The notes beneath the pieces are model-generated. The model searched no databases. It was not told where the DNA came from and worked only from the letters and a program-made list of their open reading frames with translations. A DNA stretch of 64,000 nt, from IMG/VR virus record IMGVR_UViG_3300030372_001717; one strand, 5' to 3'. The position numbers and the translations under genes are program-made. Below, piece by piece: positions 1 through 64,000 of the stretch; position 1 is the first letter of the stretch; the number at the start of each line of letters is the position of its first letter. The stretch comes from an uncultured virus (IMG/VR IMGVR_UViG_3300030372_001717) (lineage: Duplodnaviria > Heunggongvirae > Uroviricota > Caudoviricetes).

Positions 1-946
1 AGGCAACTAATTGAGTTGCTGTGACACCACCAATTGTAACTGTACCAAAAGTAAGAGTTGCTACAGTATGTGCTGACATGCTGGCACAAAGAAAAATCTT
101 ACGATCACTTGCGGCTGCACCTAAAGACTGGCTGCTAAAAGTATAACTACTAGTCGTATTAGTCGTACTACTATTTGACGTTACAAATGCTATAGACGGT
201 GCAGTTCGTGTAGTGCCGTAGTCTGCACCTAAAGCTCCGCTGGCTGTAAACGGAAGGTAAAAGCCTTGATCTCCAAATGTAAAACTCTGCGCTGAGATAT
301 CCAACGGTCTTAAAACACCATTGCTGTCAGTTTCCGTGAAACTTGATGGGGTTAAGGCTTGTCCATCAATGACAACCATCTCAGCCATGTAACCGTCACT
401 GTATGCATTAGATGCTTGGTTTCGACCAATCGTGGCTGGGTTGTTTGATCCGAATTGAGTAGTAGCTCCGCTACCAGGATTAGTTGCACTTGTTTGAAAA
501 TCTGTGAGCCTTACCCCATTTAGGTAAATTCTTGCCCTGTCTCCAGCCGTTCCATCAGTCGAATCATAGTAAAATAAAATGTGATACCATGCGTGAAAAT
601 CTCTCAAAACGGCTGATGTATCACCTGTAGTAAATGCACCAGTTGTTGCTGCAAAAAATTGAAGCGCACCCTCATTACCGCCTGAACCAGCAATAGCGCA
701 TTTCAGGTAATTGCTGCTATTAGGATTTTGGATATAAAGATTTTGACCACCACTAGGAATGTTTCCGTGTTTCCACCAGAGTGAGATAGTGAATTTTTTT
801 TGAGCGTCAGCACCACCCGTCGTAGTAGCTGATGCGTTGGTTCGTATAAGGTATTGGCTATCGTCGTCGTCAAGCACCATGCTGTTATCAACGCTAAAAG
901 CACTAGAGCCAGCATTCGCCATCCAAAAAGAAGAAAACATCGTCAT
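1..946 (-). CDS. LamG/concanavalin-like tail fibre protein, runs off window start
   Basis: Manually read ORF MTMFSSFWMANAGSSAFSVDNSMVLDDDD...RDFHAWYH...DGYMAE...GDQGFYLPFT; ATG overlaps upstream TAA; clearly similar to the N-terminus of 56554..60168. Confidence 0.75.
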   Translation of the reverse strand, partial: MTMFSSFWMANAGSSAFSVDNSMVLDDDDSQYLIRTNASATTTGGADAQKKFTISLWWKHGNIPSGGQNLYIQNPNSSNYLKCAIAGSGGNEGALQFFAATTGAFTTGDTSAVLRDFHAWYHILFYYDSTDGTAGDRARIYLNGVRLTDFQTSATNPGSGATTQFGSNNPATIGRNQASNAYSDGYMAEMVVIDGQALTPSSFTETDSNGVLRPLDISAQSFTFGDQGFYLPFTASGALGADYGTTRTAPSIAFVTSNSSTTNTTSSYTFSSQSLGAAASDRKIFLCASMSAHTVATLTFGTVTIGGVTATQLVA

Positions 947-2364
947 TAGCTAAACGCCAGTTGTGGTGCGCCAAGTTGAATAGAGCCAGAGGCTTTTACA
1001 AAGTACGGCACTATGTCTACCGCACTTGCCGCTGAACTAAGAGTAATCCCCCCACCAGCAGGGCTTTCGTAGTCTGTATCAAGGCTTATGGTTCTGCTGC
1101 CTGTTCCATCTTGAATAAAAACAATTACGCCAGACTGACCAGCAGCCTCTGTCGTTGGGTTAGAAAGCGTGATGCTACTACCCGAAGAAGGCGCTAAAGT
1201 TAGGATAAAGTTCTGTGCCGCGCTAAAATCAAGAGTAGTTGCGCCAGTTAAAGTAGCTGTACTAGTAGCAGCTAGAACTCTGGCAGCAAAAGTGCCAGTG
1301 GTTGTCCCTGTTGCTACAGAAAATACTGTGGCGTCTGCATCGTTTTTAATGGTTATATCTGAAGTGCTACCTTGTCCTGTAAGGATAAGACCTTCAGCAG
1401 CAGTGTAACCCATCGCGGCGTTATCACCTGCGGAGGTGTCTCCGTCCGCGTTTAAAGTAGCAGCAGTAAAATCCCCAACAACATCAACGGCTGTTCCTCC
1501 AGTTGGCACAGACAAGACCGTAGCGTCTGCATCGTTTACAATTGTTACATCGTTGGTTGAACCTTGACCTGTTAATATAAGACCTAAAGCAGCAGTGTAA
1601 CCAACGGCGGCGTTATCTCCAGCCGCAGTATCACCGGCTGGTTCTACCGTTCCAGTGGCTACAAGGTTTCCCCCAGCCGTAATATCCCCAACAACCGTTA
1701 CGTTAGTAGTTCCTGTAGGTATCTCAAGAACATCCGCATCAGTATCGTTTTTAATGGTTACATCATTTGTAGAACCTTGCCCCGTAAGGATAAGACCTTC
1801 GGCAGCAGTGTAACCCATCGCAGCCTTGTCATCTGCGGCGGTATCACCTAAAGCATTGAACGTGCCACTCGCGGTAATGTCTCCAGACGCTGTTACTGTG
1901 GCCAACTGTAGATTAGCTACAGCATCTATAACAGCGGCCCCTGACCCCGCCCCGTCCATGTAAACGATGGCAGACTTACCATTTTCTATGGTTATATTCG
2001 CACCAGAACCTTGAGACACAATTACCGAATAAGGGCCACTGGACCCTGAGTCAGTGGTTGCGTTTATCATAATAAAGTATGCGGCGGTAGTGTTAGGAGC
2101 CACCGTTACAGTGTTATTAGCACCAAGAGCCCCCGTAAACCTAATCACACGATACATACCGTCTTGCAGGTTCTCTGTGCCAGATCCAGGTGAAGCCTCT
2201 CGAACCGTTAGCGTATGCGTAGTTCCTGAAAGAGCCACCGCTTTAAATGAGGCAATCCGGTCAAGAATATCAAGGTTGTGATTGGTTGTAGTACCCCACG
2301 CCCCAGACTGTTCTCCAGACCCTATTTTTTCTATGCCAAAACTTGTTGTATATGATGATGCCAT
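946..2364 (-). CDS. tail fibre/structural protein with three internal ~68-aa repeats
   Basis: G/T/A/S-rich; N-terminus GEQSGAWGTTTNHNL; repeat GDTAAxDxAAxGYTAAxGLILTGQGSTxD; C-terminal IQDGTGSRT motif typical of fibres. Confidence 0.7.
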   Translation of the reverse strand: MASSYTTSFGIEKIGSGEQSGAWGTTTNHNLDILDRIASFKAVALSGTTHTLTVREASPGSGTENLQDGMYRVIRFTGALGANNTVTVAPNTTAAYFIMINATTDSGSSGPYSVIVSQGSGANITIENGKSAIVYMDGAGSGAAVIDAVANLQLATVTASGDITASGTFNALGDTAADDKAAMGYTAAEGLILTGQGSTNDVTIKNDTDADVLEIPTGTTNVTVVGDITAGGNLVATGTVEPAGDTAAGDNAAVGYTAALGLILTGQGSTNDVTIVNDADATVLSVPTGGTAVDVVGDFTAATLNADGDTSAGDNAAMGYTAAEGLILTGQGSTSDITIKNDADATVFSVATGTTTGTFAARVLAATSTATLTGATTLDFSAAQNFILTLAPSSGSSITLSNPTTEAAGQSGVIVFIQDGTGSRTISLDTDYESPAGGGITLSSAASAVDIVPYFVKASGSIQLGAPQLAFS

Positions 2365-2374
2365 GATCTTATTC

Positions 2375-2803
2375 CTATGCCGCTATCTTAACCCAATTTG
2401 GTGTCTGTGATTCATCAATAGCACTCCAAACTAAGGCGTTGTTGGCTTTTCCTTCTGCCGAAACTCCAGTTACCGTGAAAGAGAAATTAATTTGTGTGCT
2501 TCCTATTGCGCTGGCCGCTGATACCCCACTTGGTGTAACCAATGCTTTTCCAGTTGTAGTGGGAGATCCTATTGCGCTGGCCGCTGATACTCCCGTAACA
2601 CTTACGGTAACAGGGAAAGTTACAATGACAGAACCAACCGCACTAGCCGCTGATACTCCCGTAACCGAAACTGTTTTAGGAATACTCGCAACAACAGTGC
2701 CTATCTGGCTGGCGGCAGAAACACCTGTGATTGCAAGAGGGACCGGACTATTCCAAGCCCCCTCGTTCCAAGTGCCTCTATTCCAACCAGTAAGAGATGC
2801 CAT
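2375..2803 (-). CDS. virion structural protein
   Basis: Repeated VTGVSAASxIG motif; within the tail module. Confidence 0.55.
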   Translation of the reverse strand: MASLTGWNRGTWNEGAWNSPVPLAITGVSAASQIGTVVASIPKTVSVTGVSAASAVGSVIVTFPVTVSVTGVSAASAIGSPTTTGKALVTPSGVSAASAIGSTQINFSFTVTGVSAEGKANNALVWSAIDESQTPNWVKIAA

Positions 2804-3312
2804 TAAGAAATCCTGATCACCGCGTTGTTTTCATCATTTGCAGGGTATTGAATAGTAAAGTCCCCTGCGCTTGAAGATTTATCTCCTCCAAAATTAATTA
2901 CCGCTACTGCGGGGTCCGCAGCATGGTTTGTGGTAGATCCAGTTCCAGCCGTGGAAAGAGTTGAGTTGTATATCAAAGCTCCCCTTGCGCTAGAAATAGT
3001 TGATGAAGAAAAAGTAGTATCTGCAAAATCAACAAAAGCTGTTGGCACCGAACTACTATTGTCCGCAAGTCCAATGGTCACGCTGCTAAGAGCGGCCCCT
3101 CCAGCGGAGTAATTTGTGCCAGAAACCTCGTTACTAGTTGTGTACCCAGTGGTGTCCGCGTCAATGGACGAGCTATTGGTAAACATGGCAACCTTAAAGG
3201 TGTCCGCTGAAATAGCACTAGATCCCGTTCTCGTATGAGCGGTCAAACGGTGAATACCAGCAAGTATTTCTCTTTTAAAAGTACCGCACATTGCGGAAGT
3301 ACCAACGGCCAT
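2803..3312 (-). CDS. virion structural (tail) protein
   Basis: Motifs TFKVAMFT, NEVSGTNYSAGG, ARGALIYN, FGGDK seen in marine phage structural proteins. Confidence 0.6.
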   Translation of the reverse strand: MAVGTSAMCGTFKREILAGIHRLTAHTRTGSSAISADTFKVAMFTNSSSIDADTTGYTTSNEVSGTNYSAGGAALSSVTIGLADNSSSVPTAFVDFADTTFSSSTISSARGALIYNSTLSTAGTGSTTNHAADPAVAVINFGGDKSSSAGDFTIQYPANDENNAVIRIS

Positions 3313-3602
3313 TATAATCTCCTTATAATTTCAGCCATGTCCTCATGGCCTTGTTGCCTCATAAGAGCCCAAATAGTAGTCCTCTCACTTTGAGCCATTC
3401 TATTCATATAGAAAATCAATATTTCCTTCAACTTATCTCTATGTGCTATCGCTTGATCCCGTATAACTGGAGGAGCGTCATTAGATACTACCATAATTTT
3501 GTTCATAGCCATCTCAGCCATTTCTTCTGGCGAATGACCCCGGTTGTTGCTCGTAAATACAAAAGGATCTGGTATCGCCGTATGGCTTTCACTATCGAAC
3601 AT
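3312..3602 (-). CDS. hypothetical phage protein
   Basis: 96-aa ORF coupled to neighbours by overlapping stop/start. Confidence 0.6.
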   Translation of the reverse strand: MFDSESHTAIPDPFVFTSNNRGHSPEEMAEMAMNKIMVVSNDAPPVIRDQAIAHRDKLKEILIFYMNRMAQSERTTIWALMRQQGHEDMAEIIRRL

Positions 3603-4246
3603 TATAGCACTTCTCTTCTAACCCTATCATACCGATATTGATCTCGTGTCTGTTTTCCCTCACCAAGATTTTTCAACCATTGAATAGATTCAATAAACCT
3701 GTCGGTATATTCTTTTTGAAGGCTTGCCTCACCTTTCATAAAAACATAAGCCTCACAAAGACTTCCGTATAACAAGCAAAGTTCCGCATTAGTTCCAAGC
3801 CAACTTGTCCCATCATTACTCGTAGTTATAGAAGTTGGCCTATAAAAATAATGTAGTTCCATAGTATAATCAGTATCCGGCGTAGGAGCTAATAAAAAAC
3901 TATTTTCATTCCAATCAGCATAGTATTGAGGCGTTCCAGTAGTAGCAGGATTGGGTGTATAGTCCTGTAACATCGTCACCTGTTTATAAAGCAGAAACTC
4001 CTTGCTAGAGGAGTTTATAACGCTCAACGAATTTTGAGAAAGAAAGTCAACAGGCTTGGTTAGATACTGATTACCTGAAGTGGCACTTCCTTGAGCATTT
4101 TTTCTAAAAACGTCTAATTGACATTCTTTAAGAATACGTTCTTCAGCGTTTAAAATAAACCTTGGTAACTGACTAACAAAAGTTGATTCCGTGTTCTGAG
4201 AGTAGTCCTGAATAGCTGTTTTTAAAGTTGTAAAAGTAAAAGACAT
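3602..4246 (-). CDS. head-tail adaptor-like protein
   Basis: FILNAEERI, GTPQYYA, LAPTPD, LLYGSLCEA motifs; position after head genes. Confidence 0.6.
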   Translation of the reverse strand: MSFTFTTLKTAIQDYSQNTESTFVSQLPRFILNAEERILKECQLDVFRKNAQGSATSGNQYLTKPVDFLSQNSLSVINSSSKEFLLYKQVTMLQDYTPNPATTGTPQYYADWNENSFLLAPTPDTDYTMELHYFYRPTSITTSNDGTSWLGTNAELCLLYGSLCEAYVFMKGEASLQKEYTDRFIESIQWLKNLGEGKQTRDQYRYDRVRREVL

Positions 4247-4247
4247 T

Positions 4248-4751
4248 TTATGAACTCACAGTTACAGGACCCGCAGAAGCATTTTCACCGCCGCCCTGTA
4301 TATTACCAGAAGTTGCTGTTCCGCTACTTGCGCTAAAAGTGTACCTGTTATCATCGACTTTTGTAATCGAATAACCGCTAGAACTTTCTATGACGGATGA
4401 AGAAAAACCATCAAAAGGCGAGACAGAACGAAATCTAACGGTGTCCCCAGTGCTTCTGTTGTGTCCTGGTTCTGAAACAGTTATGACAGCAGAACCGCTA
4501 TTTCCAGAACGAAAAGAATTTAAAGGGAGAAGAACTGTAACAGAAGGCTCATCTCTATCGGGCCTTGGATCTCTCAAGGCTTGAGGGTCTGCGGGTGCCT
4601 TCACAACATTTAATTGTGGTTGTTTTGCTTCCCACTCATCTTTACCGACCAACAGACCGTTCCACTCCTTACGCATGTCACGTAAAGGGTACGCAAACCC
4701 GGACCTATCTGAAATGCCCAAAGCATATTTATTTGAAGCAAACCTACCCAT
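4248..4751 (-). CDS. structural protein
   Basis: ISDRSGFAYP...EWNGLLV...PQ N-terminus plus small beta domain (PGHNRSTGDTVRF). Confidence 0.55.
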   Translation of the reverse strand: MGRFASNKYALGISDRSGFAYPLRDMRKEWNGLLVGKDEWEAKQPQLNVVKAPADPQALRDPRPDRDEPSVTVLLPLNSFRSGNSGSAVITVSEPGHNRSTGDTVRFRSVSPFDGFSSSVIESSSGYSITKVDDNRYTFSASSGTATSGNIQGGGENASAGPVTVSS

Positions 4752-5641
4752 TAGGATACCGCACTAACAAAGGTGTAAGAGGGAACCAAACTAAGACTTG
4801 CTTTATCTCTGTCTTCTTCAGCAGCCCTAGTAAACTCTTCTTCATACAGTCCTTTTAATATCTGAACCCTCTCCGGGGCTCTTTTTAAAGCTATGTAGTA
4901 AGCCAAACCTGCTGCTAGACAAGGATAAAAACGGAAAGGAACATCTACTGTATTAGTGGCCGTGTCCGCATCATCTATGCGAACTAGCCTATCATATATA
5001 AAAATATCGGTGCTGTTTTCTGGGGTAGGCCAAACTTGAACAACGGGTGTTATCTGACGGTTTACATAAAATTGAGTAGGCCTTCCTGTAGTAGACTTTA
5101 CCGAAATAGACAGGTAATCGTCCCGGCTTATTCTGGTAACGGATAAATCTGAACTGCTTCTACGAACAACCCCGGACAAAATATCAACGGTAGATTGAGT
5201 ATCTACGAGGCTTGGGCTGGCTGATATGGTGGTAGATGCACCACTAGTTCCACCCGTAATTGTTTCTCCGGAGGTAAAAGTTCCTGAAGGAACTGTAAGC
5301 GTTACCGTAGTAGAAGTTGGTTTGGTAAGAACAGATGCCGTTACAGAGCTAGTCCCACCCGTAATAGTCTCACCAATAGTAAGACTTCCAGAAGCGCCAA
5401 CGGTTGCCGTAATTGTTCCAACGGGATATTCAGATATTCCAGAAGCTACGGTTTGAGTAACTTGCTCAATTGTCCAACGGTTCAAACCACGATTAGCCCA
5501 ATCCGCAAACAAAAAATTTAAAGAACGCCGCGCTGTTCTAGAATCATAGCCCGTTCTAAATTCTAACCCGCATCGCTCAAAAGCTTCTTCAACATACTCT
5601 GCTACGTCAGGTTCAAAGTTTTTTGATCCAGAAACCGTCAT
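4751..5641 (-). CDS. adaptor/tail tubular-like protein
   Basis: EEAFERCG...TARRSLN...WANRGLN, GRPTQF, WPTP, PFRFYPCLAAGLAYY; internal GETITGGTS repeats. Confidence 0.6.
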   Translation of the reverse strand: MTVSGSKNFEPDVAEYVEEAFERCGLEFRTGYDSRTARRSLNFLFADWANRGLNRWTIEQVTQTVASGISEYPVGTITATVGASGSLTIGETITGGTSSVTASVLTKPTSTTVTLTVPSGTFTSGETITGGTSGASTTISASPSLVDTQSTVDILSGVVRRSSSDLSVTRISRDDYLSISVKSTTGRPTQFYVNRQITPVVQVWPTPENSTDIFIYDRLVRIDDADTATNTVDVPFRFYPCLAAGLAYYIALKRAPERVQILKGLYEEEFTRAAEEDRDKASLSLVPSYTFVSAVS

Positions 5642-5654
5642 TGTTTTCTAACCT

Positions 5655-5867
5655 TTATCCCCAAAGAGCAGTTTTTATAGAAACCCCTAAGTGACCTAAA
5701 ACCAACAAACCAACCGCCCAAATAATTCTTTGTATGCCATCTATAGCTTTTTGAATATGATACAAATCGTTACTTTTTATAGTATCTAACTTTTGATCTA
5801 AAAGCTTCAACTCTCCACGAATCTCTTGGATATCCAATTGATTCTTATGTGAATAATCTTCGGCCAC
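5655..5867 (-). CDS. small membrane protein
   Basis: Coiled-coil-like N-terminus then hydrophobic C-terminal helix. Confidence 0.5.
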   Translation of the reverse strand: MAEDYSHKNQLDIQEIRGELKLLDQKLDTIKSNDLYHIQKAIDGIQRIIWAVGLLVLGHLGVSIKTALWG

Positions 5868-5879
5868 GAGTTTTCAACT

Positions 5880-6287
5880 CTAGTATTGTTTAAGGCAATG
5901 AAGAACTATTGAATAAGTGTCTCCATCAGAATGACCAACGGTGGTCAATTTAACATCACCAGTTTTTCCACTTGAAGCCGCTACGTTTGGAAGACCACTC
6001 ATATCAGAGTAATCTAACGTATCCGAATAATCTGCGGGAAGTTGAGCGGCTATTACATTGGTAGTAGCATTCCAAAGGATTTTTACACCCATACCAACGT
6101 TGGTAAACACAATCTTCTCAATACGAACACCCGTGCAAGCCGTTCCATCCTGCAAAGAAGCAAGGCCTGAAACATCTATTTTAGTAACAGCATCTTCTCC
6201 AGTGCCGTCGCTTGTGTTCGTAAGATAAAAGACAGCTTTTTTAGGACCGTCTTGAACTGTGGTAGCAGTTACTGCATCAGCCATCAC
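5880..6287 (-). CDS. putative structural protein
   Basis: 135 aa, AAGGAG RBS, head module position. Confidence 0.55.
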   Translation of the reverse strand: MMADAVTATTVQDGPKKAVFYLTNTSDGTGEDAVTKIDVSGLASLQDGTACTGVRIEKIVFTNVGMGVKILWNATTNVIAAQLPADYSDTLDYSDMSGLPNVAASSGKTGDVKLTTVGHSDGDTYSIVLHCLKQY

Positions 6288-6298
6288 TATCTCCTTTT

Positions 6299-6324
6299 AA
6301 AAGAATGGGGGTTTCCCCCCACCC
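6299..6324 (-). terminator. intrinsic terminator
   Basis: TGGGGG-GAAA-CCCCCA hairpin then TTCTTTT, just after the stop at 6329. Confidence 0.6.
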
Positions 6325-6328
6325 TGAT

Positions 6329-6877
6329 TTATGCAATCTGCACATACTCAATAATGAATGTAAAGGAGCCTGCGGTTGTAGCATCTACCGTGTTCGTAAT
6401 GTTACAGTAAATTGTTCTTTCTGCTGAAGTGTATTGAACAGAAGCCGGGGCCGTAGTTGCATCTTGAGTTTGCAAAACAAGAGAGGTTACGGTGACGTTA
6501 CCTACCACAACTGTAGTTCCACCATCCAAAATTTCATCAGTTTGTGCCGCAACGATTTGAGCACCTGAGCTTGACGTTCCAACCTCGTAACCAATATCAC
6601 CAGTTCCAATTGTAGGAGCCGAAGCACAAAATATTTTAATGTCGGTGATAATAGTGTTTGCAGGTTGAGTAAACTCACCAATGTTATCACTATCGCCAGC
6701 AGTGGTATTGACTGTAACACCTGTAGCAAAACCAACATGTTTCACATACTTGTCGGTAACAATACCCGTTGAGGCAACATCAAATACCGTAGTCTCAGTG
6801 CCTGTTCCAGATGCTACATTAATTACTTCAAACCCGTTTTCTGAACGGACGGGACCGTTAAACGTAGTATTAGCCAT
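6329..6877 (-). CDS. capsid decoration/spike-like protein
   Basis: MANTTFNGPVRSENGF N-terminus; directly after the major capsid gene; AAGGAGG RBS. Confidence 0.55.
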   Translation of the reverse strand: MANTTFNGPVRSENGFEVINVASGTGTETTVFDVASTGIVTDKYVKHVGFATGVTVNTTAGDSDNIGEFTQPANTIITDIKIFCASAPTIGTGDIGYEVGTSSSGAQIVAAQTDEILDGGTTVVVGNVTVTSLVLQTQDATTAPASVQYTSAERTIYCNITNTVDATTAGSFTFIIEYVQIA

Positions 6878-6885
6878 TTTGGCTT

Positions 6886-6960
6886 CCTCCTTACGAGAGA
6901 TTGACCCTAGAGTCTTCGTAAGCGTCTGCTGGGACAGTCGCTAGGGCTAGTTTTCCCAGA
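6886..6960 (-). promoter_or_regulatory. candidate structured (pseudoknotted) RNA leader
   Basis: Three interleaved perfect complementary pairs, one covering part of the RBS (see findings). Confidence 0.45.
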
Positions 6961-6987
6961 AAATTGGGGGAAGGTTACCCTTCCCCC
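6960..6987 (-). terminator. intrinsic terminator after major capsid gene
   Basis: GGGGGAAGG-GTAA-CCTTCCCCC then AATTTT. Confidence 0.6.
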
Positions 6988-6998
6988 GTACCCCAAGC

Positions 6999-7907
6999 TT
7001 ACGCTCCGGGGGAACCAAAGATACCGCGTGGATCAGAGAACCCAAACGCATAGCGTTCACGAGCCTTGTACCGCACGTTACCTGTATCAAAATCGCCTTC
7101 CATAGAAGTACGAACCGCCGTTCGGTTGAAGCCTTTCAAACCGTTCGGTGCGTCCGTAAGAATAAAGAAAGCATCCGTATCCGTGAGGAAGTGGTTAACA
7201 GCGTAACCTTCAGGAAGCATTCCCATGTTCCTAATAGCGTTTACGTCATTATCCGCGCTTCCAGGTCTTAGAGTCGACTCAAGGAGACGATCCGCCGTAA
7301 ATTGAAGTTCTTTAGGAATAATAAGTTTAGTCCCGCGAACCGCAACTTTAAGACCACGCTCATCTACAAAACTAGCGATATCTATCAAAGACTGCTCTAG
7401 GCTAGTCTCGTTAAGATCTGCTGCTGTAGAAAGCTCATTACGGAAAGTGCTGCCGTTGACAAGAGGATGGTCAGTAGCGCAAAGCTCTTTCCCATCTCCG
7501 CCAGCGAAAGTGCTGTCAAAAGCGTTGTTAAGAACCGCTGCGGCTTTAACTTGCTTTGTCTGGCTCATGCTACGGGCAAGGGCCTTCGTATAACGGCTTG
7601 CAAGCCGATCATAAAGGTTATCCTCAACCGCTTCTTCCGTAATAGAGAAAGCCAGCGCAATCGTTTCCATTGTATAACGAGCAGTGTATGCTTCCTGAGC
7701 GTCATCAAAAGATACTGCACTACCTTCACCTTTAGTCGGCGCTGCTCCAAAACCACTGAGCATCACTTCCTCTTCAAAAGCACGATCTGAAGTCTCCATA
7801 GTGAAGATTTCTTCATGCTCACGATCATATTGATCGTACTCCATTCCGAACAAGGCGTTCAGGCCGGGTTCCAACTCTTTTACGAGTTGTGCTCTACTAA
7901 TAGCCAT
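6999..7907 (-). CDS. major capsid protein
   Basis: MAISRAQLVKELEPGLNALFG...GDGKELCATDHPL...GDFDTGNVRYKARERYAFGFSDPRGIFGSPGA, a recognisable marine phage capsid family. Confidence 0.9.
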   Translation of the reverse strand: MAISRAQLVKELEPGLNALFGMEYDQYDREHEEIFTMETSDRAFEEEVMLSGFGAAPTKGEGSAVSFDDAQEAYTARYTMETIALAFSITEEAVEDNLYDRLASRYTKALARSMSQTKQVKAAAVLNNAFDSTFAGGDGKELCATDHPLVNGSTFRNELSTAADLNETSLEQSLIDIASFVDERGLKVAVRGTKLIIPKELQFTADRLLESTLRPGSADNDVNAIRNMGMLPEGYAVNHFLTDTDAFFILTDAPNGLKGFNRTAVRTSMEGDFDTGNVRYKARERYAFGFSDPRGIFGSPGA

Positions 7908-7920
7908 TGTTTAAACCCTC

Positions 7921-8565
7921 CTATACGCCAGTGGTTGAAGGAGTACCCGCAGCAATGGACCCAACCGGGGCATTGAAGGGGTTATTCAACCGAACGATTA
8001 AAGGAATGCCAGCAGCGGTAAAATCTTCGTTCATAGCATCTTCCATCCAACCCATAAGACGTAGGGTAAGACTATTGGTTGTAGCTAACGTGCTGACGGC
8101 GAGACGACCATAAGAAACGCCAGAGGTATCACTACCAGTGATACCAGTAGAAAGACTAGCGTTCAAAAACACGCTTGCACGTGCGTTTGCTTTACTAGTC
8201 AAAGACGCATCAGATGAAATTACATACAACTGATTAGGGTCGTCGTTAACAAAGGCTTTAATTGGATGGTTGCTATCCGCTCCCGATCCAGGCCAGTAGT
8301 TACTCCAAGTTGGTTTTCCAGTGGTGCTAGAGACATACTCGCAACCTTGAAAAACGCCAAGGTGACTAACAGTACCACCCGCCGCGTTAGCGGCGTGATC
8401 AATATATCCCGAAGCAAGTGGGATTACAACTTGACCTTGGTAGATCTTGTCAGAGTTACCGTTAGCGATTTCGTATGGAGTATACCCCGTAAGACCAGTG
8501 GAATTGGCTCCACCGCCCAATTTATTGAGCGGACGGAGGCCAAAGCTTCCGTTAATGTTTGCCAT
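7921..8565 (-). CDS. capsid-associated (decoration/cement-like) protein
   Basis: MANINGSFGLRP...GVFQGCEY...DDPNQLY; immediately upstream of capsid gene. Confidence 0.6.
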   Translation of the reverse strand: MANINGSFGLRPLNKLGGGANSTGLTGYTPYEIANGNSDKIYQGQVVIPLASGYIDHAANAAGGTVSHLGVFQGCEYVSSTTGKPTWSNYWPGSGADSNHPIKAFVNDDPNQLYVISSDASLTSKANARASVFLNASLSTGITGSDTSGVSYGRLAVSTLATTNSLTLRLMGWMEDAMNEDFTAAGIPLIVRLNNPFNAPVGSIAAGTPSTTGV

Positions 8566-8606
8566 TTCTAATGCTCCTTAAAGCAATGGGGTTAAAACAG
8601 TAAGCC

Positions 8607-9089
8607 CTAACTCTCTGAAGATTTAGGACCTCCAAACGTTACACGCGACTGGCGTTCAGGGTTCTGAATCGCCATCGAATGGTGCTGATTTTCCTTAAAG
8701 AGATCATTGTCCACCGCCTGCATAGCATCGACATTCTGCCGTCGAAAATAATCAGAACGTTCTCCAACAATTTCTTTTGGTATCCGCGCCAAAAGTAAAC
8801 CGCCCACACCAAAAACGCCTTCGTACTTTCCACCATCTATAGTGGGTGCTTCAAAATCCGGGTACTCTTCTTTCCGAACCAGTTCCCACCCTTCTCTCAT
8901 ACGAGCAGAAACATTTTTTCGGTCATCAAAGCCCCTGACCTCAGAGCGTATCCACCTGTGGACATAGCCTTCTGGAGGGTCGGGTGCATCCAATAAGGAT
9001 GGAGGAGCCCAAGGTTTCCTTCGGGGTTTAGCCGTCCGGGTCTTGGAGGCGCGAGAAGATCTATCAACTGTTTGTGCATTATCAACCAT
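8607..9089 (-). CDS. head-module protein
   Basis: WAPPSLLDAP...HRWIR...REGWELV...VGGLLLARIP. Confidence 0.6.
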   Translation of the reverse strand: MVDNAQTVDRSSRASKTRTAKPRRKPWAPPSLLDAPDPPEGYVHRWIRSEVRGFDDRKNVSARMREGWELVRKEEYPDFEAPTIDGGKYEGVFGVGGLLLARIPKEIVGERSDYFRRQNVDAMQAVDNDLFKENQHHSMAIQNPERQSRVTFGGPKSSES

Positions 9090-9098
9090 GATTTTCTC

Positions 9099-9962
9099 CT
9101 AGCGTTTGTATTTCGCGTACTGGTCTAGAGGAACCCCGAGTTTCTTTGCAATTGCAACTTCACTAGGGGACAGTCTCACTGTTTTGCGCCCAGCAGAACT
9201 GGAACGAGTAGCAGAAGCTACGGCCTGTTGAGGACGTTTGCTATCTGAAGAAGCTTTTCCGTTTAGCTTGTGAGGAAAAGCTTCAAGTAATCTTCTATCA
9301 AGTTCATCATAGTACTCAGAAGACTCTGTGTCAAAAGCTTCCTCTTCAACTAATTTTTTATGTATTCCAAAAGCTGCAAAAGTCATGGCTTCGTCTTCAC
9401 CAAACCAAGCGTTCTTAGAAGCCCACTCTTCGGCCTTCGGTTCAGGTCGCACAGGAACTTGTTGGGTCTGTTGTTGAGGTTGTTGAACAGGAACTTCCTG
9501 TTGCTGTTGTTTTTGTTGCAACTGAGCCGCTCTTACACGTTCTTCCTCAATTGCTAACCGTGCCAGCTTCTTGTTTAATTCTACCTGACTAGCCGTGTCG
9601 TTTGTGGCTATCGCGGTCTCCAAATCTTTTGTCAAAGATTCAGATTCTGTAGCTATACGATCACCGTACTCTGCTACATAACCTTGGTCTAAGTTAGTTA
9701 CACGATCTTTAAGAGCCACGTTCTCAGCTTGAACATTTTTTGCAAAATTAAGTGCAGCTTCTTGTTGACGTTCAGCCTCACGAGCTTTCTTAGTCAACTT
9801 GTCTATTCGACGTTGCACTTTCTTGCTGTAATCAACGTGCTCTTCGTCTTCTGTATCTTCAGAAACTTCTACCGTTTCATCCGGGGCCGCTTCTTTTACT
9901 TCAACGTCCACTTCTTCACCCGTATCGGGCAGGTCAACTACCAATTCGTCTTGTTCAGGCAT
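9099..9962 (-). CDS. scaffolding protein
   Basis: Acidic N-terminus, long coiled coil, C-terminal VRLSPSEVAIAKKLGVPLDQYAK; upstream of capsid. Confidence 0.7.
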   Translation of the reverse strand: MPEQDELVVDLPDTGEEVDVEVKEAAPDETVEVSEDTEDEEHVDYSKKVQRRIDKLTKKAREAERQQEAALNFAKNVQAENVALKDRVTNLDQGYVAEYGDRIATESESLTKDLETAIATNDTASQVELNKKLARLAIEEERVRAAQLQQKQQQQEVPVQQPQQQTQQVPVRPEPKAEEWASKNAWFGEDEAMTFAAFGIHKKLVEEEAFDTESSEYYDELDRRLLEAFPHKLNGKASSDSKRPQQAVASATRSSSAGRKTVRLSPSEVAIAKKLGVPLDQYAKYKR

Positions 9963-9975
9963 GGCTCACTCCATG

Positions 9976-10419
9976 TTAAAAATGCAGGATATCTTCCGGG
10001 TCCTGGATAACGGCGATTACTTCATCATCGTTTAATATACGAACCTCGCCGCCGTCAATCTTAAAACGAGCACCCGCATATCTACCAAAAATAACCCAGT
10101 CTTTCTCTTTACACCAAGGTCCACTGGGAAATTTTTCTTCGTCCTTGTAAGCTAAAGGTCCTGATTTCAATACATACCCGCAAACCGTTGCCACAGACTC
10201 ACGATCTATGACAGCGTCGGGAAGTAAAACACCACCTTCTGTCTTACCTTTTCCTCTGTACGGAAGTATCAAAAGTCTCCAACCCGTTGGGTTTGGAAGT
10301 CTTTCAAAGGTATCTACATCTACCTTTTTAGGATCTAAAATTTTTTCTTCGGGCTTAACATAAGCCGATTTTAGCGACACCAGATTATCTGTTTCTGGAA
10401 GTTCGGATTTTTTAGACAT
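9976..10419 (-). CDS. groES: co-chaperonin GroES-like protein
   Basis: PTGWRLLI, mobile loop TEGGVLLP, RYAGARFKIDGGEVRILNDDEVIAVI. Confidence 0.85.
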   Translation of the reverse strand: MSKKSELPETDNLVSLKSAYVKPEEKILDPKKVDVDTFERLPNPTGWRLLILPYRGKGKTEGGVLLPDAVIDRESVATVCGYVLKSGPLAYKDEEKFPSGPWCKEKDWVIFGRYAGARFKIDGGEVRILNDDEVIAVIQDPEDILHF

Positions 10420-10604
10420 TATTGCTCCTTGTCTAAGATTTGTCTTAGTTCGCTCCCTATATAGTCTAAAGATTCTACGTTGCCAACAAGTTGTTTGTAC
10501 TCATCCAAAGTTTTTATCGATCCAGAGGTCATCATTTCTGATATACGATCCCTTCTTTCTTTAATTTGCTTATACAAATGTTCTGCAAGCTTAATTCCGT
10601 CCAC
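10419..10604 (-). CDS. hypothetical protein
   Basis: 61-aa helical ORF coupled to groES. Confidence 0.6.
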   Translation of the reverse strand: MDGIKLAEHLYKQIKERRDRISEMMTSGSIKTLDEYKQLVGNVESLDYIGSELRQILDKEQ

Positions 10605-10613
10605 GAGACACCT

Positions 10614-10928
10614 TTATGTAATCCTACACCTAGTTTTTTTATCTGGACGCATAACGCCCCGCCCCCTAACAGCAAAACCACCCGTAGAAGCCGTTGAAAC
10701 CTTGGCTGCTTTCGTGTTTTTTACGACTGTTTTCCCTTTTCCACCCTCTCTTTTCTTTTTTCGAGCGGTTTCTGCACGTTGTTTTTTAGATAAACTATTG
10801 GCTTTATTCCGGGGCAGACAACGATCTGGGTTTCTCTTGTCTTTAGACGTGCCACACTCGCCCTTTATTGAGCCATCAGACCCAATTCTGACCCAATCTT
10901 GGTCCAACCATTTCTTTAATTCGCCCAT
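10614..10928 (-). CDS. basic protein (DUF5872-like)
   Basis: LKKWLDQDWV...CG...CLP; K/R-rich. Confidence 0.55.
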   Translation of the reverse strand: MGELKKWLDQDWVRIGSDGSIKGECGTSKDKRNPDRCLPRNKANSLSKKQRAETARKKKREGGKGKTVVKNTKAAKVSTASTGGFAVRGRGVMRPDKKTRCRIT

Positions 10929-11141
10929 CTAACGGCCTTTACGTTTGCCGCCCTTAGATTTTTTGGCATAATTCGGATCTTTGCAATATTTTGAAGCGGC
11001 TAAATTGGCGTAAGCAGACGGATAAGTGTCAAAAGTCCTTTTTGCCCAAGCTTTTCCTTCAGGGCAGATCTTACTACCCTTACTTTTAGCTTTGGCCGAT
11101 CCACCTTTTCTGTAATAGGTGAGTTTACCTAGTTGAGGCAT
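10929..11141 (-). CDS. small basic protein
   Basis: MPQLGKLTYYRKGG...ICPEGKAWAKRTFDTYPSAYAN; internal ATG with RBS chosen as start. Confidence 0.6.
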   Translation of the reverse strand: MPQLGKLTYYRKGGSAKAKSKGSKICPEGKAWAKRTFDTYPSAYANLAASKYCKDPNYAKKSKGGKRKGR

Positions 11142-11829
11142 TTTTCTTCTTCTCCTTTTTCTTGCTACTATACAGATTATCAAACGTTACGGAAGGGTCC
11201 ATATAACTTTCGTCTGATTCTGCATTGTGCATCCACTGGCTAGGCTTAAAATCCGGGGCTCCTTCACCAGTTTCCCAAAGGGCAGGGCTTGTCGTTCTAA
11301 CGCGATTGTTTGGCAACGCTACAATGTTTCCCGTCCAACTTCCTGCATCTGTAAGCTCTATCACGTGGCTTTGTTTATGCTGCGCGGGGTCATCTGCTAT
11401 GGACGATTCGGTATAATCCACAGTAAACAGGTACTTTCCAGTATAAAAGTCACCGTCTATCTTACATATCCAAGGACTAGAGCTTGTTCTGTCGTACTTT
11501 ATAACTGAATGATGGTGAGAGCTACAGTCCCAAGGTTGAACGTGGTGCGTTACCATTCTCTCAGGCCACTCTTCAAGGGGTGTATCTGCTACCAGGGCGC
11601 TTATAGGCATTCTTGCCCACATAGCGCCTCCGTGTATGTTTTCTTCATCCGAATCGTCACTTTCACAACCCGTAAAAATTACTTGAAAGCTTAAAGAACG
11701 ATCCGGAACAGTGTTTACCGCAATAGCCATACCATGAAGAAACTCTCCATGGTACTTTTCGTGGTTATGCGTAAACTCTCGTCGCACCCAGCAATGAAAA
11801 TGCGGGATGTTGCTTTGCAAATAGGCCAT
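11125..11829 (-). CDS. phage protein of unknown function
   Basis: 234 aa; GGAMWARMPI, QPWDC, YLFTVDY, QHKQSH, ALPNNRV motifs. Confidence 0.7.
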   Translation of the reverse strand: MAYLQSNIPHFHCWVRREFTHNHEKYHGEFLHGMAIAVNTVPDRSLSFQVIFTGCESDDSDEENIHGGAMWARMPISALVADTPLEEWPERMVTHHVQPWDCSSHHHSVIKYDRTSSSPWICKIDGDFYTGKYLFTVDYTESSIADDPAQHKQSHVIELTDAGSWTGNIVALPNNRVRTTSPALWETGEGAPDFKPSQWMHNAESDESYMDPSVTFDNLYSSKKKEKKKNASTR

Positions 11830-11948
11830 TACTTCCGTCGTTTAGCCATTCCGCCTTTAGCATAACCTTTTTTCTTCATCATGCCGCCACCACGTTTTTT
11901 AGCAACGCCACCTTTGGCATAACCTTTCTTCTTCATAGGTTTTTTCAC
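11829..11948 (-). CDS. 39-aa lysine-rich peptide (not in ORF track)
   Basis: AGGAG RBS plus GTG; MKKPMKKKGYAKGGVAKKRGGGMMKKKGYAKGGMAKRRK; stop overlaps next ATG. Confidence 0.7.
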   Translation of the reverse strand: MKKPMKKKGYAKGGVAKKRGGGMMKKKGYAKGGMAKRRK

Positions 11949-11960
11949 AACTTTTCTCCT

Positions 11961-12257
11961 TTAACATTTCCAACGTCTACGAGCCTGCCTAATCCTAGAA
12001 TTAGGATCGTTTCTAGTCTTAGCAGAACTTCTTTTTAATTGCCCCAACGATCTGGCGCAATAACTCTTACGGCGTTTTGCCGCCGCGCTTCCCTTTTTTA
12101 CTTTACCAGTTACGGCAGTTTTAAGTTTTGAACCAGGATTAGCTTTACGATAAGCCTTAACACCTTTTCTCGTCATTCCAGCACCACTTTTAGTGGGGCG
12201 GTAATTAGCACCTTTGCCTTTTGTAGTGCGACGAATAGGTTTTTCTTTGCGGGACAT
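11961..12257 (-). CDS. small basic protein
   Basis: GMTRKGVKAYRKANPGSKLKTAVTG...RRKSYCARS...RRRWKC. Confidence 0.65.
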   Translation of the reverse strand: MSRKEKPIRRTTKGKGANYRPTKSGAGMTRKGVKAYRKANPGSKLKTAVTGKVKKGSAAAKRRKSYCARSLGQLKRSSAKTRNDPNSRIRQARRRWKC

Positions 12258-12664
12258 TACTTGCTAACTTTTTTAAATTTTTCAAAGGTCCTGAGACCTC
12301 CCAACCCCAACATCCCCATCAAAACGGGCATCATTTCGCCAAGATTCATAGAAGGTAACTCTACCAAGTAACCTGTCTGAGCAAGAATAAAAGTTAAAAT
12401 CGGAGTTACAACGTAAGACCATGCTAATGCTACCCCGCAACACCAGCCAATAAATGGACGCCAACCGCTTACCCACACAGAACGGTGAGCCGCTTCTGTC
12501 TTGTTTATGTCCAATTGAGCTAAATCAATTTTAGCAAGATGAGTGGTAAGTTTAGCCTCTATCTCTCTTTCTGCCTTGGCCTTAGCTTCTTTGTCTTCAG
12601 GCAAAAACCTACCTATAACGTCCGTTACGGCAGGTAGTATACTAGGAAGAAGAGCTTGAATCAT
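12257..12664 (-). CDS. holin-family membrane protein (3TM type)
   Basis: EAAHRSVWVSGWRPFIGW...LMGMLGLGGLRTFEK. Confidence 0.7.
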   Translation of the reverse strand: MIQALLPSILPAVTDVIGRFLPEDKEAKAKAEREIEAKLTTHLAKIDLAQLDINKTEAAHRSVWVSGWRPFIGWCCGVALAWSYVVTPILTFILAQTGYLVELPSMNLGEMMPVLMGMLGLGGLRTFEKFKKVSK

Positions 12665-12667
12665 TTT

Positions 12668-13018
12668 CTATTCCTGTTTTGGGTGTTTTGAATTATGAAT
12701 ATGTTGCAAATGGCTTACCTGATCTTGCAAAACTTTCAATTCAGCCTTCATGGTAGCCAGTTCTCTGTTCCTTATCTCTAAAGATTTTACACTGTTTATT
12801 TCTTTTAGAACCTCTATCTGGGAGGAAAAAACCGCCCTCTGACTTTCCGCGTCATCTAAACGAGTATCAAAGCTTGCTTTAAACTTGTCAAAGGCAACGT
12901 GAAAGTTTTCTAAGTCCTCCATTACTCTAGCAAGGTTGTTTTTAACAATAGCGTAGCCACTCGCTATTGTAGCAAGCATTATTAGACCTTGTATCGCATG
13001 AGTGGCGGTAAGCTCCAT
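12668..13018 (-). CDS. membrane-anchored coiled-coil protein
   Basis: N-terminal hydrophobic helix followed by coiled coil. Confidence 0.5.
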   Translation of the reverse strand: MELTATHAIQGLIMLATIASGYAIVKNNLARVMEDLENFHVAFDKFKASFDTRLDDAESQRAVFSSQIEVLKEINSVKSLEIRNRELATMKAELKVLQDQVSHLQHIHNSKHPKQE

Positions 13019-13540
13019 TTATTGCATGTCCTTCAAATACATTAAGAGATAAATACCACCTCCTACAAACGCAATTACACTAATTGCTTTTACTGTCTCA
13101 AGTGCTATTTTTTTCCAGAAACTTTTTTCTTCTTCTGCTCTTCGTTGCGCTTCTTCACGCTGCTCTCTTTTCTTTTTATGTTTCTCAGCAATTCTTTTAG
13201 ATCGTTCTAATTTAATTTTTTCAAACGTACCTTTTCCCCATTTGTTATCAATCTCTCGTTGAAGCGCCTTTAAGTTTCGATCTATTTGTTCCTTTTCTAG
13301 AACATCGGCAGCAACGGACCCAAGTGAGGTCTCGTCATCAAATGCCTCATCTCCTTCCTTTGCTCTAATATTAATTATTTGCTGAGTACGACTTTTCGGC
13401 TTACCTTTTTCTGCCGTTTTTTCTTCCTCTTGCGCTTTAAATAAATGATCTAGCCCTTGAGCTATATCTTTCACGCCCTTGGCAGATTTAACAAGCGTTC
13501 TGGTTGTCGCTATCGCAGCCGCAATGGTAACCGGGTCCAT
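13019..13540 (-). CDS. membrane-anchored protein
   Basis: MDPVTIAAAIA start; C-terminal transmembrane segment. Confidence 0.55.
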   Translation of the reverse strand: MDPVTIAAAIATTRTLVKSAKGVKDIAQGLDHLFKAQEEEKTAEKGKPKSRTQQIINIRAKEGDEAFDDETSLGSVAADVLEKEQIDRNLKALQREIDNKWGKGTFEKIKLERSKRIAEKHKKKREQREEAQRRAEEEKSFWKKIALETVKAISVIAFVGGGIYLLMYLKDMQ

Positions 13541-13551
13541 CTAACTAACCA

Positions 13552-13707
13552 CTATAGTTTTTCCCGGAGAACAAAACCTGCTGCTCCACCAACAATTCCA
13601 AGTACAACAATGATTGGCTGGTCAATTAAAACACCAAAACCCAATACAACTGCTCCAATAGCAGCATAACTAGAAGGTTCTTGTAATCTTTCTTTCACCC
13701 ATTTCAT
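13552..13707 (-). CDS. small two-TM protein
   Basis: MKWVKERLQEPSSYAAIG...; GGAG RBS. Confidence 0.55.
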   Translation of the reverse strand: MKWVKERLQEPSSYAAIGAVVLGFGVLIDQPIIVVLGIVGGAAGFVLREKL

Positions 13708-13717
13708 AACTTCTCTC

Positions 13718-13903
13718 CTATGCAATTGTAAAATCACCGCCCCTAATTGCGGCACCCATGCCACGATTCTTACCTTTTGTGGTAGAACCCTTAGAAACGT
13801 TCGGGGTTACTTCTTCTGTGGCATCGTTATAAGGCACATATCCTTGATCCTCAACAACGATGCCCTCACGAACTCCTCCGTCCGCTTTAGTTTTTTTAGC
13901 CAT
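13718..13903 (-). CDS. small protein after portal
   Basis: RGMGAAIRGG motif; GGAG RBS. Confidence 0.55.
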   Translation of the reverse strand: MAKKTKADGGVREGIVVEDQGYVPYNDATEEVTPNVSKGSTTKGKNRGMGAAIRGGDFTIA

Positions 13904-13915
13904 AACTACTATCTC

Positions 13916-16342
13916 CTAACCTTGTTGTTTCATCATCTCGCGCTCTCTAGCAGCATTTATACGAGCTTGCACGATTTCTTCTTGTGACTGAATACGGGCG
14001 GCACCCAATTGGGCTGAGTTCTCAGCTTTCTGTTGATCCAAAGCCAACCTAGCTTGGTCATTCTGAGCTTCAGCGGCATCTCGTTCTGCACGTAACTGAA
14101 GATCTTGTTGTTTTAACGCAATCAACGGATCAGGCTGTTCACCACCCCCGCTTATTTGACCACTAAGTGCTTTAACCTCTTGCATACCCTGAGCCACAAG
14201 TTGTGCAACCATGCTTTCCACTTGCAAAGCTTGCTCTTCGTTGGGAGGTTGTGATCCCAACTGTTGTTGCATCTCTGCAATGACCTGTTCTTTAGCCTTA
14301 ATAGATACGTGCTCCATAATGTGCTTTTGGAGCGCCATAGCTACATTAGGCATCTGTGAGACCATTGGAGAAGATCCAAACACAAGGTGCGCGATTATAT
14401 GAGCATCATGGTTTTGACCTTGAAATACTCTAAGTGGCAAGTTTTCTAATGCCTCTGAGTTCTCCACCGCAGGATCTTTTGGCGTAGGCTCACCCTGATC
14501 TTGAGGTTTCAGTATACCATCTACGTCTTTGACACCCACCGCTTTGTACATGCGACGATACGCTTCGTACATGTTGTGAATGTCCGGTGCAGATTGCGCC
14601 AACTGTAGCTCCGTCTGAGCCAAAGTGACTCTTTGGGCCATTGAGAAGATGTTGGGGTCAGACACCGGAACAACATCAACCCTAGCATCGAAGTCCTCCG
14701 CTTTTATGGTGCGCTCTGCACCTACTACATTGTATGGATACTCTGGGGGCAGATACTCTCCAAAGACATTTGCAAGAAGTTCAAACTCTTCTTTCTGAGC
14801 ATAGTGCAGGCGCTTATGTATGGCCGACATGACCTTTGCGCCCTGCTCTAACATGGCAATTGTTGTTCCAACCGCAGCCTGCTGGTTTCCGTCGCCTACC
14901 TGCAAATTAGAAACAGCAGCAAAACGTTGCCCCGCTTCCACACAAAAACCCATCAAACTAAACAACGTTTGATCTGCTCCCTTATACGGAAGCAACATCA
15001 AAGAGTCGCGTATGGCACCACCCGGAGCATCTACATCTCTGAACTCACCCGGAGACAATGGATCGTCGTCGTCTCGTATCCGAAGTCCACGAGCCTTAAA
15101 ACCTGCTGGTAAGTTAGAAAGCGTACCTGCATCTATAAGCTGGCGTAGCGCAGCAGTTGCAGTACGGCTCAAACCACCAATCATGTGTATCAGACCCAAA
15201 CCATAAAACCCAAAGCCCGGTAAAAACTTGAAGTGAACAAAGTACTGGTTTTTGTTCCGGTTTGGATCATCTGGCTTATAGTTCCTACGAATGCTCAGAA
15301 GCTTGCCGTTGTTTTCGGCTACAGTTACAACGTATGGCAGCTTAATACCTGTGGGTTCACCGTCATCCCCAGTGTCTTCGTACCCTTCTAGATCCAGGTC
15401 TACGTGGCATTCCAACAAAGTTATTTCTTGGTCAAGCGCATTGGGTGATATACCAGAGATGTCGTCCATTTCTTCGCGGACCTCTGAAGGATCAGCTTGA
15501 GATGCGCTCACCTCTATGTCGCTGTAAAAACCTGCAACCTGTTTCTTGCGAAGTTCATTCTCTGTAATCTGAATAACGTGCGTGACGTTTTCGGCAGTCT
15601 CTAAATCTGTCGCCGTGTAAGGAACAATCAACTGTTCGGCAGGCACAAACTTACTTACAGCCCTTCCAAGAAACTCGTCGTAGTACACCTTCTTGAATGT
15701 AGATCCAGAAAGCGGGAGATAAAACAACATCTGGTCAAATTCCGGTGTGTATTCTTTCATCACACAGGTAATCTGATAATTCATAAAGTGGCGGACCCTA
15801 TCTGCTTGGTTCTCGACTTCTGGAGTTACTTTACCAATAACTTCGGTGCGAACCGGACCACCCGCAGGCAAAAGTTCTCCAAAAGCCTGCGCCTGGAACT
15901 GTGTTACAGACTCTGCCAGTAGCGGATGCGTTACACCCGTAGCCCCACGGAAAGGCTCTGTGCGTTCCTCATACTTAAACCCAAGCAATTCGAGACCCGT
16001 TTTGTAACAGTTCTCCCAATCCTTACGACCTTCTTTGTTTGCCTCATACTCACCCAACAAATCAGAAGCAATCCGGGATGAAATAATATCTCCAAGATCT
16101 TCAGATAGGTTATCGTAGAAGTCACCCGTGTCTGGACGCGACATAGCGGGATCAAAGTCAACAACAACGCCCCCGTCTTCCTCTAACTCAATGCTCAACT
16201 CAGGCGTTTCGATTACCGTATCATCGTCAACGGCAACCTCTTCTTCTCCGCCTTCTTCTAAATCCACAGGAGGTATCTCATTACGGCGCTCTACGAGAGA
16301 AGCCGTTCCTGAAATACTACGAGGCAACGGATTTCTAGCCAT
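13916..16342 (-). CDS. portal protein (P22-like)
   Basis: 808 aa; HPLLAESVTQFQAQA, LFYLPLSGSTFKKVY, LRQLIDAGTLSN, MSAIHKRLH; C-terminal coiled coil. Confidence 0.88.
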   Translation of the reverse strand: MARNPLPRSISGTASLVERRNEIPPVDLEEGGEEEVAVDDDTVIETPELSIELEEDGGVVVDFDPAMSRPDTGDFYDNLSEDLGDIISSRIASDLLGEYEANKEGRKDWENCYKTGLELLGFKYEERTEPFRGATGVTHPLLAESVTQFQAQAFGELLPAGGPVRTEVIGKVTPEVENQADRVRHFMNYQITCVMKEYTPEFDQMLFYLPLSGSTFKKVYYDEFLGRAVSKFVPAEQLIVPYTATDLETAENVTHVIQITENELRKKQVAGFYSDIEVSASQADPSEVREEMDDISGISPNALDQEITLLECHVDLDLEGYEDTGDDGEPTGIKLPYVVTVAENNGKLLSIRRNYKPDDPNRNKNQYFVHFKFLPGFGFYGLGLIHMIGGLSRTATAALRQLIDAGTLSNLPAGFKARGLRIRDDDDPLSPGEFRDVDAPGGAIRDSLMLLPYKGADQTLFSLMGFCVEAGQRFAAVSNLQVGDGNQQAAVGTTIAMLEQGAKVMSAIHKRLHYAQKEEFELLANVFGEYLPPEYPYNVVGAERTIKAEDFDARVDVVPVSDPNIFSMAQRVTLAQTELQLAQSAPDIHNMYEAYRRMYKAVGVKDVDGILKPQDQGEPTPKDPAVENSEALENLPLRVFQGQNHDAHIIAHLVFGSSPMVSQMPNVAMALQKHIMEHVSIKAKEQVIAEMQQQLGSQPPNEEQALQVESMVAQLVAQGMQEVKALSGQISGGGEQPDPLIALKQQDLQLRAERDAAEAQNDQARLALDQQKAENSAQLGAARIQSQEEIVQARINAAREREMMKQQG

Positions 16343-16343
16343 A

Positions 16344-17249
16344 TTACCGGACCCTCAAGGACATAATACCACCGTTGGCTCTTCTCTCTGGTGGACTGTA
16401 CGTTTGCGTCTGAGGATCGAAACCAGGGTTTTGCGTAACGCCCATACCTAAACCAGGAGCCGCATCGAGGCCTCCTAAAAAACCAGTAAATCGTCCGGTT
16501 GGCATTCGTCCTGCTGCACCCAACTGTGCCGCAGTCCCAAACTCCATCATGTTCATCTGCTGCTGTTGAGCAGCCATCATGTCCGCATCTACTTTAGCTC
16601 TTGCAGCCATAAGCTGTTCGTCACTTAGCCCCATAAGAGAATCTGGGTTCATACCAAGAGACGTTGCTATATATTCAATAGTAGCCGCCCTAATTTCACT
16701 ATCCATAGCTTGGGGTTCTGCATCATCCATTGTTACCCCTTGGGGACCCGTCCCGTTGGCATACCTCAAAGGGCGAAAGCCCATCATGTTTTCCATTTCT
16801 TCTCCTTCAGGGTTAAACGCTAGACCCTTCAATATTTCATTACTAAACGGGTTGGGCTTCATAGCCACAGAAAGACTACTTAAATCAGCCGCAGAATTAG
16901 GTCTAGCCCCAACAGGAAGGAAAGCATTCAAACCTGTGGGTAAAACGGGGCCAAGGCCTTGCTTGCCGGTTACACGACCTGTTTCTGGGTCTAAGTAAGT
17001 TACAAATGCAAGATCTTTTAGACTTTGCCCAAAAACGTCGCTCAACACACTGCTCGGTTCTGGTTTTCTTTGCTCATACAATTCTTTTATGCGTTGAATA
17101 GGTGTGCTCTTTTCAACTGGAGGAGCAGCCTCTTGGTCTTTCCTATTGCGATACCTTCCCTGCATTTCTTTCCATGCCCTCAAGGCACGGCTCTGTGACT
17201 CGCGGTATTCCTCATCGGGTTCACCGGGACGTTGTGGTCTTCTCATCAT
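16344..17249 (-). CDS. hypothetical, possible internal virion protein
   Basis: 301 aa; ends RRANGGIMSLRVR. Confidence 0.55.
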   Translation of the reverse strand: MMRRPQRPGEPDEEYRESQSRALRAWKEMQGRYRNRKDQEAAPPVEKSTPIQRIKELYEQRKPEPSSVLSDVFGQSLKDLAFVTYLDPETGRVTGKQGLGPVLPTGLNAFLPVGARPNSAADLSSLSVAMKPNPFSNEILKGLAFNPEGEEMENMMGFRPLRYANGTGPQGVTMDDAEPQAMDSEIRAATIEYIATSLGMNPDSLMGLSDEQLMAARAKVDADMMAAQQQQMNMMEFGTAAQLGAAGRMPTGRFTGFLGGLDAAPGLGMGVTQNPGFDPQTQTYSPPERRANGGIMSLRVR

Positions 17250-18151
17250 CGTCTTGGTCCTCCGAAAGGTAGCCCAAAACGTAGCATGACTTCAGCCGAA
17301 CTCTCGCTACCAATAGGGTTTCTGTACCCACCTGTAACTTTAGTAGGAACAGGTAAACCAAAAAGTTTATCTAAGCTATAAGACATATCCGCACGGGTGC
17401 CAGTTCCCACACCACGAACGTTATCCAAACCACCCTGGATACCAAGCTGACCCGGACCAAGCTGGCCCTCGTAACCTAAATTAAGTCCCGTCACATTTGG
17501 TTCTTGGGCCGTGGGCCGTTCTTCCTCATCAATGTACTGTGGAAGCTCAGTAGACCTAAACCTACGCAAAAGATCACCGGACAAAGTACCTTGGCCCAAG
17601 GGCAACGAACCACCGACACCTACTTCAGTTGTCTTTTCGTCAACGTCAGGGTTTCTAAAAAACTGACGATACTCCTCTGGAACAACCGTGCGTCTGCCCG
17701 TGGTTCTCTCACCACGAAATTGTAAGGGACCTAAATTAAGAGAGCCACCCATGGTTCTTCCACGAAAGTCAGCGTCCGCCTCATTGGTCGTTTCTTTAAC
17801 GAAAGATCTAATAGGACCCAGACTGCTTTCAATCGTATCACTGACCACGGTGCCTTGGTCCTTCGGAAGTCTGGTTGCTTGCCTAGAATATCTCAAAGGA
17901 TCAGAGCCCACGGTTAACGATACAGTCTTCTCGCCCCTTGGGACAACTCGTCCACTAACGCCAGCTTCTGGCAAACTTGGATCTTCCGGAACTAACGCAA
18001 GTGCGGCGGCAGGTGCTTCATCTTCTAAGCCCCCAGCTAAAAAAGCTTTGTAGGGCCTTGAAGTAAACAAAAGAAACTCAGCCGCTGTTGCCTTATTTAA
18101 ATCAACAGGTTCTAATTCTAATGGTTTAGGAGGACCAAACTCATCTGCCAT
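17246..18151 (-). CDS. hypothetical protein
   Basis: 301 aa, AGGAG RBS, Gly-rich beta-like segments. Confidence 0.55.
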   Translation of the reverse strand: MADEFGPPKPLELEPVDLNKATAAEFLLFTSRPYKAFLAGGLEDEAPAAALALVPEDPSLPEAGVSGRVVPRGEKTVSLTVGSDPLRYSRQATRLPKDQGTVVSDTIESSLGPIRSFVKETTNEADADFRGRTMGGSLNLGPLQFRGERTTGRRTVVPEEYRQFFRNPDVDEKTTEVGVGGSLPLGQGTLSGDLLRRFRSTELPQYIDEEERPTAQEPNVTGLNLGYEGQLGPGQLGIQGGLDNVRGVGTGTRADMSYSLDKLFGLPVPTKVTGGYRNPIGSESSAEVMLRFGLPFGGPRR

Positions 18152-18307
18152 GTTATACTCCTGACAACAGTCGCCATCTTACTCCGCTTAACGGCACATT
18201 GTCTATAGATTGTCCGTTATTTGCCCTTATCGTAAAGAAAGACCCATATTACAAATATAACCGCTACGCCCACCGCAATGGTCAAAAACGTACCGTTATA
18301 AAGGCCA

Positions 18308-20410
18308 CTAAAAATCGACACCCCTTCTAAGTAATTTGTGTTCTGGTACATCTAAATCTTCCCAAGGTGGAATCCTATCGCGAAGTTCCTGCGAGTAATT
18401 TCTTCTTGTCTGCGTAAGCCGGGCCTCCGCCTCTCCTACGGTTCTCATATATATGTCTTTCGGTTTAAGTTTTTTGCCTGTGTCAGGATCTTTAAGAACC
18501 TTTTTAAAATACTTAGGCTTAAACTCGGCTGGATTCGAACCACCTTCCCAACCAGGGTTTTCTACTTCGTCAAGAAGACCTCTAACTCCGCCAAACTTTT
18601 GTCCTCTTTCCCTAGCCTGAATGGCATGTTGAATTTCATGGAGTTGAGTGGATCTGAAAAATTCATCCATGTTGTCGATATCTTCTGTATTTAACCTTTT
18701 TGCAGCTTCCCAAGTGTCCTCATAATCCCTAAATAGTTTGGCTGCTTCTGGGTTGTCCTTAAATAAAATAGAAGCATCACCTGTGCCACCAGCATCTCTT
18801 TCAGCCCTTATCTTTGCAAGATCATCAGGATCATAAAGTCCGAGTTTTTTGTCTTCTGGTCTAGCTATAGAAGGAACGTGCTTCTCCAGTAGATCATTTT
18901 TGAATTGTTGGGGATCTTCAAGTGCAGAGCCTCGGTCATTTTTTAAAGCATCTTTTTTAAATTGCTCGGCAGATATGTAATGGCCTTTACTTCCAGGTCC
19001 AAGAAATCCTCTATTTACTTCGCCCGAAGCTGCGAGTGGAAACGTTCCGCTCTTCCTGTTGCTAGGTCCGTGTACCTCAAACCCTTCTTTCCGAAGTTCT
19101 GATTTTATTTTTTCTAAACGATTTCCTATTTCCTTTCTAACAATACCAGAATAAAAAGACTTTCTATAATATTTAGAATTTAGTTTAGTATCTCCAATAC
19201 CTTGTCCCGGCATGTATTTAGCCGTTATCTCGTCTCCCTGAGGAGAAAAAGTTCCACCCGCGTCACCTCTTTCTTTTCCCATTGGTATGTCAGCCAGTGC
19301 TCTTTCTATAATAGGTTGACCTGTTTCTAAATCTTTAGATGCAATCTTTTCAGTAGAAGTTGCCGTAGAGGGTTTTCCTTGAACAAGCTCCCTTAAAATT
19401 TCTGCATCTTCATCCTGTAATTTTTTGTATTCTATTTCAAATTCTTCTGGGGTTAAGTTTTTCTTTTTAAGTTCTAATAATTTCTGTTGAACAACTTTCC
19501 TTTTATTAAAAATATCTCCAATTAATACCTCTGCATTTGGTACATCTTTTAAGTCAGGATAAGCTTCAAATACGGCACGGTCTTCAAAAAGATCCCTTAC
19601 CCTTGGTTCTACTTCTTTCCCGCCAACGATTCTTAAACGTCCCGTAGGCGTTATAAGATCTGGACGAGTTATGGCCCGTGCTTCTTGGTCCGATATTTCA
19701 TAACGCCAGTCGCTTATGGGTTTACCTTCTCTATCTTGGTAACGAAAATATCCTGTCTTTTGCCATATCGTCGTGCGGTCTACACCCTGCTGGGCCATTT
19801 CTTCGGCCATCTTTAACTTATCTTTGTCACCCGTCGCAGACTTGCGGCCTGCAAACATACCCGTAACCATGCCTGGACCCTTTACAGGAAACAAAGCACC
19901 ACCCGTCATGCCAACTTCTAAAGGCAAAAGAGGATTAAGAGCTACTTCTCTTTTTTGTTCCGGATCATAAAACCGACCCTCGCCCGTCTGTGCTAGGTTC
20001 ACCGCCGAACGATAGTAATCATCAAACACCTGACTAATGATTCCCGGTAAACTTCCTATGCCCTTCCCAACCTTGCCCATAACCTCGCTGCGAAAAGCGG
20101 GGTCTACAAGAAACTGGTCTACCTTTTTTGCAAAATTTACCCCGGCCTTTGCTCCTTGGACCACGGGCATGTATTCAAGGCCCGTTTCTTCTGGGCCGTA
20201 CACCGCAGGCGTTACAACTCTTTTATAGCGTTCTTGTGCTTGATCTGGGATTAGTTCGTATTCAACTTTTTCAGGACTTATAACTTCCCGTCGAGAGGGC
20301 GTGACCATGTCCACAAGAGGCCCACTCATAAGATTAAAGAAACCTAAGACACCCGGAGCGGTTTCTTCTGGGGTTCGTCCGTATTCAAATTGTTTTTTAG
20401 GTTCAGCCAT
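18308..20410 (-). CDS. LPD23-like polyvalent protein with zincin motif
   Basis: IWQKTGYFR...DWRYEISD, LHEIQHAIQ (HExxH), RTVGEAEAR. Confidence 0.65.
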   Translation of the reverse strand: MAEPKKQFEYGRTPEETAPGVLGFFNLMSGPLVDMVTPSRREVISPEKVEYELIPDQAQERYKRVVTPAVYGPEETGLEYMPVVQGAKAGVNFAKKVDQFLVDPAFRSEVMGKVGKGIGSLPGIISQVFDDYYRSAVNLAQTGEGRFYDPEQKREVALNPLLPLEVGMTGGALFPVKGPGMVTGMFAGRKSATGDKDKLKMAEEMAQQGVDRTTIWQKTGYFRYQDREGKPISDWRYEISDQEARAITRPDLITPTGRLRIVGGKEVEPRVRDLFEDRAVFEAYPDLKDVPNAEVLIGDIFNKRKVVQQKLLELKKKNLTPEEFEIEYKKLQDEDAEILRELVQGKPSTATSTEKIASKDLETGQPIIERALADIPMGKERGDAGGTFSPQGDEITAKYMPGQGIGDTKLNSKYYRKSFYSGIVRKEIGNRLEKIKSELRKEGFEVHGPSNRKSGTFPLAASGEVNRGFLGPGSKGHYISAEQFKKDALKNDRGSALEDPQQFKNDLLEKHVPSIARPEDKKLGLYDPDDLAKIRAERDAGGTGDASILFKDNPEAAKLFRDYEDTWEAAKRLNTEDIDNMDEFFRSTQLHEIQHAIQARERGQKFGGVRGLLDEVENPGWEGGSNPAEFKPKYFKKVLKDPDTGKKLKPKDIYMRTVGEAEARLTQTRRNYSQELRDRIPPWEDLDVPEHKLLRRGVDF

Positions 20411-21902
20411 AATAACTCCGGATATAGGTTGACGGCTCTGTGTCTACCCAATCGTCACTTGGTAACTGTACAAAGTTTCCCTGACGATATCTCATCAAAG
20501 CTTGCGTGGTGCTATCCACAAGGTCATCGTACTCACCGTGCGGAAAAGCCGCGCACTCATCCATGACCTCATCAGCCCAACGTTCGTCCGGAGCCCAGAT
20601 CATCCCACTCTCAAACAAGGGAGAAACTGAGTGGACCCGCGTCACCTTATCGTTTCCCTTACTTGGTGTAAAGTTTACAACAGGTATACCAAGTTGACGT
20701 AGCTCGTGTGTCAACGGCATACCAGAGGCCTTTGCTTCTACGATTACTGTTTCGGGGTCCCAGAACCGATACTGCTCCAACGCCTCTACTTTTAACTCTG
20801 GAAAATCCCAACGTCCCTTTTTTGCATCCAGAAGTATAAGGTTGGGGGGTCCCTCCGCTTTAGGGTAAAATACACCCCACGTTGTTATTGCAGAGTAGTC
20901 GGCTGTCTCTTTTTTACTGAACGCCGTGTCATAACTCTGTATAACGTATTCAAGCTGGGGAACCTCGTCGCCCTCCCAGATGTTCCACCACTCCTTCTTT
21001 ATGATGGCACCCTCTTCCGAAGTTGGGTTCTGCTGCCATTGAGCATTCCACTTGCCAACGGACAGTGAGGCGCGGACCCCTTCTAGTTCTTCCTGCTTCC
21101 AAAACTCAGGCCAACAAGATTTGCCGCTTGGCATTAAAGCAGGAAACTCTACTACCTCCCACTGGTCCGCATGTTCATCAAAACCCTGCGCCTTAATAAC
21201 CTTTGCTGTAAGATCCTTCAAAGACCACCGGGTCATAACAATGACGATGGCACCTCCTGGCTGGAGCCTCTGCCGGGGACCCGACGTATACCACTCATAC
21301 GCATGTTCCATAGCAGTGTCCGAAAGAGCATCTTGCTCCGAATGCGGATCATCAATGATCAACAAGTCAGCACCGCGACCTGTAATCGCGCCACCCACAC
21401 CCGCAGCAAAGTATTCCCCTCCATGGTTCGTGGACCATCGTCCCGCAGCCTTGCTGTCTGCCTGCAAACCTACATCGTCAAAGATTGCTTTGTACTCGCC
21501 AGTGTCCAAAAGGTTACGAACCTTACGACCAAAGTTGACGGCAAGTTCAGCAGTGTGCGTTGTCTGAATGATTTTGGTTTTCGGAGCACGGCCAATGATC
21601 CAAGAGGGAAAGAGATAACTTGCAAACTCCGACTTCGTATGTCGCGGCGGCATGTTGATGATGAGACGTTTGTTCTTGCCCGTTGCAATGTCCTCAAACT
21701 TCTTTGCAATCATCTTGTGATGTGCGCCTGCAATAAATTCAGGCCAAACTTTTCTAACGTACTTTAGAAAGTCCTCTTTACACCCGTCTACTTCTGACAT
21801 CTGGGCTAGGCGTAGTTCAAGCTTCAGTCTGCGTTCTTCAACCTCTGGTGTTTCTGTTCTTAGCATGGGGGTCCCTGCACCTTTTTGTTTCACGTGAAAC
21901 AC
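20403..21902 (-). CDS. terL: terminase large subunit (true start may be 21866)
   Basis: Walker A-like INMPPRHTKS, Walker B LLIIDD, nuclease motifs QSYDTAF and YDDLVDS. Confidence 0.92.
   Translation of the reverse strand: MFHVKQKGAGTPMLRTETPEVEERRLKLELRLAQMSEVDGCKEDFLKYVRKVWPEFIAGAHHKMIAKKFEDIATGKNKRLIINMPPRHTKSEFASYLFPSWIIGRAPKTKIIQTTHTAELAVNFGRKVRNLLDTGEYKAIFDDVGLQADSKAAGRWSTNHGGEYFAAGVGGAITGRGADLLIIDDPHSEQDALSDTAMEHAYEWYTSGPRQRLQPGGAIVIVMTRWSLKDLTAKVIKAQGFDEHADQWEVVEFPALMPSGKSCWPEFWKQEELEGVRASLSVGKWNAQWQQNPTSEEGAIIKKEWWNIWEGDEVPQLEYVIQSYDTAFSKKETADYSAITTWGVFYPKAEGPPNLILLDAKKGRWDFPELKVEALEQYRFWDPETVIVEAKASGMPLTHELRQLGIPVVNFTPSKGNDKVTRVHSVSPLFESGMIWAPDERWADEVMDECAAFPHGEYDDLVDSTTQALMRYRQGNFVQLPSDDWVDTEPSTYIRSYYG
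21886..21901. promoter_or_regulatory. parS consensus palindrome
   Basis: TGTTTCACGTGAAACA, exact match to the ParB/Spo0J-binding consensus. Confidence 0.75.
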
Positions 21903-22081
21903 TAATATAGGCCGCTTTAAAAGGCAATTCCTATACCCGTTAACTCATATTGTTTTCTCTGTGATTATTTATGCGAAACAAGGCCGAAGCCGCCGCCCCT
22001 CCCCCCCGTGGGCGCGATTTTTGGATTTTTGGCAGTTTTCCGCCGTTTTCTAGCATAGATTCGAGGCCGAGGATCCTTTAA

Positions 22082-22313
22082 CCATGGGGCAGGCGGCAGG
22101 GATCTTTCGGCGCGGCAGGCGGACCAGGAGCCAGGAGCCAGGGGGCAGGGATCTCCGGCAGGGATCTCCGGCAGGGATCTCCGGCAGGCGGGCGGGGATC
22201 TCCGGCAGGAGCCAGGGGGCAGGGGGCAGGCGGACCAGGGACCAGGGACCAGGGGGCAGGCGGACCAGGGGGCAGGGGGCAGGCATCCCGGACCATGGGC
22301 CAGGGGCCAGGAT
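22082..22313 (+). repeat. GC-rich, G-skewed tandem repeat region
   Basis: GGCAGGGATCTCC 13-mers in tandem and CCAGGAG/CCAGGGA/GCAGGGG 7-mers. Confidence 0.85.
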
Positions 22314-22385
22314 TAGCTCCATACGTTTGAGGCTTAGAGGGGGAGGGGTGCGGGGGCATATTTAACTGAGTCGCACCCGGCAGGC

Positions 22386-22414
22386 AAAAAAAACCCCCGG
22401 CATGTAGCCGGGGG
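22386..22414 (-). terminator. intrinsic terminator
   Basis: CCCCCGGC-TACAT-GCCGGGGG then T8. Confidence 0.8.
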
Positions 22415-22439
22415 CATCGTCAGTTTTAAGCCTGGGATT

Positions 22440-23252
22440 TTATGCGGCGATCAATGGCCGAGCCCGGCGGGACAAGTGAGAGAACACTAGAGTCGAACGG
22501 TGCTGTAGATCCGCGTGATTATTGTTCGCTCCGGTAGGCTTTAGCGCATGGGTAGCGCTATTAAACAGCCACCAGAGATTCCGGCCATTGGCGGTATGTT
22601 CTTCAACACTGCACTTGTCCCAATCGTCAATTGCCCTGCCTAGCTGGCTGGAACTGAAACCGCCAGACCGATAGATATCAACAAGGATATTTTCCCCGGC
22701 CTCGCGCTCTATCTTGTGCGCGTTGAAGGCATCAAAATCAACGGTAAGTCTATCCAGCGCGTTGTCCAGACCAGAGACGGCATCCGAAACCATATCGGGA
22801 ATCCGTCCGGCGATATTGGTTGTCTGTTTGCTTTTCCAATTGCCCAGGTCCCCGTGAAAGCAAAGGTTAGAACAAACCATCACTTGTGAGCCGATAGCCA
22901 GTCCCCGGCTAATGGACTGGTCATGCGCTCCCCGGAGCGCAACCAAAAGATTCCAAGCTTCCGGTTTATCAGCAACCGCCGGAACGTTATACCCTCCGGG
23001 AACCATTTCATAGGCTTTCGGTTTAGAAACGTGGAGCAATCCAAAGAGTCGTTGTTCGTCTTTCTGAATAGCATATTCCTCCTGCTTAATATCGAACCCG
23101 GCATTTTCAACCGCGTTTACCGTATCCTGCACAAAATTATAAAAGGGGTACGGGGCATGGCGTGAACCCATAGGCGGAGGGGTCTGCAAGTTCTGCAAAT
23201 AATCGCGCTCAACTTTAATGTCTTTTTCGCTGTTATATAAAAGTGTGCTCAT
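22440..23252 (-). CDS. DUF932-like early protein
   Basis: ALRGAHDQS...GSQVMVCSNLCF...LWWLFNSAT. Confidence 0.65.
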   Translation of the reverse strand: MSTLLYNSEKDIKVERDYLQNLQTPPPMGSRHAPYPFYNFVQDTVNAVENAGFDIKQEEYAIQKDEQRLFGLLHVSKPKAYEMVPGGYNVPAVADKPEAWNLLVALRGAHDQSISRGLAIGSQVMVCSNLCFHGDLGNWKSKQTTNIAGRIPDMVSDAVSGLDNALDRLTVDFDAFNAHKIEREAGENILVDIYRSGGFSSSQLGRAIDDWDKCSVEEHTANGRNLWWLFNSATHALKPTGANNNHADLQHRSTLVFSHLSRRARPLIAA

Positions 23253-23307
23253 TATTTTGACTCCGTTTTTGTAAATGCCAGGGACACCTTGCCCCCGGCT
23301 CTATGTC

Positions 23308-23336
23308 AATATAAGGGACTTTTCCTATATAGTCAA
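23308..23336 (-). promoter_or_regulatory. sigma70-type promoter overlapping an 18-bp palindrome
   Basis: TTGACT-N17-TATATT. Confidence 0.6.
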
Positions 23337-23337
23337 A

Positions 23338-24048
23338 TTAAACTTTTCCCAAGTCTCCAGCAATATGAGGCCGGAAAATAGAACGCGGATTAAGGGACCG
23401 GGCAAAGCGCCGAATCTTTTCCCCGTCCGTCTCGTCGGGCTGTTCACGTTTAGACAGGTCGCGCCAAAATTTACCGACAAAATGATTCCCCGCGTAGCAT
23501 CCGCCCCGCGTCTCATTGTCTCCTGCTTTTTTCTTGGTCGCGCCGTGCGCCGTGAAAACGATTCCATAATCGCGATTAAAACGAGCACATAATGGAGTCC
23601 CGCTCCCGCAATTGGCGCACCCTACTTTTGACGTTTCGTCGGGACAACGAATCATACGGACTCCGTCCGCACTGGTTACTTTATTACTGGCTCTATCCTT
23701 CCAGTAATTTTCCGGCACGACGGCGACTGACGCGACTCCCTTTTTTATATACGACGCGGCATGCTCCAAAGAGTCGGCGCTAAAATTGAAAACCGTTTTT
23801 CCGGTCCCGTTCTTCTCCGCCCATTGTTCGGGCAGGAAATGGGTGAACAAAAACGCGACTCCCTTTTTCGGTACGGCGCGACGGACGGCGGACTCATAGT
23901 CCCGGTCTATTTCCACAGTTCCGGTTTCGTATGGTTTCAACGGGCATCGATCCGGGCAAGTCTTATAGATCTCGTTTTTCCCGGCGCGGTATGTTTGAGC
24001 AATCCCGGCTGTTTTCCTGGCTCGGCTGTTAGCTGTACAATTAAGCAT
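23338..24048 (-). CDS. Cys-rich early protein (Gp88/DUF7227-like)
   Basis: TCPDRCP, CPxxxxxxxCxxC...CAR, FTAHG, CYA, RPHIAGD. Confidence 0.55.
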   Translation of the reverse strand: MLNCTANSRARKTAGIAQTYRAGKNEIYKTCPDRCPLKPYETGTVEIDRDYESAVRRAVPKKGVAFLFTHFLPEQWAEKNGTGKTVFNFSADSLEHAASYIKKGVASVAVVPENYWKDRASNKVTSADGVRMIRCPDETSKVGCANCGSGTPLCARFNRDYGIVFTAHGATKKKAGDNETRGGCYAGNHFVGKFWRDLSKREQPDETDGEKIRRFARSLNPRSIFRPHIAGDLGKV

Positions 24049-24235
24049 TTTTTAGGACCTCCCGAACAAAAACAGAATCCCGGTCTCCTGGATGATCATA
24101 ACAAAGCTGGGCATATGTTAGCGCATCGTTTAGCGTTTCATAACGTTCCGGCCTAGACTTTCCGAGTCGCACGATTTCCCATTCAGTGGGGCCTGCCGGA
24201 TTTTTTAATTTTTCAAAAGCAACACTTCTAAACAT
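24041..24235 (-). CDS. hypothetical early protein
   Basis: AGGAG RBS; downstream of a promoter. Confidence 0.55.
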   Translation of the reverse strand: MFRSVAFEKLKNPAGPTEWEIVRLGKSRPERYETLNDALTYAQLCYDHPGDRDSVFVREVLKNA

Positions 24236-24265
24236 TGTCTGACTCCTATTTTTAAAACAGACTCT

Positions 24266-24294
24266 GTTATATGGGATAAATCCTATAAGGTCAA
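24266..24294 (-). promoter_or_regulatory. sigma70-type promoter overlapping an 18-bp palindrome
   Basis: TTGACC-N17-TATAAC. Confidence 0.65.
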
Positions 24295-24296
24295 AT

Positions 24297-24323
24297 AAAA
24301 AAATGCCCGGACGAATCCGGGCA
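24297..24323 (-). terminator. intrinsic terminator
   Basis: TGCCCGGA-TTCG-TCCGGGCA then T7. Confidence 0.8.
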
Positions 24324-24361
24324 AGTTTTCGAGGGGAGTCAAATTTTTATAAGTGCGTTCA

Positions 24362-24622
24362 TTAATAAACAATGATTTCTTGCGCGGTCTTATCCTCTGT
24401 TAAGTATCCGTCTTTATCTTTCACTAGTGGAAACGCAACGGCTTTCAATTTAATTGGTTCTTCAAGCCAATCTATATCAAGGTTGATTGCATGGGAGTTA
24501 TCAGTGTTATTTATCCAGATATCACCTCCTAATATCTCTTGTGAGAATCCGTTATCTACAGCATGGGCAATCTCGTTCATTAGGTGCTCAATTACAGTAG
24601 CCATTAACTTTTCTTGTAGCAT
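24362..24622 (-). CDS. hypothetical early protein
   Basis: 86-aa ORF, AT-rich. Confidence 0.5.
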   Translation of the reverse strand: MLQEKLMATVIEHLMNEIAHAVDNGFSQEILGGDIWINNTDNSHAINLDIDWLEEPIKLKAVAFPLVKDKDGYLTEDKTAQEIIVY

Positions 24623-24637
24623 TATCTTTCCTTCTTT

Positions 24638-24859
24638 TTAACCTAAAGTAGTAGGTAAATCATCAGGGACTACACTAACATACCATGCATACTCCCCCTC
24701 ATCGCTCACATAGTCCTCTATAAATTGTAGATTAACTTTCAACTTATGCTTATCTAATTTCTTATTGATTAGAGCAACACCTTGTTCAAAACCATCACTT
24801 TTATGGCTATCATTAAACACTATTAAATTACTCATCCTCATTTTGAATCCTCCAACCAA
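24638..24859 (-). CDS. hypothetical early protein (start uncertain)
   Basis: ORF with GGAGG upstream of an internal ATG. Confidence 0.45.
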   Translation of the reverse strand: MVGGFKMRMSNLIVFNDSHKSDGFEQGVALINKKLDKHKLKVNLQFIEDYVSDEGEYAWYVSVVPDDLPTTLG

Positions 24860-24919
24860 TTGGCTAAACGTTCGATGGCGCGTTGTATAAAATCACTAAA
24901 CCAATCCATGACGCACCCC

Positions 24920-25138
24920 CTAAGCCCAAACATTGACAGATTTAACGGGAGACAATACCGAAACGTCTCGAATAGACGGGTTTATTTGTCCCTTGTTCGT
25001 ATCAATCATAACGATATTGCCAGACTGGCCTATAACGACTCCGCTTATATCGTTGCCAAAAATACCAGATAGATTCCTGATCTCCGGGTTATGAGATCCA
25101 GAAATAGTAACGGTCACTTTGTCATTTTCCTTAAACAT
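24920..25138 (-). CDS. hypothetical early protein
   Basis: AAGGAG RBS; 72 aa. Confidence 0.55.
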   Translation of the reverse strand: MFKENDKVTVTISGSHNPEIRNLSGIFGNDISGVVIGQSGNIVMIDTNKGQINPSIRDVSVLSPVKSVNVWA

Positions 25139-25181
25139 AAAAGACTCCTTTAAATTGATATGGAATATATCCCATAAAGCC

Positions 25182-25598
25182 CTATATAGGGCATGTCAAG
25201 TTAAAAAACGCCTTCCAGTTATATGGTTCTTTAAATACGCCCAAAGCCTGAACGGTTGCCATACCATCCATACGAAGGTCAACAGCATCGGAGCCATGAT
25301 AAACACTAATATCCAGGCTAGAGTCGCGAACAATAATAAAACAATTCCCGCTGGAATGCCTAGTAAGCCAAGCAACCTGATGGGGGGACAAACTAAGTTT
25401 ATCAGCGCGTCCCTTTGTGACTTTAAGTTCCATAAAGCTGAACGCACCGCTATCCGAACATAATAAAACATCGGGTACCCCGGGGACCGCCCAGGATTCA
25501 AGGCGCGTGGTTTCAATGTTTCGCCCGGTCTTTTTTAGTCCGTCGCTTATTATTCGCCAAAGCCCTGCCTCCCGATTCTTTAATGCCTCTTTCGGCAT
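25182..25598 (-). CDS. PD-(D/E)xK nuclease (VRR-NUC/resolvase-like)
   Basis: RLESWAVPGVPDVL...FMELKV...LSPHQVAW. Confidence 0.75.
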   Translation of the reverse strand: MPKEALKNREAGLWRIISDGLKKTGRNIETTRLESWAVPGVPDVLLCSDSGAFSFMELKVTKGRADKLSLSPHQVAWLTRHSSGNCFIIVRDSSLDISVYHGSDAVDLRMDGMATVQALGVFKEPYNWKAFFNLTCPI

Positions 25599-26124
25599 CC
25601 GGTTCTTCGACTTCTTCGGGCGTAATGTCGATGACTGGTTCAAAAGATTCTCTAATTCGTTCGAGTTCACGCTCTACGTCCTCCCGGCTCATTTGGTCGA
25701 TAGATCCCGTGCGGATCTCCGACTTACTGACGTAGATATCACCTTGGGCCTGCCCCCGTCTATACTCTGCTTGGACTGCCGCGCTATATGCACCGTTCTC
25801 TAACGCTATGTCGCGAATTTTTTGTAGATCCCTGACGTGCTTTTTATAATTGACGCCATACATCTCATCTAGTTCTTCGCGATACCGTTTAATTTCAGCT
25901 ACAACGTGGGGACAGTGCTTAGGGCTGGTCATTTCATATGCCCTGGTATGCGCTGACGCCGCTGGATACCCGGACCTAATAGCAGCTTCTCGAAGGGTTA
26001 TGAGCCCATCATTGCTCACAAGTTCTTTTACAAACTTTTCCTGGCGTCGTGTAAGCTTCCGTTTCGGACCCCGTATATCTTCGTTTTTAACGGGTGTTTT
26101 AAACTTTTCCATAAAACTCTCCAA
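25513..26124 (-). CDS. terS: terminase small subunit
   Basis: LTRRQEKFVKE...EAAIRSGY HTH-type N-terminus; AYSAAVQAEYRRG. Confidence 0.7.
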   Translation of the reverse strand: MESFMEKFKTPVKNEDIRGPKRKLTRRQEKFVKELVSNDGLITLREAAIRSGYPAASAHTRAYEMTSPKHCPHVVAEIKRYREELDEMYGVNYKKHVRDLQKIRDIALENGAYSAAVQAEYRRGQAQGDIYVSKSEIRTGSIDQMSREDVERELERIRESFEPVIDITPEEVEEPDAERGIKESGGRALANNKRRTKKDRAKH

Positions 26125-26151
26125 AATGCTGTTTTTCTTTTAAAATCAAAG

Positions 26152-26460
26152 CTGTCCCGCCACTGTCCCACCGTTTTACTTTAAGAAAACGGCGTAAAGC
26201 CCATGCGATAAGCCCCATATCAGTTAACCTGAGTTAAGATACACCATACAAAGGGTAAAACAAACTATTTTTAACGGGTATACCGTCCCACGGTTAAAAA
26301 ATGCCGGGACGGGAGCCGGGACGGAAAAATCGTAAAAACCCTATATAGAACATACAGTTATAAAACTGTCCCACCTGTCCCACCTGTACCGTCTATATTT
26401 TGGGACTTTTTATTTTTTTAATTTTACAGAATCCGTACTATAATGGGACAACGGGACACC
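26152..26460. repeat. cluster of (T/C)GTCCC motifs, candidate origin
   Basis: About 10 GTCCC/GGGAC copies in both orientations with A/T tracts, mostly non-coding. Confidence 0.6.
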
Positions 26461-26568
26461 TGCCCCACTGCATACCGGGCAGAAGAACTCCTCTTCGTCA
26501 CTCTCTGTAGCGTACTTGACCCGGACAACCCCTGTCCCGTTGCAATGTTTACATGGTTCTTGGTCCAT
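26410..26568 (-). CDS. 52-aa zinc-finger microprotein (not in ORF track)
   Basis: MDQEPCKHCNGTG...CPVCSGAG; AGGAGG RBS. Confidence 0.6.
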   Translation of the reverse strand: MDQEPCKHCNGTGVVRVKYATESDEEEFFCPVCSGAGVPLSHYSTDSVKLKK

Positions 26569-26623
26569 GATTAACCCTCCTATTTTTGTAAAGCTATTTG
26601 AAAGAACCGTGGGCCGTGGTTAA

Positions 26624-26971
26624 TTAAACGTTGAAGACTTCTCTTTGTGTCCCTTCGTAGGACCAGTCTTTATCTTTATCGTGAGGCTTAAAATACACCT
26701 TCTCAATTTTATACTCTATATCCATGCGTTGAGACGCTCTTAAAGCATGGTGAGCAGCTCTTACTTCCCCCATGTCAAAACCATGCATGGGGTGCTCGGG
26801 GTCTTCAATTTTATTTCCGTTTATTGTGTCGATAATAATCGATGGATACCATGCTTCGGTTTTCCATTCTTTCATGTGCTTGTAACGCAAATCGCGATAC
26901 ATAACGGCCCATGAGTTTTCTTTTTGAATTTCCATATCTGACTCCTTATCGAAGGCCCACGGCTCATTCAA
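26624..26971 (-). CDS. hypothetical protein (start may be the internal MEIQK)
   Basis: AAGGAG precedes the internal ATG. Confidence 0.5.
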   Translation of the reverse strand: MNEPWAFDKESDMEIQKENSWAVMYRDLRYKHMKEWKTEAWYPSIIIDTINGNKIEDPEHPMHGFDMGEVRAAHHALRASQRMDIEYKIEKVYFKPHDKDKDWSYEGTQREVFNV

Positions 26972-27056
26972 ATAGCTTTCTTATTCACAATGTACAAGAG
27001 CGTGACGAGGGTTTGGCCCCCCGTTCTTTTGATATAAGAATTATCCCATACAAAAG

Positions 27057-27126
27057 TTAACAAAAGGTTAACGTAATCAAGAGAGTTGTGGATAACTTTG
27101 TGGGTAAGTAAAAAAGTTGTGGATAA
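27057..27126. promoter_or_regulatory. CtrA box plus DnaA boxes
   Basis: TTAA-CAAAAGG-TTAAC at 27057-27072; TGTGGATAA at 27087 and 27118; TGTGGGTAA at 27099. Confidence 0.55.
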
Positions 27127-27142
27127 CTTTTTATAAAATTTT

Positions 27143-27658
27143 CTATTTCGGATTAATTTTGGCGTAGAAGATGTGTGCGCCGATTTGGTCCCGGCGTTCC
27201 AGGATCTTGGTCCATGGTGGCTGGACATAGGTCGCGTGGTAGTGTGTAGCGTCTTCGATACCGACAAGCTTTAGATTAGTAGAGAGAAGCGTCTTAGCTA
27301 GGTCTAGAGCCTGATCTAGGGCATCTTCGTCCGTCGCCTCCTCTGGCTTGCCGTCGCACCAGTAGCTGAACTGGCACTTGTGTTTGACGGGCGCATTGCC
27401 CCAGTAGCGGCCTTGACGCACGACAGCGCATACCGTGTTGGGATAGTCCGGGTGACGCACCCTGTTCTGTATGACGACGCCCACGGCTAACATGCCACGC
27501 CATCCCTCGCCCCGCGCTTCAAAGTACATGGCCTCCGCCATGCACCTCTGTGACGCCTCATCAAAAGAGTAGGGTTGCGAACTTGCAGGAAATGCCGCGC
27601 AGGAAAAAAATAGAGCCGTGGATAATCCCGTGGATAATCCCGCCAGTAAAGTTTTCAT
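27143..27658 (-). CDS. SleB-like cell wall hydrolase with signal peptide
   Basis: CMAEAMYFEARGE, VIQNRV, CQFSYWCDG, ATHYHATYVQPPW, IGAHIFY. Confidence 0.85.
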   Translation of the reverse strand: MKTLLAGLSTGLSTALFFSCAAFPASSQPYSFDEASQRCMAEAMYFEARGEGWRGMLAVGVVIQNRVRHPDYPNTVCAVVRQGRYWGNAPVKHKCQFSYWCDGKPEEATDEDALDQALDLAKTLLSTNLKLVGIEDATHYHATYVQPPWTKILERRDQIGAHIFYAKINPK

Positions 27659-27876
27659 TTTATAAGTTTCTTCGATTTAATGACGGCTTTGGGGATGCTC
27701 ATCATTCCCTGGTAGTATTTCGCGCCATCATAACTGCCAGCAACGGTCAACATATCCTTGGTTTCGTCAATTAGGAAACCTACCGTTTCGCAGAGGGTGC
27801 CGTCCTGTTTGGGTGGGTCATCCCATCCCGCGCCCTGTGACCATGCGTCGAGCCATTTGATAAGATAAATTTTCAT
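27655..27876 (-). CDS. small phage protein
   Basis: IKWLDA...CETVGFL...IPKAVI. Confidence 0.6.
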   Translation of the reverse strand: MKIYLIKWLDAWSQGAGWDDPPKQDGTLCETVGFLIDETKDMLTVAGSYDGAKYYQGMMSIPKAVIKSKKLIK

Positions 27877-28013
27877 CTCTTTAACTGCCTCAAGACTTTC
27901 CAGCTTAGTTCAATGAGCGTGGGTGAGTAAACACCGGGGCTGGTGATGACGTGGATGGCTTCCTGCCGCAGGCGGTCCAAGGTGCGTTGGTAGCTGTAAA
28001 CACCGGGGCTCAT
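27873..28013 (-). CDS. hypothetical 46-aa protein
   Basis: GGAGG RBS; MSPGVYS...; ATGA coupling. Confidence 0.45.
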   Translation of the reverse strand: MSPGVYSYQRTLDRLRQEAIHVITSPGVYSPTLIELSWKVLRQLKR

Positions 28014-28225
28014 TTTTTTAACCTCCAGATGATGTATTTGTCTCCGCACTTGCCCGTCTCGGGTTCGCATATCTGCCCTGGAATAGATTCGGCTTTGGGG
28101 TTGGGCGGTTGTGGGCTGACATAGTGCCACGTTGCGCCATCTTTTATCTGTTGGATGGCCGTATCAAAAAATTTCTCATTCTCAATTAAAAAAACAAGAA
28201 CTGGAACGGCAAGTAATGCAATCAT
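28010..28225 (-). CDS. small exported/membrane protein
   Basis: MIALLAVPVLVFL...; GAGGAG RBS. Confidence 0.5.
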   Translation of the reverse strand: MIALLAVPVLVFLIENEKFFDTAIQQIKDGATWHYVSPQPPNPKAESIPGQICEPETGKCGDKYIIWRLKK

Positions 28226-28389
28226 ATTTCTATCTCCTCTATTGGGGTAACCCATTTCAAGACGCCCTCACTGTCGCATAGAGCGCACTGTGTAATTCTC
28301 TCTTGGCCTTGGTCATCCTTTTTTCTTAGGAACCCATTGCCAAAACATTCTGGACATACGCCTAATGCGGCGGCTGATTTTTCTTCCAT
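28222..28389 (-). CDS. 55-aa zinc-finger microprotein (not in ORF track)
   Basis: CPECFGNG...CALCDSEG; AGGAGG RBS directly after the array. Confidence 0.6.
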   Translation of the reverse strand: MEEKSAAALGVCPECFGNGFLRKKDDQGQERITQCALCDSEGVLKWVTPIEEIEI

Positions 28390-28401
28390 AACATCCTCCT
28401 A

Positions 28402-28921
28402 ATTTTCACTCGCTGGTCTTGGTTCTCTCAAGGTACTCTGGTTCATTCAGGCATATTGGTTCTCTCCGCAGTCGTGGTTCATTCAATCGTTCATTTTGGT
28501 TCTCTCTCCGCATTTGATTCATTCTCATTTTCTGGTTTGCTTGGTTATCCTGATTCATTCGCACGATCTGTTTCCGTCAGAGGTTTTGATTCATTCCCGA
28601 TAGATGGTTCTCTCATTCTGCTTAATTCATTCCAAACCAATGGTTCTCTTAGCCTATTTAATTCACTCTCGATGGATGGTTCTCTCATGCACGTTGGTTC
28701 ATTCGCCTTCATTGGTTCTCTCGGGTTCGCATGGTTCATTCGTAATCGCTGTTTCTATCGACGACCTTGGTTCATTCATTGTTTTTGTTTCTATTAGGTG
28801 CTCTGGTTCATTCGTCGTCTGTGGTTCTCTCTGAATTGCTGATTCATTCATTATCAATGGTTCTCTCGGATATACTGATTCATTCATTGCTCCTGGTTCT
28901 CTCGGCAAAGTTGATTAGAAC
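28402..28921 (-). ncRNA. TIGR-like tandem interspaced guide RNA array, 14 units of ~36 nt
   Basis: Alternating 10-nt repeats GAGAGAACCA and GAATGAA(C/T)CA separated by 28 different spacers (mostly 8 nt; two 9 nt; one 12 nt). Confidence 0.85.
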
Positions 28922-29721
28922 GGACACTCCATTTTATGCACATGATCCGCGTGAGCAAAGACATATGGAACGGGTGCAGGTTTGTTGTAATGGTGCTCGT
29001 ACCATGCCTCGTGAAGATGGCTTAAAAACATCTTGACGGCGTACCGCTTGGCCCGTGCGTGGATATGTGCAGGGGGTAGCTTGCCAACGGAGTAAGCTTT
29101 GTAGGCATCCGTTGTTTTGCCAATGTTGAACTTCTCAAGCTTGGCGGCGGCTTGGTCTGCAAACTCACCGTTCTCATTGCGGATGAGTTCGTCAGCTTTG
29201 CGGTCCTTGTACAAGTGTCCATACACCGCTGTTTCTTTACCAGATACCTTTACGAATGATTCGCCTAGCTTCCAGCAAAGAGTTTTGAGGCTGGCATTGT
29301 GCGGACGTTTTGTACCCTTCTTCCATTCGCTGGTAGGATCTAAACCAGCATACCGCCAGATGGACCCGGCTGTATTGGCCTTTGTTATATCAATGTGAGC
29401 CAAGAGCCCTGCTGCGATAACAGGTCCGACGCCGTCTACGCTTCTGATCCGTTGGCCGATAGGATGGCCTGCCGAATAAACGTCGAGCGCACCTTTAACT
29501 TGGTTCTCTAGCACGGATGACTGCTCACCAAGCCATGTCAGAACGTCGTGTGGTTCGTTGTCCATGGACCGTACCTGACCTGCCGCCCGTATGCGGTCAT
29601 CTTGCATTTGGTAGTAGGAATCTACCAGAAACCTTGCTTCGTTTTCGGTAATGGTGACAGAAGCCTTTTTCATGTCTGACTTCAGTTTCTGTACGGGGGT
29701 CAATTCATATGGCTGTTGCAT
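28915..29721 (-). CDS. TasA-like Nop-domain (IS110-related) RNA-binding protein without nuclease domain
   Basis: LVDSYYQMQDDRIR coiled coil; SVDGVGPVIAAGLLA; IWRYAGLDP; HIHARAKRYAVKMFLSHL; no DEDD/RuvC or HNH; array directly downstream. Confidence 0.8.
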   Translation of the reverse strand: MQQPYELTPVQKLKSDMKKASVTITENEARFLVDSYYQMQDDRIRAAGQVRSMDNEPHDVLTWLGEQSSVLENQVKGALDVYSAGHPIGQRIRSVDGVGPVIAAGLLAHIDITKANTAGSIWRYAGLDPTSEWKKGTKRPHNASLKTLCWKLGESFVKVSGKETAVYGHLYKDRKADELIRNENGEFADQAAAKLEKFNIGKTTDAYKAYSVGKLPPAHIHARAKRYAVKMFLSHLHEAWYEHHYNKPAPVPYVFAHADHVHKMECPF

Positions 29722-30014
29722 TATTCTTCATCCTCTTCTGTTAGCATAGCCGCTAACACCGCTTGCCTGCGGCGTTCTTCAGCTAATGATATTACGGGTG
29801 CTTTGGTAAAGTGCTCTAATGTTTCAATGGCTCTGTCCAATTTGGGCAGAAGCTCATTAACCGCTTGTCTTAGTTTCTTGCGGTCCACTTTACGTTCAAT
29901 GTCGTGGGCCTCCGTGTAATTAGCCCACTCACTTAATGATTCGAGGGACGCGGTCACAGATGCAATCAACGTGACGGCGGTCTCTAGTTGTTTTTCGGGG
30001 GAGGTGTCTGTCAC
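29721..30014 (-). CDS. hypothetical helical protein
   Basis: Coupled to the TasA-like gene by TAATG overlap. Confidence 0.55.
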   Translation of the reverse strand: MTDTSPEKQLETAVTLIASVTASLESLSEWANYTEAHDIERKVDRKKLRQAVNELLPKLDRAIETLEHFTKAPVISLAEERRRQAVLAAMLTEEDEE

Positions 30015-30229
30015 TTGTTTTCTCCCGAAAGTTCTTCAACAGCGTTGTGCAATCTCCAAAAGGCTGACTGCAACTTGCGATAGTCCGACAAGTACATGTC
30101 CCCCTCCATCTCATTTAAATTTCTAATGGGGTCACACACTAAGGGTTCAAGACGTTTAATAAACTCAGGGTAAGTAACGTACTCGTTCCAAGACCATTGA
30201 ATAGTATTTTTTGGTTGACGTTTTTTCAT
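30011..30229 (-). CDS. hypothetical protein
   Basis: 72 aa, coupled to neighbours. Confidence 0.5.
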   Translation of the reverse strand: MKKRQPKNTIQWSWNEYVTYPEFIKRLEPLVCDPIRNLNEMEGDMYLSDYRKLQSAFWRLHNAVEELSGENK

Positions 30230-30420
30230 CAGTTGGCCTCCCTCATCCGCTGTTCTTGAAGCTTGCGGATCTTATCCTTCCAGATGGCCTTCACCTCTGG
30301 ATCATGGGCCAAGGACAGAACTCTCTTGCATCTTGCAATGCGCTGCTCTGTCGGTGAGGTCGGAAACATTCCCGTATGCAAAGCGTGGAAAGCTTCCAGG
30401 ACTCTTTCTATTTCAGTCAT
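30229..30420 (-). CDS. hypothetical protein
   Basis: AAGGAG RBS; MTEIERVL... Confidence 0.5.
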   Translation of the reverse strand: MTEIERVLEAFHALHTGMFPTSPTEQRIARCKRVLSLAHDPEVKAIWKDKIRKLQEQRMREAN

Positions 30421-30486
30421 TGACAACTCCTTTATGTGAATAGTCCCATATAAATACATACACACAAAAAGCTTGTCAACTATTTT

Positions 30487-30693
30487 TTATTGGAATGTGG
30501 GAGGGTCTTCTTCGTCGTAACCTTGAGTGACCATATCTTCGATAGAAGCGTAGCACCAAACACAAAAAGCAACAGGTAAGATTCCAAAGCTCCCTGCAAT
30601 CCCGCCCTCTGCATCCATGTCAAATTCACTGTCACAGATGGAGCACGTAAAAATTAACCCTGGCCCCTCTTCTTTTTCTTCATCGTCCGCCAT
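30487..30693 (-). CDS. small acidic CxxC...CxxC protein
   Basis: CSIC...EGGIAGSFGILPVAFCVWC. Confidence 0.55.
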   Translation of the reverse strand: MADDEEKEEGPGLIFTCSICDSEFDMDAEGGIAGSFGILPVAFCVWCYASIEDMVTQGYDEEDPPTFQ

Positions 30694-30797
30694 GCTGATT
30701 TAGGCCCTAATGTCTTACGTCCATTTAAAGGTCTAAGTTTGTTACGCCGTCGCGTCCTTTTCTCAGGAGTGTAAGAAGAAATAAGTTTTTTAGCCAT
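30654..30797 (-). CDS. 47-aa basic peptide (not in ORF track)
   Basis: GAGG RBS; MAKKLISSYTPEKRTRRRNKLRPLNGRK... Confidence 0.45.
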   Translation of the reverse strand: MAKKLISSYTPEKRTRRRNKLRPLNGRKTLGPKSAWRTMKKKKRGQG

Positions 30798-30809
30798 GGT
30801 TTCCTCATT

Positions 30810-30910
30810 AAAGAACGGCCAGACTTTTTAGGGTCTGGCCGCGAGGTGTAGATGGGGAGCGTAAAGGAGTCAGCAAAACGCCCCCCACCACAGGGAGGTC
30901 TGTGGTATGG
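30810..30910 (-). ncRNA. candidate three-hairpin sRNA with anti-SD loops
   Basis: Hairpins at 30888-30905 (loop ACCUCC), 30853-30887 (loop contains ACUCCUUU) and 30816-30841 followed by UUCUUU. Confidence 0.5.
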
Positions 30911-30948
30911 GGATTATCATTCAACTTTTTTAACATATTGTTACTGAA

Positions 30949-31560
30949 TCAATCAAACAATTCTGTCTGATTTCCCCATGTATCCCAGCCCTCTCTGTTT
31001 TTTCTAGCAAATAATTCGATTCGTTTCGTTTCCGTTCCCATTAGGTTGCCGATTCGTTCGGCTACTTCGTCTGGTTTTCTAGAATGCTCTCTCCTTGGTG
31101 CCACAACCAACCTGCGGACAGACTTAGAATGACGTTCGGGTTTGCCCCTAGTCGCTAATAGACAAATTTCTGGGTTGGCCCGTGTCCAGTATCCCATGCC
31201 CGTAAAAAAATCACTTTGATTAAACAATAGTTCGTCTGCCGTCTTGTTTAGTTTGGCCCACACAAACGCCACTGTTTTATATGTAAAACCCCAAGCTTTA
31301 ATTGTTTCTATAGCTTCAGGCAATAAAGGGTCCGTCGCCCACATAAACAAAGCGCAGTCAGCGTCAGCAATGTCTGCTACGGGCATTGCCTTAACGTCAT
31401 CAAGATTCATGCAGTCGTAATGTTGTTCTGGGGAGCGGTCCTTGCCTTTGTCGCTCCACGTCCGGAAGGTCCAGGGAGGGTCCGCGTAAATTACCCCATA
31501 CTTCTTATCAATAGATTGAAACAATGAGTAGGCTAACCGTGTAAAAAGCGGCCAATGCAA
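30949..31560 (-). CDS. MT-A70 family N6-adenine methyltransferase (start uncertain)
   Basis: YADPPW, LFMWAT, GMGYWTRANPE, REHSRKP, IELFAR. Confidence 0.88.
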   Translation of the reverse strand: MHWPLFTRLAYSLFQSIDKKYGVIYADPPWTFRTWSDKGKDRSPEQHYDCMNLDDVKAMPVADIADADCALFMWATDPLLPEAIETIKAWGFTYKTVAFVWAKLNKTADELLFNQSDFFTGMGYWTRANPEICLLATRGKPERHSKSVRRLVVAPRREHSRKPDEVAERIGNLMGTETKRIELFARKNREGWDTWGNQTELFD

Positions 31561-31569
31561 ATACTGCCG

Positions 31570-31731
31570 TCATTTTCTAACTCCTTTTTTTGATTTCTCA
31601 TCCTCTTTAATTTTCTCAAGGATGTAGGTGAACTGACCAGATAATGTCCGGTGCTCTTTCTGCGCCATGTCTTTTAATTGTTTGTAGCTCTCTAGTGGCA
31701 CTACAACGCTTTTCCATTTATCCGGGTTCAT
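31570..31731 (-). CDS. 53-aa ribbon-helix-helix (Arc-like) regulator (not in ORF track)
   Basis: MNPDKWKSVVVPLESYKQLKDMAQKEHRTLSGQFTYIL... Confidence 0.65.
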   Translation of the reverse strand: MNPDKWKSVVVPLESYKQLKDMAQKEHRTLSGQFTYILEKIKEDEKSKKGVRK

Positions 31732-33659
31732 TTTTCTTCCCTTTCTTCTGAGACAATATCGGATTTATCTACGTTAGTCAAGCTTCCCCAGTTGGGTCCA
31801 AGCGAGATATCACTGGGGGACGGCACCTCTAATTCCACGGATGATTCCATTATCTTACAGAGTTCTTCTGCTTCTTGTTTATTAGACACAGAAAAAGCTA
31901 ATTCATCGTGAATTTGTACCAGCGGCACCTTACCTTTCTCACGGTATATTGCGGCCATGCTGGCCTTGGTTTGGTCCGCTGCGCTTGACTGGATAAGCCT
32001 GTTCAACGCCTTGTATGTGTACGCTCTCTTTATATTGTCGCCATACTCAAGGTGCGCCTCTTCTCTAGGTAATGCCTTGGCAGATACAAAAACATTCGGT
32101 TCCCACAGATCAAAACGGCACTTACGGCCTAACAAGGATCTAACAAACCCGCCCTTGTCCCGGTGCGAGACCTTACGCTGTACAGCATCCATAAGTTCTT
32201 TTACGAACGGCACGTCACCATGATATTTAGAAATAAGCTTCTTTGCGTCCTCTAACGTTATGTCTAACTGTTCAGCAAGCTTCGTTTGTCCCATGCCGTA
32301 CATGATGCCAAGGTTTATGGTCTTTGCCTGCTTACGTGGAATCTCTGCAATGTCGGCTACCATCTGATGGAAGTCGGTATCTTGTTTTGTTTTATAGGCG
32401 TCAACAAAAGTATCGGACCCAGACAGCCCCCGGTTCGTGAGGCTTGCAAAATGTACCAAAATGCGTGGTTCTTGCTGATCAAAGTCCATAGAAGCCCACT
32501 GTTCCCCCTCTTCAGGCAGAAACAGTCCGCGTATCTTTCTAGCCATTTCTGGGTTACGTGCAGGAATTTGTTGAAGGTTTGGGTTAGCCATGGATATGCG
32601 TCCGGATACGGTTCCTCCGCCTTCGCTTCGTAGCTGGTTTATGTGACCGTGGATGCGCCCGTTCTCTGCATACCGAAAGATACTCGACAGGAAGGTGTTA
32701 CCTATTTTGTCGTACTCTCGCGCCTCTGCAATCTTCTGAGCTATCGGATGCTCATGCTGTGACAGAAAGTTTTTTGTAAAACTAGGCAAGCCCGTCTTGG
32801 TGCGGCCATATGGTATATCAAGATGGTCAAACACCTTTGCAATAGATGCCGCCGCCCATAGCTCTACATCCATGCCCGTTTCTTTTTTAACGGAGGTCAG
32901 GAGCTTCTTCACCACTTTTATCATGTCTTGCTTGAGGCGTTCCGCAGCATCTAAATCAACGCGGATGCCCCGTCTTGTCATCTCAATGCACAAAGGAAGA
33001 ACCTCTGATTCAAGGTTAAAAACCTGCCACAGGTCCTCCTTGGTCAGTTCATTCTTAAACAACTGCCACAATTCTAGCGTCAGCCTAGCGTCGGCCTCTG
33101 CATACTCACCCACAAAACAGGCAGGAAGCTTGTACATCTCGCCCTTGGGGTCCACGCCAAACTCTTGCGCGGCCTCTCTGAGAGCGGCTTCACTCTTCAT
33201 TTGTCCCGTGTAGTCGTAAGAGACTGCATTTAGAGAATAGCTGTAGCGGTTTTCGTTCAACAGCGGAGCCGCCAACATAGCGTCAATAATCTGGCCCTCT
33301 AGTTCTATGCCAAGCCAGCCTAACCAGCCAACGTCGTATGCTGCATTGTAGAAAATTTTGTCAGACGGGTGCTTGGCTATCTCTTTTTCAAACCAACGCA
33401 TGACCAGCTTACGGTCTAGATTGCCGCCGCCCTCATGGGCAATGGGCAGATAGGCGTTAAAACCTTCGTATGCTACTGCAATCCCGACAACGTCTCCGTG
33501 ACCCGTAGGCCATCCAGGCCCGTGGGACTTGAGCCGTGGGTCCTTAGTCTCCAAGTCAATTGCTATCTCTTTGATGCCCGTAGGTGTAACCGGGAGTTCT
33601 TCTACAGGAACCCATTCCGTCTTTACACCCCAAGTGGGCCTTCTAAGATTCTTCTTCAT
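31728..33659 (-). CDS. polA: family A DNA polymerase with 3'-5' exonuclease
   Basis: ExoI DLET; motif A DFDQQEPRIL; motif B KQAKTINLGIMYG; motif C IHDEL. Confidence 0.93.
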   Translation of the reverse strand: MKKNLRRPTWGVKTEWVPVEELPVTPTGIKEIAIDLETKDPRLKSHGPGWPTGHGDVVGIAVAYEGFNAYLPIAHEGGGNLDRKLVMRWFEKEIAKHPSDKIFYNAAYDVGWLGWLGIELEGQIIDAMLAAPLLNENRYSYSLNAVSYDYTGQMKSEAALREAAQEFGVDPKGEMYKLPACFVGEYAEADARLTLELWQLFKNELTKEDLWQVFNLESEVLPLCIEMTRRGIRVDLDAAERLKQDMIKVVKKLLTSVKKETGMDVELWAAASIAKVFDHLDIPYGRTKTGLPSFTKNFLSQHEHPIAQKIAEAREYDKIGNTFLSSIFRYAENGRIHGHINQLRSEGGGTVSGRISMANPNLQQIPARNPEMARKIRGLFLPEEGEQWASMDFDQQEPRILVHFASLTNRGLSGSDTFVDAYKTKQDTDFHQMVADIAEIPRKQAKTINLGIMYGMGQTKLAEQLDITLEDAKKLISKYHGDVPFVKELMDAVQRKVSHRDKGGFVRSLLGRKCRFDLWEPNVFVSAKALPREEAHLEYGDNIKRAYTYKALNRLIQSSAADQTKASMAAIYREKGKVPLVQIHDELAFSVSNKQEAEELCKIMESSVELEVPSPSDISLGPNWGSLTNVDKSDIVSEEREEK

Positions 33660-33661
33660 TA

Positions 33662-33961
33662 CTAAGGCCTTTGTCCTCTTTTCTCAGCGTCACCAATGTG
33701 GCAGTCCAACGCGACGGCAGCATAACCTGCACCGTCCGTGTAATCGTCCTCGTTAAAACTGCCTAACTTACGTCTAGCGATTTTTAAAAGTTCCATCATG
33801 TTGGCAACATCTTCTGCATTAAGATGTCTTTTATCGTGTAGGTAACCGTTCCAAAGGTGGGCAATGTTATCGTGGTTTTTCCACATTGACCCGTGAGTAT
33901 CGGCCCGGTCTCCGCTAATGAGTTGTAACGCTTTCTCCAAAACTTTCTGCGCGGACATCAT
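33662..33961 (-). CDS. DUF6378-like protein
   Basis: GDRADTHG...NIAHLW...DVANMMELLKIAR...DDYTDGAGYAA. Confidence 0.7.
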   Translation of the reverse strand: MMSAQKVLEKALQLISGDRADTHGSMWKNHDNIAHLWNGYLHDKRHLNAEDVANMMELLKIARRKLGSFNEDDYTDGAGYAAVALDCHIGDAEKRGQRP

Positions 33962-34274
33962 AAATTCTCCTCTCTACTATTTTTATTCCAAACGACATGG
34001 CTTTAAGAACGCCCACCTCCATTCCGGGGGTCATACCAAGGTCAAGGTACAAAGCACACAAATCCGCGACCTCGTACCATGGCGTGGCTAGATCAAGCCC
34101 TAAGTCACGTTCTTCTTTTACCCTATCGTCTAGAACTTGGGTATAAAGTAGGTGTGACGCAAAAGGCGACTCGTCCCGTGACATAGAATCTAAAAGACAG
34201 TTCTTTGCGTAATGAACGTTTTCAGGTGTCCCGCCACTGTACGGGCTTTCGATTATAACTCTCATATGGCCCAC
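33915..34274 (-). CDS. nucleoside deoxyribosyltransferase-like fold protein
   Basis: VIIESPYSG, ESPFASHLLYTQVLDD, GMTPGM. Confidence 0.55.
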   Translation of the reverse strand: MGHMRVIIESPYSGGTPENVHYAKNCLLDSMSRDESPFASHLLYTQVLDDRVKEERDLGLDLATPWYEVADLCALYLDLGMTPGMEVGVLKAMSFGIKIVERRIYDVRAESFGESVTTH

Positions 34275-35785
34275 CCCCTTTGAGGATCTTCTGGCATTTT
34301 AAGAACAAGGTTATCCTTTGCTCTGGTTACGCCCACGTATAAAACCCTCTGGGCATCGTCCGGGTTCTTTTCCATCTCATGCAGAGCCTTGGTAGACAGA
34401 TCAAGGTAAAGAAGAACATTATCAGCCTCACCACCTTTTGCACCGTGGATCGTGGACAGTTTTATCTTAGGCTTCTCAAATATATTTACGCCTCTATTTA
34501 AAAGTGCAGAGGCATATGCCCGGTCTTCGTCGCTAATCCGGTCAAGAACCACATCCCAAGTGCCTTCGTAGGCCTGCAAACCAAAGTGCTGGCGCAGTGC
34601 CGCAAGCGTAAACAAGTCTTTTTCATCCGCACCGGATATCATTTTCTTAGCACCGCGTTTTAAACGGCCTTCTCCGGTAGAAATGTAGTCGTATAAGTTA
34701 ACAGCTTCTTTCTGTGAAACCTCATGCCCACCATCAAGCTGTAGGTGATTCCAAGCACTGATGGCGTTTCTCACAGACTTCTTGAGTGACGCATGGCCCT
34801 TACGCTCAAAGTATTGACCATTGGAAGTCATCCGGTCAGCAAGTTCGTCCAGCATGTAATTGGCCTGGGCCAACACAAGCCAGTTGTCGCCATTAAAGTT
34901 TATGGTGCTTGGGTCATATACCCGCTCGACGGAGCCCTCTTCTTTTCGCGGAAGCCACGATTTCTTTTGCCTGTACCGGATGCGGTTTACCACCTTGTCG
35001 GCAATGTTATGTACGCTTCTAGGTATACGGTAAGACTGCGACAAAACTTCTGAGCCACCCTGCAACGTAACAAAATGGTTTATGTCTGCGCCTGCCCAAC
35101 GGTATATGCCTTGGTCATCGTCGCCTGCCACAAACATGCGCTCACTCTTGTCGCTCAAATGGTGAGCCACTTTCCATTGCAAAGGCGTCAGGTCCTGTGC
35201 TTCGTCCAGAAAACAAACTTTCAAACGCGGCACGGCATCCGGTCTCTCTGACAGTTCCACCATCATATCGGTGAAATCCTTGAGGCCGTTGTTGTCTTTA
35301 AACTTCTTATACTCATCAAACAGATGCTCAAACTCATAGTAAGGTATGGAAAGCTCTGTGACGTTGTAAGCGTACCGAACACCCCGCAAAGAATTACGGG
35401 CTAGGTCTATGGCTCTCATCGTAGGGTTGTTGCTTTTTAAAAGAACAAAACCGTCGTCGCTTATGTGCTCTGTCCCGCCGCTGGACAGGTCAACGCCCGT
35501 CGTCTTGCTAAAGTCTTTGAGGTTGCGGTCATTCAAAACTTGCGAACCGGACAACCCTAACATTTGGAATGCCAAACTGTGCAGTGTGCGGAAGTATTGA
35601 AAGTCTTTCTCTGGGTCTAGGTTAAACCTAACCACGGCTCTGTCACGAGCTTCATGCGCGGCCTTACGAGTAAACGCAAAGTATCCAATCTCATTAGGCG
35701 ACATGCCGCTAACCAAGAGTTCATCTACTTGGTTAAGGAGGGTGGTTGTCTTACCTGTGCCGGGAGGACCAAAGTACCTAAACAT
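34262..35785 (-). CDS. UvrD-like SF1 helicase
   Basis: GPPGTGKTT, DEAQD, GDDDQGIY, STIHGAKGGE, YVGVTRA. Confidence 0.9.
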   Translation of the reverse strand: MFRYFGPPGTGKTTTLLNQVDELLVSGMSPNEIGYFAFTRKAAHEARDRAVVRFNLDPEKDFQYFRTLHSLAFQMLGLSGSQVLNDRNLKDFSKTTGVDLSSGGTEHISDDGFVLLKSNNPTMRAIDLARNSLRGVRYAYNVTELSIPYYEFEHLFDEYKKFKDNNGLKDFTDMMVELSERPDAVPRLKVCFLDEAQDLTPLQWKVAHHLSDKSERMFVAGDDDQGIYRWAGADINHFVTLQGGSEVLSQSYRIPRSVHNIADKVVNRIRYRQKKSWLPRKEEGSVERVYDPSTINFNGDNWLVLAQANYMLDELADRMTSNGQYFERKGHASLKKSVRNAISAWNHLQLDGGHEVSQKEAVNLYDYISTGEGRLKRGAKKMISGADEKDLFTLAALRQHFGLQAYEGTWDVVLDRISDEDRAYASALLNRGVNIFEKPKIKLSTIHGAKGGEADNVLLYLDLSTKALHEMEKNPDDAQRVLYVGVTRAKDNLVLKMPEDPQRGWAI

Positions 35786-36041
35786 TTGTGTCCTGTTTAA
35801 TATCTTTTATAACATCTCTTCTTTCTACGCACAAAACTTGCCTGACAAGGGCTTCTCCTTCAAAAAAGTCAAGAGCAAAGTTATGCAAATGGGTATGATT
35901 AAAGTGAACATGCTCCAAACATTTATGCAAAGAATTAAACATTAAAGGTGTCTCATCAGCATTATGTATCACTACGCCGTCAGGTCTTCCCTCCAACGTT
36001 GGATTGAAAAAAAACATAGTAACAACGATTACATATTTCAT
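35778..36041 (-). CDS. hypothetical protein
   Basis: 87 aa, coupled within the replication operon. Confidence 0.5.
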   Translation of the reverse strand: MKYVIVVTMFFFNPTLEGRPDGVVIHNADETPLMFNSLHKCLEHVHFNHTHLHNFALDFFEGEALVRQVLCVERRDVIKDIKQDTNV

Positions 36042-36295
36042 TTGTTTTTATCCGAAAAGTCTGGCGGTTCTTTTAGAAGAACTTCTAGCTCGTAACCCAG
36101 AACATCTAGGATGCTTTCTACTACATACAGAGAAAGAGATCCTTTTAACTCTAGGTTTTCATACTCGGACAACAATTTTGGAGGTACTTTAGAACGTTGG
36201 GAAACCTCCTTCATGGTTAGCCCACTCTCCTCTCTAAGATCCCGTAAAATTTTCTTCCAGTTTTGGTGGTACTTAAATTTATCTTTTAGTTTCAT
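36038..36295 (-). CDS. XRE-family HTH protein
   Basis: LRDLREESGLTMKEVSQRSKV...LSEYEN...ILDVLGYEL. Confidence 0.75.
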   Translation of the reverse strand: MKLKDKFKYHQNWKKILRDLREESGLTMKEVSQRSKVPPKLLSEYENLELKGSLSLYVVESILDVLGYELEVLLKEPPDFSDKNK

Positions 36296-37833
36296 TAGAA
36301 CGGAACATCCTCTTCATCAAAGCGGCTTTGAAATCCATCCTCAATTTTAGCAAATGCCGGGACGGACCAACAGCGCACTGTTCTGCCTTTAATACGAAAT
36401 TGCTCTGCTTTTCCGTCGATCTCTCTAAGTCTCTGCGCTATCTTATTTGACTTGTATTCAAAGAACTTGCTGCGTTTCAAGAACGCTTCAAAGTCTTTCA
36501 AGCGAAAGTATGTGCGCCTCTCCTCTTCATCTGTCCAGGGACGGCGCAACAGTATTTCTTCCTTGTCCATAGCAGATTGCATGTGTGTAGAGAACTCTTC
36601 TAGAAGGTCATAGAATTGACCCCGTAAGCTGGTGTCATCTGAAGTTGTTATGACCGCGCCCTCTGTGTCCAGCATCGTGCTCAACAACATGTTTATCAAC
36701 GTCTCCCATGCCTGCTTAGACATAGTGCGCGGCATGAAGTTAATCTGCTCCATGCACAACATCTGAAAACGAGGCTGTTTTTGTAAACCCTCTGTATCAA
36801 GTTCGACGGGACTGCCATTCACATCGGCAAACCACAGAGGCGGCTCGCTATCATACTTTCGGAGGTTGCCTACGGTAGGAGTGTTTTCTCCGCCCCCAAC
36901 GCCGTGCTTTCGGCTTCGGCAAAGATCTTTATTGCAGAAGTTGCAGATGGGTTGGTCGGCGCACTTGTATTGGTAGTCCTTCTTCTTAACCTGATCTGCA
37001 ACCGTGTTGACCTCATTAAGATCTAACGGAGGGTCCATGATCTGTTGGTTGTACTCTAGAATCTTTTGTTCCCAATCATCCGGATACGCCTTGCGTAGGT
37101 ATACACCTAGATTAAACAAGCCATTGTTCCGTGTTCCTTGAGGAAAGCCCTGTCGTAGCAGCGCCTGCAAGCACGGCGGACCATCCTTTAACTTCTGATC
37201 CACCTCTGAAGAATCTTTAGAAAGTAAACCGTCAAGCTGCTCCTCTGTGATTGAAGCTGCTTCAGCGTATTCTAGAAACTCTTCTAATGTTGCCGCACTG
37301 CCGTCATCCTTAATAGCGTACCGTAGACCCTCTTCCTGATTAAAGTATGGCAGGTTCAAGAAGTTGCCGTTATCGCCCCGGTCTAGAACCAATCGTATTT
37401 GCTTTGGAAAAACCTCGCACCCACCGAAACCAATCTCAGAGGCAACCTCTTTCAGTTTCAGTTGAAGCTTCTCTGCTTCGACAAACTCTTTCAAAAACAA
37501 ATAAACGTGCGCCCCACCGGACTTACTTCGGCACACCACAAGCGGTAGGTCTAACTCATCTAACTTTTTAATAATAGCAACATGGTCCAGCGGGTACTGG
37601 TCTATATCTATTGCACCCCAGACACAGACATTGTCTTCGTTGATGGGAACAACGCCGATAGATAACTCACCCTTGAGATGAGCTTCAAAGGTGGCACTGG
37701 TCCGTGGTTCGTGGACAAACTTGTATTTGCCCTTCTGCTTTCCGTTCGCGTCCTTGTTCGTAAGGCTCACGGCACCGTAAGCCCTGTTCAAACCACGGAA
37801 CAGTTTTGCAAATTTGTTTATTTCTTTTTTCAT
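36295..37833 (-). CDS. AEP-type primase with PriCT-like domain
   Basis: WGAIDID, RSKSGGAH, GNFLNLPY, PPCL...GTRNNGLF; ATG at 37833 chosen as start. Confidence 0.75.
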   Translation of the reverse strand: MKKEINKFAKLFRGLNRAYGAVSLTNKDANGKQKGKYKFVHEPRTSATFEAHLKGELSIGVVPINEDNVCVWGAIDIDQYPLDHVAIIKKLDELDLPLVVCRSKSGGAHVYLFLKEFVEAEKLQLKLKEVASEIGFGGCEVFPKQIRLVLDRGDNGNFLNLPYFNQEEGLRYAIKDDGSAATLEEFLEYAEAASITEEQLDGLLSKDSSEVDQKLKDGPPCLQALLRQGFPQGTRNNGLFNLGVYLRKAYPDDWEQKILEYNQQIMDPPLDLNEVNTVADQVKKKDYQYKCADQPICNFCNKDLCRSRKHGVGGGENTPTVGNLRKYDSEPPLWFADVNGSPVELDTEGLQKQPRFQMLCMEQINFMPRTMSKQAWETLINMLLSTMLDTEGAVITTSDDTSLRGQFYDLLEEFSTHMQSAMDKEEILLRRPWTDEEERRTYFRLKDFEAFLKRSKFFEYKSNKIAQRLREIDGKAEQFRIKGRTVRCWSVPAFAKIEDGFQSRFDEEDVPF

Positions 37834-37865
37834 AAAAGTTGGGGGAGGCACACTTATCCTCCCCC
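37834..37865 (-). terminator. hairpin/terminator after SSB-like gene
   Basis: GGGGGAGG-N9-CCTCCCCC then AACTTTT. Confidence 0.5.
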
Positions 37866-37877
37866 GTTCCCCCCGAA

Positions 37878-38657
37878 CTAAAAGGGTGTGTCTTCGTCAG
37901 AAGACTCGTTATCGTCTTCGCGCTGATGCTTGACGTTGACATTGCCAGCCTGGATAGACTCTGCAAAAAGCTTGGCCTCCGCGTAAAGATTCGGATCTTC
38001 GATCTGAGAATCTTTGCTAATGACCCAGCCATGCCATGACCCGTTGGTGTTTTCCTCTGGAGTAGTTTCCAAATGCCAGATGTGGCTAAAACGTGGCGGA
38101 GTAAACAATTCTCCTTTGGTGTCCTTCATCTTCAAAGCCCTCATAGCAGAGTTCCATTGTTTGGACTTCTTAAACTGTGTGGACTTCATGGGAAGCAACG
38201 CTTGTTGCGTCATGCCGTCATCGTCAACGATGAGGACATAATGCTGGGCAGTGCGTTCCAGGTAACGCCCACTACCACCGACAACATAGTCTTTATTATC
38301 GTCACCACGTTCGGTTTTTGGAACCGTATCACCTGCGCCATAGATTGCGTGTGGCGCACCCGTACCGGAACCACGGGGCTCCCATTCAATGTACTGCAAG
38401 TTGTAGGCGCAATTAATTACCTTGACGCCCTTTTTGCCCTTCACGACCTCTTTAGTGACGGTGTTATAAATGTCTCCCGCCTTTGCGTCATCCAGATCGT
38501 CCAACTCGTCGGACATCTTCTGCAAGACTTTTAGAAAAGGTATTGCAAGGTCTTCAGAACCAAGGTCGTTTACCCCAACGCCAGCGTCGGCTGCAAACAT
38601 ATCTTGTTCCATAACAGCAACCTGATTGCTTGCTGCCTTCTTTATCGCTTTCGCCAT
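37878..38657 (-). CDS. putative ssDNA-binding protein
   Basis: DLAIPFLKVLQ; acidic tail ending DEDTPF; replication module. Confidence 0.6.
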   Translation of the reverse strand: MAKAIKKAASNQVAVMEQDMFAADAGVGVNDLGSEDLAIPFLKVLQKMSDELDDLDDAKAGDIYNTVTKEVVKGKKGVKVINCAYNLQYIEWEPRGSGTGAPHAIYGAGDTVPKTERGDDNKDYVVGGSGRYLERTAQHYVLIVDDDGMTQQALLPMKSTQFKKSKQWNSAMRALKMKDTKGELFTPPRFSHIWHLETTPEENTNGSWHGWVISKDSQIEDPNLYAEAKLFAESIQAGNVNVKHQREDDNESSDEDTPF

Positions 38658-38658
38658 T

Positions 38659-39234
38659 TTACTTACTCCTCTTGATAGTTGCTCGTTGTGAAATGAATGC
38701 GCCGAATAAATCTAGCGGGACGGCGTCCCCCGCTTCTACCCGCTCCCGTAACCAAGCCTTTAAAGTCATAGGCTCAACCTTTTCAAGTTGACTGGGAGTG
38801 AATCCTTGTGAGCCACACATGTTTACAAAGTCTTTTGCAATTGTGTCCTCGCCGCGACCAAACGTGACGGTCACGTTGTTCTTTACAAGATCACCAAACT
38901 CGTGATCCCGTAACCATTGGAACGCCTCATCTTTGCGATCCTTTGGAATACTGGCTGCATATATTGGTTTAACCGCAATCTCTGCACCATCCTTTAGCGT
39001 AAACTTCTGTAGACCCATGGTCTCCAGTGCTTCAGGTAATTGTTCGTCAGTAATTTTGTGGAGAGACTGCTTATGGTCCTTGAGCAATTGTTCTGTGTCA
39101 GCTATCTTTTGCTCAAGGGAGGCGGCTTCATTAGCCAGTTTAGAAATTGAATCAAGTTGATCGTCTTTCAACTTGTCTATGGTGTCTTCGTTGCTTCCTG
39201 CATCGGAAGCCATCTCAGCAATAATGTCGTTCAT
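38659..39234 (-). CDS. replication-module protein
   Basis: AFQWLRDHEFGDLVKN...FGRGED...VEPMTLKAW. Confidence 0.6.
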   Translation of the reverse strand: MNDIIAEMASDAGSNEDTIDKLKDDQLDSISKLANEAASLEQKIADTEQLLKDHKQSLHKITDEQLPEALETMGLQKFTLKDGAEIAVKPIYAASIPKDRKDEAFQWLRDHEFGDLVKNNVTVTFGRGEDTIAKDFVNMCGSQGFTPSQLEKVEPMTLKAWLRERVEAGDAVPLDLFGAFISQRATIKRSK

Positions 39235-39262
39235 TCTTTTCTCCTGTTGCTTTCATCGGCGG

Positions 39263-39312
39263 TTGACTTAACCGTCAGAAACCTTTATATGGGTATTTAT
39301 ATGATGATGCAA
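39263..39312. promoter_or_regulatory. overlapping divergent sigma70-type promoters
   Basis: + strand TTGACT-N17-TATATG (39263-39291); - strand TTGCAT-N17-TATAAA (39312-39284). Confidence 0.6.
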
Positions 39313-39323
39313 GAGAAATCTTA

Positions 39324-40763
39324 ATGAAAAATTATATTTTTCAAACTGACCCTTACAAGCACCAAAAAGAATGTTTTGATTCCAGCGCAGAAGCAGGGAA
39401 TTTTGCGCTGTTGATGGACATGGGTACAGGCAAAACAAAAGTCTGCATCGACACAATCGCGTTAAATTTTGAAGAGAGCCGCATTAACTTTGCAGTGATC
39501 GTCGCGCCCAAAGGTGTCATTGCCAACTGGGTGGGCGAGATACAGACGCACCTACCAGAACGCATCGACAGGCAGGTGGTTCTTTGGAAACCAAACTTGA
39601 CTAAAGCTAAACGAAAAGAACTCAAGGACCTTACAGAGAGCAACCACAAATTAAAGTTTCTTCTTATGAACATTGAAGCTTTCTCTACAAAAAAGGGTGT
39701 GGACGTAGCAGAGTTTTTCGTGAAGAGGTACAAGACGTTTATGGCAGTGGACGAATCCACAAGTATAAAGAATAGACAGGCCAAACGCACGAAGTCAATT
39801 TGTTCCGTGGGCCGTGAGGCGGTGATGCGGCGTATTCTTACAGGCTCTCCCGTCACAAAGTCACCTATGGACCTCTACAGTCAAATGGATTTTTTAGATC
39901 CCAGGATACTTGGGTTTAAAAGTTACTATGCGTTTCAAGGCAGGTACGCTGTCGTGCAACGGCGCACGATGGGATCTCACTCATTTAACCATGTTCTAGG
40001 CTTCCGTCACTTGGACGAGCTTACAGAAAAATTGGACCAGTACAGCTACCGGGTCCGCAAGGAAGACTGCCTAGATCTACCCGACAAAGTTTATATGAAA
40101 CGTGAAATTGAACTGACCAAGGAACAGTCGGATGCCTACACTCAAATGAAGCATCTGGCGTTGGCTAGGCTAGACAATGGAGAGCTTGCCACCACACAGA
40201 ACGTCCTGACACAAATCATGCGGCTCCAACAAATATGTTTGGGTCACCTGACGGACGACGATGGCGAGACGCACATTTTAAAATCTAATCGCCAAAACGA
40301 ACTTCTAGAAATATGTGACGAGATACAGGGTAAGGCAATCATATGGGCGACCTGGACGCAGGATATTCGTTCGATAGCCGAGGCCCTGCGTGACCGCTTT
40401 AGCGTACAAGCGGTTGCAACGCTCCACGGTGAGACCCCTGACGCTGACCGTCAACAGATCGTGGAATCTTTCCAAGATCGACAGTCAGAGTTACGTTTCA
40501 TCGTGGGGCATCCTAAAACAGGCGGATTTGGTCTTACACTTACCGCTGCAAATACGGTTGTATACTACAGCAACTCGTATGACCTAGAGCTTCGTATGCA
40601 ATCCGAAGACCGCGCCCACCGCATTGGGCAAGAAAACAAAGTCACATACATTGATCTTATCTCGCCAAGGACCATTGACGAAAAGATTGTTGATGCTCTT
40701 CGTAGTAAGATAAAGATTGCGGATACTATTTTAGGCGAAGAGATACGGGACTGGCTGAATTAA
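39324..40763 (+). CDS. SNF2-like SF2 helicase
   Basis: MDMGTGKT, VDES, LTGSP, GGFGLTLTAA, QSEDRAHRIGQ; the only convincing + strand gene. Confidence 0.92.
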   Translation: MKNYIFQTDPYKHQKECFDSSAEAGNFALLMDMGTGKTKVCIDTIALNFEESRINFAVIVAPKGVIANWVGEIQTHLPERIDRQVVLWKPNLTKAKRKELKDLTESNHKLKFLLMNIEAFSTKKGVDVAEFFVKRYKTFMAVDESTSIKNRQAKRTKSICSVGREAVMRRILTGSPVTKSPMDLYSQMDFLDPRILGFKSYYAFQGRYAVVQRRTMGSHSFNHVLGFRHLDELTEKLDQYSYRVRKEDCLDLPDKVYMKREIELTKEQSDAYTQMKHLALARLDNGELATTQNVLTQIMRLQQICLGHLTDDDGETHILKSNRQNELLEICDEIQGKAIIWATWTQDIRSIAEALRDRFSVQAVATLHGETPDADRQQIVESFQDRQSELRFIVGHPKTGGFGLTLTAANTVVYYSNSYDLELRMQSEDRAHRIGQENKVTYIDLISPRTIDEKIVDALRSKIKIADTILGEEIRDWLN

Positions 40764-40766
40764 ATT

Positions 40767-41249
40767 TTATAAGATATCTGCGCCACCCTCAAAGCCACCT
40801 ATATCACCGTATGATTCTGCCCCGCCACCGCCAAAATAGTCACCACCTTCGGGTGCGCCAAGACTTTGCCGATCAGTTACTGGCGTGATACGAGCCGCCC
40901 CCGTTTTAGCAGCCTCTGTTAACCCTCTAGGATCACCATCATCACCACCAAAAAGACTTCCTATACCAAAAGGTAAAAGAGGTCTGCCCGTAAACAAGTT
41001 AAAGATGGTTTTACCAACTGTGTAAGGCGTTGAAATGCCGCTAAACTTACCTAATGCTCCAAGAACATCACCAATTGAAAGGCCCATTCCTATTGCATCT
41101 GCAATCGTGCCTTCGATACTGCCACCTTGGTTCATAAACAATGGACCTATGCCTTGAGACATTACAGGAGGCATGTTTGGTTGTTGCCGCAAAGCATCGA
41201 ACCTGTTGTAAAGATCATCAATTGACGCTGTTTGGTTTATTATAGCCAT
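40767..41249 (-). CDS. hypothetical Gly-rich protein
   Basis: Coupled to endolysin; FMNQGG motif. Confidence 0.5.
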   Translation of the reverse strand: MAIINQTASIDDLYNRFDALRQQPNMPPVMSQGIGPLFMNQGGSIEGTIADAIGMGLSIGDVLGALGKFSGISTPYTVGKTIFNLFTGRPLLPFGIGSLFGGDDGDPRGLTEAAKTGAARITPVTDRQSLGAPEGGDYFGGGGAESYGDIGGFEGGADIL

Positions 41250-41695
41250 TACAAATCTGACCACGTTTTCCCGTCAAAGACTCTGGCGGTTCTACGGTGT
41301 CCCCTATCTACATCATAACTGCAATGAACCCACCCACTGGTTGGTTCACCTTCTCTGTAAAACTCTAAGATCAACTGGTCAAAGTCACAGTTCTCTCTTA
41401 CCCATAAAGCAACCTCTTTGTTATCGTAACCGGGTACTTCAAAGTCTACAGCCTTGCCCTCTACATGCTGGGATTTGTCAGAAGATCCTATAGCCCTGTT
41501 TAATTCTAAACACCGGAAGCCACTGTTAGGCGCAAAGGGAACGCCATACTGTTCGCGTACAGGCTCTAGAATTTCATTACAAACAAGAATAAGATTCTCT
41601 ATTTGACCGTCATCCGGGGTGTTTTCAATACCCTTACGGGATGCCGTTTCGGACTTTGTAAGTTCGCCCAAAGAAAAGTGTTCGGATAGCCTCAT
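41249..41695 (-). CDS. peptidase M15A endolysin
   Basis: LSEHFSLGELTKS, SGFRC, SQHVEGKAVD, DQLILEF, WVHCS. Confidence 0.85.
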   Translation of the reverse strand: MRLSEHFSLGELTKSETASRKGIENTPDDGQIENLILVCNEILEPVREQYGVPFAPNSGFRCLELNRAIGSSDKSQHVEGKAVDFEVPGYDNKEVALWVRENCDFDQLILEFYREGEPTSGWVHCSYDVDRGHRRTARVFDGKTWSDL

Positions 41696-44600
41696 CCTAC
41701 TATCTGCCTTGCTTTCTTCTTAATTGTCATAATCCCGCCATCCTTTGCAAGGACAGGAGAAAACAAAGGTAATCCCATCTGTTCAAGTTGAGATATAGTT
41801 CGTTGCCGTGCCTGTGGTGCTGGTGCTTGTGCTTGTGCTTGTGCTTGTGCTTGTGCTTGTGCTGGCGCTTGGGCCATGGGCGCTGGTGCGACAGGACTGA
41901 CAGGACTGACTTGACCAAGCGTGGATGCAACAACAGGATCTCTCAATGGCGGACTAACCGAAGCAACCCGGCGTGTGGGTGGCGCAGAGGTAACATCCAA
42001 ATCCTCATTTAATTCTTCTTGACCACGTTTTAAAATAGGAACCGTTGCAGCGGGTTTGCTAAGAACTGTCTTTGGAACGTTAACGGTATCTATTAAACCT
42101 TTTATTATAGTCTTAAAAAAACCATCGCCTATTTCAGAAGTTCTTTTTGCTAAACCCGCAGCTATTTCAGGATCAAGAGCAGAATTTATTAAAATGTCTT
42201 TTATTTTGTTGCCCGTTATATTTTTACCAATTTTTCCAAACATGCGGCTACCAACACCTGCGGCAACGAGTGAATTAACAAAACCAATTTTATCTGCAAC
42301 TTGTAAACCTAAAATTCTTCCAAGGTTATTCCAGCCCTCTACACTAATAGCATCTTGTGGGTTCAATGCAGTTTGAAGGCGAGTGCTTCCAGGTGTAAAA
42401 GTAGAAGTTTCAAAAGCTACCTTCGCAACCTTGTCCAAACCCTCTAATAACTCTGGGTTGTCGGGAAAAGCCTCTTGAAGCAAAGATCTAATGCGCGGGT
42501 TAGACATTAAATCACGAAAGGAAGCAGGATCAAAAACCGTAGCAGACAGGTCTCCTGCCTGTCTTGCTAAATCATCACTCTGTAAGCTAGAACGCCTAAA
42601 AAGTTCTCCTATTATAGAAGCTTGAAAACCTTTTTCAGCGGGTTTGTTGCCTCTTACAGAGGACAAGAATTCATTTAAATCTCTTTTAGGTTGTTTATTG
42701 TTAGGATTTAAAACCCTGTCAAAAAGACTTTCGGTAGCATACCCAGCGTCAGCTTTTATAACGTCTGAAAAAACGTTCTCTTCTGACACACGTTTACGCC
42801 TTTGACCAATATAATCAAGATAGTCGTCAATGGTTAAACCATTTAAATCTAACTGTCCGTTGTTTACTAACTCAGTAATTTGTTGTCTTGCTTTATCAGT
42901 CCGAAGGGTATTTAAGGCATCCAATTGAGCAGCAAGTCCATCAGCATCGCTTAACAAATCTGGAACATCTGAACGTCCGTTGTTTTTAAGAAAATCCAAA
43001 GCTTCTTTATTTTTGGATCTGAAAGATTCAAGACCTTTTGAGTCAACCCCTTCCGGAAAACGTAAAGCTAGTCTTTCTAAAAGAATGCTCTCTGCAACTT
43101 GCAAAGACTTAGGGCCTACTGGAGCATCCGGTTTTAACCTTATTTCAAAGGGTGAATCAGCTTGGCCTATTTTTACCAATTCAAAGGGTGAATCAGACCT
43201 TTCAAATAACGATGGTCCACCAAGCAAAGCATCTTCATCTATTGCAGCAAGTGGAATACCTTCTGCATCTGTAAGGATTTCTCCCTCAGGACTTCTCTTT
43301 ATAGTAACAAAATCGGGCAACTCTGTTGTAGCCTCATTAAGAAGCCTCAAGTTTGTTGTTTGAGTTAAGGGAGAAGTAGACTCTGGAAGAACTTTTGCAG
43401 GCACTTCTTCTACAGGAATTTTAACCGCAGACCCCTTGTCTTTAGCAAGAACGTCACCTTGAGCGTCATCAATTCTATTTTTAAGTCGTGACGCCTCCCT
43501 AGCAAAATTTAAAGCTACCGGATCTAACGTTGAAAAAGTTTCGGGAGACAAAAGTTGCTCAATAGTTTGCCTAAGTTGTAAAAGACTTCGATATTTAGGA
43601 GTCTTACCGTTAAGGGCTACTTCTCGTCTTGCAGACTCAGCGACATTAGAAATTGTTTCCCTGACATCATTTCCACTAACACCGCCTGCAACTAAGACGC
43701 CGTCGGGATCTCTAGAGGTTAAACGTCCTGTTGGTTCAATAACAACATCATCACCCGTACCTAAAAGATCCCTTGTAATCTTATCAATTTGAGATTGATA
43801 TTCCTGCGCTTCTTTTCCTAATCTAAGAACTTCTTTTCTTTTATCTCGAACAGCTTTTGATGAAGTTGTTCCTTCACCCAAGTTAGCAATGCTTTTTCTC
43901 TGTTTTGCCACTTGGGCAAAAACATTTTCAAGCCCTACAGGTGCTCTCTCTTTTGCTTCCTTTATTGTCAAGGTAGACCAAGGAACAGCAGGATCTGTAG
44001 AAAAACTTATAACAGCTTGTTTTTGAGAATCGTTTAAATTTGCCATGCTGTCTTGAACATAGCTTTCTAAAGATCTAGTAAGTCTTTCTGAGTCAATACG
44101 TTCTATTTCAATTTGATCGTCTAACTCTGATTCAGCTTTTGTTTTTTGTCCTATTATTTCGTCGCGTTGTTTTTCTAAATCAGGTATCCGGGACTGAGCT
44201 TGACTTGCTCGACCCGCTGCAACAGCCTCTGCACGTTGCCTGTTTAATTCTTGTAAGACAGATCTTGAACCAGATAATTGAGCTAGTTCTACAGGAACTT
44301 CTTTAACATTAAATTTTTCCTGTCGAGAAAGGTTTGTTAAACGCCCCGCAGCCCATTCCTCTACACTTAAACCAGAGATGTTTGCGCCAGTCGCAGAATC
44401 TATAGACCCCTCCGGAAAAACAATATTTTCGGTAACTTTATCGTCTAGTCCTTCTATTCTGCGGTAAGCTGCTTTTTCAAAAGCTCTAAATTCCCTGTTG
44501 GCATCATCGTAGGTTCCCCTTACAAGATCCCCAACAAATTTTCTTTCCGCGTCAGGAAGATCTGAAACTGATTTTAAACCTCTGTCAGCTAAATAAGACT

Positions 44601-46401
44601 GAATACTGTTTTGCCAAAACTGCACTCTTTCTTCCGCAGCTTTTTGGGCGTCAGCGAAAGCTTCTTCCATTCGAGAAGATAAATCTTCTCTGCGTGTATC
44701 TACCCTAGTCTTTGTTTGAGGATCTAACCAAGTAAGCTCAGAACCCTCTATTCCTTTAGGATCACTCTCCATTACTAGTTTTCTGCGGGTGCTTTCAAAT
44801 TCAGGAACAGCCCCCGTATTTTTTGCGTTAGAGTAATCTAAATTTAGTTCTTGTGCAGTTCCTCCGGGTCTACCACCAAAGTCTAAATCGTCTATAGATT
44901 TTTTAAACGTGTTTTCAATAAAATTGAAAAACTGTTCGCGGCGTTTAACCAAACGATCAGATTCATTTTTAAAAAATTTAGCAACTATTCCTGGAGAAGC
45001 ATCTCTGCCAGCGGAAATAAGAACGTTCTCTTGAAATGTTGCAAATCTGTTTAAAGAACCAACATTTGCAGAATCTTTTTCGATACCTTTTTCTAACCTT
45101 GAACGAATATCCGGATTTGTTTCTTGATCCAATAAGGCTTTATTGTCTTGGATTCTAGCTCTAAGAATATTCGCTTCTGTTCTTAAAAGTTCAGGAGTCG
45201 TAAAAGCTAAACCAGATGCTTGATCTACATGTCTTCCGTCCGCAATTGAATCTTCTAAAATTTTTGCAACGCTGGCTATTGCCGCTCTATCTTCTCTTGA
45301 TTTACCCATGCCTTCTGCTTGAGTATAACGAGCAGCAGAGGTTCCCGGTCTAAAAAGAGGGTCCGTAACAGACGTAACTATCCTGGAAACAGGACCTTCT
45401 AGGAACCCGGTGTAAACACTTCGTGCTGCCAATGGAAACACCAACCCGGAACCTACTGCAACGGTTGCCTTTACCCAATCCGCCGCATCGGGGTCTGCTT
45501 TTTCCAAAGCCGCTAAAGAAGCTTCTGTAGCAACCCCCGCAGAAGCCCCAAAACCCGCTTCTGCTGCAATATTCCTGCGCCCTGTTTTAGTAAAAACACT
45601 ATAAGCATCGTTAGCCTTATCTATTAAAGAACGAACATTTGCTGGATTAAGCGCATCTTTTCCTAACTCGTTTACTGATTCTTTAGCTAACCGAGCATAT
45701 ATAAATTTAGCACCTTCCTGCAAAACTTTAGCAGGAAGTGTAACGCCTTTAACCATAACAGGACCGCTGATAGCAAATTCTAAACCTGTAGTAGTCATCT
45801 TTTCCCAGATGTTACGAGCCTCTGGGGTCATGTCTGTGCCAAGGGTAGCCTCAAAAGGTTTAAAACCCCAAGTGTCTTCGGCATATCTATCAGCGGCTCT
45901 AAGATTTTGTTCAAATTTCCTACGAACTGCTTCCGTACCATATTTTTCTTTTACATCTTTTCTAAGAAGCTTACCCATTTTCCTACTTCTCTCCAGCATT
46001 TCTGGAGTGTCTCCGGTAACAGCTTCGTATCCCATTGCTACTAATGTGTCGGGTCCGGGAACATAAGAAAGTAAACCAGCTATATCCCAAGGACCTCCTA
46101 CAAAAAAAGCGGGTATGCTTCTTATTGTTGGGTTTATGCCTCTTTCTAAAAAACCTCTTTGATCTTTGTATTGAAGTTTTTTAAATACGGGCGATAAAGT
46201 TTGCCCTAATTCTTGGCCTCTAGGGGAAACCCAATCAACGTTCAAAAATCTTTTTAATTGATCCGGATCATAACTGTTTGTCACAGTTTCTTGGGCATCG
46301 TTGACCGTATTTTTAAAGATGTATGTGTGCTCACCTGTATTGTTATCGTATCCACTATGCGTAGCAACAATGTTGGTATGAGGTGTTTTTATTTCAGCCA
46401 T
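41692..46401 (-). CDS. large putative internal virion/ejection protein
   Basis: 1569 aa, helical; last of a size-ascending cluster; ends AKDGGIMTIKKKARQIVG. Confidence 0.6.
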   Translation of the reverse strand: MAEIKTPHTNIVATHSGYDNNTGEHTYIFKNTVNDAQETVTNSYDPDQLKRFLNVDWVSPRGQELGQTLSPVFKKLQYKDQRGFLERGINPTIRSIPAFFVGGPWDIAGLLSYVPGPDTLVAMGYEAVTGDTPEMLERSRKMGKLLRKDVKEKYGTEAVRRKFEQNLRAADRYAEDTWGFKPFEATLGTDMTPEARNIWEKMTTTGLEFAISGPVMVKGVTLPAKVLQEGAKFIYARLAKESVNELGKDALNPANVRSLIDKANDAYSVFTKTGRRNIAAEAGFGASAGVATEASLAALEKADPDAADWVKATVAVGSGLVFPLAARSVYTGFLEGPVSRIVTSVTDPLFRPGTSAARYTQAEGMGKSREDRAAIASVAKILEDSIADGRHVDQASGLAFTTPELLRTEANILRARIQDNKALLDQETNPDIRSRLEKGIEKDSANVGSLNRFATFQENVLISAGRDASPGIVAKFFKNESDRLVKRREQFFNFIENTFKKSIDDLDFGGRPGGTAQELNLDYSNAKNTGAVPEFESTRRKLVMESDPKGIEGSELTWLDPQTKTRVDTRREDLSSRMEEAFADAQKAAEERVQFWQNSIQSYLADRGLKSVSDLPDAERKFVGDLVRGTYDDANREFRAFEKAAYRRIEGLDDKVTENIVFPEGSIDSATGANISGLSVEEWAAGRLTNLSRQEKFNVKEVPVELAQLSGSRSVLQELNRQRAEAVAAGRASQAQSRIPDLEKQRDEIIGQKTKAESELDDQIEIERIDSERLTRSLESYVQDSMANLNDSQKQAVISFSTDPAVPWSTLTIKEAKERAPVGLENVFAQVAKQRKSIANLGEGTTSSKAVRDKRKEVLRLGKEAQEYQSQIDKITRDLLGTGDDVVIEPTGRLTSRDPDGVLVAGGVSGNDVRETISNVAESARREVALNGKTPKYRSLLQLRQTIEQLLSPETFSTLDPVALNFAREASRLKNRIDDAQGDVLAKDKGSAVKIPVEEVPAKVLPESTSPLTQTTNLRLLNEATTELPDFVTIKRSPEGEILTDAEGIPLAAIDEDALLGGPSLFERSDSPFELVKIGQADSPFEIRLKPDAPVGPKSLQVAESILLERLALRFPEGVDSKGLESFRSKNKEALDFLKNNGRSDVPDLLSDADGLAAQLDALNTLRTDKARQQITELVNNGQLDLNGLTIDDYLDYIGQRRKRVSEENVFSDVIKADAGYATESLFDRVLNPNNKQPKRDLNEFLSSVRGNKPAEKGFQASIIGELFRRSSLQSDDLARQAGDLSATVFDPASFRDLMSNPRIRSLLQEAFPDNPELLEGLDKVAKVAFETSTFTPGSTRLQTALNPQDAISVEGWNNLGRILGLQVADKIGFVNSLVAAGVGSRMFGKIGKNITGNKIKDILINSALDPEIAAGLAKRTSEIGDGFFKTIIKGLIDTVNVPKTVLSKPAATVPILKRGQEELNEDLDVTSAPPTRRVASVSPPLRDPVVASTLGQVSPVSPVAPAPMAQAPAQAQAQAQAQAQAPAPQARQRTISQLEQMGLPLFSPVLAKDGGIMTIKKKARQIVG
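41824..41859 (+). repeat. (TGCTTG)6 microsatellite encoding an AQ run
   Basis: Six perfect hexamers. Confidence 0.9.
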
Positions 46402-46410
46402 CTACTTGAC

Positions 46411-49017
46411 CTACTGTAAAGTGTTACGAAATTGATTAAATGACCGTATAGCTGTGGTCACTCTTTCACGCATTACATCTATGGGAACTCCGGAAGTGTT
46501 CGCCCTGTTTTCTAACCACGTTTCAAATTCAAGCGGTCCTTTTATTGATCTTCTAGTGTCTCTAGTAAAAGTGGGTATAACAGATGTGTTATAATTAATT
46601 GTTGGCACGATATACTTTCCACCGAACATAGTATCTTTTAAAGAACCTTGGGTAGTAATACTATTCCTTTGATCCTGAGACAAAGAAGGAGCTTGTTGTC
46701 GGGTAACGGAGAAACGATCTTTTCCATAAAAACCATAACCGTGCCAATCTTCCATTGTTTTAAGGTTAGAAAAATCAACTCCAGATTCTGCTGCTCTCAT
46801 TAATTCATTTTCTGTCCAGCCAACTTTTCCACCAATAGCCATAAGCCCGGTAAGTTCTCTGGTAACACGGTTTAACCCTTCTTCGATTAAAATTTTGTTG
46901 AAAGAAGCTCCTGCGCTAATACGTGCCACAAGTTTTTTATAAGCTTCTGCATCATAATTACTTATGCGATCATCACCAAACTCTCTTCCCACACGTCGAG
47001 ATTGACCTTCTTGAAATCTATCTGAAGCTGCCGTTAAACGATTCCAAGCCTCTGCTCCCTCTCCTTTAATAAAATCAGAAAAACCAAGCCTAGAAGCGGT
47101 AGCTACAAGTCGACCTGTAATAAAACCCTGAACGTTTCCTGCTTCAGCAGCAGCGTTTTTAAAATTTAATAGAGCATCCCTAAACTCAAGCCTTGTTCTA
47201 AAAAGGTCTCGTGCTTCCGTTGCAGCATTGCTGTTTTGAAGTTTGTTTCGTGCTTCCGTTTTTTTGTTTACGGCTTCTATTATAATTTGTCTGCGATCTT
47301 CCGGGGAGGTGTTTAAAAGTAATTTTACATTTGGAAGAACAGCTTCTACATCTTTTCTTCGTTGAACCAATTCTGCATCGTATGAGGGTGTTAAGGGTTT
47401 TTGAGGCTCTCCAAATGCTTGCGGAAACAAGGTAACAGCGGTTTTTACGCGACCTCCTGGTTTGTTAAAAGCGGCTTTGTTATCAGGTTCAGCCACAGGT
47501 TCAAAAGTTTCAAAAGCATTTGCATTTGGGTTTGTTTTTAATTCTTGAAAAGCCCCTTTAATTGCTTGAGTTTGCACGGCGGGACTAAAGGCACTCGTCG
47601 TTGGGCTATACCCTACTTCAGTGCCGTCTGGTAACGTACCTAACTGCGGTATTTCTTTAGAACCAAAAAGAGTTTCTGGTGTTAAAGATAAAATTTCTTT
47701 AACTGCGTTTTCTGCTAAAACACTTTTAACCCGATCACTTTTATCAAAAAAGTTTTGTTTTAAACCAACTTCAGCTAGAGAGTTTACTTTATTTTCAATA
47801 AAACTTTGAATTGCTGGATTAGTAATTTTCACTGAATCCTGTAGAATCCTATCTGTTGGAGTTCCACTGGGAATAAATCTAAAAGGAAACTCACCGTTGA
47901 TAAAAGAAGATTGGTCAAAAAACAAAGCACTTCTTGCAGAATATGGACTAAATTCCCCGCCTAATTGTTCGCGTTGGATTTTAGCCATTGAATTAAAAAG
48001 AAATGATTTGTTAGCTTCAGCTTTTCTTTGAGCGTCTGTTTCTGTTGAACCCGAGTCAGGTGTAATTTTTTCTAAACGCAAACCTATGTTTTTTAACTTT
48101 TGTAAGGAAAAAATGCTTTTTTCTCCTTCACCACCTCTTTCTACGATAGCTCCAATTTCCAAACCATCACCCGCTTTTGAGACAGAACCGTAAATTGGAA
48201 TTCGTCCCGCATCGTCCTTGTAATATTGTCCCTTTTTATCTCCTTTTTCATAAACAAGGCGATAGTCAATGGTGCCTAATGTTGCACTTGGTTTTGACTT
48301 TGGAGTTGTCACCTTGCCTTTTAATTTATCTGAAAGGTTTGTATAGCTTACTACCGTTTCTCCCGGTTTGAGGGGCCTAGCCGCCTTGGTTCGTACATTT
48401 ATCGGATCTTTAAGTACACCCTCTGAACCTCTTTCTTGCCGAACTTGAACGGGTTGACCATCTGGACCCGCATGTACCATCTCGCCGTCTTCACCTTTTG
48501 AAACAACGTAAAGCACGTTTTCAAACGGAGGTTTATCTGTTTTTTTAGTGGGGTCTGTCATCAACTTTAGAGCAAGGTTTTTTCTTAAGGCGTCTTCTTC
48601 CTGTATCTGTTGCAATGCAGAAAGCTTTAACTGGCGATCTTCTTGAGCCCTAGCATTCTCTATAGCCCTGCGCTGTTGCATCATTTGAGTGGCAACTGCA
48701 CCTGCCGTCCCGGCAAGCGGAGAAAAAAGTTCTCTAGATATTGTAGAAATAGGCGCTTCACCTCTTTTGGGCGTAGCACCTGCTGCTGCAAAACCTTGTT
48801 GCGCCAAAGCCAAAGCAAGCTGCAACTTGCCCAGATCTTGTGCTTCTTGCAGTTGCTTAGAATAATCCGTCTGGCCTAAAAACTTAGACAAGTCCTGCTG
48901 TCGCTGACCCACTCTAGCCATATCCAAACTTGTAATACCTTGGTTTGGAGCTTTGCCTAATTGAGTAAACGTATTTACAAAATTTTGAATGTTGTTTGAA
49001 TTAGTTGGGTTAGCCAT
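46411..49017 (-). CDS. putative ejection protein
   Basis: 868 aa; Q/A-rich N-terminus; cluster position. Confidence 0.55.
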   Translation of the reverse strand: MANPTNSNNIQNFVNTFTQLGKAPNQGITSLDMARVGQRQQDLSKFLGQTDYSKQLQEAQDLGKLQLALALAQQGFAAAGATPKRGEAPISTISRELFSPLAGTAGAVATQMMQQRRAIENARAQEDRQLKLSALQQIQEEDALRKNLALKLMTDPTKKTDKPPFENVLYVVSKGEDGEMVHAGPDGQPVQVRQERGSEGVLKDPINVRTKAARPLKPGETVVSYTNLSDKLKGKVTTPKSKPSATLGTIDYRLVYEKGDKKGQYYKDDAGRIPIYGSVSKAGDGLEIGAIVERGGEGEKSIFSLQKLKNIGLRLEKITPDSGSTETDAQRKAEANKSFLFNSMAKIQREQLGGEFSPYSARSALFFDQSSFINGEFPFRFIPSGTPTDRILQDSVKITNPAIQSFIENKVNSLAEVGLKQNFFDKSDRVKSVLAENAVKEILSLTPETLFGSKEIPQLGTLPDGTEVGYSPTTSAFSPAVQTQAIKGAFQELKTNPNANAFETFEPVAEPDNKAAFNKPGGRVKTAVTLFPQAFGEPQKPLTPSYDAELVQRRKDVEAVLPNVKLLLNTSPEDRRQIIIEAVNKKTEARNKLQNSNAATEARDLFRTRLEFRDALLNFKNAAAEAGNVQGFITGRLVATASRLGFSDFIKGEGAEAWNRLTAASDRFQEGQSRRVGREFGDDRISNYDAEAYKKLVARISAGASFNKILIEEGLNRVTRELTGLMAIGGKVGWTENELMRAAESGVDFSNLKTMEDWHGYGFYGKDRFSVTRQQAPSLSQDQRNSITTQGSLKDTMFGGKYIVPTINYNTSVIPTFTRDTRRSIKGPLEFETWLENRANTSGVPIDVMRERVTTAIRSFNQFRNTLQ

Positions 49018-49026
49018 GAGAGATCC

Positions 49027-50172
49027 CTACGCCATGCCTTGCATCATAGATTCTAACATCTGTGGGTCCATGCCCATGGGCTCTGTACCCGTAGCCATAA
49101 TACCAGATGGTCCTTGGGCCATGTTCCCTACAGCGTCAACCAGTGCTCCTGTCTCTGCGGCCATGCCGTCAGCAACAGCGCCCTGAGAACCAATTTCTGT
49201 GATCCCTCCACTAACGTCAGCAACATCGGCCAACTCTTCCTGCATCAAGGCCCCTATGCCCTTGTCAATTTCTGCTAGTTGCAACGTTGGCTGCACAAGA
49301 GCTAGGACAGAGTCTGGTGTCCTTTGAGCATCTTCTGGCCCTACAACGCTGGCTAACTTAGAGCGGTAAAACTCAACGTCAGCGTCATCCTGCCACACCA
49401 CGTTCATCAGTTCTTTAAAGTCACCCGCCGTGTCTAGACTGGACATGGTCTGACCAACCTCTTCTTCGACGGCACCCGATATGGCATCTTCGTTTAGTTC
49501 TTGAGACGCCTCATTCAAGCTGGTGCTTGCCATTTGCATGACTTCGGGCGGTAGGTCCTGGGCTTGTTGAAGTATCATGGCCTCTTCTTCAGGTGCCATG
49601 AACGGCATGTCGGCCATTGTCTCACCGCCCATCTGGGCAGACATCATGCCACCCTCGTTAGCAAACTCAACGCCGCGCCCTTTTAAAATATCCGCGTAGG
49701 TAACTTCTCCGTCCCCCGTCAGATCAGGAAAGGACTTTTTAGCTTCGCCACCTTCAGCTAACAGGTTCAACATGTTTCCTGTCGCACCTGGGTTTGATCT
49801 TTGGGCTTCCATCTGTTGCTGCAAAACCTGTCTCACGTAAGGTGCTAATGGTCCGGAATTCATTTCAGCGAAAGTACGAAAGCCTTGTTGAGGCCTGCCG
49901 CTACCACCACCTAACGTGCTGTTGACCATAGAAGATAATTGATCTGCTTGCTGCGAAACATTGTCGGCGTAACTACTAATACGGTCATTTAAAGTTTCTA
50001 AACCGCCCAGCGTACTCTGCAATTGACCTTGAATACCGCCCCCACCTTGAGCAACACCAAGTTGTGCAGGTTGCGACATACCAGAAAAACCCATGGAGGG
50101 TCTACCCGGAGTTGCAAAGCCACCGCTGGCACGGTCACGGAACATAGATCTGTTAAATGGGGTGGGAGACAT
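49027..50172 (-). CDS. putative internal virion protein
   Basis: FPDLTGDGEVTYADILKGRGV EF-hand-like motif; TPDSVLALVQP. Confidence 0.55.
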   Translation of the reverse strand: MSPTPFNRSMFRDRASGGFATPGRPSMGFSGMSQPAQLGVAQGGGGIQGQLQSTLGGLETLNDRISSYADNVSQQADQLSSMVNSTLGGGSGRPQQGFRTFAEMNSGPLAPYVRQVLQQQMEAQRSNPGATGNMLNLLAEGGEAKKSFPDLTGDGEVTYADILKGRGVEFANEGGMMSAQMGGETMADMPFMAPEEEAMILQQAQDLPPEVMQMASTSLNEASQELNEDAISGAVEEEVGQTMSSLDTAGDFKELMNVVWQDDADVEFYRSKLASVVGPEDAQRTPDSVLALVQPTLQLAEIDKGIGALMQEELADVADVSGGITEIGSQGAVADGMAAETGALVDAVGNMAQGPSGIMATGTEPMGMDPQMLESMMQGMA

Positions 50173-50185
50173 TCTCTATTCCTTA

Positions 50186-51190
50186 CTAAAATAATCCGCC
50201 AAGCTGCTTGGCGGCTGCTGCGGTCCCAAGAAGCCCAGTGCCTACGCCTGCTACCTGTTGAAAGGCAGAAGGTGTCGGAGCACTAGGAGATACTTGAGAA
50301 CCGAGAACGGTTTGTGTAGAAGGCGCTCCTTTATATATGTCCGAAAGGAAAGCAAGCCTACTGTATGGTTCGTATAGTTGAGCTTGTTCGTTTGCCCTGG
50401 TTGCATCCAAGACAGCTTGGTCTTGGGCCTGTTGTTGTGCGCCCAAGTTCTGTAGAACACCAAGATCTTTCACGCCCATCTGTTGCATGGCCTGTGCCGC
50501 ACCCAACTGCTGCCCACCAATGCCAGCTTGTTGTGCTCCTAAGTTACCGTACAGACTAGCAATGCCACCGTACAATTGTGCTTGGTTCTGTTGTCGGCGT
50601 TGTTGGTTTTCAAAAGCTGTCTGAGCCGTTTGAAGGGCTTGGTTGTAGTTTTGTGCATTAAGTTGAGCAAGAGCCCTTGCCTGCGAATCTGCTAAGTTAC
50701 GGTCTAGTTCTGCCGACTGTATGCCAAAACGGCTACCACCAAAGGCACCTGCCCGTTGAGCTTGCGTTGCAAGCCTGTTCTGAGCAATAGCACCCTGCCT
50801 GTTTAATTCGGCAATGGTGTTATCAATAACCTGTTGCTGGTATGGGTTTGTGTAAGCAGTAAGATCTGAAGGTGCAAACAACTGGCCCGTGCCTGCAATA
50901 GACTGCTGCGCTGCACCTATTGGATCTTGCGCCTGACCCAACGTAGTCAAACCTGTAGCTAATGTGTCCGCGCCTGTAGTAAGTAAAGGCTGGTATCCGC
51001 CTATGCCACCTTCAGCGCCTGCGGCTGTTATGGCTTGTTGTTGCAAATCAGAAAGACCTGCAACCTGTTGTTTAGGTAATTCAATCCCTATGTCGGCAAG
51101 ATCTTTGGCAGATTGAACAAGACCCAGTTTTAGGGCCTCAATCTCCGGGGCTTCCCGGACTATCTGTTCCTGTATAGTTCTTTCAACCAT
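50186..51190 (-). CDS. putative DNA pilot/ejection protein
   Basis: YTNPYQQQVID, AGAFGGSRFGI; Q/A/G-rich. Confidence 0.65.
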   Translation of the reverse strand: MVERTIQEQIVREAPEIEALKLGLVQSAKDLADIGIELPKQQVAGLSDLQQQAITAAGAEGGIGGYQPLLTTGADTLATGLTTLGQAQDPIGAAQQSIAGTGQLFAPSDLTAYTNPYQQQVIDNTIAELNRQGAIAQNRLATQAQRAGAFGGSRFGIQSAELDRNLADSQARALAQLNAQNYNQALQTAQTAFENQQRRQQNQAQLYGGIASLYGNLGAQQAGIGGQQLGAAQAMQQMGVKDLGVLQNLGAQQQAQDQAVLDATRANEQAQLYEPYSRLAFLSDIYKGAPSTQTVLGSQVSPSAPTPSAFQQVAGVGTGLLGTAAAAKQLGGLF

Positions 51191-51192
51191 GG

Positions 51193-53085
51193 CTACGCCC
51201 TCATCTCAAAGTTACGCATCATGGCGTACAGGTTCTTGGCACCATTCTTACGATCTATTTCTTTATTTCCCGTGGGGTTTTTAGCGGCCCCACGCACGGC
51301 CTTGCTCGTCAACACAAACTCACCATCAGAAAGCATAGCGGGAATGTCATCAGAGGTTTCGGTTCCCGGACCCTCAACTAACATCTCGCGTCTAGGAAAC
51401 TCCATAGAGCCACCTTTTGCTCTGCCTACCGGAACTAATGGTCTACTAGACGGAACATACTGAAAAGGATCAATATCACGAACTTTATACTTTTCTGGGT
51501 CCTGTTGGAATAGCTCATACCCAGAAGGGCCAAGGTCAGCTACAAAACCTGCCAAATCTCCCTGACCAACGGTTTCTGGTTCTTCTTCATCAAAAGCGCC
51601 ACCAAGATATGCGGCCCCTGTTCCAACAGCAGCAAGAGGACCATACGTCCTCAACGCACCTGCACTAAAACCTTTACCCGGAGCTACAAGTTCGGTTGCT
51701 GTATCTTTTAAAATCTCATACTGCGCGGCGGTAACAGTGTCAGGGTTTACGCCTGCTGCTTTTAAAGCTTGCCCAGGAGTGTAGGTCGTGCCAAAGACAA
51801 CGTCTGATGTTTTGTCAAGAAAGTCTTTAGTTCCTACAGAGGCTGCAAGTTTTTCTGGGGTAAGGTTTTCTAAGTTACTTAAACTTGTTGAAAATGCAGA
51901 TGGTGTTGGTGCTGAAGTCGGCACAGTAGGCACGTAACCATCAAACAAATTTGGTCCTCCTAATAACTCTCCCGAGGTAGCTCCGGGTCCTAGTGAATAA
52001 GTAGTTCCAGTTTGTACAGGAACTACTGGTCGAGCAGCAGGAGCAGGTTGTAGATCCGCAAACTGTTGAAAACTTTGCCTGGGATTAGCAGAAGCAACTT
52101 GAATTCCATCTGCAAGATTTCCCGGCGTTCTATTAGCTAAAAACTCACCTGCCCGTACGTCTGGTTTAACCGCCGCAATGGGAGTAGTAGGACTAGGAAC
52201 TAAAGAACTTGTTTGATCCATACCAACAAAACCCGGAGTTGTTGACGTTGCGGGGTCACCAAAAATCCGTCCTTTCCCAGTAAGGGTTGCATCCAAAACA
52301 TCGCCGCCAAAAAGACTTTTAAACTGAGCTTCAGAAGCCAACGCACTTGCTTCTCTCGCTGCGCCACCTCCTAGAACATCCGCAAAAGGTGAAGCAGCAT
52401 ATTGAGTTCCAATTTGAGTTCCTGCTTCAAATACAGGGGTAGCTCCAGTGAAGGCACCTTTTATAGCACCCCCAAAATCTCCGCCTTTCATCAAAGATCC
52501 TAGACCCGCAGTAGCAACGCTTAATCCACCACTTAAAAGACCAGACTTGAAAGCATCTTTGACACTGCCGCCACCCACCAAAGTTCCTATGCCGCTACCT
52601 AGAAAAGATGCACCAAATGTACCTGCGCCAAAAGCAGGTCCAAGAAAAGGTATACCAAAAGCCGCCGCCGCTATTGGAAGAACAATAGGCGCAGCCTTCT
52701 TTACAATCTTGGCAACCTTTTTGACGGCCTTCTTGACCGCCCTAAATACGCTCTTGAAGAAGAACTCAGGAAGGCCCGTAACGGGGTTTATGCTGTTTAA
52801 TTCGTTACCTACAACAAATTCTTGCGGGTCAAGGCCCATGTCTTTCATTTGATTAAACAGAAGTTCTTTTACTTTTGGGTTAGCGTTCAAAACTTCTAGA
52901 GGTACAACTGTCTCGCCTTCAGCGGCGTGTACAACGTAAATGTCGCCGTTGCGGCCATATTCAGCTAGTTTTTTAGCTTGGTCTTGGAAAGAGGCAAGGC
53001 CCACTGGAGCCAGTTCGTAATCCGGTGATGCTTCTGCAAAAGAAGCTATACCGTTGTTTGGTGTAGAGTAAGTTTCTAACATCAA
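51193..53085 (-). CDS. putative DNA transfer/ejection protein
   Basis: SINPVTGLPEFFFK, hydrophobic Gly-rich segment, GPGTETSDDIPAMLSDGEFV. Confidence 0.6.
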   Translation of the reverse strand: MMLETYSTPNNGIASFAEASPDYELAPVGLASFQDQAKKLAEYGRNGDIYVVHAAEGETVVPLEVLNANPKVKELLFNQMKDMGLDPQEFVVGNELNSINPVTGLPEFFFKSVFRAVKKAVKKVAKIVKKAAPIVLPIAAAAFGIPFLGPAFGAGTFGASFLGSGIGTLVGGGSVKDAFKSGLLSGGLSVATAGLGSLMKGGDFGGAIKGAFTGATPVFEAGTQIGTQYAASPFADVLGGGAAREASALASEAQFKSLFGGDVLDATLTGKGRIFGDPATSTTPGFVGMDQTSSLVPSPTTPIAAVKPDVRAGEFLANRTPGNLADGIQVASANPRQSFQQFADLQPAPAARPVVPVQTGTTYSLGPGATSGELLGGPNLFDGYVPTVPTSAPTPSAFSTSLSNLENLTPEKLAASVGTKDFLDKTSDVVFGTTYTPGQALKAAGVNPDTVTAAQYEILKDTATELVAPGKGFSAGALRTYGPLAAVGTGAAYLGGAFDEEEPETVGQGDLAGFVADLGPSGYELFQQDPEKYKVRDIDPFQYVPSSRPLVPVGRAKGGSMEFPRREMLVEGPGTETSDDIPAMLSDGEFVLTSKAVRGAAKNPTGNKEIDRKNGAKNLYAMMRNFEMRA

Positions 53086-53402
53086 GAAAGCTCCAAGACA
53101 CTTGCAAAGACAAAAATCTTTGACGCTGTATCACAGTTTAATTTTAGCGCATCACTGGCCTCAAGAACAAATGGACCAACGAGAGACGTGTCTGCGTCAG
53201 TTCCGATACTAGCTTTCTTTAGTGTTATAGTAGCTGATGCAGAACTGTCCGTTATCTTTGGAAGTACCACTATAGTACCAGAATGGCTGTTGTACAATTG
53301 TATGTTTTTAATTATCGCCTCAGTAGCGGTAGGGCAGGTGTAGACAGTAACGTCCCCCGTAGACCCTATTAGAGATGCAATATTTTTATATGCAGAGGCC
53401 AT
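53082..53402 (-). CDS. small structural protein
   Basis: MASAYKN...VYTCP...LEASDALK...SVLE. Confidence 0.55.
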   Translation of the reverse strand: MASAYKNIASLIGSTGDVTVYTCPTATEAIIKNIQLYNSHSGTIVVLPKITDSSASATITLKKASIGTDADTSLVGPFVLEASDALKLNCDTASKIFVFASVLELS

Positions 53403-53569
53403 TAATTTAAAAACCAACCTTTGCCGTTATCGTCATCTTCGCCGCTTATAACATCAGGAAAATCTATCTTAGTAAGCGCCCTTTCCAGGTCCCGTAGTAT
53501 TAACACAAATGTGTCCGGATCATACTCATCCGGTGCTAAAGGCATTGCTTGGTCTAGTAATCTTGGCAT
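53402..53569 (-). CDS. 55-aa protein (not in ORF track)
   Basis: MPRLLDQAMPLAPDEYD...; TAATG overlap at both ends. Confidence 0.6.
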   Translation of the reverse strand: MPRLLDQAMPLAPDEYDPDTFVLILRDLERALTKIDFPDVISGEDDDNGKGWFLN

Positions 53570-55857
53570 TATCTTAATCCATCCGGTCTAACGTTTAATC
53601 TCAGGTCACCAAGAGTCCACGCTACGTCTGTAACAGTGCTCTCAATACGCAAAGCTGCTTGCCGGGACCGACTACGCAAGAACGCCTGTTGAGTAGTAGA
53701 CTGAACCGCGCTTGTAGAGTTGGTGGACAAGCTATCTCCAGGGAAGTTTCGTGTTTTTAAAATGTAATTAACAGCCGCGCTAGTATCGCTACCCGTAATA
53801 CTGATGTCCGGAATCAAACGATCTATAAACATAAACTGTTCACCGTCGCCTAAATCAAAGTCCGCAGACTCTATAAAAGAAGTCATTGCAGCGCCGTCTG
53901 CATTGTTTCCGGTCTCATGTATGTAAACGTAGTTGACATCTCCGTCTTTACCGCAAGCCCTTGGATTGTCATGTATGCCGTAATCTACCCAAGCTGTTCT
54001 GGATAAAGTACCCAAGTCCCATGTGTTTTCAGTAAAGTTGAATTTGACGTAACGATCTATCTCCGTAGAACTGGCGGTAGGATAAAACCAAAACACCTCA
54101 TCAAACATTTTATTCGACGCTGCAAAACATTTGAAGCCTTGCTCCAAGTTTATGTCGTCAAATACATACCTAAGCAGGGTACAAGGTATAACTTGTATAC
54201 GTCCCGTGTAGACGTAGAAGTTTTCTCTGTCCATCCAGAAAACCTTGTCGCCTACTGTAGTTGCCGCGTTTGGTCCTATGATAGACACGTTACTGGCAAC
54301 CATGCCTATCCTAAACGCACCAAAGTCTCCCCCACCTGAAGTCATAGAATGAAGAGAAGTGTCCGTCCAAATTAACATTTCTTGGCGAGTTTTCTTGGCT
54401 GATATTATTTCGGAACCAGAAGATACCCGTATAGAATCTGCTGTGTTTGTTGCAGTGGGAGTCCAGTCAAACGGATCTTCTAGACTTGACCACCTTACCA
54501 AAAGCAAATCTTGTTGTGTTTCTCCCAAAGGATTGCAGGCAAAACAAACCAAGTGCCTAGCTTGCGGGGCCATCATTATTCTACGAGTAATTGTAGGTGC
54601 TCCAGAAGCCCCTGTCTGCGAGGCAAGAGAAGTAGCTCTATTACCTAAACCAAGCGTCTTGTCCCAATAGTAAGGTGCTCCATCATAAACGTTAAAAGCA
54701 AGATCTTCACCCCAATTGTCTTGGGTCCACAACCTAATGTTAGAACCAACCTCCGCCGAAGTAGATGACTCGTCGCCCCATCCAACAAAATCATTAGCTT
54801 CCTTAACACCTACACCATCATCATGTGCAACGGCTAAGGTTCCTCTTGCACCTCTTACTACCCCAGCGTTAATGGTGTTAGAAGACTTTCCGGTGTATTG
54901 AACTAATTCGTCTTCAATCAACATAAGACCAACAAAGGTCACCGTGTCACCACTTGAAGAAGACGCAGCGGTAGTGCCGTCGTCACCTCTGATTATGTCG
55001 CCAAACACATTATTAGAATTACTGCCGTAACGAATGTTTTCGCTGCCAATCTTTATGGTTCCTTTACTTGGAAAACCAGAAGAGTCTGCTACAGCTATTG
55101 TTGTGTCAGAAGCAGAACGGTCAGAAGATGTGGTGGTACTTGCCGTTTCAAAATCTGCCGCACTTGTTAGCGTAAAAGAAGTATCTGAGTTACTAATGCC
55201 ACCAGAATCATTTAAGGTAGTTTGAGTGTATCCCGTTACATAACCACCCCACAAACCTGCTCCCCAACCATTACCTGCTATGACCGTTCCAAGACCCGTA
55301 TTGATTTGATAAACGGCTATGACAGAAGAACCGCCACCAGAGGTGTTACCGGAAGAAGCCGAGCCTGCGGTTGATATGGTGAAAGAATTTGAATCAATTA
55401 AAGTTATTTGGTGCTCTTTATTAAGTTGACCCGTTGTTATACCGTCTACGGCGGTGGCACCACTAAACGTCACAAAGTCACCTTCGACAGCACCGTGAGA
55501 AGGCGCAGTCACCGTCACTACTCCACTACCAGAAGAACCTGTTTTAAGTGGGTTTGATCCTAGTGTGGTTGTCGTTCTAATAGGAGTTATGTCGTTGTAG
55601 CCACCGCCCTCTTCAATGTAAAATTTAGATTCCGTGCCAAGACCTAGATATTTAGAACCGTTTAATGCTGCCCATACATGTAAAGAACGACCTGTTCCTT
55701 CTATGGTGTTACTACTAAGACGTTCCCAACCGCCCATTTTTTCAGGACGACCTTTACGAAAACGGATTAAATCAGAATTAAACCACCCGTTCTCATTAGC
55801 ATAAGAGGTGGTTTCTCGATTTACGCCCGGTTGAAATTGTATTTTACTTAGAGGCAT
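53569..55857 (-). CDS. tail nozzle/packaged-DNA stabilization-type protein
   Basis: MPLSKIQFQPGVNRE...RFRKGRPEKMGGW; WTQDNWGEDL; VRWS; FDEVFWFYP; ends RPDGLR. Confidence 0.7.
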   Translation of the reverse strand: MPLSKIQFQPGVNRETTSYANENGWFNSDLIRFRKGRPEKMGGWERLSSNTIEGTGRSLHVWAALNGSKYLGLGTESKFYIEEGGGYNDITPIRTTTTLGSNPLKTGSSGSGVVTVTAPSHGAVEGDFVTFSGATAVDGITTGQLNKEHQITLIDSNSFTISTAGSASSGNTSGGGSSVIAVYQINTGLGTVIAGNGWGAGLWGGYVTGYTQTTLNDSGGISNSDTSFTLTSAADFETASTTTSSDRSASDTTIAVADSSGFPSKGTIKIGSENIRYGSNSNNVFGDIIRGDDGTTAASSSSGDTVTFVGLMLIEDELVQYTGKSSNTINAGVVRGARGTLAVAHDDGVGVKEANDFVGWGDESSTSAEVGSNIRLWTQDNWGEDLAFNVYDGAPYYWDKTLGLGNRATSLASQTGASGAPTITRRIMMAPQARHLVCFACNPLGETQQDLLLVRWSSLEDPFDWTPTATNTADSIRVSSGSEIISAKKTRQEMLIWTDTSLHSMTSGGGDFGAFRIGMVASNVSIIGPNAATTVGDKVFWMDRENFYVYTGRIQVIPCTLLRYVFDDINLEQGFKCFAASNKMFDEVFWFYPTASSTEIDRYVKFNFTENTWDLGTLSRTAWVDYGIHDNPRACGKDGDVNYVYIHETGNNADGAAMTSFIESADFDLGDGEQFMFIDRLIPDISITGSDTSAAVNYILKTRNFPGDSLSTNSTSAVQSTTQQAFLRSRSRQAALRIESTVTDVAWTLGDLRLNVRPDGLR

Positions 55858-56544
55858 TTACTCACCCATCATAGGCCAATCATACATTGGTGCGTTACCC
55901 GTGGGCTTACCATCGCTGTCCACAGGTGTATCAAACAACGCTTTAAAAGAAGTAAACACAGCGGCTACTTCAGCATCGTGATCAGATACTATTTTCTTTT
56001 CAGCATCCGTGCGGTCATCCTCAAGTTTTGCTCTTGCCGCTGCATAATTTGAAGGAGTTTCTGGATAGGTTATATCTGTTATACTCTTTCTAATAGCAGT
56101 ACATGCTGTAATAACTGCTGCACGATAAGTTGCTACATCAGAATCAACAGCACGATCACGTTCTGCTTTTGCTATCACTTGCCAATCTGTAGGAGCTAAA
56201 AGGCCGTTAGCTTTTTCTTTTATTCTATTAACCCACTGAGATTTAAGACCAGGTGTAATTACTTGATTACCGTCTGCATCAAGAATAGCCTTACCATCGT
56301 TATCAACTTCTTTTACATCCTCAAGACTTCGTTCTTTAGAAGTCCAAGTACCATCTATATGTGGCCCATTTACCCAATAAAACTTACTATCTGGTTTTGT
56401 TTGTATACTAACTTCTTTAATACCATAAGAAGCTTTAACATCATCTGACCATACAGATGCCCAGTTGCTTGGATGCTGTAGCCCATTGTCATCAACCCAA
56501 GACTTACCGGGCTTTAATTCTTTTGTATTATTTAATACAAACAT
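55858..56544 (-). CDS. tail fibre assembly/chaperone-like protein
   Basis: QHPSNW, GLKSQW, LAPTDWQVI...YRAAV, ends YDWP; follows a fibre gene. Confidence 0.6.
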   Translation of the reverse strand: MFVLNNTKELKPGKSWVDDNGLQHPSNWASVWSDDVKASYGIKEVSIQTKPDSKFYWVNGPHIDGTWTSKERSLEDVKEVDNDGKAILDADGNQVITPGLKSQWVNRIKEKANGLLAPTDWQVIAKAERDRAVDSDVATYRAAVITACTAIRKSITDITYPETPSNYAAARAKLEDDRTDAEKKIVSDHDAEVAAVFTSFKALFDTPVDSDGKPTGNAPMYDWPMMGE

Positions 56545-56553
56545 CTCTATCTC

Positions 56554-59500
56554 CTATCGTGCCGTTGCTGGCGTGGTTCCTGCAAAGGGGTGTTCTGCCC
56601 AAGCTCCAAATATCATGTCATCATCAGTTGTAACGATGCTGCCTAGATCACAGACAAATCCATTACTTATAATATCAATGTAAACACCAGAATTAGATGC
56701 TTCTGTGCCAGGATCATCCCATTTTACATATCTATAAGCTGGATTATTTGGATCACGGGCTATGTCCTGAACATACCAGCTATCGGCAGCACTTGTTCTT
56801 TTCAGAAAAATTAACGCTGGTGTAAATCCACATTCAACAAACGGGTCACCAGAACTGCCCGATGAAAATGATCCAAATTTTGAGAATCCTGGTACTTCTG
56901 CCCAGCAATATGCGATCATATCATCTGTGGATTTGTTGACATCAGTCGTTCCATCCACTGAAAAGACCGTGCTAGTTGGTGTAGTGTCCTGCCAGCGATC
57001 ACCAGTCGTCGCTGCATTAGTAAGATCTAAAAAACTATGATGAGTATTACCCTGACCAACATGATAAACCGGCCAGTTGTTTCCTGCGCTGTCACGGTTT
57101 TTTACTACAATCCATTTTGGAACAGCCCCAAGTCCATGTCCTATCGTAGCATTAGCTCCAGAACCCGTCCAAGATACTATAGAAAAGCCAGCCGTTTGAT
57201 TGACACTAACAGTGCTTGTGATGCTGCCGTTTGAATTGCTTGAACCCGTAGTGTTATCAGCAAGCCATTGCCATGCGATCATTGTCTTAGTGTTAGCGTT
57301 AGGGGCTGAGTTATTTCCACCACCTTGAAAACTAAACCCATCAGCGTCAAATGATTCAAATGCTTTATTCCCTGAACCTTCATCATCATTATGTTCTGAA
57401 AAATTTTGATTCGGGGTCAATCGTCTTGGATTAGTTGCATCGCTTCGTTGGACATCATATAAACTTGAATTAGGTGGATAAGACTCTCTACCCTGAAGCC
57501 ATAAAAGATCTGGTTTAAATGTGCTATTACCAGTTTGATTGATTTCTTGTGTACTACCATTACCTGTATATAGTGTTGTTTGGAAATGAGCAGAGCCGTC
57601 TTCAATAGCGGGTGCTGATCCTGCAAAAGCATCTTTAGCTGTAAGACCCGTNNNNNNNNNNTCTGTGCCTGTAAATGAAACAACATAGTAAGGCTCGTCT
57701 GCAAAACCCAAACTGCTATAAGTTGTGTCAAGGCTACCATTAAAATAATATCTAACAGTGGTCGAACCAATGGTAGACATATCAACTTCAAATGTAAGTC
57801 GTGAATTTGTTGTTGGCTTATTAGTTGGTGCAGTTAGTGAGCCATTATCAAATGCGGCGGTGTTTGACCCAGTGCCACCTGATTTAATCAGGCTAAATGT
57901 AAATTGATCATTTGTTCCAGTAAGAGGTGAAGCATCTGATGACCACATGCTATGGGGTACAAGAGCCAATTGGAATCTTGCATATGCGCTGGAGTGCATA
58001 CTCTCAGTCACGGCCTCAAAGTGATATTTCTGCCCTGGCTGAAGCAATTGAGAAGCCGCTGCCATAATATCACCAGAGCTGCCACTTGTATGAGTCAGTG
58101 TTCTGTTGCCATTCGTAAATGTCCAATCACTTGCAACACCAGAAAAGCTGGTCTGATGACGGGTAATTAACGGTGAGAAAGTGGCTGCATTGGTCGTCGG
58201 GCTGTCAGTGGTCTGCGTGGGTGAATTCACTGTTATAAACCCGCTAGTACCTCCTACGTTTCCACCGTTTAATGTTGTACTGCCATTAACCCATCTAAAG
58301 TATTCCCAATCAAGACTTGATGAACTTTGACCAATTAAAATACGTACTTCACTTGAACTAGTACCTGTAAATGTATGTCGTAAAGTTCCATCTTCAAAAA
58401 CTTTAAACTCACTGCCTGACCGTTGAAACTTTACAACTTCACCGCTTGCTGCTGTAAAGATTGATGATGCTTCAGTAGATGATCCTTTTAGTGCATTAAC
58501 AGCATTGCCACTTGTAAAGAACAGATAAAAACTATCTGTCATAGAACCCATGCCACCATCTGACGAGCCACTAGAAAAAGTACCGTCTTCGTCAATTTCA
58601 TAAACACCAACATAAGCTGGATTTGATCCACCCTTCCATGTAAAATCAAAAGCAAAATCACCAGTAAAAGTCTTGTTAGTTCTGATCGCTCCTTGGTTGC
58701 CACCAGTAGCAACTATGTCCGTATCAAGCGTACTAAAGTCTCCCGTGTCGCCGTTCCATTCAGACGCTGTTGTCATCGCTACGCCAACGCCGCTTCCTGA
58801 TTTGTAGTCTGCTCCAAGGTAATTGCTGTCTGTAAATGGGAGGTAAAATCCTTGATCTCCCGCACCTTGAGTAGGACTTAAAACAATACAAACAGTTCTA
58901 GCACGAGTATCGTTTGATGAAGGTGTACAAGTTACGGTAAAGTCACCACCAGTTGATTTTGCTGAAGATGCGCCAGATTGAACCACACCACTTCCAATCA
59001 CCTGATCAACATTTTCTGTAACATCACTAGACCAACCATGTGTACGGCTACCAGTACCACCACGCCCAGCAAGAATAACACTACCGTCTGGTATATCTGA
59101 TAAAGTAAATGAAGCTGTTGAATCTGATGTTGTTTGCATATTAGATAAAAAATGATCACCTGTTACTGCCCAAGCGATAACTCCGCACTGAGACATACCT
59201 GTGTTCCATGTGACAACAATATCCCCAGTTGTACCCGATGGAACGTCAGCCCTCCAAAGTTCAGAAACATAATATTGTGGTTCAACCGAGTTAGAAACAT
59301 CAGATACTCTAGTAGCAGATACCCCACCAACCGTTAAAGAACTCACATCAGGGGCAGTAACTCCTGGTTCTTGCCCTGTTGCAAAAACATAAACAGAACG
59401 AGTAGAGGATGCTGTTCCTAATGCTACGCCGCTATAGGTATAAGTTGTGAGGGGATTAGCGTTTACCGCACTTGCCGAATTAGCTATCGCTTCGGCTGTT

Positions 59501-60168
59501 GAGCTTACGGTAAAAAGATCGCTAGAACTAACATCTATAGGACGCCAAACACCATTATCATCTTTTTCACCAAAAGCTGTTGGGGCTAAACTCTGTCCGT
59601 CACAGTAAACGACTTCAGATATGTAGCCGTCCCAGTCATGTCCTGTCCCACCTGACCAACTACCAATTCTCCAGTCAGGAGTGTTTTGAAAAATGTCACC
59701 GTTTTCACTCGGATAAGTTGGAGTGCCATCAATGTCTGACACTAGTTCTCCATTGATATACAGTTTTACTCTGTTAGACGCTGTGTCTTGACTCGTATCT
59801 ATCCGAACAACCGCATTATACCAAGCGTGCGGATCTCTGAAAACTCGCTCGGTTGTAATACTAGTGCCACCCGCCGCATTACCGTTTACAAGCATTTTGT
59901 TGCTTGAGCCAAAAATCAAAAGCTCGATATTGGGCGAACTGCCGTCTCCGTGATTCCAAATTCTTAAATTGTTCCCGCTGGGAAAATTACCACGTTTAAA
60001 CCAAACTGATATTGTGCCTATGTCTGCGCTTGAGGGATTAGATGATGAATCACCTGTATTTATTTTTCGCAGATACTTATCATTATCGTCATCAAGCACC
60101 ATACTGTTATTAATAGCAAAACCGCCAGAAGAAAAAGATAAAATACCAAGAGGAATAGAGTGAAGCAT
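56554..60168 (-). CDS. LamG-containing tail fibre; spans the N gap and is probably a chimeric ORF
   Basis: LamG N-terminus; DSPT motif; LYTGNG...FKPDLLW and AGFSIVSWTG...HGLG C-terminal repeats. Confidence 0.6.
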   Translation of the reverse strand: MLHSIPLGILSFSSGGFAINNSMVLDDDNDKYLRKINTGDSSSNPSSADIGTISVWFKRGNFPSGNNLRIWNHGDGSSPNIELLIFGSSNKMLVNGNAAGGTSITTERVFRDPHAWYNAVVRIDTSQDTASNRVKLYINGELVSDIDGTPTYPSENGDIFQNTPDWRIGSWSGGTGHDWDGYISEVVYCDGQSLAPTAFGEKDDNGVWRPIDVSSSDLFTVSSTAEAIANSASAVNANPLTTYTYSGVALGTASSTRSVYVFATGQEPGVTAPDVSSLTVGGVSATRVSDVSNSVEPQYYVSELWRADVPSGTTGDIVVTWNTGMSQCGVIAWAVTGDHFLSNMQTTSDSTASFTLSDIPDGSVILAGRGGTGSRTHGWSSDVTENVDQVIGSGVVQSGASSAKSTGGDFTVTCTPSSNDTRARTVCIVLSPTQGAGDQGFYLPFTDSNYLGADYKSGSGVGVAMTTASEWNGDTGDFSTLDTDIVATGGNQGAIRTNKTFTGDFAFDFTWKGGSNPAYVGVYEIDEDGTFSSGSSDGGMGSMTDSFYLFFTSGNAVNALKGSSTEASSIFTAASGEVVKFQRSGSEFKVFEDGTLRHTFTGTSSSEVRILIGQSSSSLDWEYFRWVNGSTTLNGGNVGGTSGFITVNSPTQTTDSPTTNAATFSPLITRHQTSFSGVASDWTFTNGNRTLTHTSGSSGDIMAAASQLLQPGQKYHFEAVTESMHSSAYARFQLALVPHSMWSSDASPLTGTNDQFTFSLIKSGGTGSNTAAFDNGSLTAPTNKPTTNSRLTFEVDMSTIGSTTVRYYFNGSLDTTYSSLGFADEPYYVVSFTGTXXXXTGLTAKDAFAGSAPAIEDGSAHFQTTLYTGNGSTQEINQTGNSTFKPDLLWLQGRESYPPNSSLYDVQRSDATNPRRLTPNQNFSEHNDDEGSGNKAFESFDADGFSFQGGGNNSAPNANTKTMIAWQWLADNTTGSSNSNGSITSTVSVNQTAGFSIVSWTGSGANATIGHGLGAVPKWIVVKNRDSAGNNWPVYHVGQGNTHHSFLDLTNAATTGDRWQDTTPTSTVFSVDGTTDVNKSTDDMIAYCWAEVPGFSKFGSFSSGSSGDPFVECGFTPALIFLKRTSAADSWYVQDIARDPNNPAYRYVKWDDPGTEASNSGVYIDIISNGFVCDLGSIVTTDDDMIFGAWAEHPFAGTTPATAR
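57652..57661. other. scaffold gap
   Basis: 10 consecutive N. Confidence 0.99.
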
Positions 60169-62559
60169 TTAACTTACGCCACCATGATTACCTATAAGAA
60201 GCCACGTATCAGTAGCTATTTTTAAACAAGACGCTGAAGCGTACTGTGCAGCTATCGCACCTGAACCTGTGCTTACACCGTTTACGGTTACACCACTACC
60301 ACCTGTAATGGTAGTTGTTCCAGAACCTAACATTACTACATCAATTCTATCACCTACTGCAAAAGCTACACTAGAGTTAGGAGGTATTGTTAAAGTATTA
60401 GAACTTGCGTTACTCATTGTTACTGTTTTAAACGCATCACCAATAACTAATGTATACGATGTTCCTGTTTGAGCATTAACGGCACCAGCTATTTTAGCAG
60501 GAGTTACAGCGTTATCTTGAATATCCGCTGTTTCAATTGTATCAGCAGGCAGTACAGGAACTTGACTAAATGTAACTACACCGTTAGATGCTATAGCAAT
60601 TGCATCTGTATCACTTGTATGCCCAATGTTTGTGCCGTTAATAATAATGTCGTCTACGGTAAGAGTAGTCAGAGTACCAAGAGAAGTAATGTTACTTTGA
60701 GCGGAACCTGTAACAGTAGCTGCTGTACCACTGACGTTACCAGTTACGTTACCAGTTAAGTCTCCTTCAAATACTGCATTAATTGTTCCTACAGAACCAC
60801 TAACAACTTCACTAGATATACTTGCATCAGGTATAAATTTAAGTTTATAAGAGTCGTTATCATCAATACCAAGAAATGCAGTTTTTGCTGCACTACCTGT
60901 ATGATATTGCATTGCGATACCTACGTCTTTATTGGTATCTGATCCTAGCACACCACCATCAGATGCTGTTTGTAGGGTAATAATAGGATCAACAACGGCC
61001 AGTGTCGTTGTGTCAAGTGTTGTAGTTGTGCCGTTAACAGTAAAATTACCCGTCACTGTAAGATTCTGTGACATAGATACATTGCCGCTAGAATCAATAG
61101 CCATAGAATCTGTATCACTAGCAGAGCCAATATTACCACCATCAGGTATAACAAGACCACCTGCACTTAGTGTGAGAACACCCGCACCAGACAATTGCAT
61201 TTTAGAAGCAGGAGTATCAGTGTTGGCAGCTTTTGTTTTAAAATCAATAGAAGATGTGCCAGTTCCATCACCACCACCTGAAGACAGTGTGAGATTACCG
61301 CCGTTTACGTTATTAGAGCCTGTAGCACTAGAACCAGCAGCAACCGTCAGATTTTTACCTGCTGTTGTGCTAGTAGTAGAGGCTACACCAATTTCCCAGT
61401 TAGCTCCGTTAGTAAACGTTACACCACCATCATCTATCTGTACAATATCTGTACCGTCTACATCAAAAAGTATCTTACCAGCATCTCCACCAGTATCGGC
61501 GGTTGCTGTAGATATTTCTAGATAGTTAAGTGTCTGTGCGCTGGAATCAAATACAGCTTGTATCATTCCTTTCTCAGCGTCTGCACCACCTATAGATATA
61601 GATGGACTACCATCGTTTACATCTTCTAGAAGTTTAAGATCAGAGCCATCAAAGGTAAGGTGATCTTCACCTGCAAGGGCGTTAGCACCAGTAACTGTAG
61701 CTATTGTATTGTCAGTGCTTCCAGTAAGAGAAACGTTGTTAAGTGAACTTAAACCATCTAGAAGGTTCAATTCTGTAGCAGTAGACGTAACAAGAGTGCC
61801 ACCTAGTTTAAGACCACCCGCTGCACCATCGTGTGTGATAATATCTACTGTGATATCAGTATCAGTACCTGCACCTAATATTGAAAGACCTTTAGTAAGA
61901 GTGCCATCATTCTCTGCAACAAAAAAGTCTATGCCGCCTTGTTCACCACCAGCGGTAACATCTACAATGGTAGATTGTATGCGTCCGTATGTTGTAGCAG
62001 CGTTTCCTGCATCTTCACTCAAAAAATCTATGTTGCCAATTACATCGTTTGTTGCTGGGCTGCTTCCGTCTTTTTTAAATTTAAGTGTTGCACTGTTAGC
62101 ATCTGCGTTACTGTTAAACAACGTTAGAACAGGTTTGGCAGAGGTTGCACTTTCGATGGCCATATCTGATCCTGTCAATACAAGATCATTATCGCCATCT
62201 TCATCGTATTCTATTGTCCATTCTGAGCCAGTTCCAAAGATAAGTTTTTCATCATCTGCGATCATAACATCGTCAGAATACTTAAACATATCCTCATCTT
62301 CTAACCACGTTAGAACACCGTCATTATTTTCCCCGTCAAACGTTACGGTAATGTCTGTTCCTGCAGTTCCTGCGCCTAGCGTGATAGAGTTACTACCTGC
62401 TAACTTTGATAGTCCACCACCATTACCTGCTGTTCCATCGTGTGTGTGACCGCTTGTACCAAAGGCTGTTACAATTGCATCAAACTCGTTATTAGAGTCA
62501 GACGCATTAATTGTATCGCCAGTTGTATACGTGCTTTGTCGTGATGCATATCCCGCCAT
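60169..62559 (-). CDS. tail fibre protein of the second phage segment
   Basis: MAGYASRQSTYTTGDTINASDSNNEFD...GHTHDGT; NITSLGTLTTLTV; C-terminal NAQTGTSYTLV...TIPPNSSVAF. Confidence 0.7.
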   Translation of the reverse strand: MAGYASRQSTYTTGDTINASDSNNEFDAIVTAFGTSGHTHDGTAGNGGGLSKLAGSNSITLGAGTAGTDITVTFDGENNDGVLTWLEDEDMFKYSDDVMIADDEKLIFGTGSEWTIEYDEDGDNDLVLTGSDMAIESATSAKPVLTLFNSNADANSATLKFKKDGSSPATNDVIGNIDFLSEDAGNAATTYGRIQSTIVDVTAGGEQGGIDFFVAENDGTLTKGLSILGAGTDTDITVDIITHDGAAGGLKLGGTLVTSTATELNLLDGLSSLNNVSLTGSTDNTIATVTGANALAGEDHLTFDGSDLKLLEDVNDGSPSISIGGADAEKGMIQAVFDSSAQTLNYLEISTATADTGGDAGKILFDVDGTDIVQIDDGGVTFTNGANWEIGVASTTSTTAGKNLTVAAGSSATGSNNVNGGNLTLSSGGGDGTGTSSIDFKTKAANTDTPASKMQLSGAGVLTLSAGGLVIPDGGNIGSASDTDSMAIDSSGNVSMSQNLTVTGNFTVNGTTTTLDTTTLAVVDPIITLQTASDGGVLGSDTNKDVGIAMQYHTGSAAKTAFLGIDDNDSYKLKFIPDASISSEVVSGSVGTINAVFEGDLTGNVTGNVSGTAATVTGSAQSNITSLGTLTTLTVDDIIINGTNIGHTSDTDAIAIASNGVVTFSQVPVLPADTIETADIQDNAVTPAKIAGAVNAQTGTSYTLVIGDAFKTVTMSNASSNTLTIPPNSSVAFAVGDRIDVVMLGSGTTTITGGSGVTVNGVSTGSGAIAAQYASASCLKIATDTWLLIGNHGGVS

Positions 62560-64000
62560 TACATTCTAGCCCCTGGAGTAAATTCTAGTTCAAATCCTTT
62601 TAGTGTTATAGGAGGATTACCTGATTCGTCTTCAACTCTTATAACTACTGTAAACCCACTACCCTCTACACTTTGTCGAACAATGGGTATTCCTGTTGCA
62701 CCGTACACGGACGTATCATAGGTTCCTGTTCCGTATACAGCGGCTGTGCTTTGTGTTGTTAAAGTATAAGCTGCAGGTTGCGGAGAACTTGCATCTTCAA
62801 AGTCATACTTTACAAATAGAGATGCGTTAACGCTTCCCTCTGTATCAAAGTTAAGATTGATACGTTGCATGTTTTTGCGTATACCCGCATCTCCCATAGT
62901 GAGGTCAGGAGAACGGTATATCGCTCTTATGTTTGTGCCATCAAAATCGTTACCTAGTTCCTGTCTAAAAACATAACCATCAAAACTACCATGCACTACA
63001 GTTTCATTGGCTCCTATAAAATCAGAGTCAGCAGAAGCTGCTTTAACACCTTTTAAATCTGCGTATTCCCACCCTATCTGTCCTTGTGGGTTTGACTTGA
63101 TAACGCCTATAATACCTTGTGCGCTGGCTTCTGAACCGCCTATGGTTGGGTAAAACAAGCGGTACTGGCTTTTGGTTCTAATAACAGTAGAACATATATT
63201 ATCAAAACCAATCTCATTAATACGTTGTTGTATTTGTTTTGATACAGTTCCTAGTTCTACGTCACCAATTCTAGCAGTACCAGCAATTGTACGTAGACCG
63301 TCTGGTGCTAGAAAGATTAAGTCACCACCTATTTCCTGCACACTGTTGCCATCGCTACAACCAATGTTACGAGACACTGGTGCAATTGCAAAGTCAGAAC
63401 TAGAACTACCTGTTAGTTTAAATATTCTGTCTTTGCCAAAGATAATAAGTGACTCACGAAACGATTTAAGAGCAACAACTTCCGTATCTACTTTTACGTT
63501 ACCTGAACCTGTGCCTGTATAATCAGTTTCATCAAACGGTACTGTAAACTGAACCTGTTGTTTTGCAGCAGAGGCACCAGCATAGAAGATATGGTTTTTA
63601 AATGCTGCTACTGATGTAGCGTTAGCTGGTGCGCCTGAAGCGTTTAGCGCGGTCAGTACACCGCCAGTAGTATATCTTGCTGGTGTGTTAGCACCATCGA
63701 CCCATATAATAGAGTCCGTTCCGTTAAAGTTATATTTTTCAAAACGTGGTCTATTAGGTGTATTGGATTGAGTACCGATAGAAGACCAAGCACCTCCTGT
63801 TCCAAACTTAACCGCTGTGCCAGAAATTGCTATAACACCGCTGTTAAATACAGCTACACCCGTAACCTTATTACTCCCGTTAACTTGACCAGAGGCAAAC
63901 TTAGTTGTTCCATCTATACGTCTATAACCACCCTTAACAGATGGCTCGTAATTTTGTAGTATACTAGCAGCACCCACAGGCATTGTGTACACATCACGGT
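62559..64000 (-). CDS. second nozzle/stabilization-type protein, 5' end beyond window
   Basis: LQNYEPSVKGGYRRIDG; QEIGGDLIFLAPDGLRTIAGTARIGDVELG; KSQYRLFY; frame open to window edge. Confidence 0.7.
   Translation of the reverse strand, partial: RDVYTMPVGAASILQNYEPSVKGGYRRIDGTTKFASGQVNGSNKVTGVAVFNSGVIAISGTAVKFGTGGAWSSIGTQSNTPNRPRFEKYNFNGTDSIIWVDGANTPARYTTGGVLTALNASGAPANATSVAAFKNHIFYAGASAAKQQVQFTVPFDETDYTGTGSGNVKVDTEVVALKSFRESLIIFGKDRIFKLTGSSSSDFAIAPVSRNIGCSDGNSVQEIGGDLIFLAPDGLRTIAGTARIGDVELGTVSKQIQQRINEIGFDNICSTVIRTKSQYRLFYPTIGGSEASAQGIIGVIKSNPQGQIGWEYADLKGVKAASADSDFIGANETVVHGSFDGYVFRQELGNDFDGTNIRAIYRSPDLTMGDAGIRKNMQRINLNFDTEGSVNASLFVKYDFEDASSPQPAAYTLTTQSTAAVYGTGTYDTSVYGATGIPIVRQSVEGSGFTVVIRVEDESGNPPITLKGFELEFTPGARM

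What the first reader, a model, noticed from the sequence alone, without database searches (positions are those of the whole stretch)
28742..28911. Paired spacers resemble conserved phage genes, with mismatches only at third codon positions
Joining spacer A to the reverse complement of spacer B (assumed TIGR geometry): unit 1 gives ACTTTGCCATTGCTCC, 14/16 to ACTTTGCAATTGCACC (minus strand 63379-63394, DFAIAP in the second phage's nozzle gene). Unit 5 gives AGGTCGTCGTAATCGC, 13/16 to terL 20521-20536 (GDYDDL versus own GEYDDL). All five mismatches are at wobble positions. Unit 3 reads AIQSS, like the PolA IQSSAAD motif. My rough uniform-composition estimate is ~0.5 chance hits at 2 or fewer mismatches and several at 3 or fewer, so only the wobble pattern is suggestive. 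Inferred: the array targets related or co-infecting phages while sparing self. The search was by eye and not exhaustive.
Basis: partly seen in the sequence, partly recalled or inferred. Interest (0 to 1): 0.7.

Follow-up and report, generated by a model that had tools for sequence, protein, structure and literature searches.

The report
Phage TIGR array; spacer matches unproven
A marine phage carries a known kind of RNA-guide array (TIGR with a nuclease-free TasA protein); the reported likeness of its guides to phage genes is mostly what chance gives, but one guide exactly matches the terminase gene of a related phage and remains an open lead.

Summary
The sequence facts are right. 28402-28921 (minus strand) is a 14-unit dual-repeat TIGR array (10-nt edge and loop repeats, 8-nt spacers, 36-nt units) just downstream of a 268-aa nuclease-free Tas protein. 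The assumed geometry, spacer A + reverse complement of spacer B, matches published oligos. Unit 1 matches 63379-63394 at 14/16 and unit 5 matches terL 20521-20536 at 13/16. All five mismatches fall on third codon positions.

The number of near-matches is at chance level: 1 site at <=2 and 8 at <=3 mismatches for 14 units, against 0.5-0.6 and 7.9-8.5 per 14 for mis-paired and shuffled controls. The wobble pattern is borderline (p about 0.02-0.05).

Exact scans of IMG/VR:
- Unit 5: 13 of 49 hits lie at the homologous TerL site of one related, tasA-less phage lineage.
- Units 1, 3 and 9: no hit in any relative.

That TerL motif is nearly saturated with codon variants (48 distinct 16-mers in 120 contigs), so an exact hit is not rare. 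A sister phage's unit 5 differs by one base, and that allele also occurs in the same lineage.

Across 555 units from 55 related arrays, an apparent excess of hits in portal genes (p 0.0005) failed replication (p 0.49). Verdict: a known system whose targets remain unproven, with one testable lead.

The parts
28915..29721 (-). tasA: 268-aa nuclease-free TIGR-associated (Nop-domain) protein
   Evidence: PDB sequence search: TasH chains E 6.2e-12 (query 81-160 to chain 132-213) and 9mty_A E 4.2e-11 (query 68-178 to 150-263, and 217-266 to 270-318). PHROG phrog_4285 E 2.7e-49 over residues 9-265. Pfam Transposase_20 E 1.3e-5, with no HNH or RuvC family. An 81%-identical relative (the protein of locus L003) is listed among Tas proteins in Faure 2025 Table S1.
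28402..28921 (-). TIGR array, 14 units. Each unit is edge repeat GAATGAAYCA, spacer A, loop repeat GAGAGAACCA, spacer B. [quoted passage not shown]
   Evidence: Period 36; repeat families; full parse. 25 of 28 spacers are 8 nt; spacer A of units 6 and 14 is 9 nt; spacer B of unit 12 is 12 nt.
28742..28911 (-). Units 1-5, the stretch named in the finding
28886..28911 (-). Unit 1 (spacer A 28904-28911, spacer B 28886-28893)
   Evidence: 14/16 to 63379-63394. 43 exact IMG/VR hits, none in a relative of gene 62559-63992.
28814..28839 (-). Unit 3 (spacer A 28832-28839, spacer B 28814-28821)
   Evidence: No window site at <=3 mismatches. One exact IMG/VR hit, in a tail-collar-domain gene.
28742..28767 (-). 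Unit 5 (spacer A 28760-28767, spacer B 28742-28749). This is the only unit with an exact match in a relative's gene.
20521..20536 (+). The phage's own terL site (GEYDDL), 13/16 to the unit 5 target, with 3 mismatches all at codon position 3
63379..63394 (-). Site in gene 62559-63992, 14/16 to the unit 1 target, with 2 mismatches at codon position 3
28222..28389 (-). Small Cys-rich ORF directly after the array. Its ribosome-binding site and ATG abut the last truncated repeat.
   Evidence: Only weak zinc-ribbon-like Pfam hits, below cut-off. No terminator-like site between the array and this ORF on the minus strand.
29721..30014 (-). 97-aa ORF whose end overlaps the tasA start by one base; no family assigned

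Best explanation
This is a genuine TIGR-TasA locus of a marine phage. The array is most likely transcribed with tasA on the minus strand and cut into 36-nt tigRNAs. Each tigRNA carries two 8-nt spacers.

A TasA dimer loaded with one tigRNA would bind a 16-bp DNA site reading spacer A followed by the reverse complement of spacer B, one spacer pairing with each strand. With no nuclease domain, it would block transcription or replication there rather than cut.

Shown here: the protein family, the array anatomy and the geometry of published targets. Inferred by analogy with FpTasA and MbTasA: expression, processing, binding and repression.

The exact TerL match of unit 5 can arise by chance because the guide happens to fit, in frame, a very conserved and codon-saturated TerL motif. 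The natural targets of the array remain unidentified.
For: Family and anatomy.

Geometry: Faure 2025 Table S3 gives tigRNA1 and its target as spacer A + rc(spacer B).

Chance level in the window:
- 1 and 8 sites for 14 units, against 0.5-0.6 and 7.9-8.5 per 14 in 182 mis-paired and 700 shuffled controls.

IMG/VR scans:
- Units 1, 3 and 9: no exact hit in relatives of the genes they resemble (0 of 43, 0 of 1, 0 of 34).
- None of the other 13 units lies within 2 mismatches of contig G001. In G002 only unit 9 does, at two 2-mismatch sites. This is like the mis-paired controls.

Family-wide tests:
- 1322 adjacent spacer pairs from 59 arrays: 1 exact and 33 at <=1 mismatch. 21,403 controls: 4 and 588.
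- On TerL-site loci: 2 and 34, against 8 and 478.
- The portal excess of 6/555 against 11/8017 did not replicate on 162 new portal loci: 2/555 against 23/8017, p 0.49; fresh queries 0/535 against 9/7839.
- Allowing gaps of 1-2 bp changes nothing.
- No other array among the 500 loci carries a unit fitting the TerL motif.
Against: - Wobble-only sites in the window: 3 observed against 0.54-0.82 expected (p 0.018-0.050).
- Unit 5 matches 13 contigs of one TerL lineage exactly, at the homologous site. That lineage lacks tasA in 5 of 5 records, the longest being 51% and 76% complete.
- The sister array L001 carries unit 5 with one changed base. That base falls on a synonymous position of the TerL frame, and this allele occurs in 3 contigs of the same lineage and in 1 other TerL relative.
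- In the first family database, true-geometry pairs beat all five composition-matched wrong geometries for wobble-only hits at <=1 mismatch: 16 against 7, 11, 5, 1 and 7. GC-matched expectation is 7.2, z 3.3. Two of the 16 are unit 5 and its orthologue, in loci fetched with their own motif.
Confidence: 0.55

Rival explanations
1. Unit 5, and perhaps other units whose targets are not in the databases, is a real guide against the terminase gene of a competing, tasA-less relative. TasA-tigRNA binds the competitor's terL and blocks its expression or replication during co-infection. The phage's own terL escapes through three synonymous-position mismatches. The one-base difference between the window's guide and the sister phage's guide tracks two alleles of the competitor.
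For: - Exact 16/16 match at the homologous TerL codons in 13 of 49 IMG/VR hits, all from one lineage about 66% identical in TerL.
- No tasA in 5 of 5 records of that lineage.
- The phage's own site is 13/16 with wobble-only mismatches.
- The L001 allele of the guide is found in 3 contigs that align closely with the same lineage.
- One contig of the lineage (L095) and L001 carry the same numeric prefix in their IMG/VR names.
- Published TasA proteins repress transcription at guide-matched sites (Xu et al. 2026 preprint, section read).
Against: - Only 1 of the 4 units scanned has such a match.
- No other unit hits the lineage's 42.9-kb and 47.5-kb contigs beyond control level.
- The motif is codon-saturated: 48 variants in 120 contigs, so any in-frame 16-mer has at least about a 1 in 5 chance of an exact hit. 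The lineage is polymorphic at most wobble sites near the target, so a matching second allele is not rare either; my rough estimate is 5-20%.
- No replicated family-wide enrichment.
- No other array carries a guide for this site.
- L095, the contig with the same name prefix as L001, holds the allele that mismatches L001's guide by one base.
Confidence: 0.33
2. The guides act on DNA that was not available here, such as the host chromosome (host gene silencing) or unrelated mobile elements. The matches to phage genes are irrelevant.
For: - No perfect site in the window.
- No enrichment in 2.7 Mb of related phage DNA.
- The authors of both TIGR papers list host silencing and other MGEs among open roles (passages and sections read).
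- Spacers of shared units differ at about 10 of 160 positions between two phages whose tasA genes differ at 36 of 807. The guides therefore drift or track something.
Against: Nothing tested here speaks directly against it. No host genome is held. The only host hint is weak: portal relatives lie on contigs binned into 3 Verrucomicrobiota and 1 Rhodobacteraceae MAGs.
Confidence: 0.1

Closest known systems
Dual-repeat TIGR-TasA systems (FpTasA, MbTasA; Faure et al. 2025, PMC12045711; Xu et al. 2026 preprint 10.64898/2026.09.09.750476)
   Same: - Solo Nop-domain Tas protein.
- Array of alternating edge and loop repeats with 36-nt units on the tas strand.
- Truncated edge repeats at both ends.
- Phage-borne.
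- An 81%-identical protein is in the published Tas list.
   Different: - The variable spacers are 8 nt with 10-nt repeats, where the main text describes mostly 9-nt spacers.
- Repeats begin with GA, where the TaTasR and ParTasR guides have UG after the spacer.
- No terminator-like site follows the array.
- Expression and binding were not tested.
SpTasH of Salicola phage CGphi29 and TaTasR (solved structures: 9W04 and its group; 9mty)
   Same: Best sequence matches in the PDB over the Nop domain (E 6e-12 and 4e-11). Same tandem-spacer logic.
   Different: Those proteins carry an N-terminal HNH or RuvC nuclease and cut DNA. Here the homology starts at about residue 68-81 of 268, and no nuclease family is found.
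Phage- and plasmid-borne CRISPR systems that interfere without cutting (type IV, V-M), cited by Faure et al. as the analogy for TasA
   Same: A guide array on a mobile element, proposed to act against rival elements by binding.
   Different: No cas genes. Repeats are 10 nt. The split guide pairs with both DNA strands. No PAM is reported for TIGR (passage read).

Membership tests
TIGR-Tas | Tas protein with a Nop domain | tested here: met
   PDB phmmer hits to TasH (E 6.2e-12) and 9mty_A (E 4.2e-11). phrog_4285 E 2.7e-49. An 81% relative is listed in Faure 2025 Table S1.
TIGR-Tas | Array of two alternating short repeats (edge, loop) with short spacers, units of 36 nt | tested here: met
   14 units, 10-nt repeats, 25 of 28 spacers 8 nt.
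TIGR-Tas | [quoted passage not shown] | tested here: met
   The same ends are seen in L001-L003.
TIGR-Tas | Rho-independent terminator after the array (described as typical, not obligatory) | tested here: not met
   No terminator-like site on the minus strand in 27900-30300. The next ORF starts right after the last repeat.
TIGR-Tas | Box C- and box D-like nucleotides flanking each spacer | tested here: inconclusive
   Repeats end in CCA/YCA, like the CCA box C quoted for ParTasR. After the spacer comes GA rather than UG.
TIGR-Tas | Processing into 36-nt tigRNAs; C-terminal Tyr/His processing loop of dual-repeat systems | not testable with these tools
   No RNA run holds the locus. The C-terminus aligns with that of 9mty_A and contains Tyr and His residues, but the dyad was not mapped.
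TasA subclass | No HNH or RuvC nuclease domain | tested here: met
   268 aa. Nop homology begins at residue 68-81, against 132-150 in TasH and TasR. Pfam finds no nuclease family.
TIGR-Tas | Tandem-spacer recognition of a target reading spacer A + rc(spacer B) | not testable with these tools
   The geometry is taken from published oligos. Only unit 5 has an exact site of this form in a relative's gene.
CRISPR-Cas | Single repeat of about 24-40 nt with spacers of similar size, and cas genes | tested here: not met
   Two alternating 10-nt repeats and 8-nt spacers. No cas-like family among 67 window proteins scanned against PHROGs.

The most novel reading that the evidence does not exclude
Unit 5 would be the first natural TIGR guide with an identified target. 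A nuclease-free TasA complex of one marine phage would bind the terminase gene of a related, tasA-less phage at a 16-bp site. The phage's own terminase would escape through three synonymous-position differences. Guide alleles in sister phages would follow target alleles in the rival lineage, an arms race between phages fought with split 8+8-nt guides.
Probability: 0.3. Interest if true: 0.8.

Novelty: new member of a known kind. Interest (0 to 1): 0.42.

Why it matters
Both TIGR papers I read state that natural targets of TIGR spacers are not known, because short spacers give many false matches (Faure 2025 discussion; Xu 2026 discussion).

This locus shows concretely how such false matches arise. 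A 16-mer that happens to fit a conserved, codon-saturated motif will find exact hits.

It also supplies one concrete three-allele test case: the rival's terL site (16/16), the sister allele (15/16) and the phage's own site (13/16). This would let a laboratory ask directly whether a TasA guide discriminates self from rival.

Tried and rejected
1. Family-wide portal targeting. Wobble-only hits at <=1 mismatch in portal relatives were 6/555 true against 11/8017 mis-paired (Fisher 0.00048, or 0.0027 with orthologues merged). The category was chosen after seeing the data, and it failed on 162 independent portal loci from metagenome, viral and genome collections (2/555 against 23/8017, p 0.49). Rejected.

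2. Multiple guides against the rival lineage. Only unit 5 hits. Pooled arrays on the lineage gave 6/1322 against 83/21,403 at <=1 mismatch.

3. Gapped targets (1-2 bp, or a fixed GC from the repeat flanks). No excess.

4. Recurrent targeting of the TerL motif by other arrays. Only L001 among 500 loci.

5. The 14-nt identity between unit 6 and gene 28010-28255. There is no co-variation in L001.

6. Faster evolution of spacers than of tasA. About 10 substitutions in 160 nt of shared spacers against 36 of 807 in tasA, both counted by hand. Not clearly different.

7. No RNA holder listed. Laying four DNA runs gave only identical short contigs.

8. Whether 41-64 kb is a second phage. 0 of 5 head-gene relatives and 1 of 5 TasA phages (26% identity) hold a relative of gene 62562-63992. 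Unresolved.

9. No whole genome is held and there are no earlier notes.

10. Rows dropped from the family sets: arrays under 12 repeats, loci L019, L020 and L022, arrays without an assignable edge repeat, and spacers not 8-9 nt long.

11. bioRxiv supplements and the TIGRSafari resource could not be seen. They may already annotate this array.

Full report
WHAT IS THERE

Region 28402-28921 has a 36-nt period. It is built from two alternating 10-nt repeats. Read on the minus strand it parses into 14 units: edge repeat GAATGAAYCA, spacer A, loop repeat GAGAGAACCA, spacer B.

[quoted passage not shown] - 25 of 28 spacers are 8 nt.

The upstream gene (28915-29721, minus strand, 268 aa) is a Tas protein.

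- Its best PDB matches are TasH chains (E 6.2e-12) and 9mty_A (E 4.2e-11), both over the Nop-domain part.
- It matches phrog_4285 end to end (E 2.7e-49).
- Pfam sees only the IS110-type Transposase_20 segment and no nuclease family.
- A protein 81% identical to it, the one encoded in locus L003, is listed among Tas proteins in Table S1 of Faure et al. 2025 (rows seen).

The locus is therefore a dual-repeat TIGR-TasA system, a known kind. Its setting is a marine phage: terminase, portal, head, polymerase, primase and helicase families, and marine metagenome holders.

GEOMETRY

Table S3 of Faure et al. gives the synthetic TaTasR tigRNA1 and its target. The five-unit stretch 28742-28911 holds units 1-5.

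THE OBSERVATION

All stated matches exist. Unit 1 is 14/16 to minus strand 63379-63394. Unit 5 is 13/16 to 20521-20536 in terL. All five mismatches are on third codon positions. The own terL site encodes GEYDDL and the unit 5 target encodes GDYDDL. Unit 3 reads AIQSS, but it has no DNA site within 3 mismatches in the window.

In number, the near-matches are what chance gives:

| Query set | Queries | Sites at <=2 mismatches | Sites at <=3 mismatches | Per 14 queries |
|---|---|---|---|---|
| True units | 14 | 1 | 8 | 1 and 8 |
| Mis-paired A_i+rcB_j | 182 | 8 | 110 | 0.62 and 8.5 |
| Shuffled | 700 | 25 | 393 | 0.5 and 7.9 |
| Wrong geometries (three sets of 14) | 42 | 0, 0, 1 | 7, 5, 13 | as listed |

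The wobble pattern is borderline.

- Over all eight true sites, 12 of 23 mismatches are at position 3 (p 0.048).
- Sites whose mismatches are all at position 3 number 3 (units 1, 5, 11), against 0.54-0.82 expected per 14. Poisson p is 0.018-0.050.

TESTING THE PREDICTION OF PERFECT HITS

Exact scans of IMG/VR gave the following.

| Unit | Exact hits | Hits in relatives of the resembled gene |
|---|---|---|
| 5 | 49 | 13, in TerL relatives (56-68% identical to the window's TerL), at the homologous codons, all from one lineage |
| 1 | 43 | 0 in a relative of gene 62559-63992 |
| 9 (both alleles) | 34 | 0 in portal |
| 3 | 1 | 0; the hit lies in a gene with a phage tail-collar domain (E 6e-25) |

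For unit 1, the hits also fell into redundant clusters as large as 13 in unrelated phages, so cluster size alone means nothing.

The lineage hit by unit 5 has no tasA in 5 of 5 records. The two long ones are 42.9 kb (51% complete) and 47.5 kb (76% complete). No other window unit comes within 2 mismatches of G001. In G002 only unit 9 does, at two 2-mismatch sites, which is no more than the mis-paired controls give.

HOW SURPRISING IS THE UNIT 5 HIT?

Those 120 contigs already hold 48 distinct 16-mers out of the 256 the motif allows, and 5 of the 120 carry the unit 5 target. Any 16-mer that fits this motif in frame therefore has at least about a one-in-five chance of an exact hit. The real coincidence is the in-frame fit itself, and that is the borderline wobble statistic above.

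One further fact favours a real target. The sister phage L001 differs from the window in tasA at 36 of 807 bases (my count). It shares 11 units with the window, and its unit 5 differs by one base. That base is a synonymous position of the TerL frame. The corresponding allele occurs in 5 contigs: 3 align closely with the same lineage, 1 is a more distant TerL relative, and 1 is unrelated. Because that lineage is polymorphic at most third positions near the site, I estimate the chance of this second coincidence at roughly 5-20%. That figure is inference, not a computed value.

FAMILY-WIDE TESTS

I fetched 77 TasA loci and parsed 59 arrays with 1829 spacers.

Exact and one-mismatch hits of adjacent spacer pairs were no more frequent than those of non-adjacent pairs:

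| Database | Adjacent pairs (n = 1322): exact, <=1 mismatch | Controls (n = 21,403): exact, <=1 mismatch |
|---|---|---|
| TasA loci | 1 and 33 | 4 and 588 |
| The rival lineage | 1 and 6 | 0 and 83 |
| 120 TerL-site loci | 2 and 34 | 8 and 478 |

With the register assigned (555 true units from 55 arrays), hits with mismatches only at third positions were somewhat enriched.

- Any such hit: 411/555 against 5342/7687 (p 0.013).
- At <=1 mismatch: 16/555 against 112/7687 (p 0.012).
- This was more than in five composition-matched wrong geometries: 7, 11, 5, 1 and 7.
- The GC-matched expectation is 7.2.

All of the excess lay in portal relatives (6/555 against 11/8017) and in TerL, where it was only unit 5 and its orthologue, in loci fetched with their own motif. 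There was none in other genes.

I then fetched 162 further portal loci from three collections and repeated the test. The results were 2/555 against 23/8017 at <=1 mismatch (p 0.49) and 8/555 against 113/8017 at <=2 mismatches (p 0.53). For queries without an earlier hit, the counts were 0/535 against 9/7839. The portal signal did not replicate, and I treat it as a fluctuation.

Two further checks added nothing. Allowing 1-2 bp gaps made no difference. No other array among the 500 loci carries a guide fitting the TerL motif.

CONCLUSION

The system is real and of a known kind. The reported likenesses are, in aggregate, what chance gives. Units 1 and 3 fail the test of perfect hits.

Unit 5 is an open lead. 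It has an exact site in the terminase gene of a related, tasA-less lineage, a 13/16 site in the phage's own gene, and a sister-guide allele that also exists in that lineage. All of this occurs at a motif where such hits are not rare.

My odds are about 0.55 that everything here is coincidence and the true targets lie elsewhere. I give about 0.3 that unit 5 is a genuine anti-terminase guide.

LITERATURE

- Faure et al. 2025 (PMC12045711): I read passages and rows of supplementary Tables S1 and S3.
- Xu et al. 2026 (10.64898/2026.09.09.750476): I read the abstract and sections 5, 10, 12 and 13.
- 10.64898/2026.08.11.744272: abstract only.
- 10.64898/2026.07.30.739390 and PMC13421893: passages only.

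Both main papers say natural targets are undetermined. My two library searches showed no paper reporting one: one search gave 51 papers with TIGR terms (listing only), and one search added nothing. bioRxiv supplements were closed.

Noticed in passing
window 28719-28732 and 28057-28070: A 14-nt exact identity joins the array (last base of an edge repeat, the 9-nt spacer A of unit 6, and the first 4 bases of the loop repeat) to the small gene 28010-28255 downstream. In L001 the gene site is unchanged, while the array copy differs at 2 of the 14 bases. There is no co-variation, so this may be chance (about 0.25 expected window-wide, my estimate).
   Followed up: yes
window 28402-28921 versus L001:1699-2430: Two phages whose tasA genes differ at 36 of 807 bases have arrays of 14 and 20 units, with 11 shared. 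The order of units 3 and 4 is swapped. Shared units carry about one substitution each. One spacer (TGGGGCGA) occurs three times in L001. Arrays appear to change by unit gain, loss and duplication as well as by point changes.
   Followed up: partly
L491-L494 (genome contigs): Portal relatives (61-64% identical) lie on contigs binned into three Verrucomicrobiota MAGs and one Rhodobacteraceae MAG. This is a weak hint about hosts, or mis-binned phage contigs.
   Followed up: no
window 41000-64000: Among relatives, 0 of 5 that share the head genes hold a homologue of gene 62562-63992, and only 1 of 5 complete TasA phages does (26% identity). One of the head-gene relatives is a 58-kb record rated 100% complete. 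No boundary was located.
   Followed up: partly
window 57652-57661: A run of 10 N lies inside a long open frame (56554-60168).
   Followed up: no
L057-L059, L062, L064 (jumbo-size contigs of 200-264 kb): Distant TasA relatives (37-48% identical) on very long viral contigs carry much longer arrays (up to about 110 repeats) with AT-rich repeat pairs such as TAATGAATCA / TATTGTATCA.
   Followed up: no
window 14475-14490 and L242:4828-4843: Unit 9, and its L001 allele, lies one third-position mismatch from a variable stretch of the portal gene of a 58-kb relative. The window's own portal differs at 6 of 16 there. No exact hit in portal genes exists in IMG/VR (0 of 34).
   Followed up: yes
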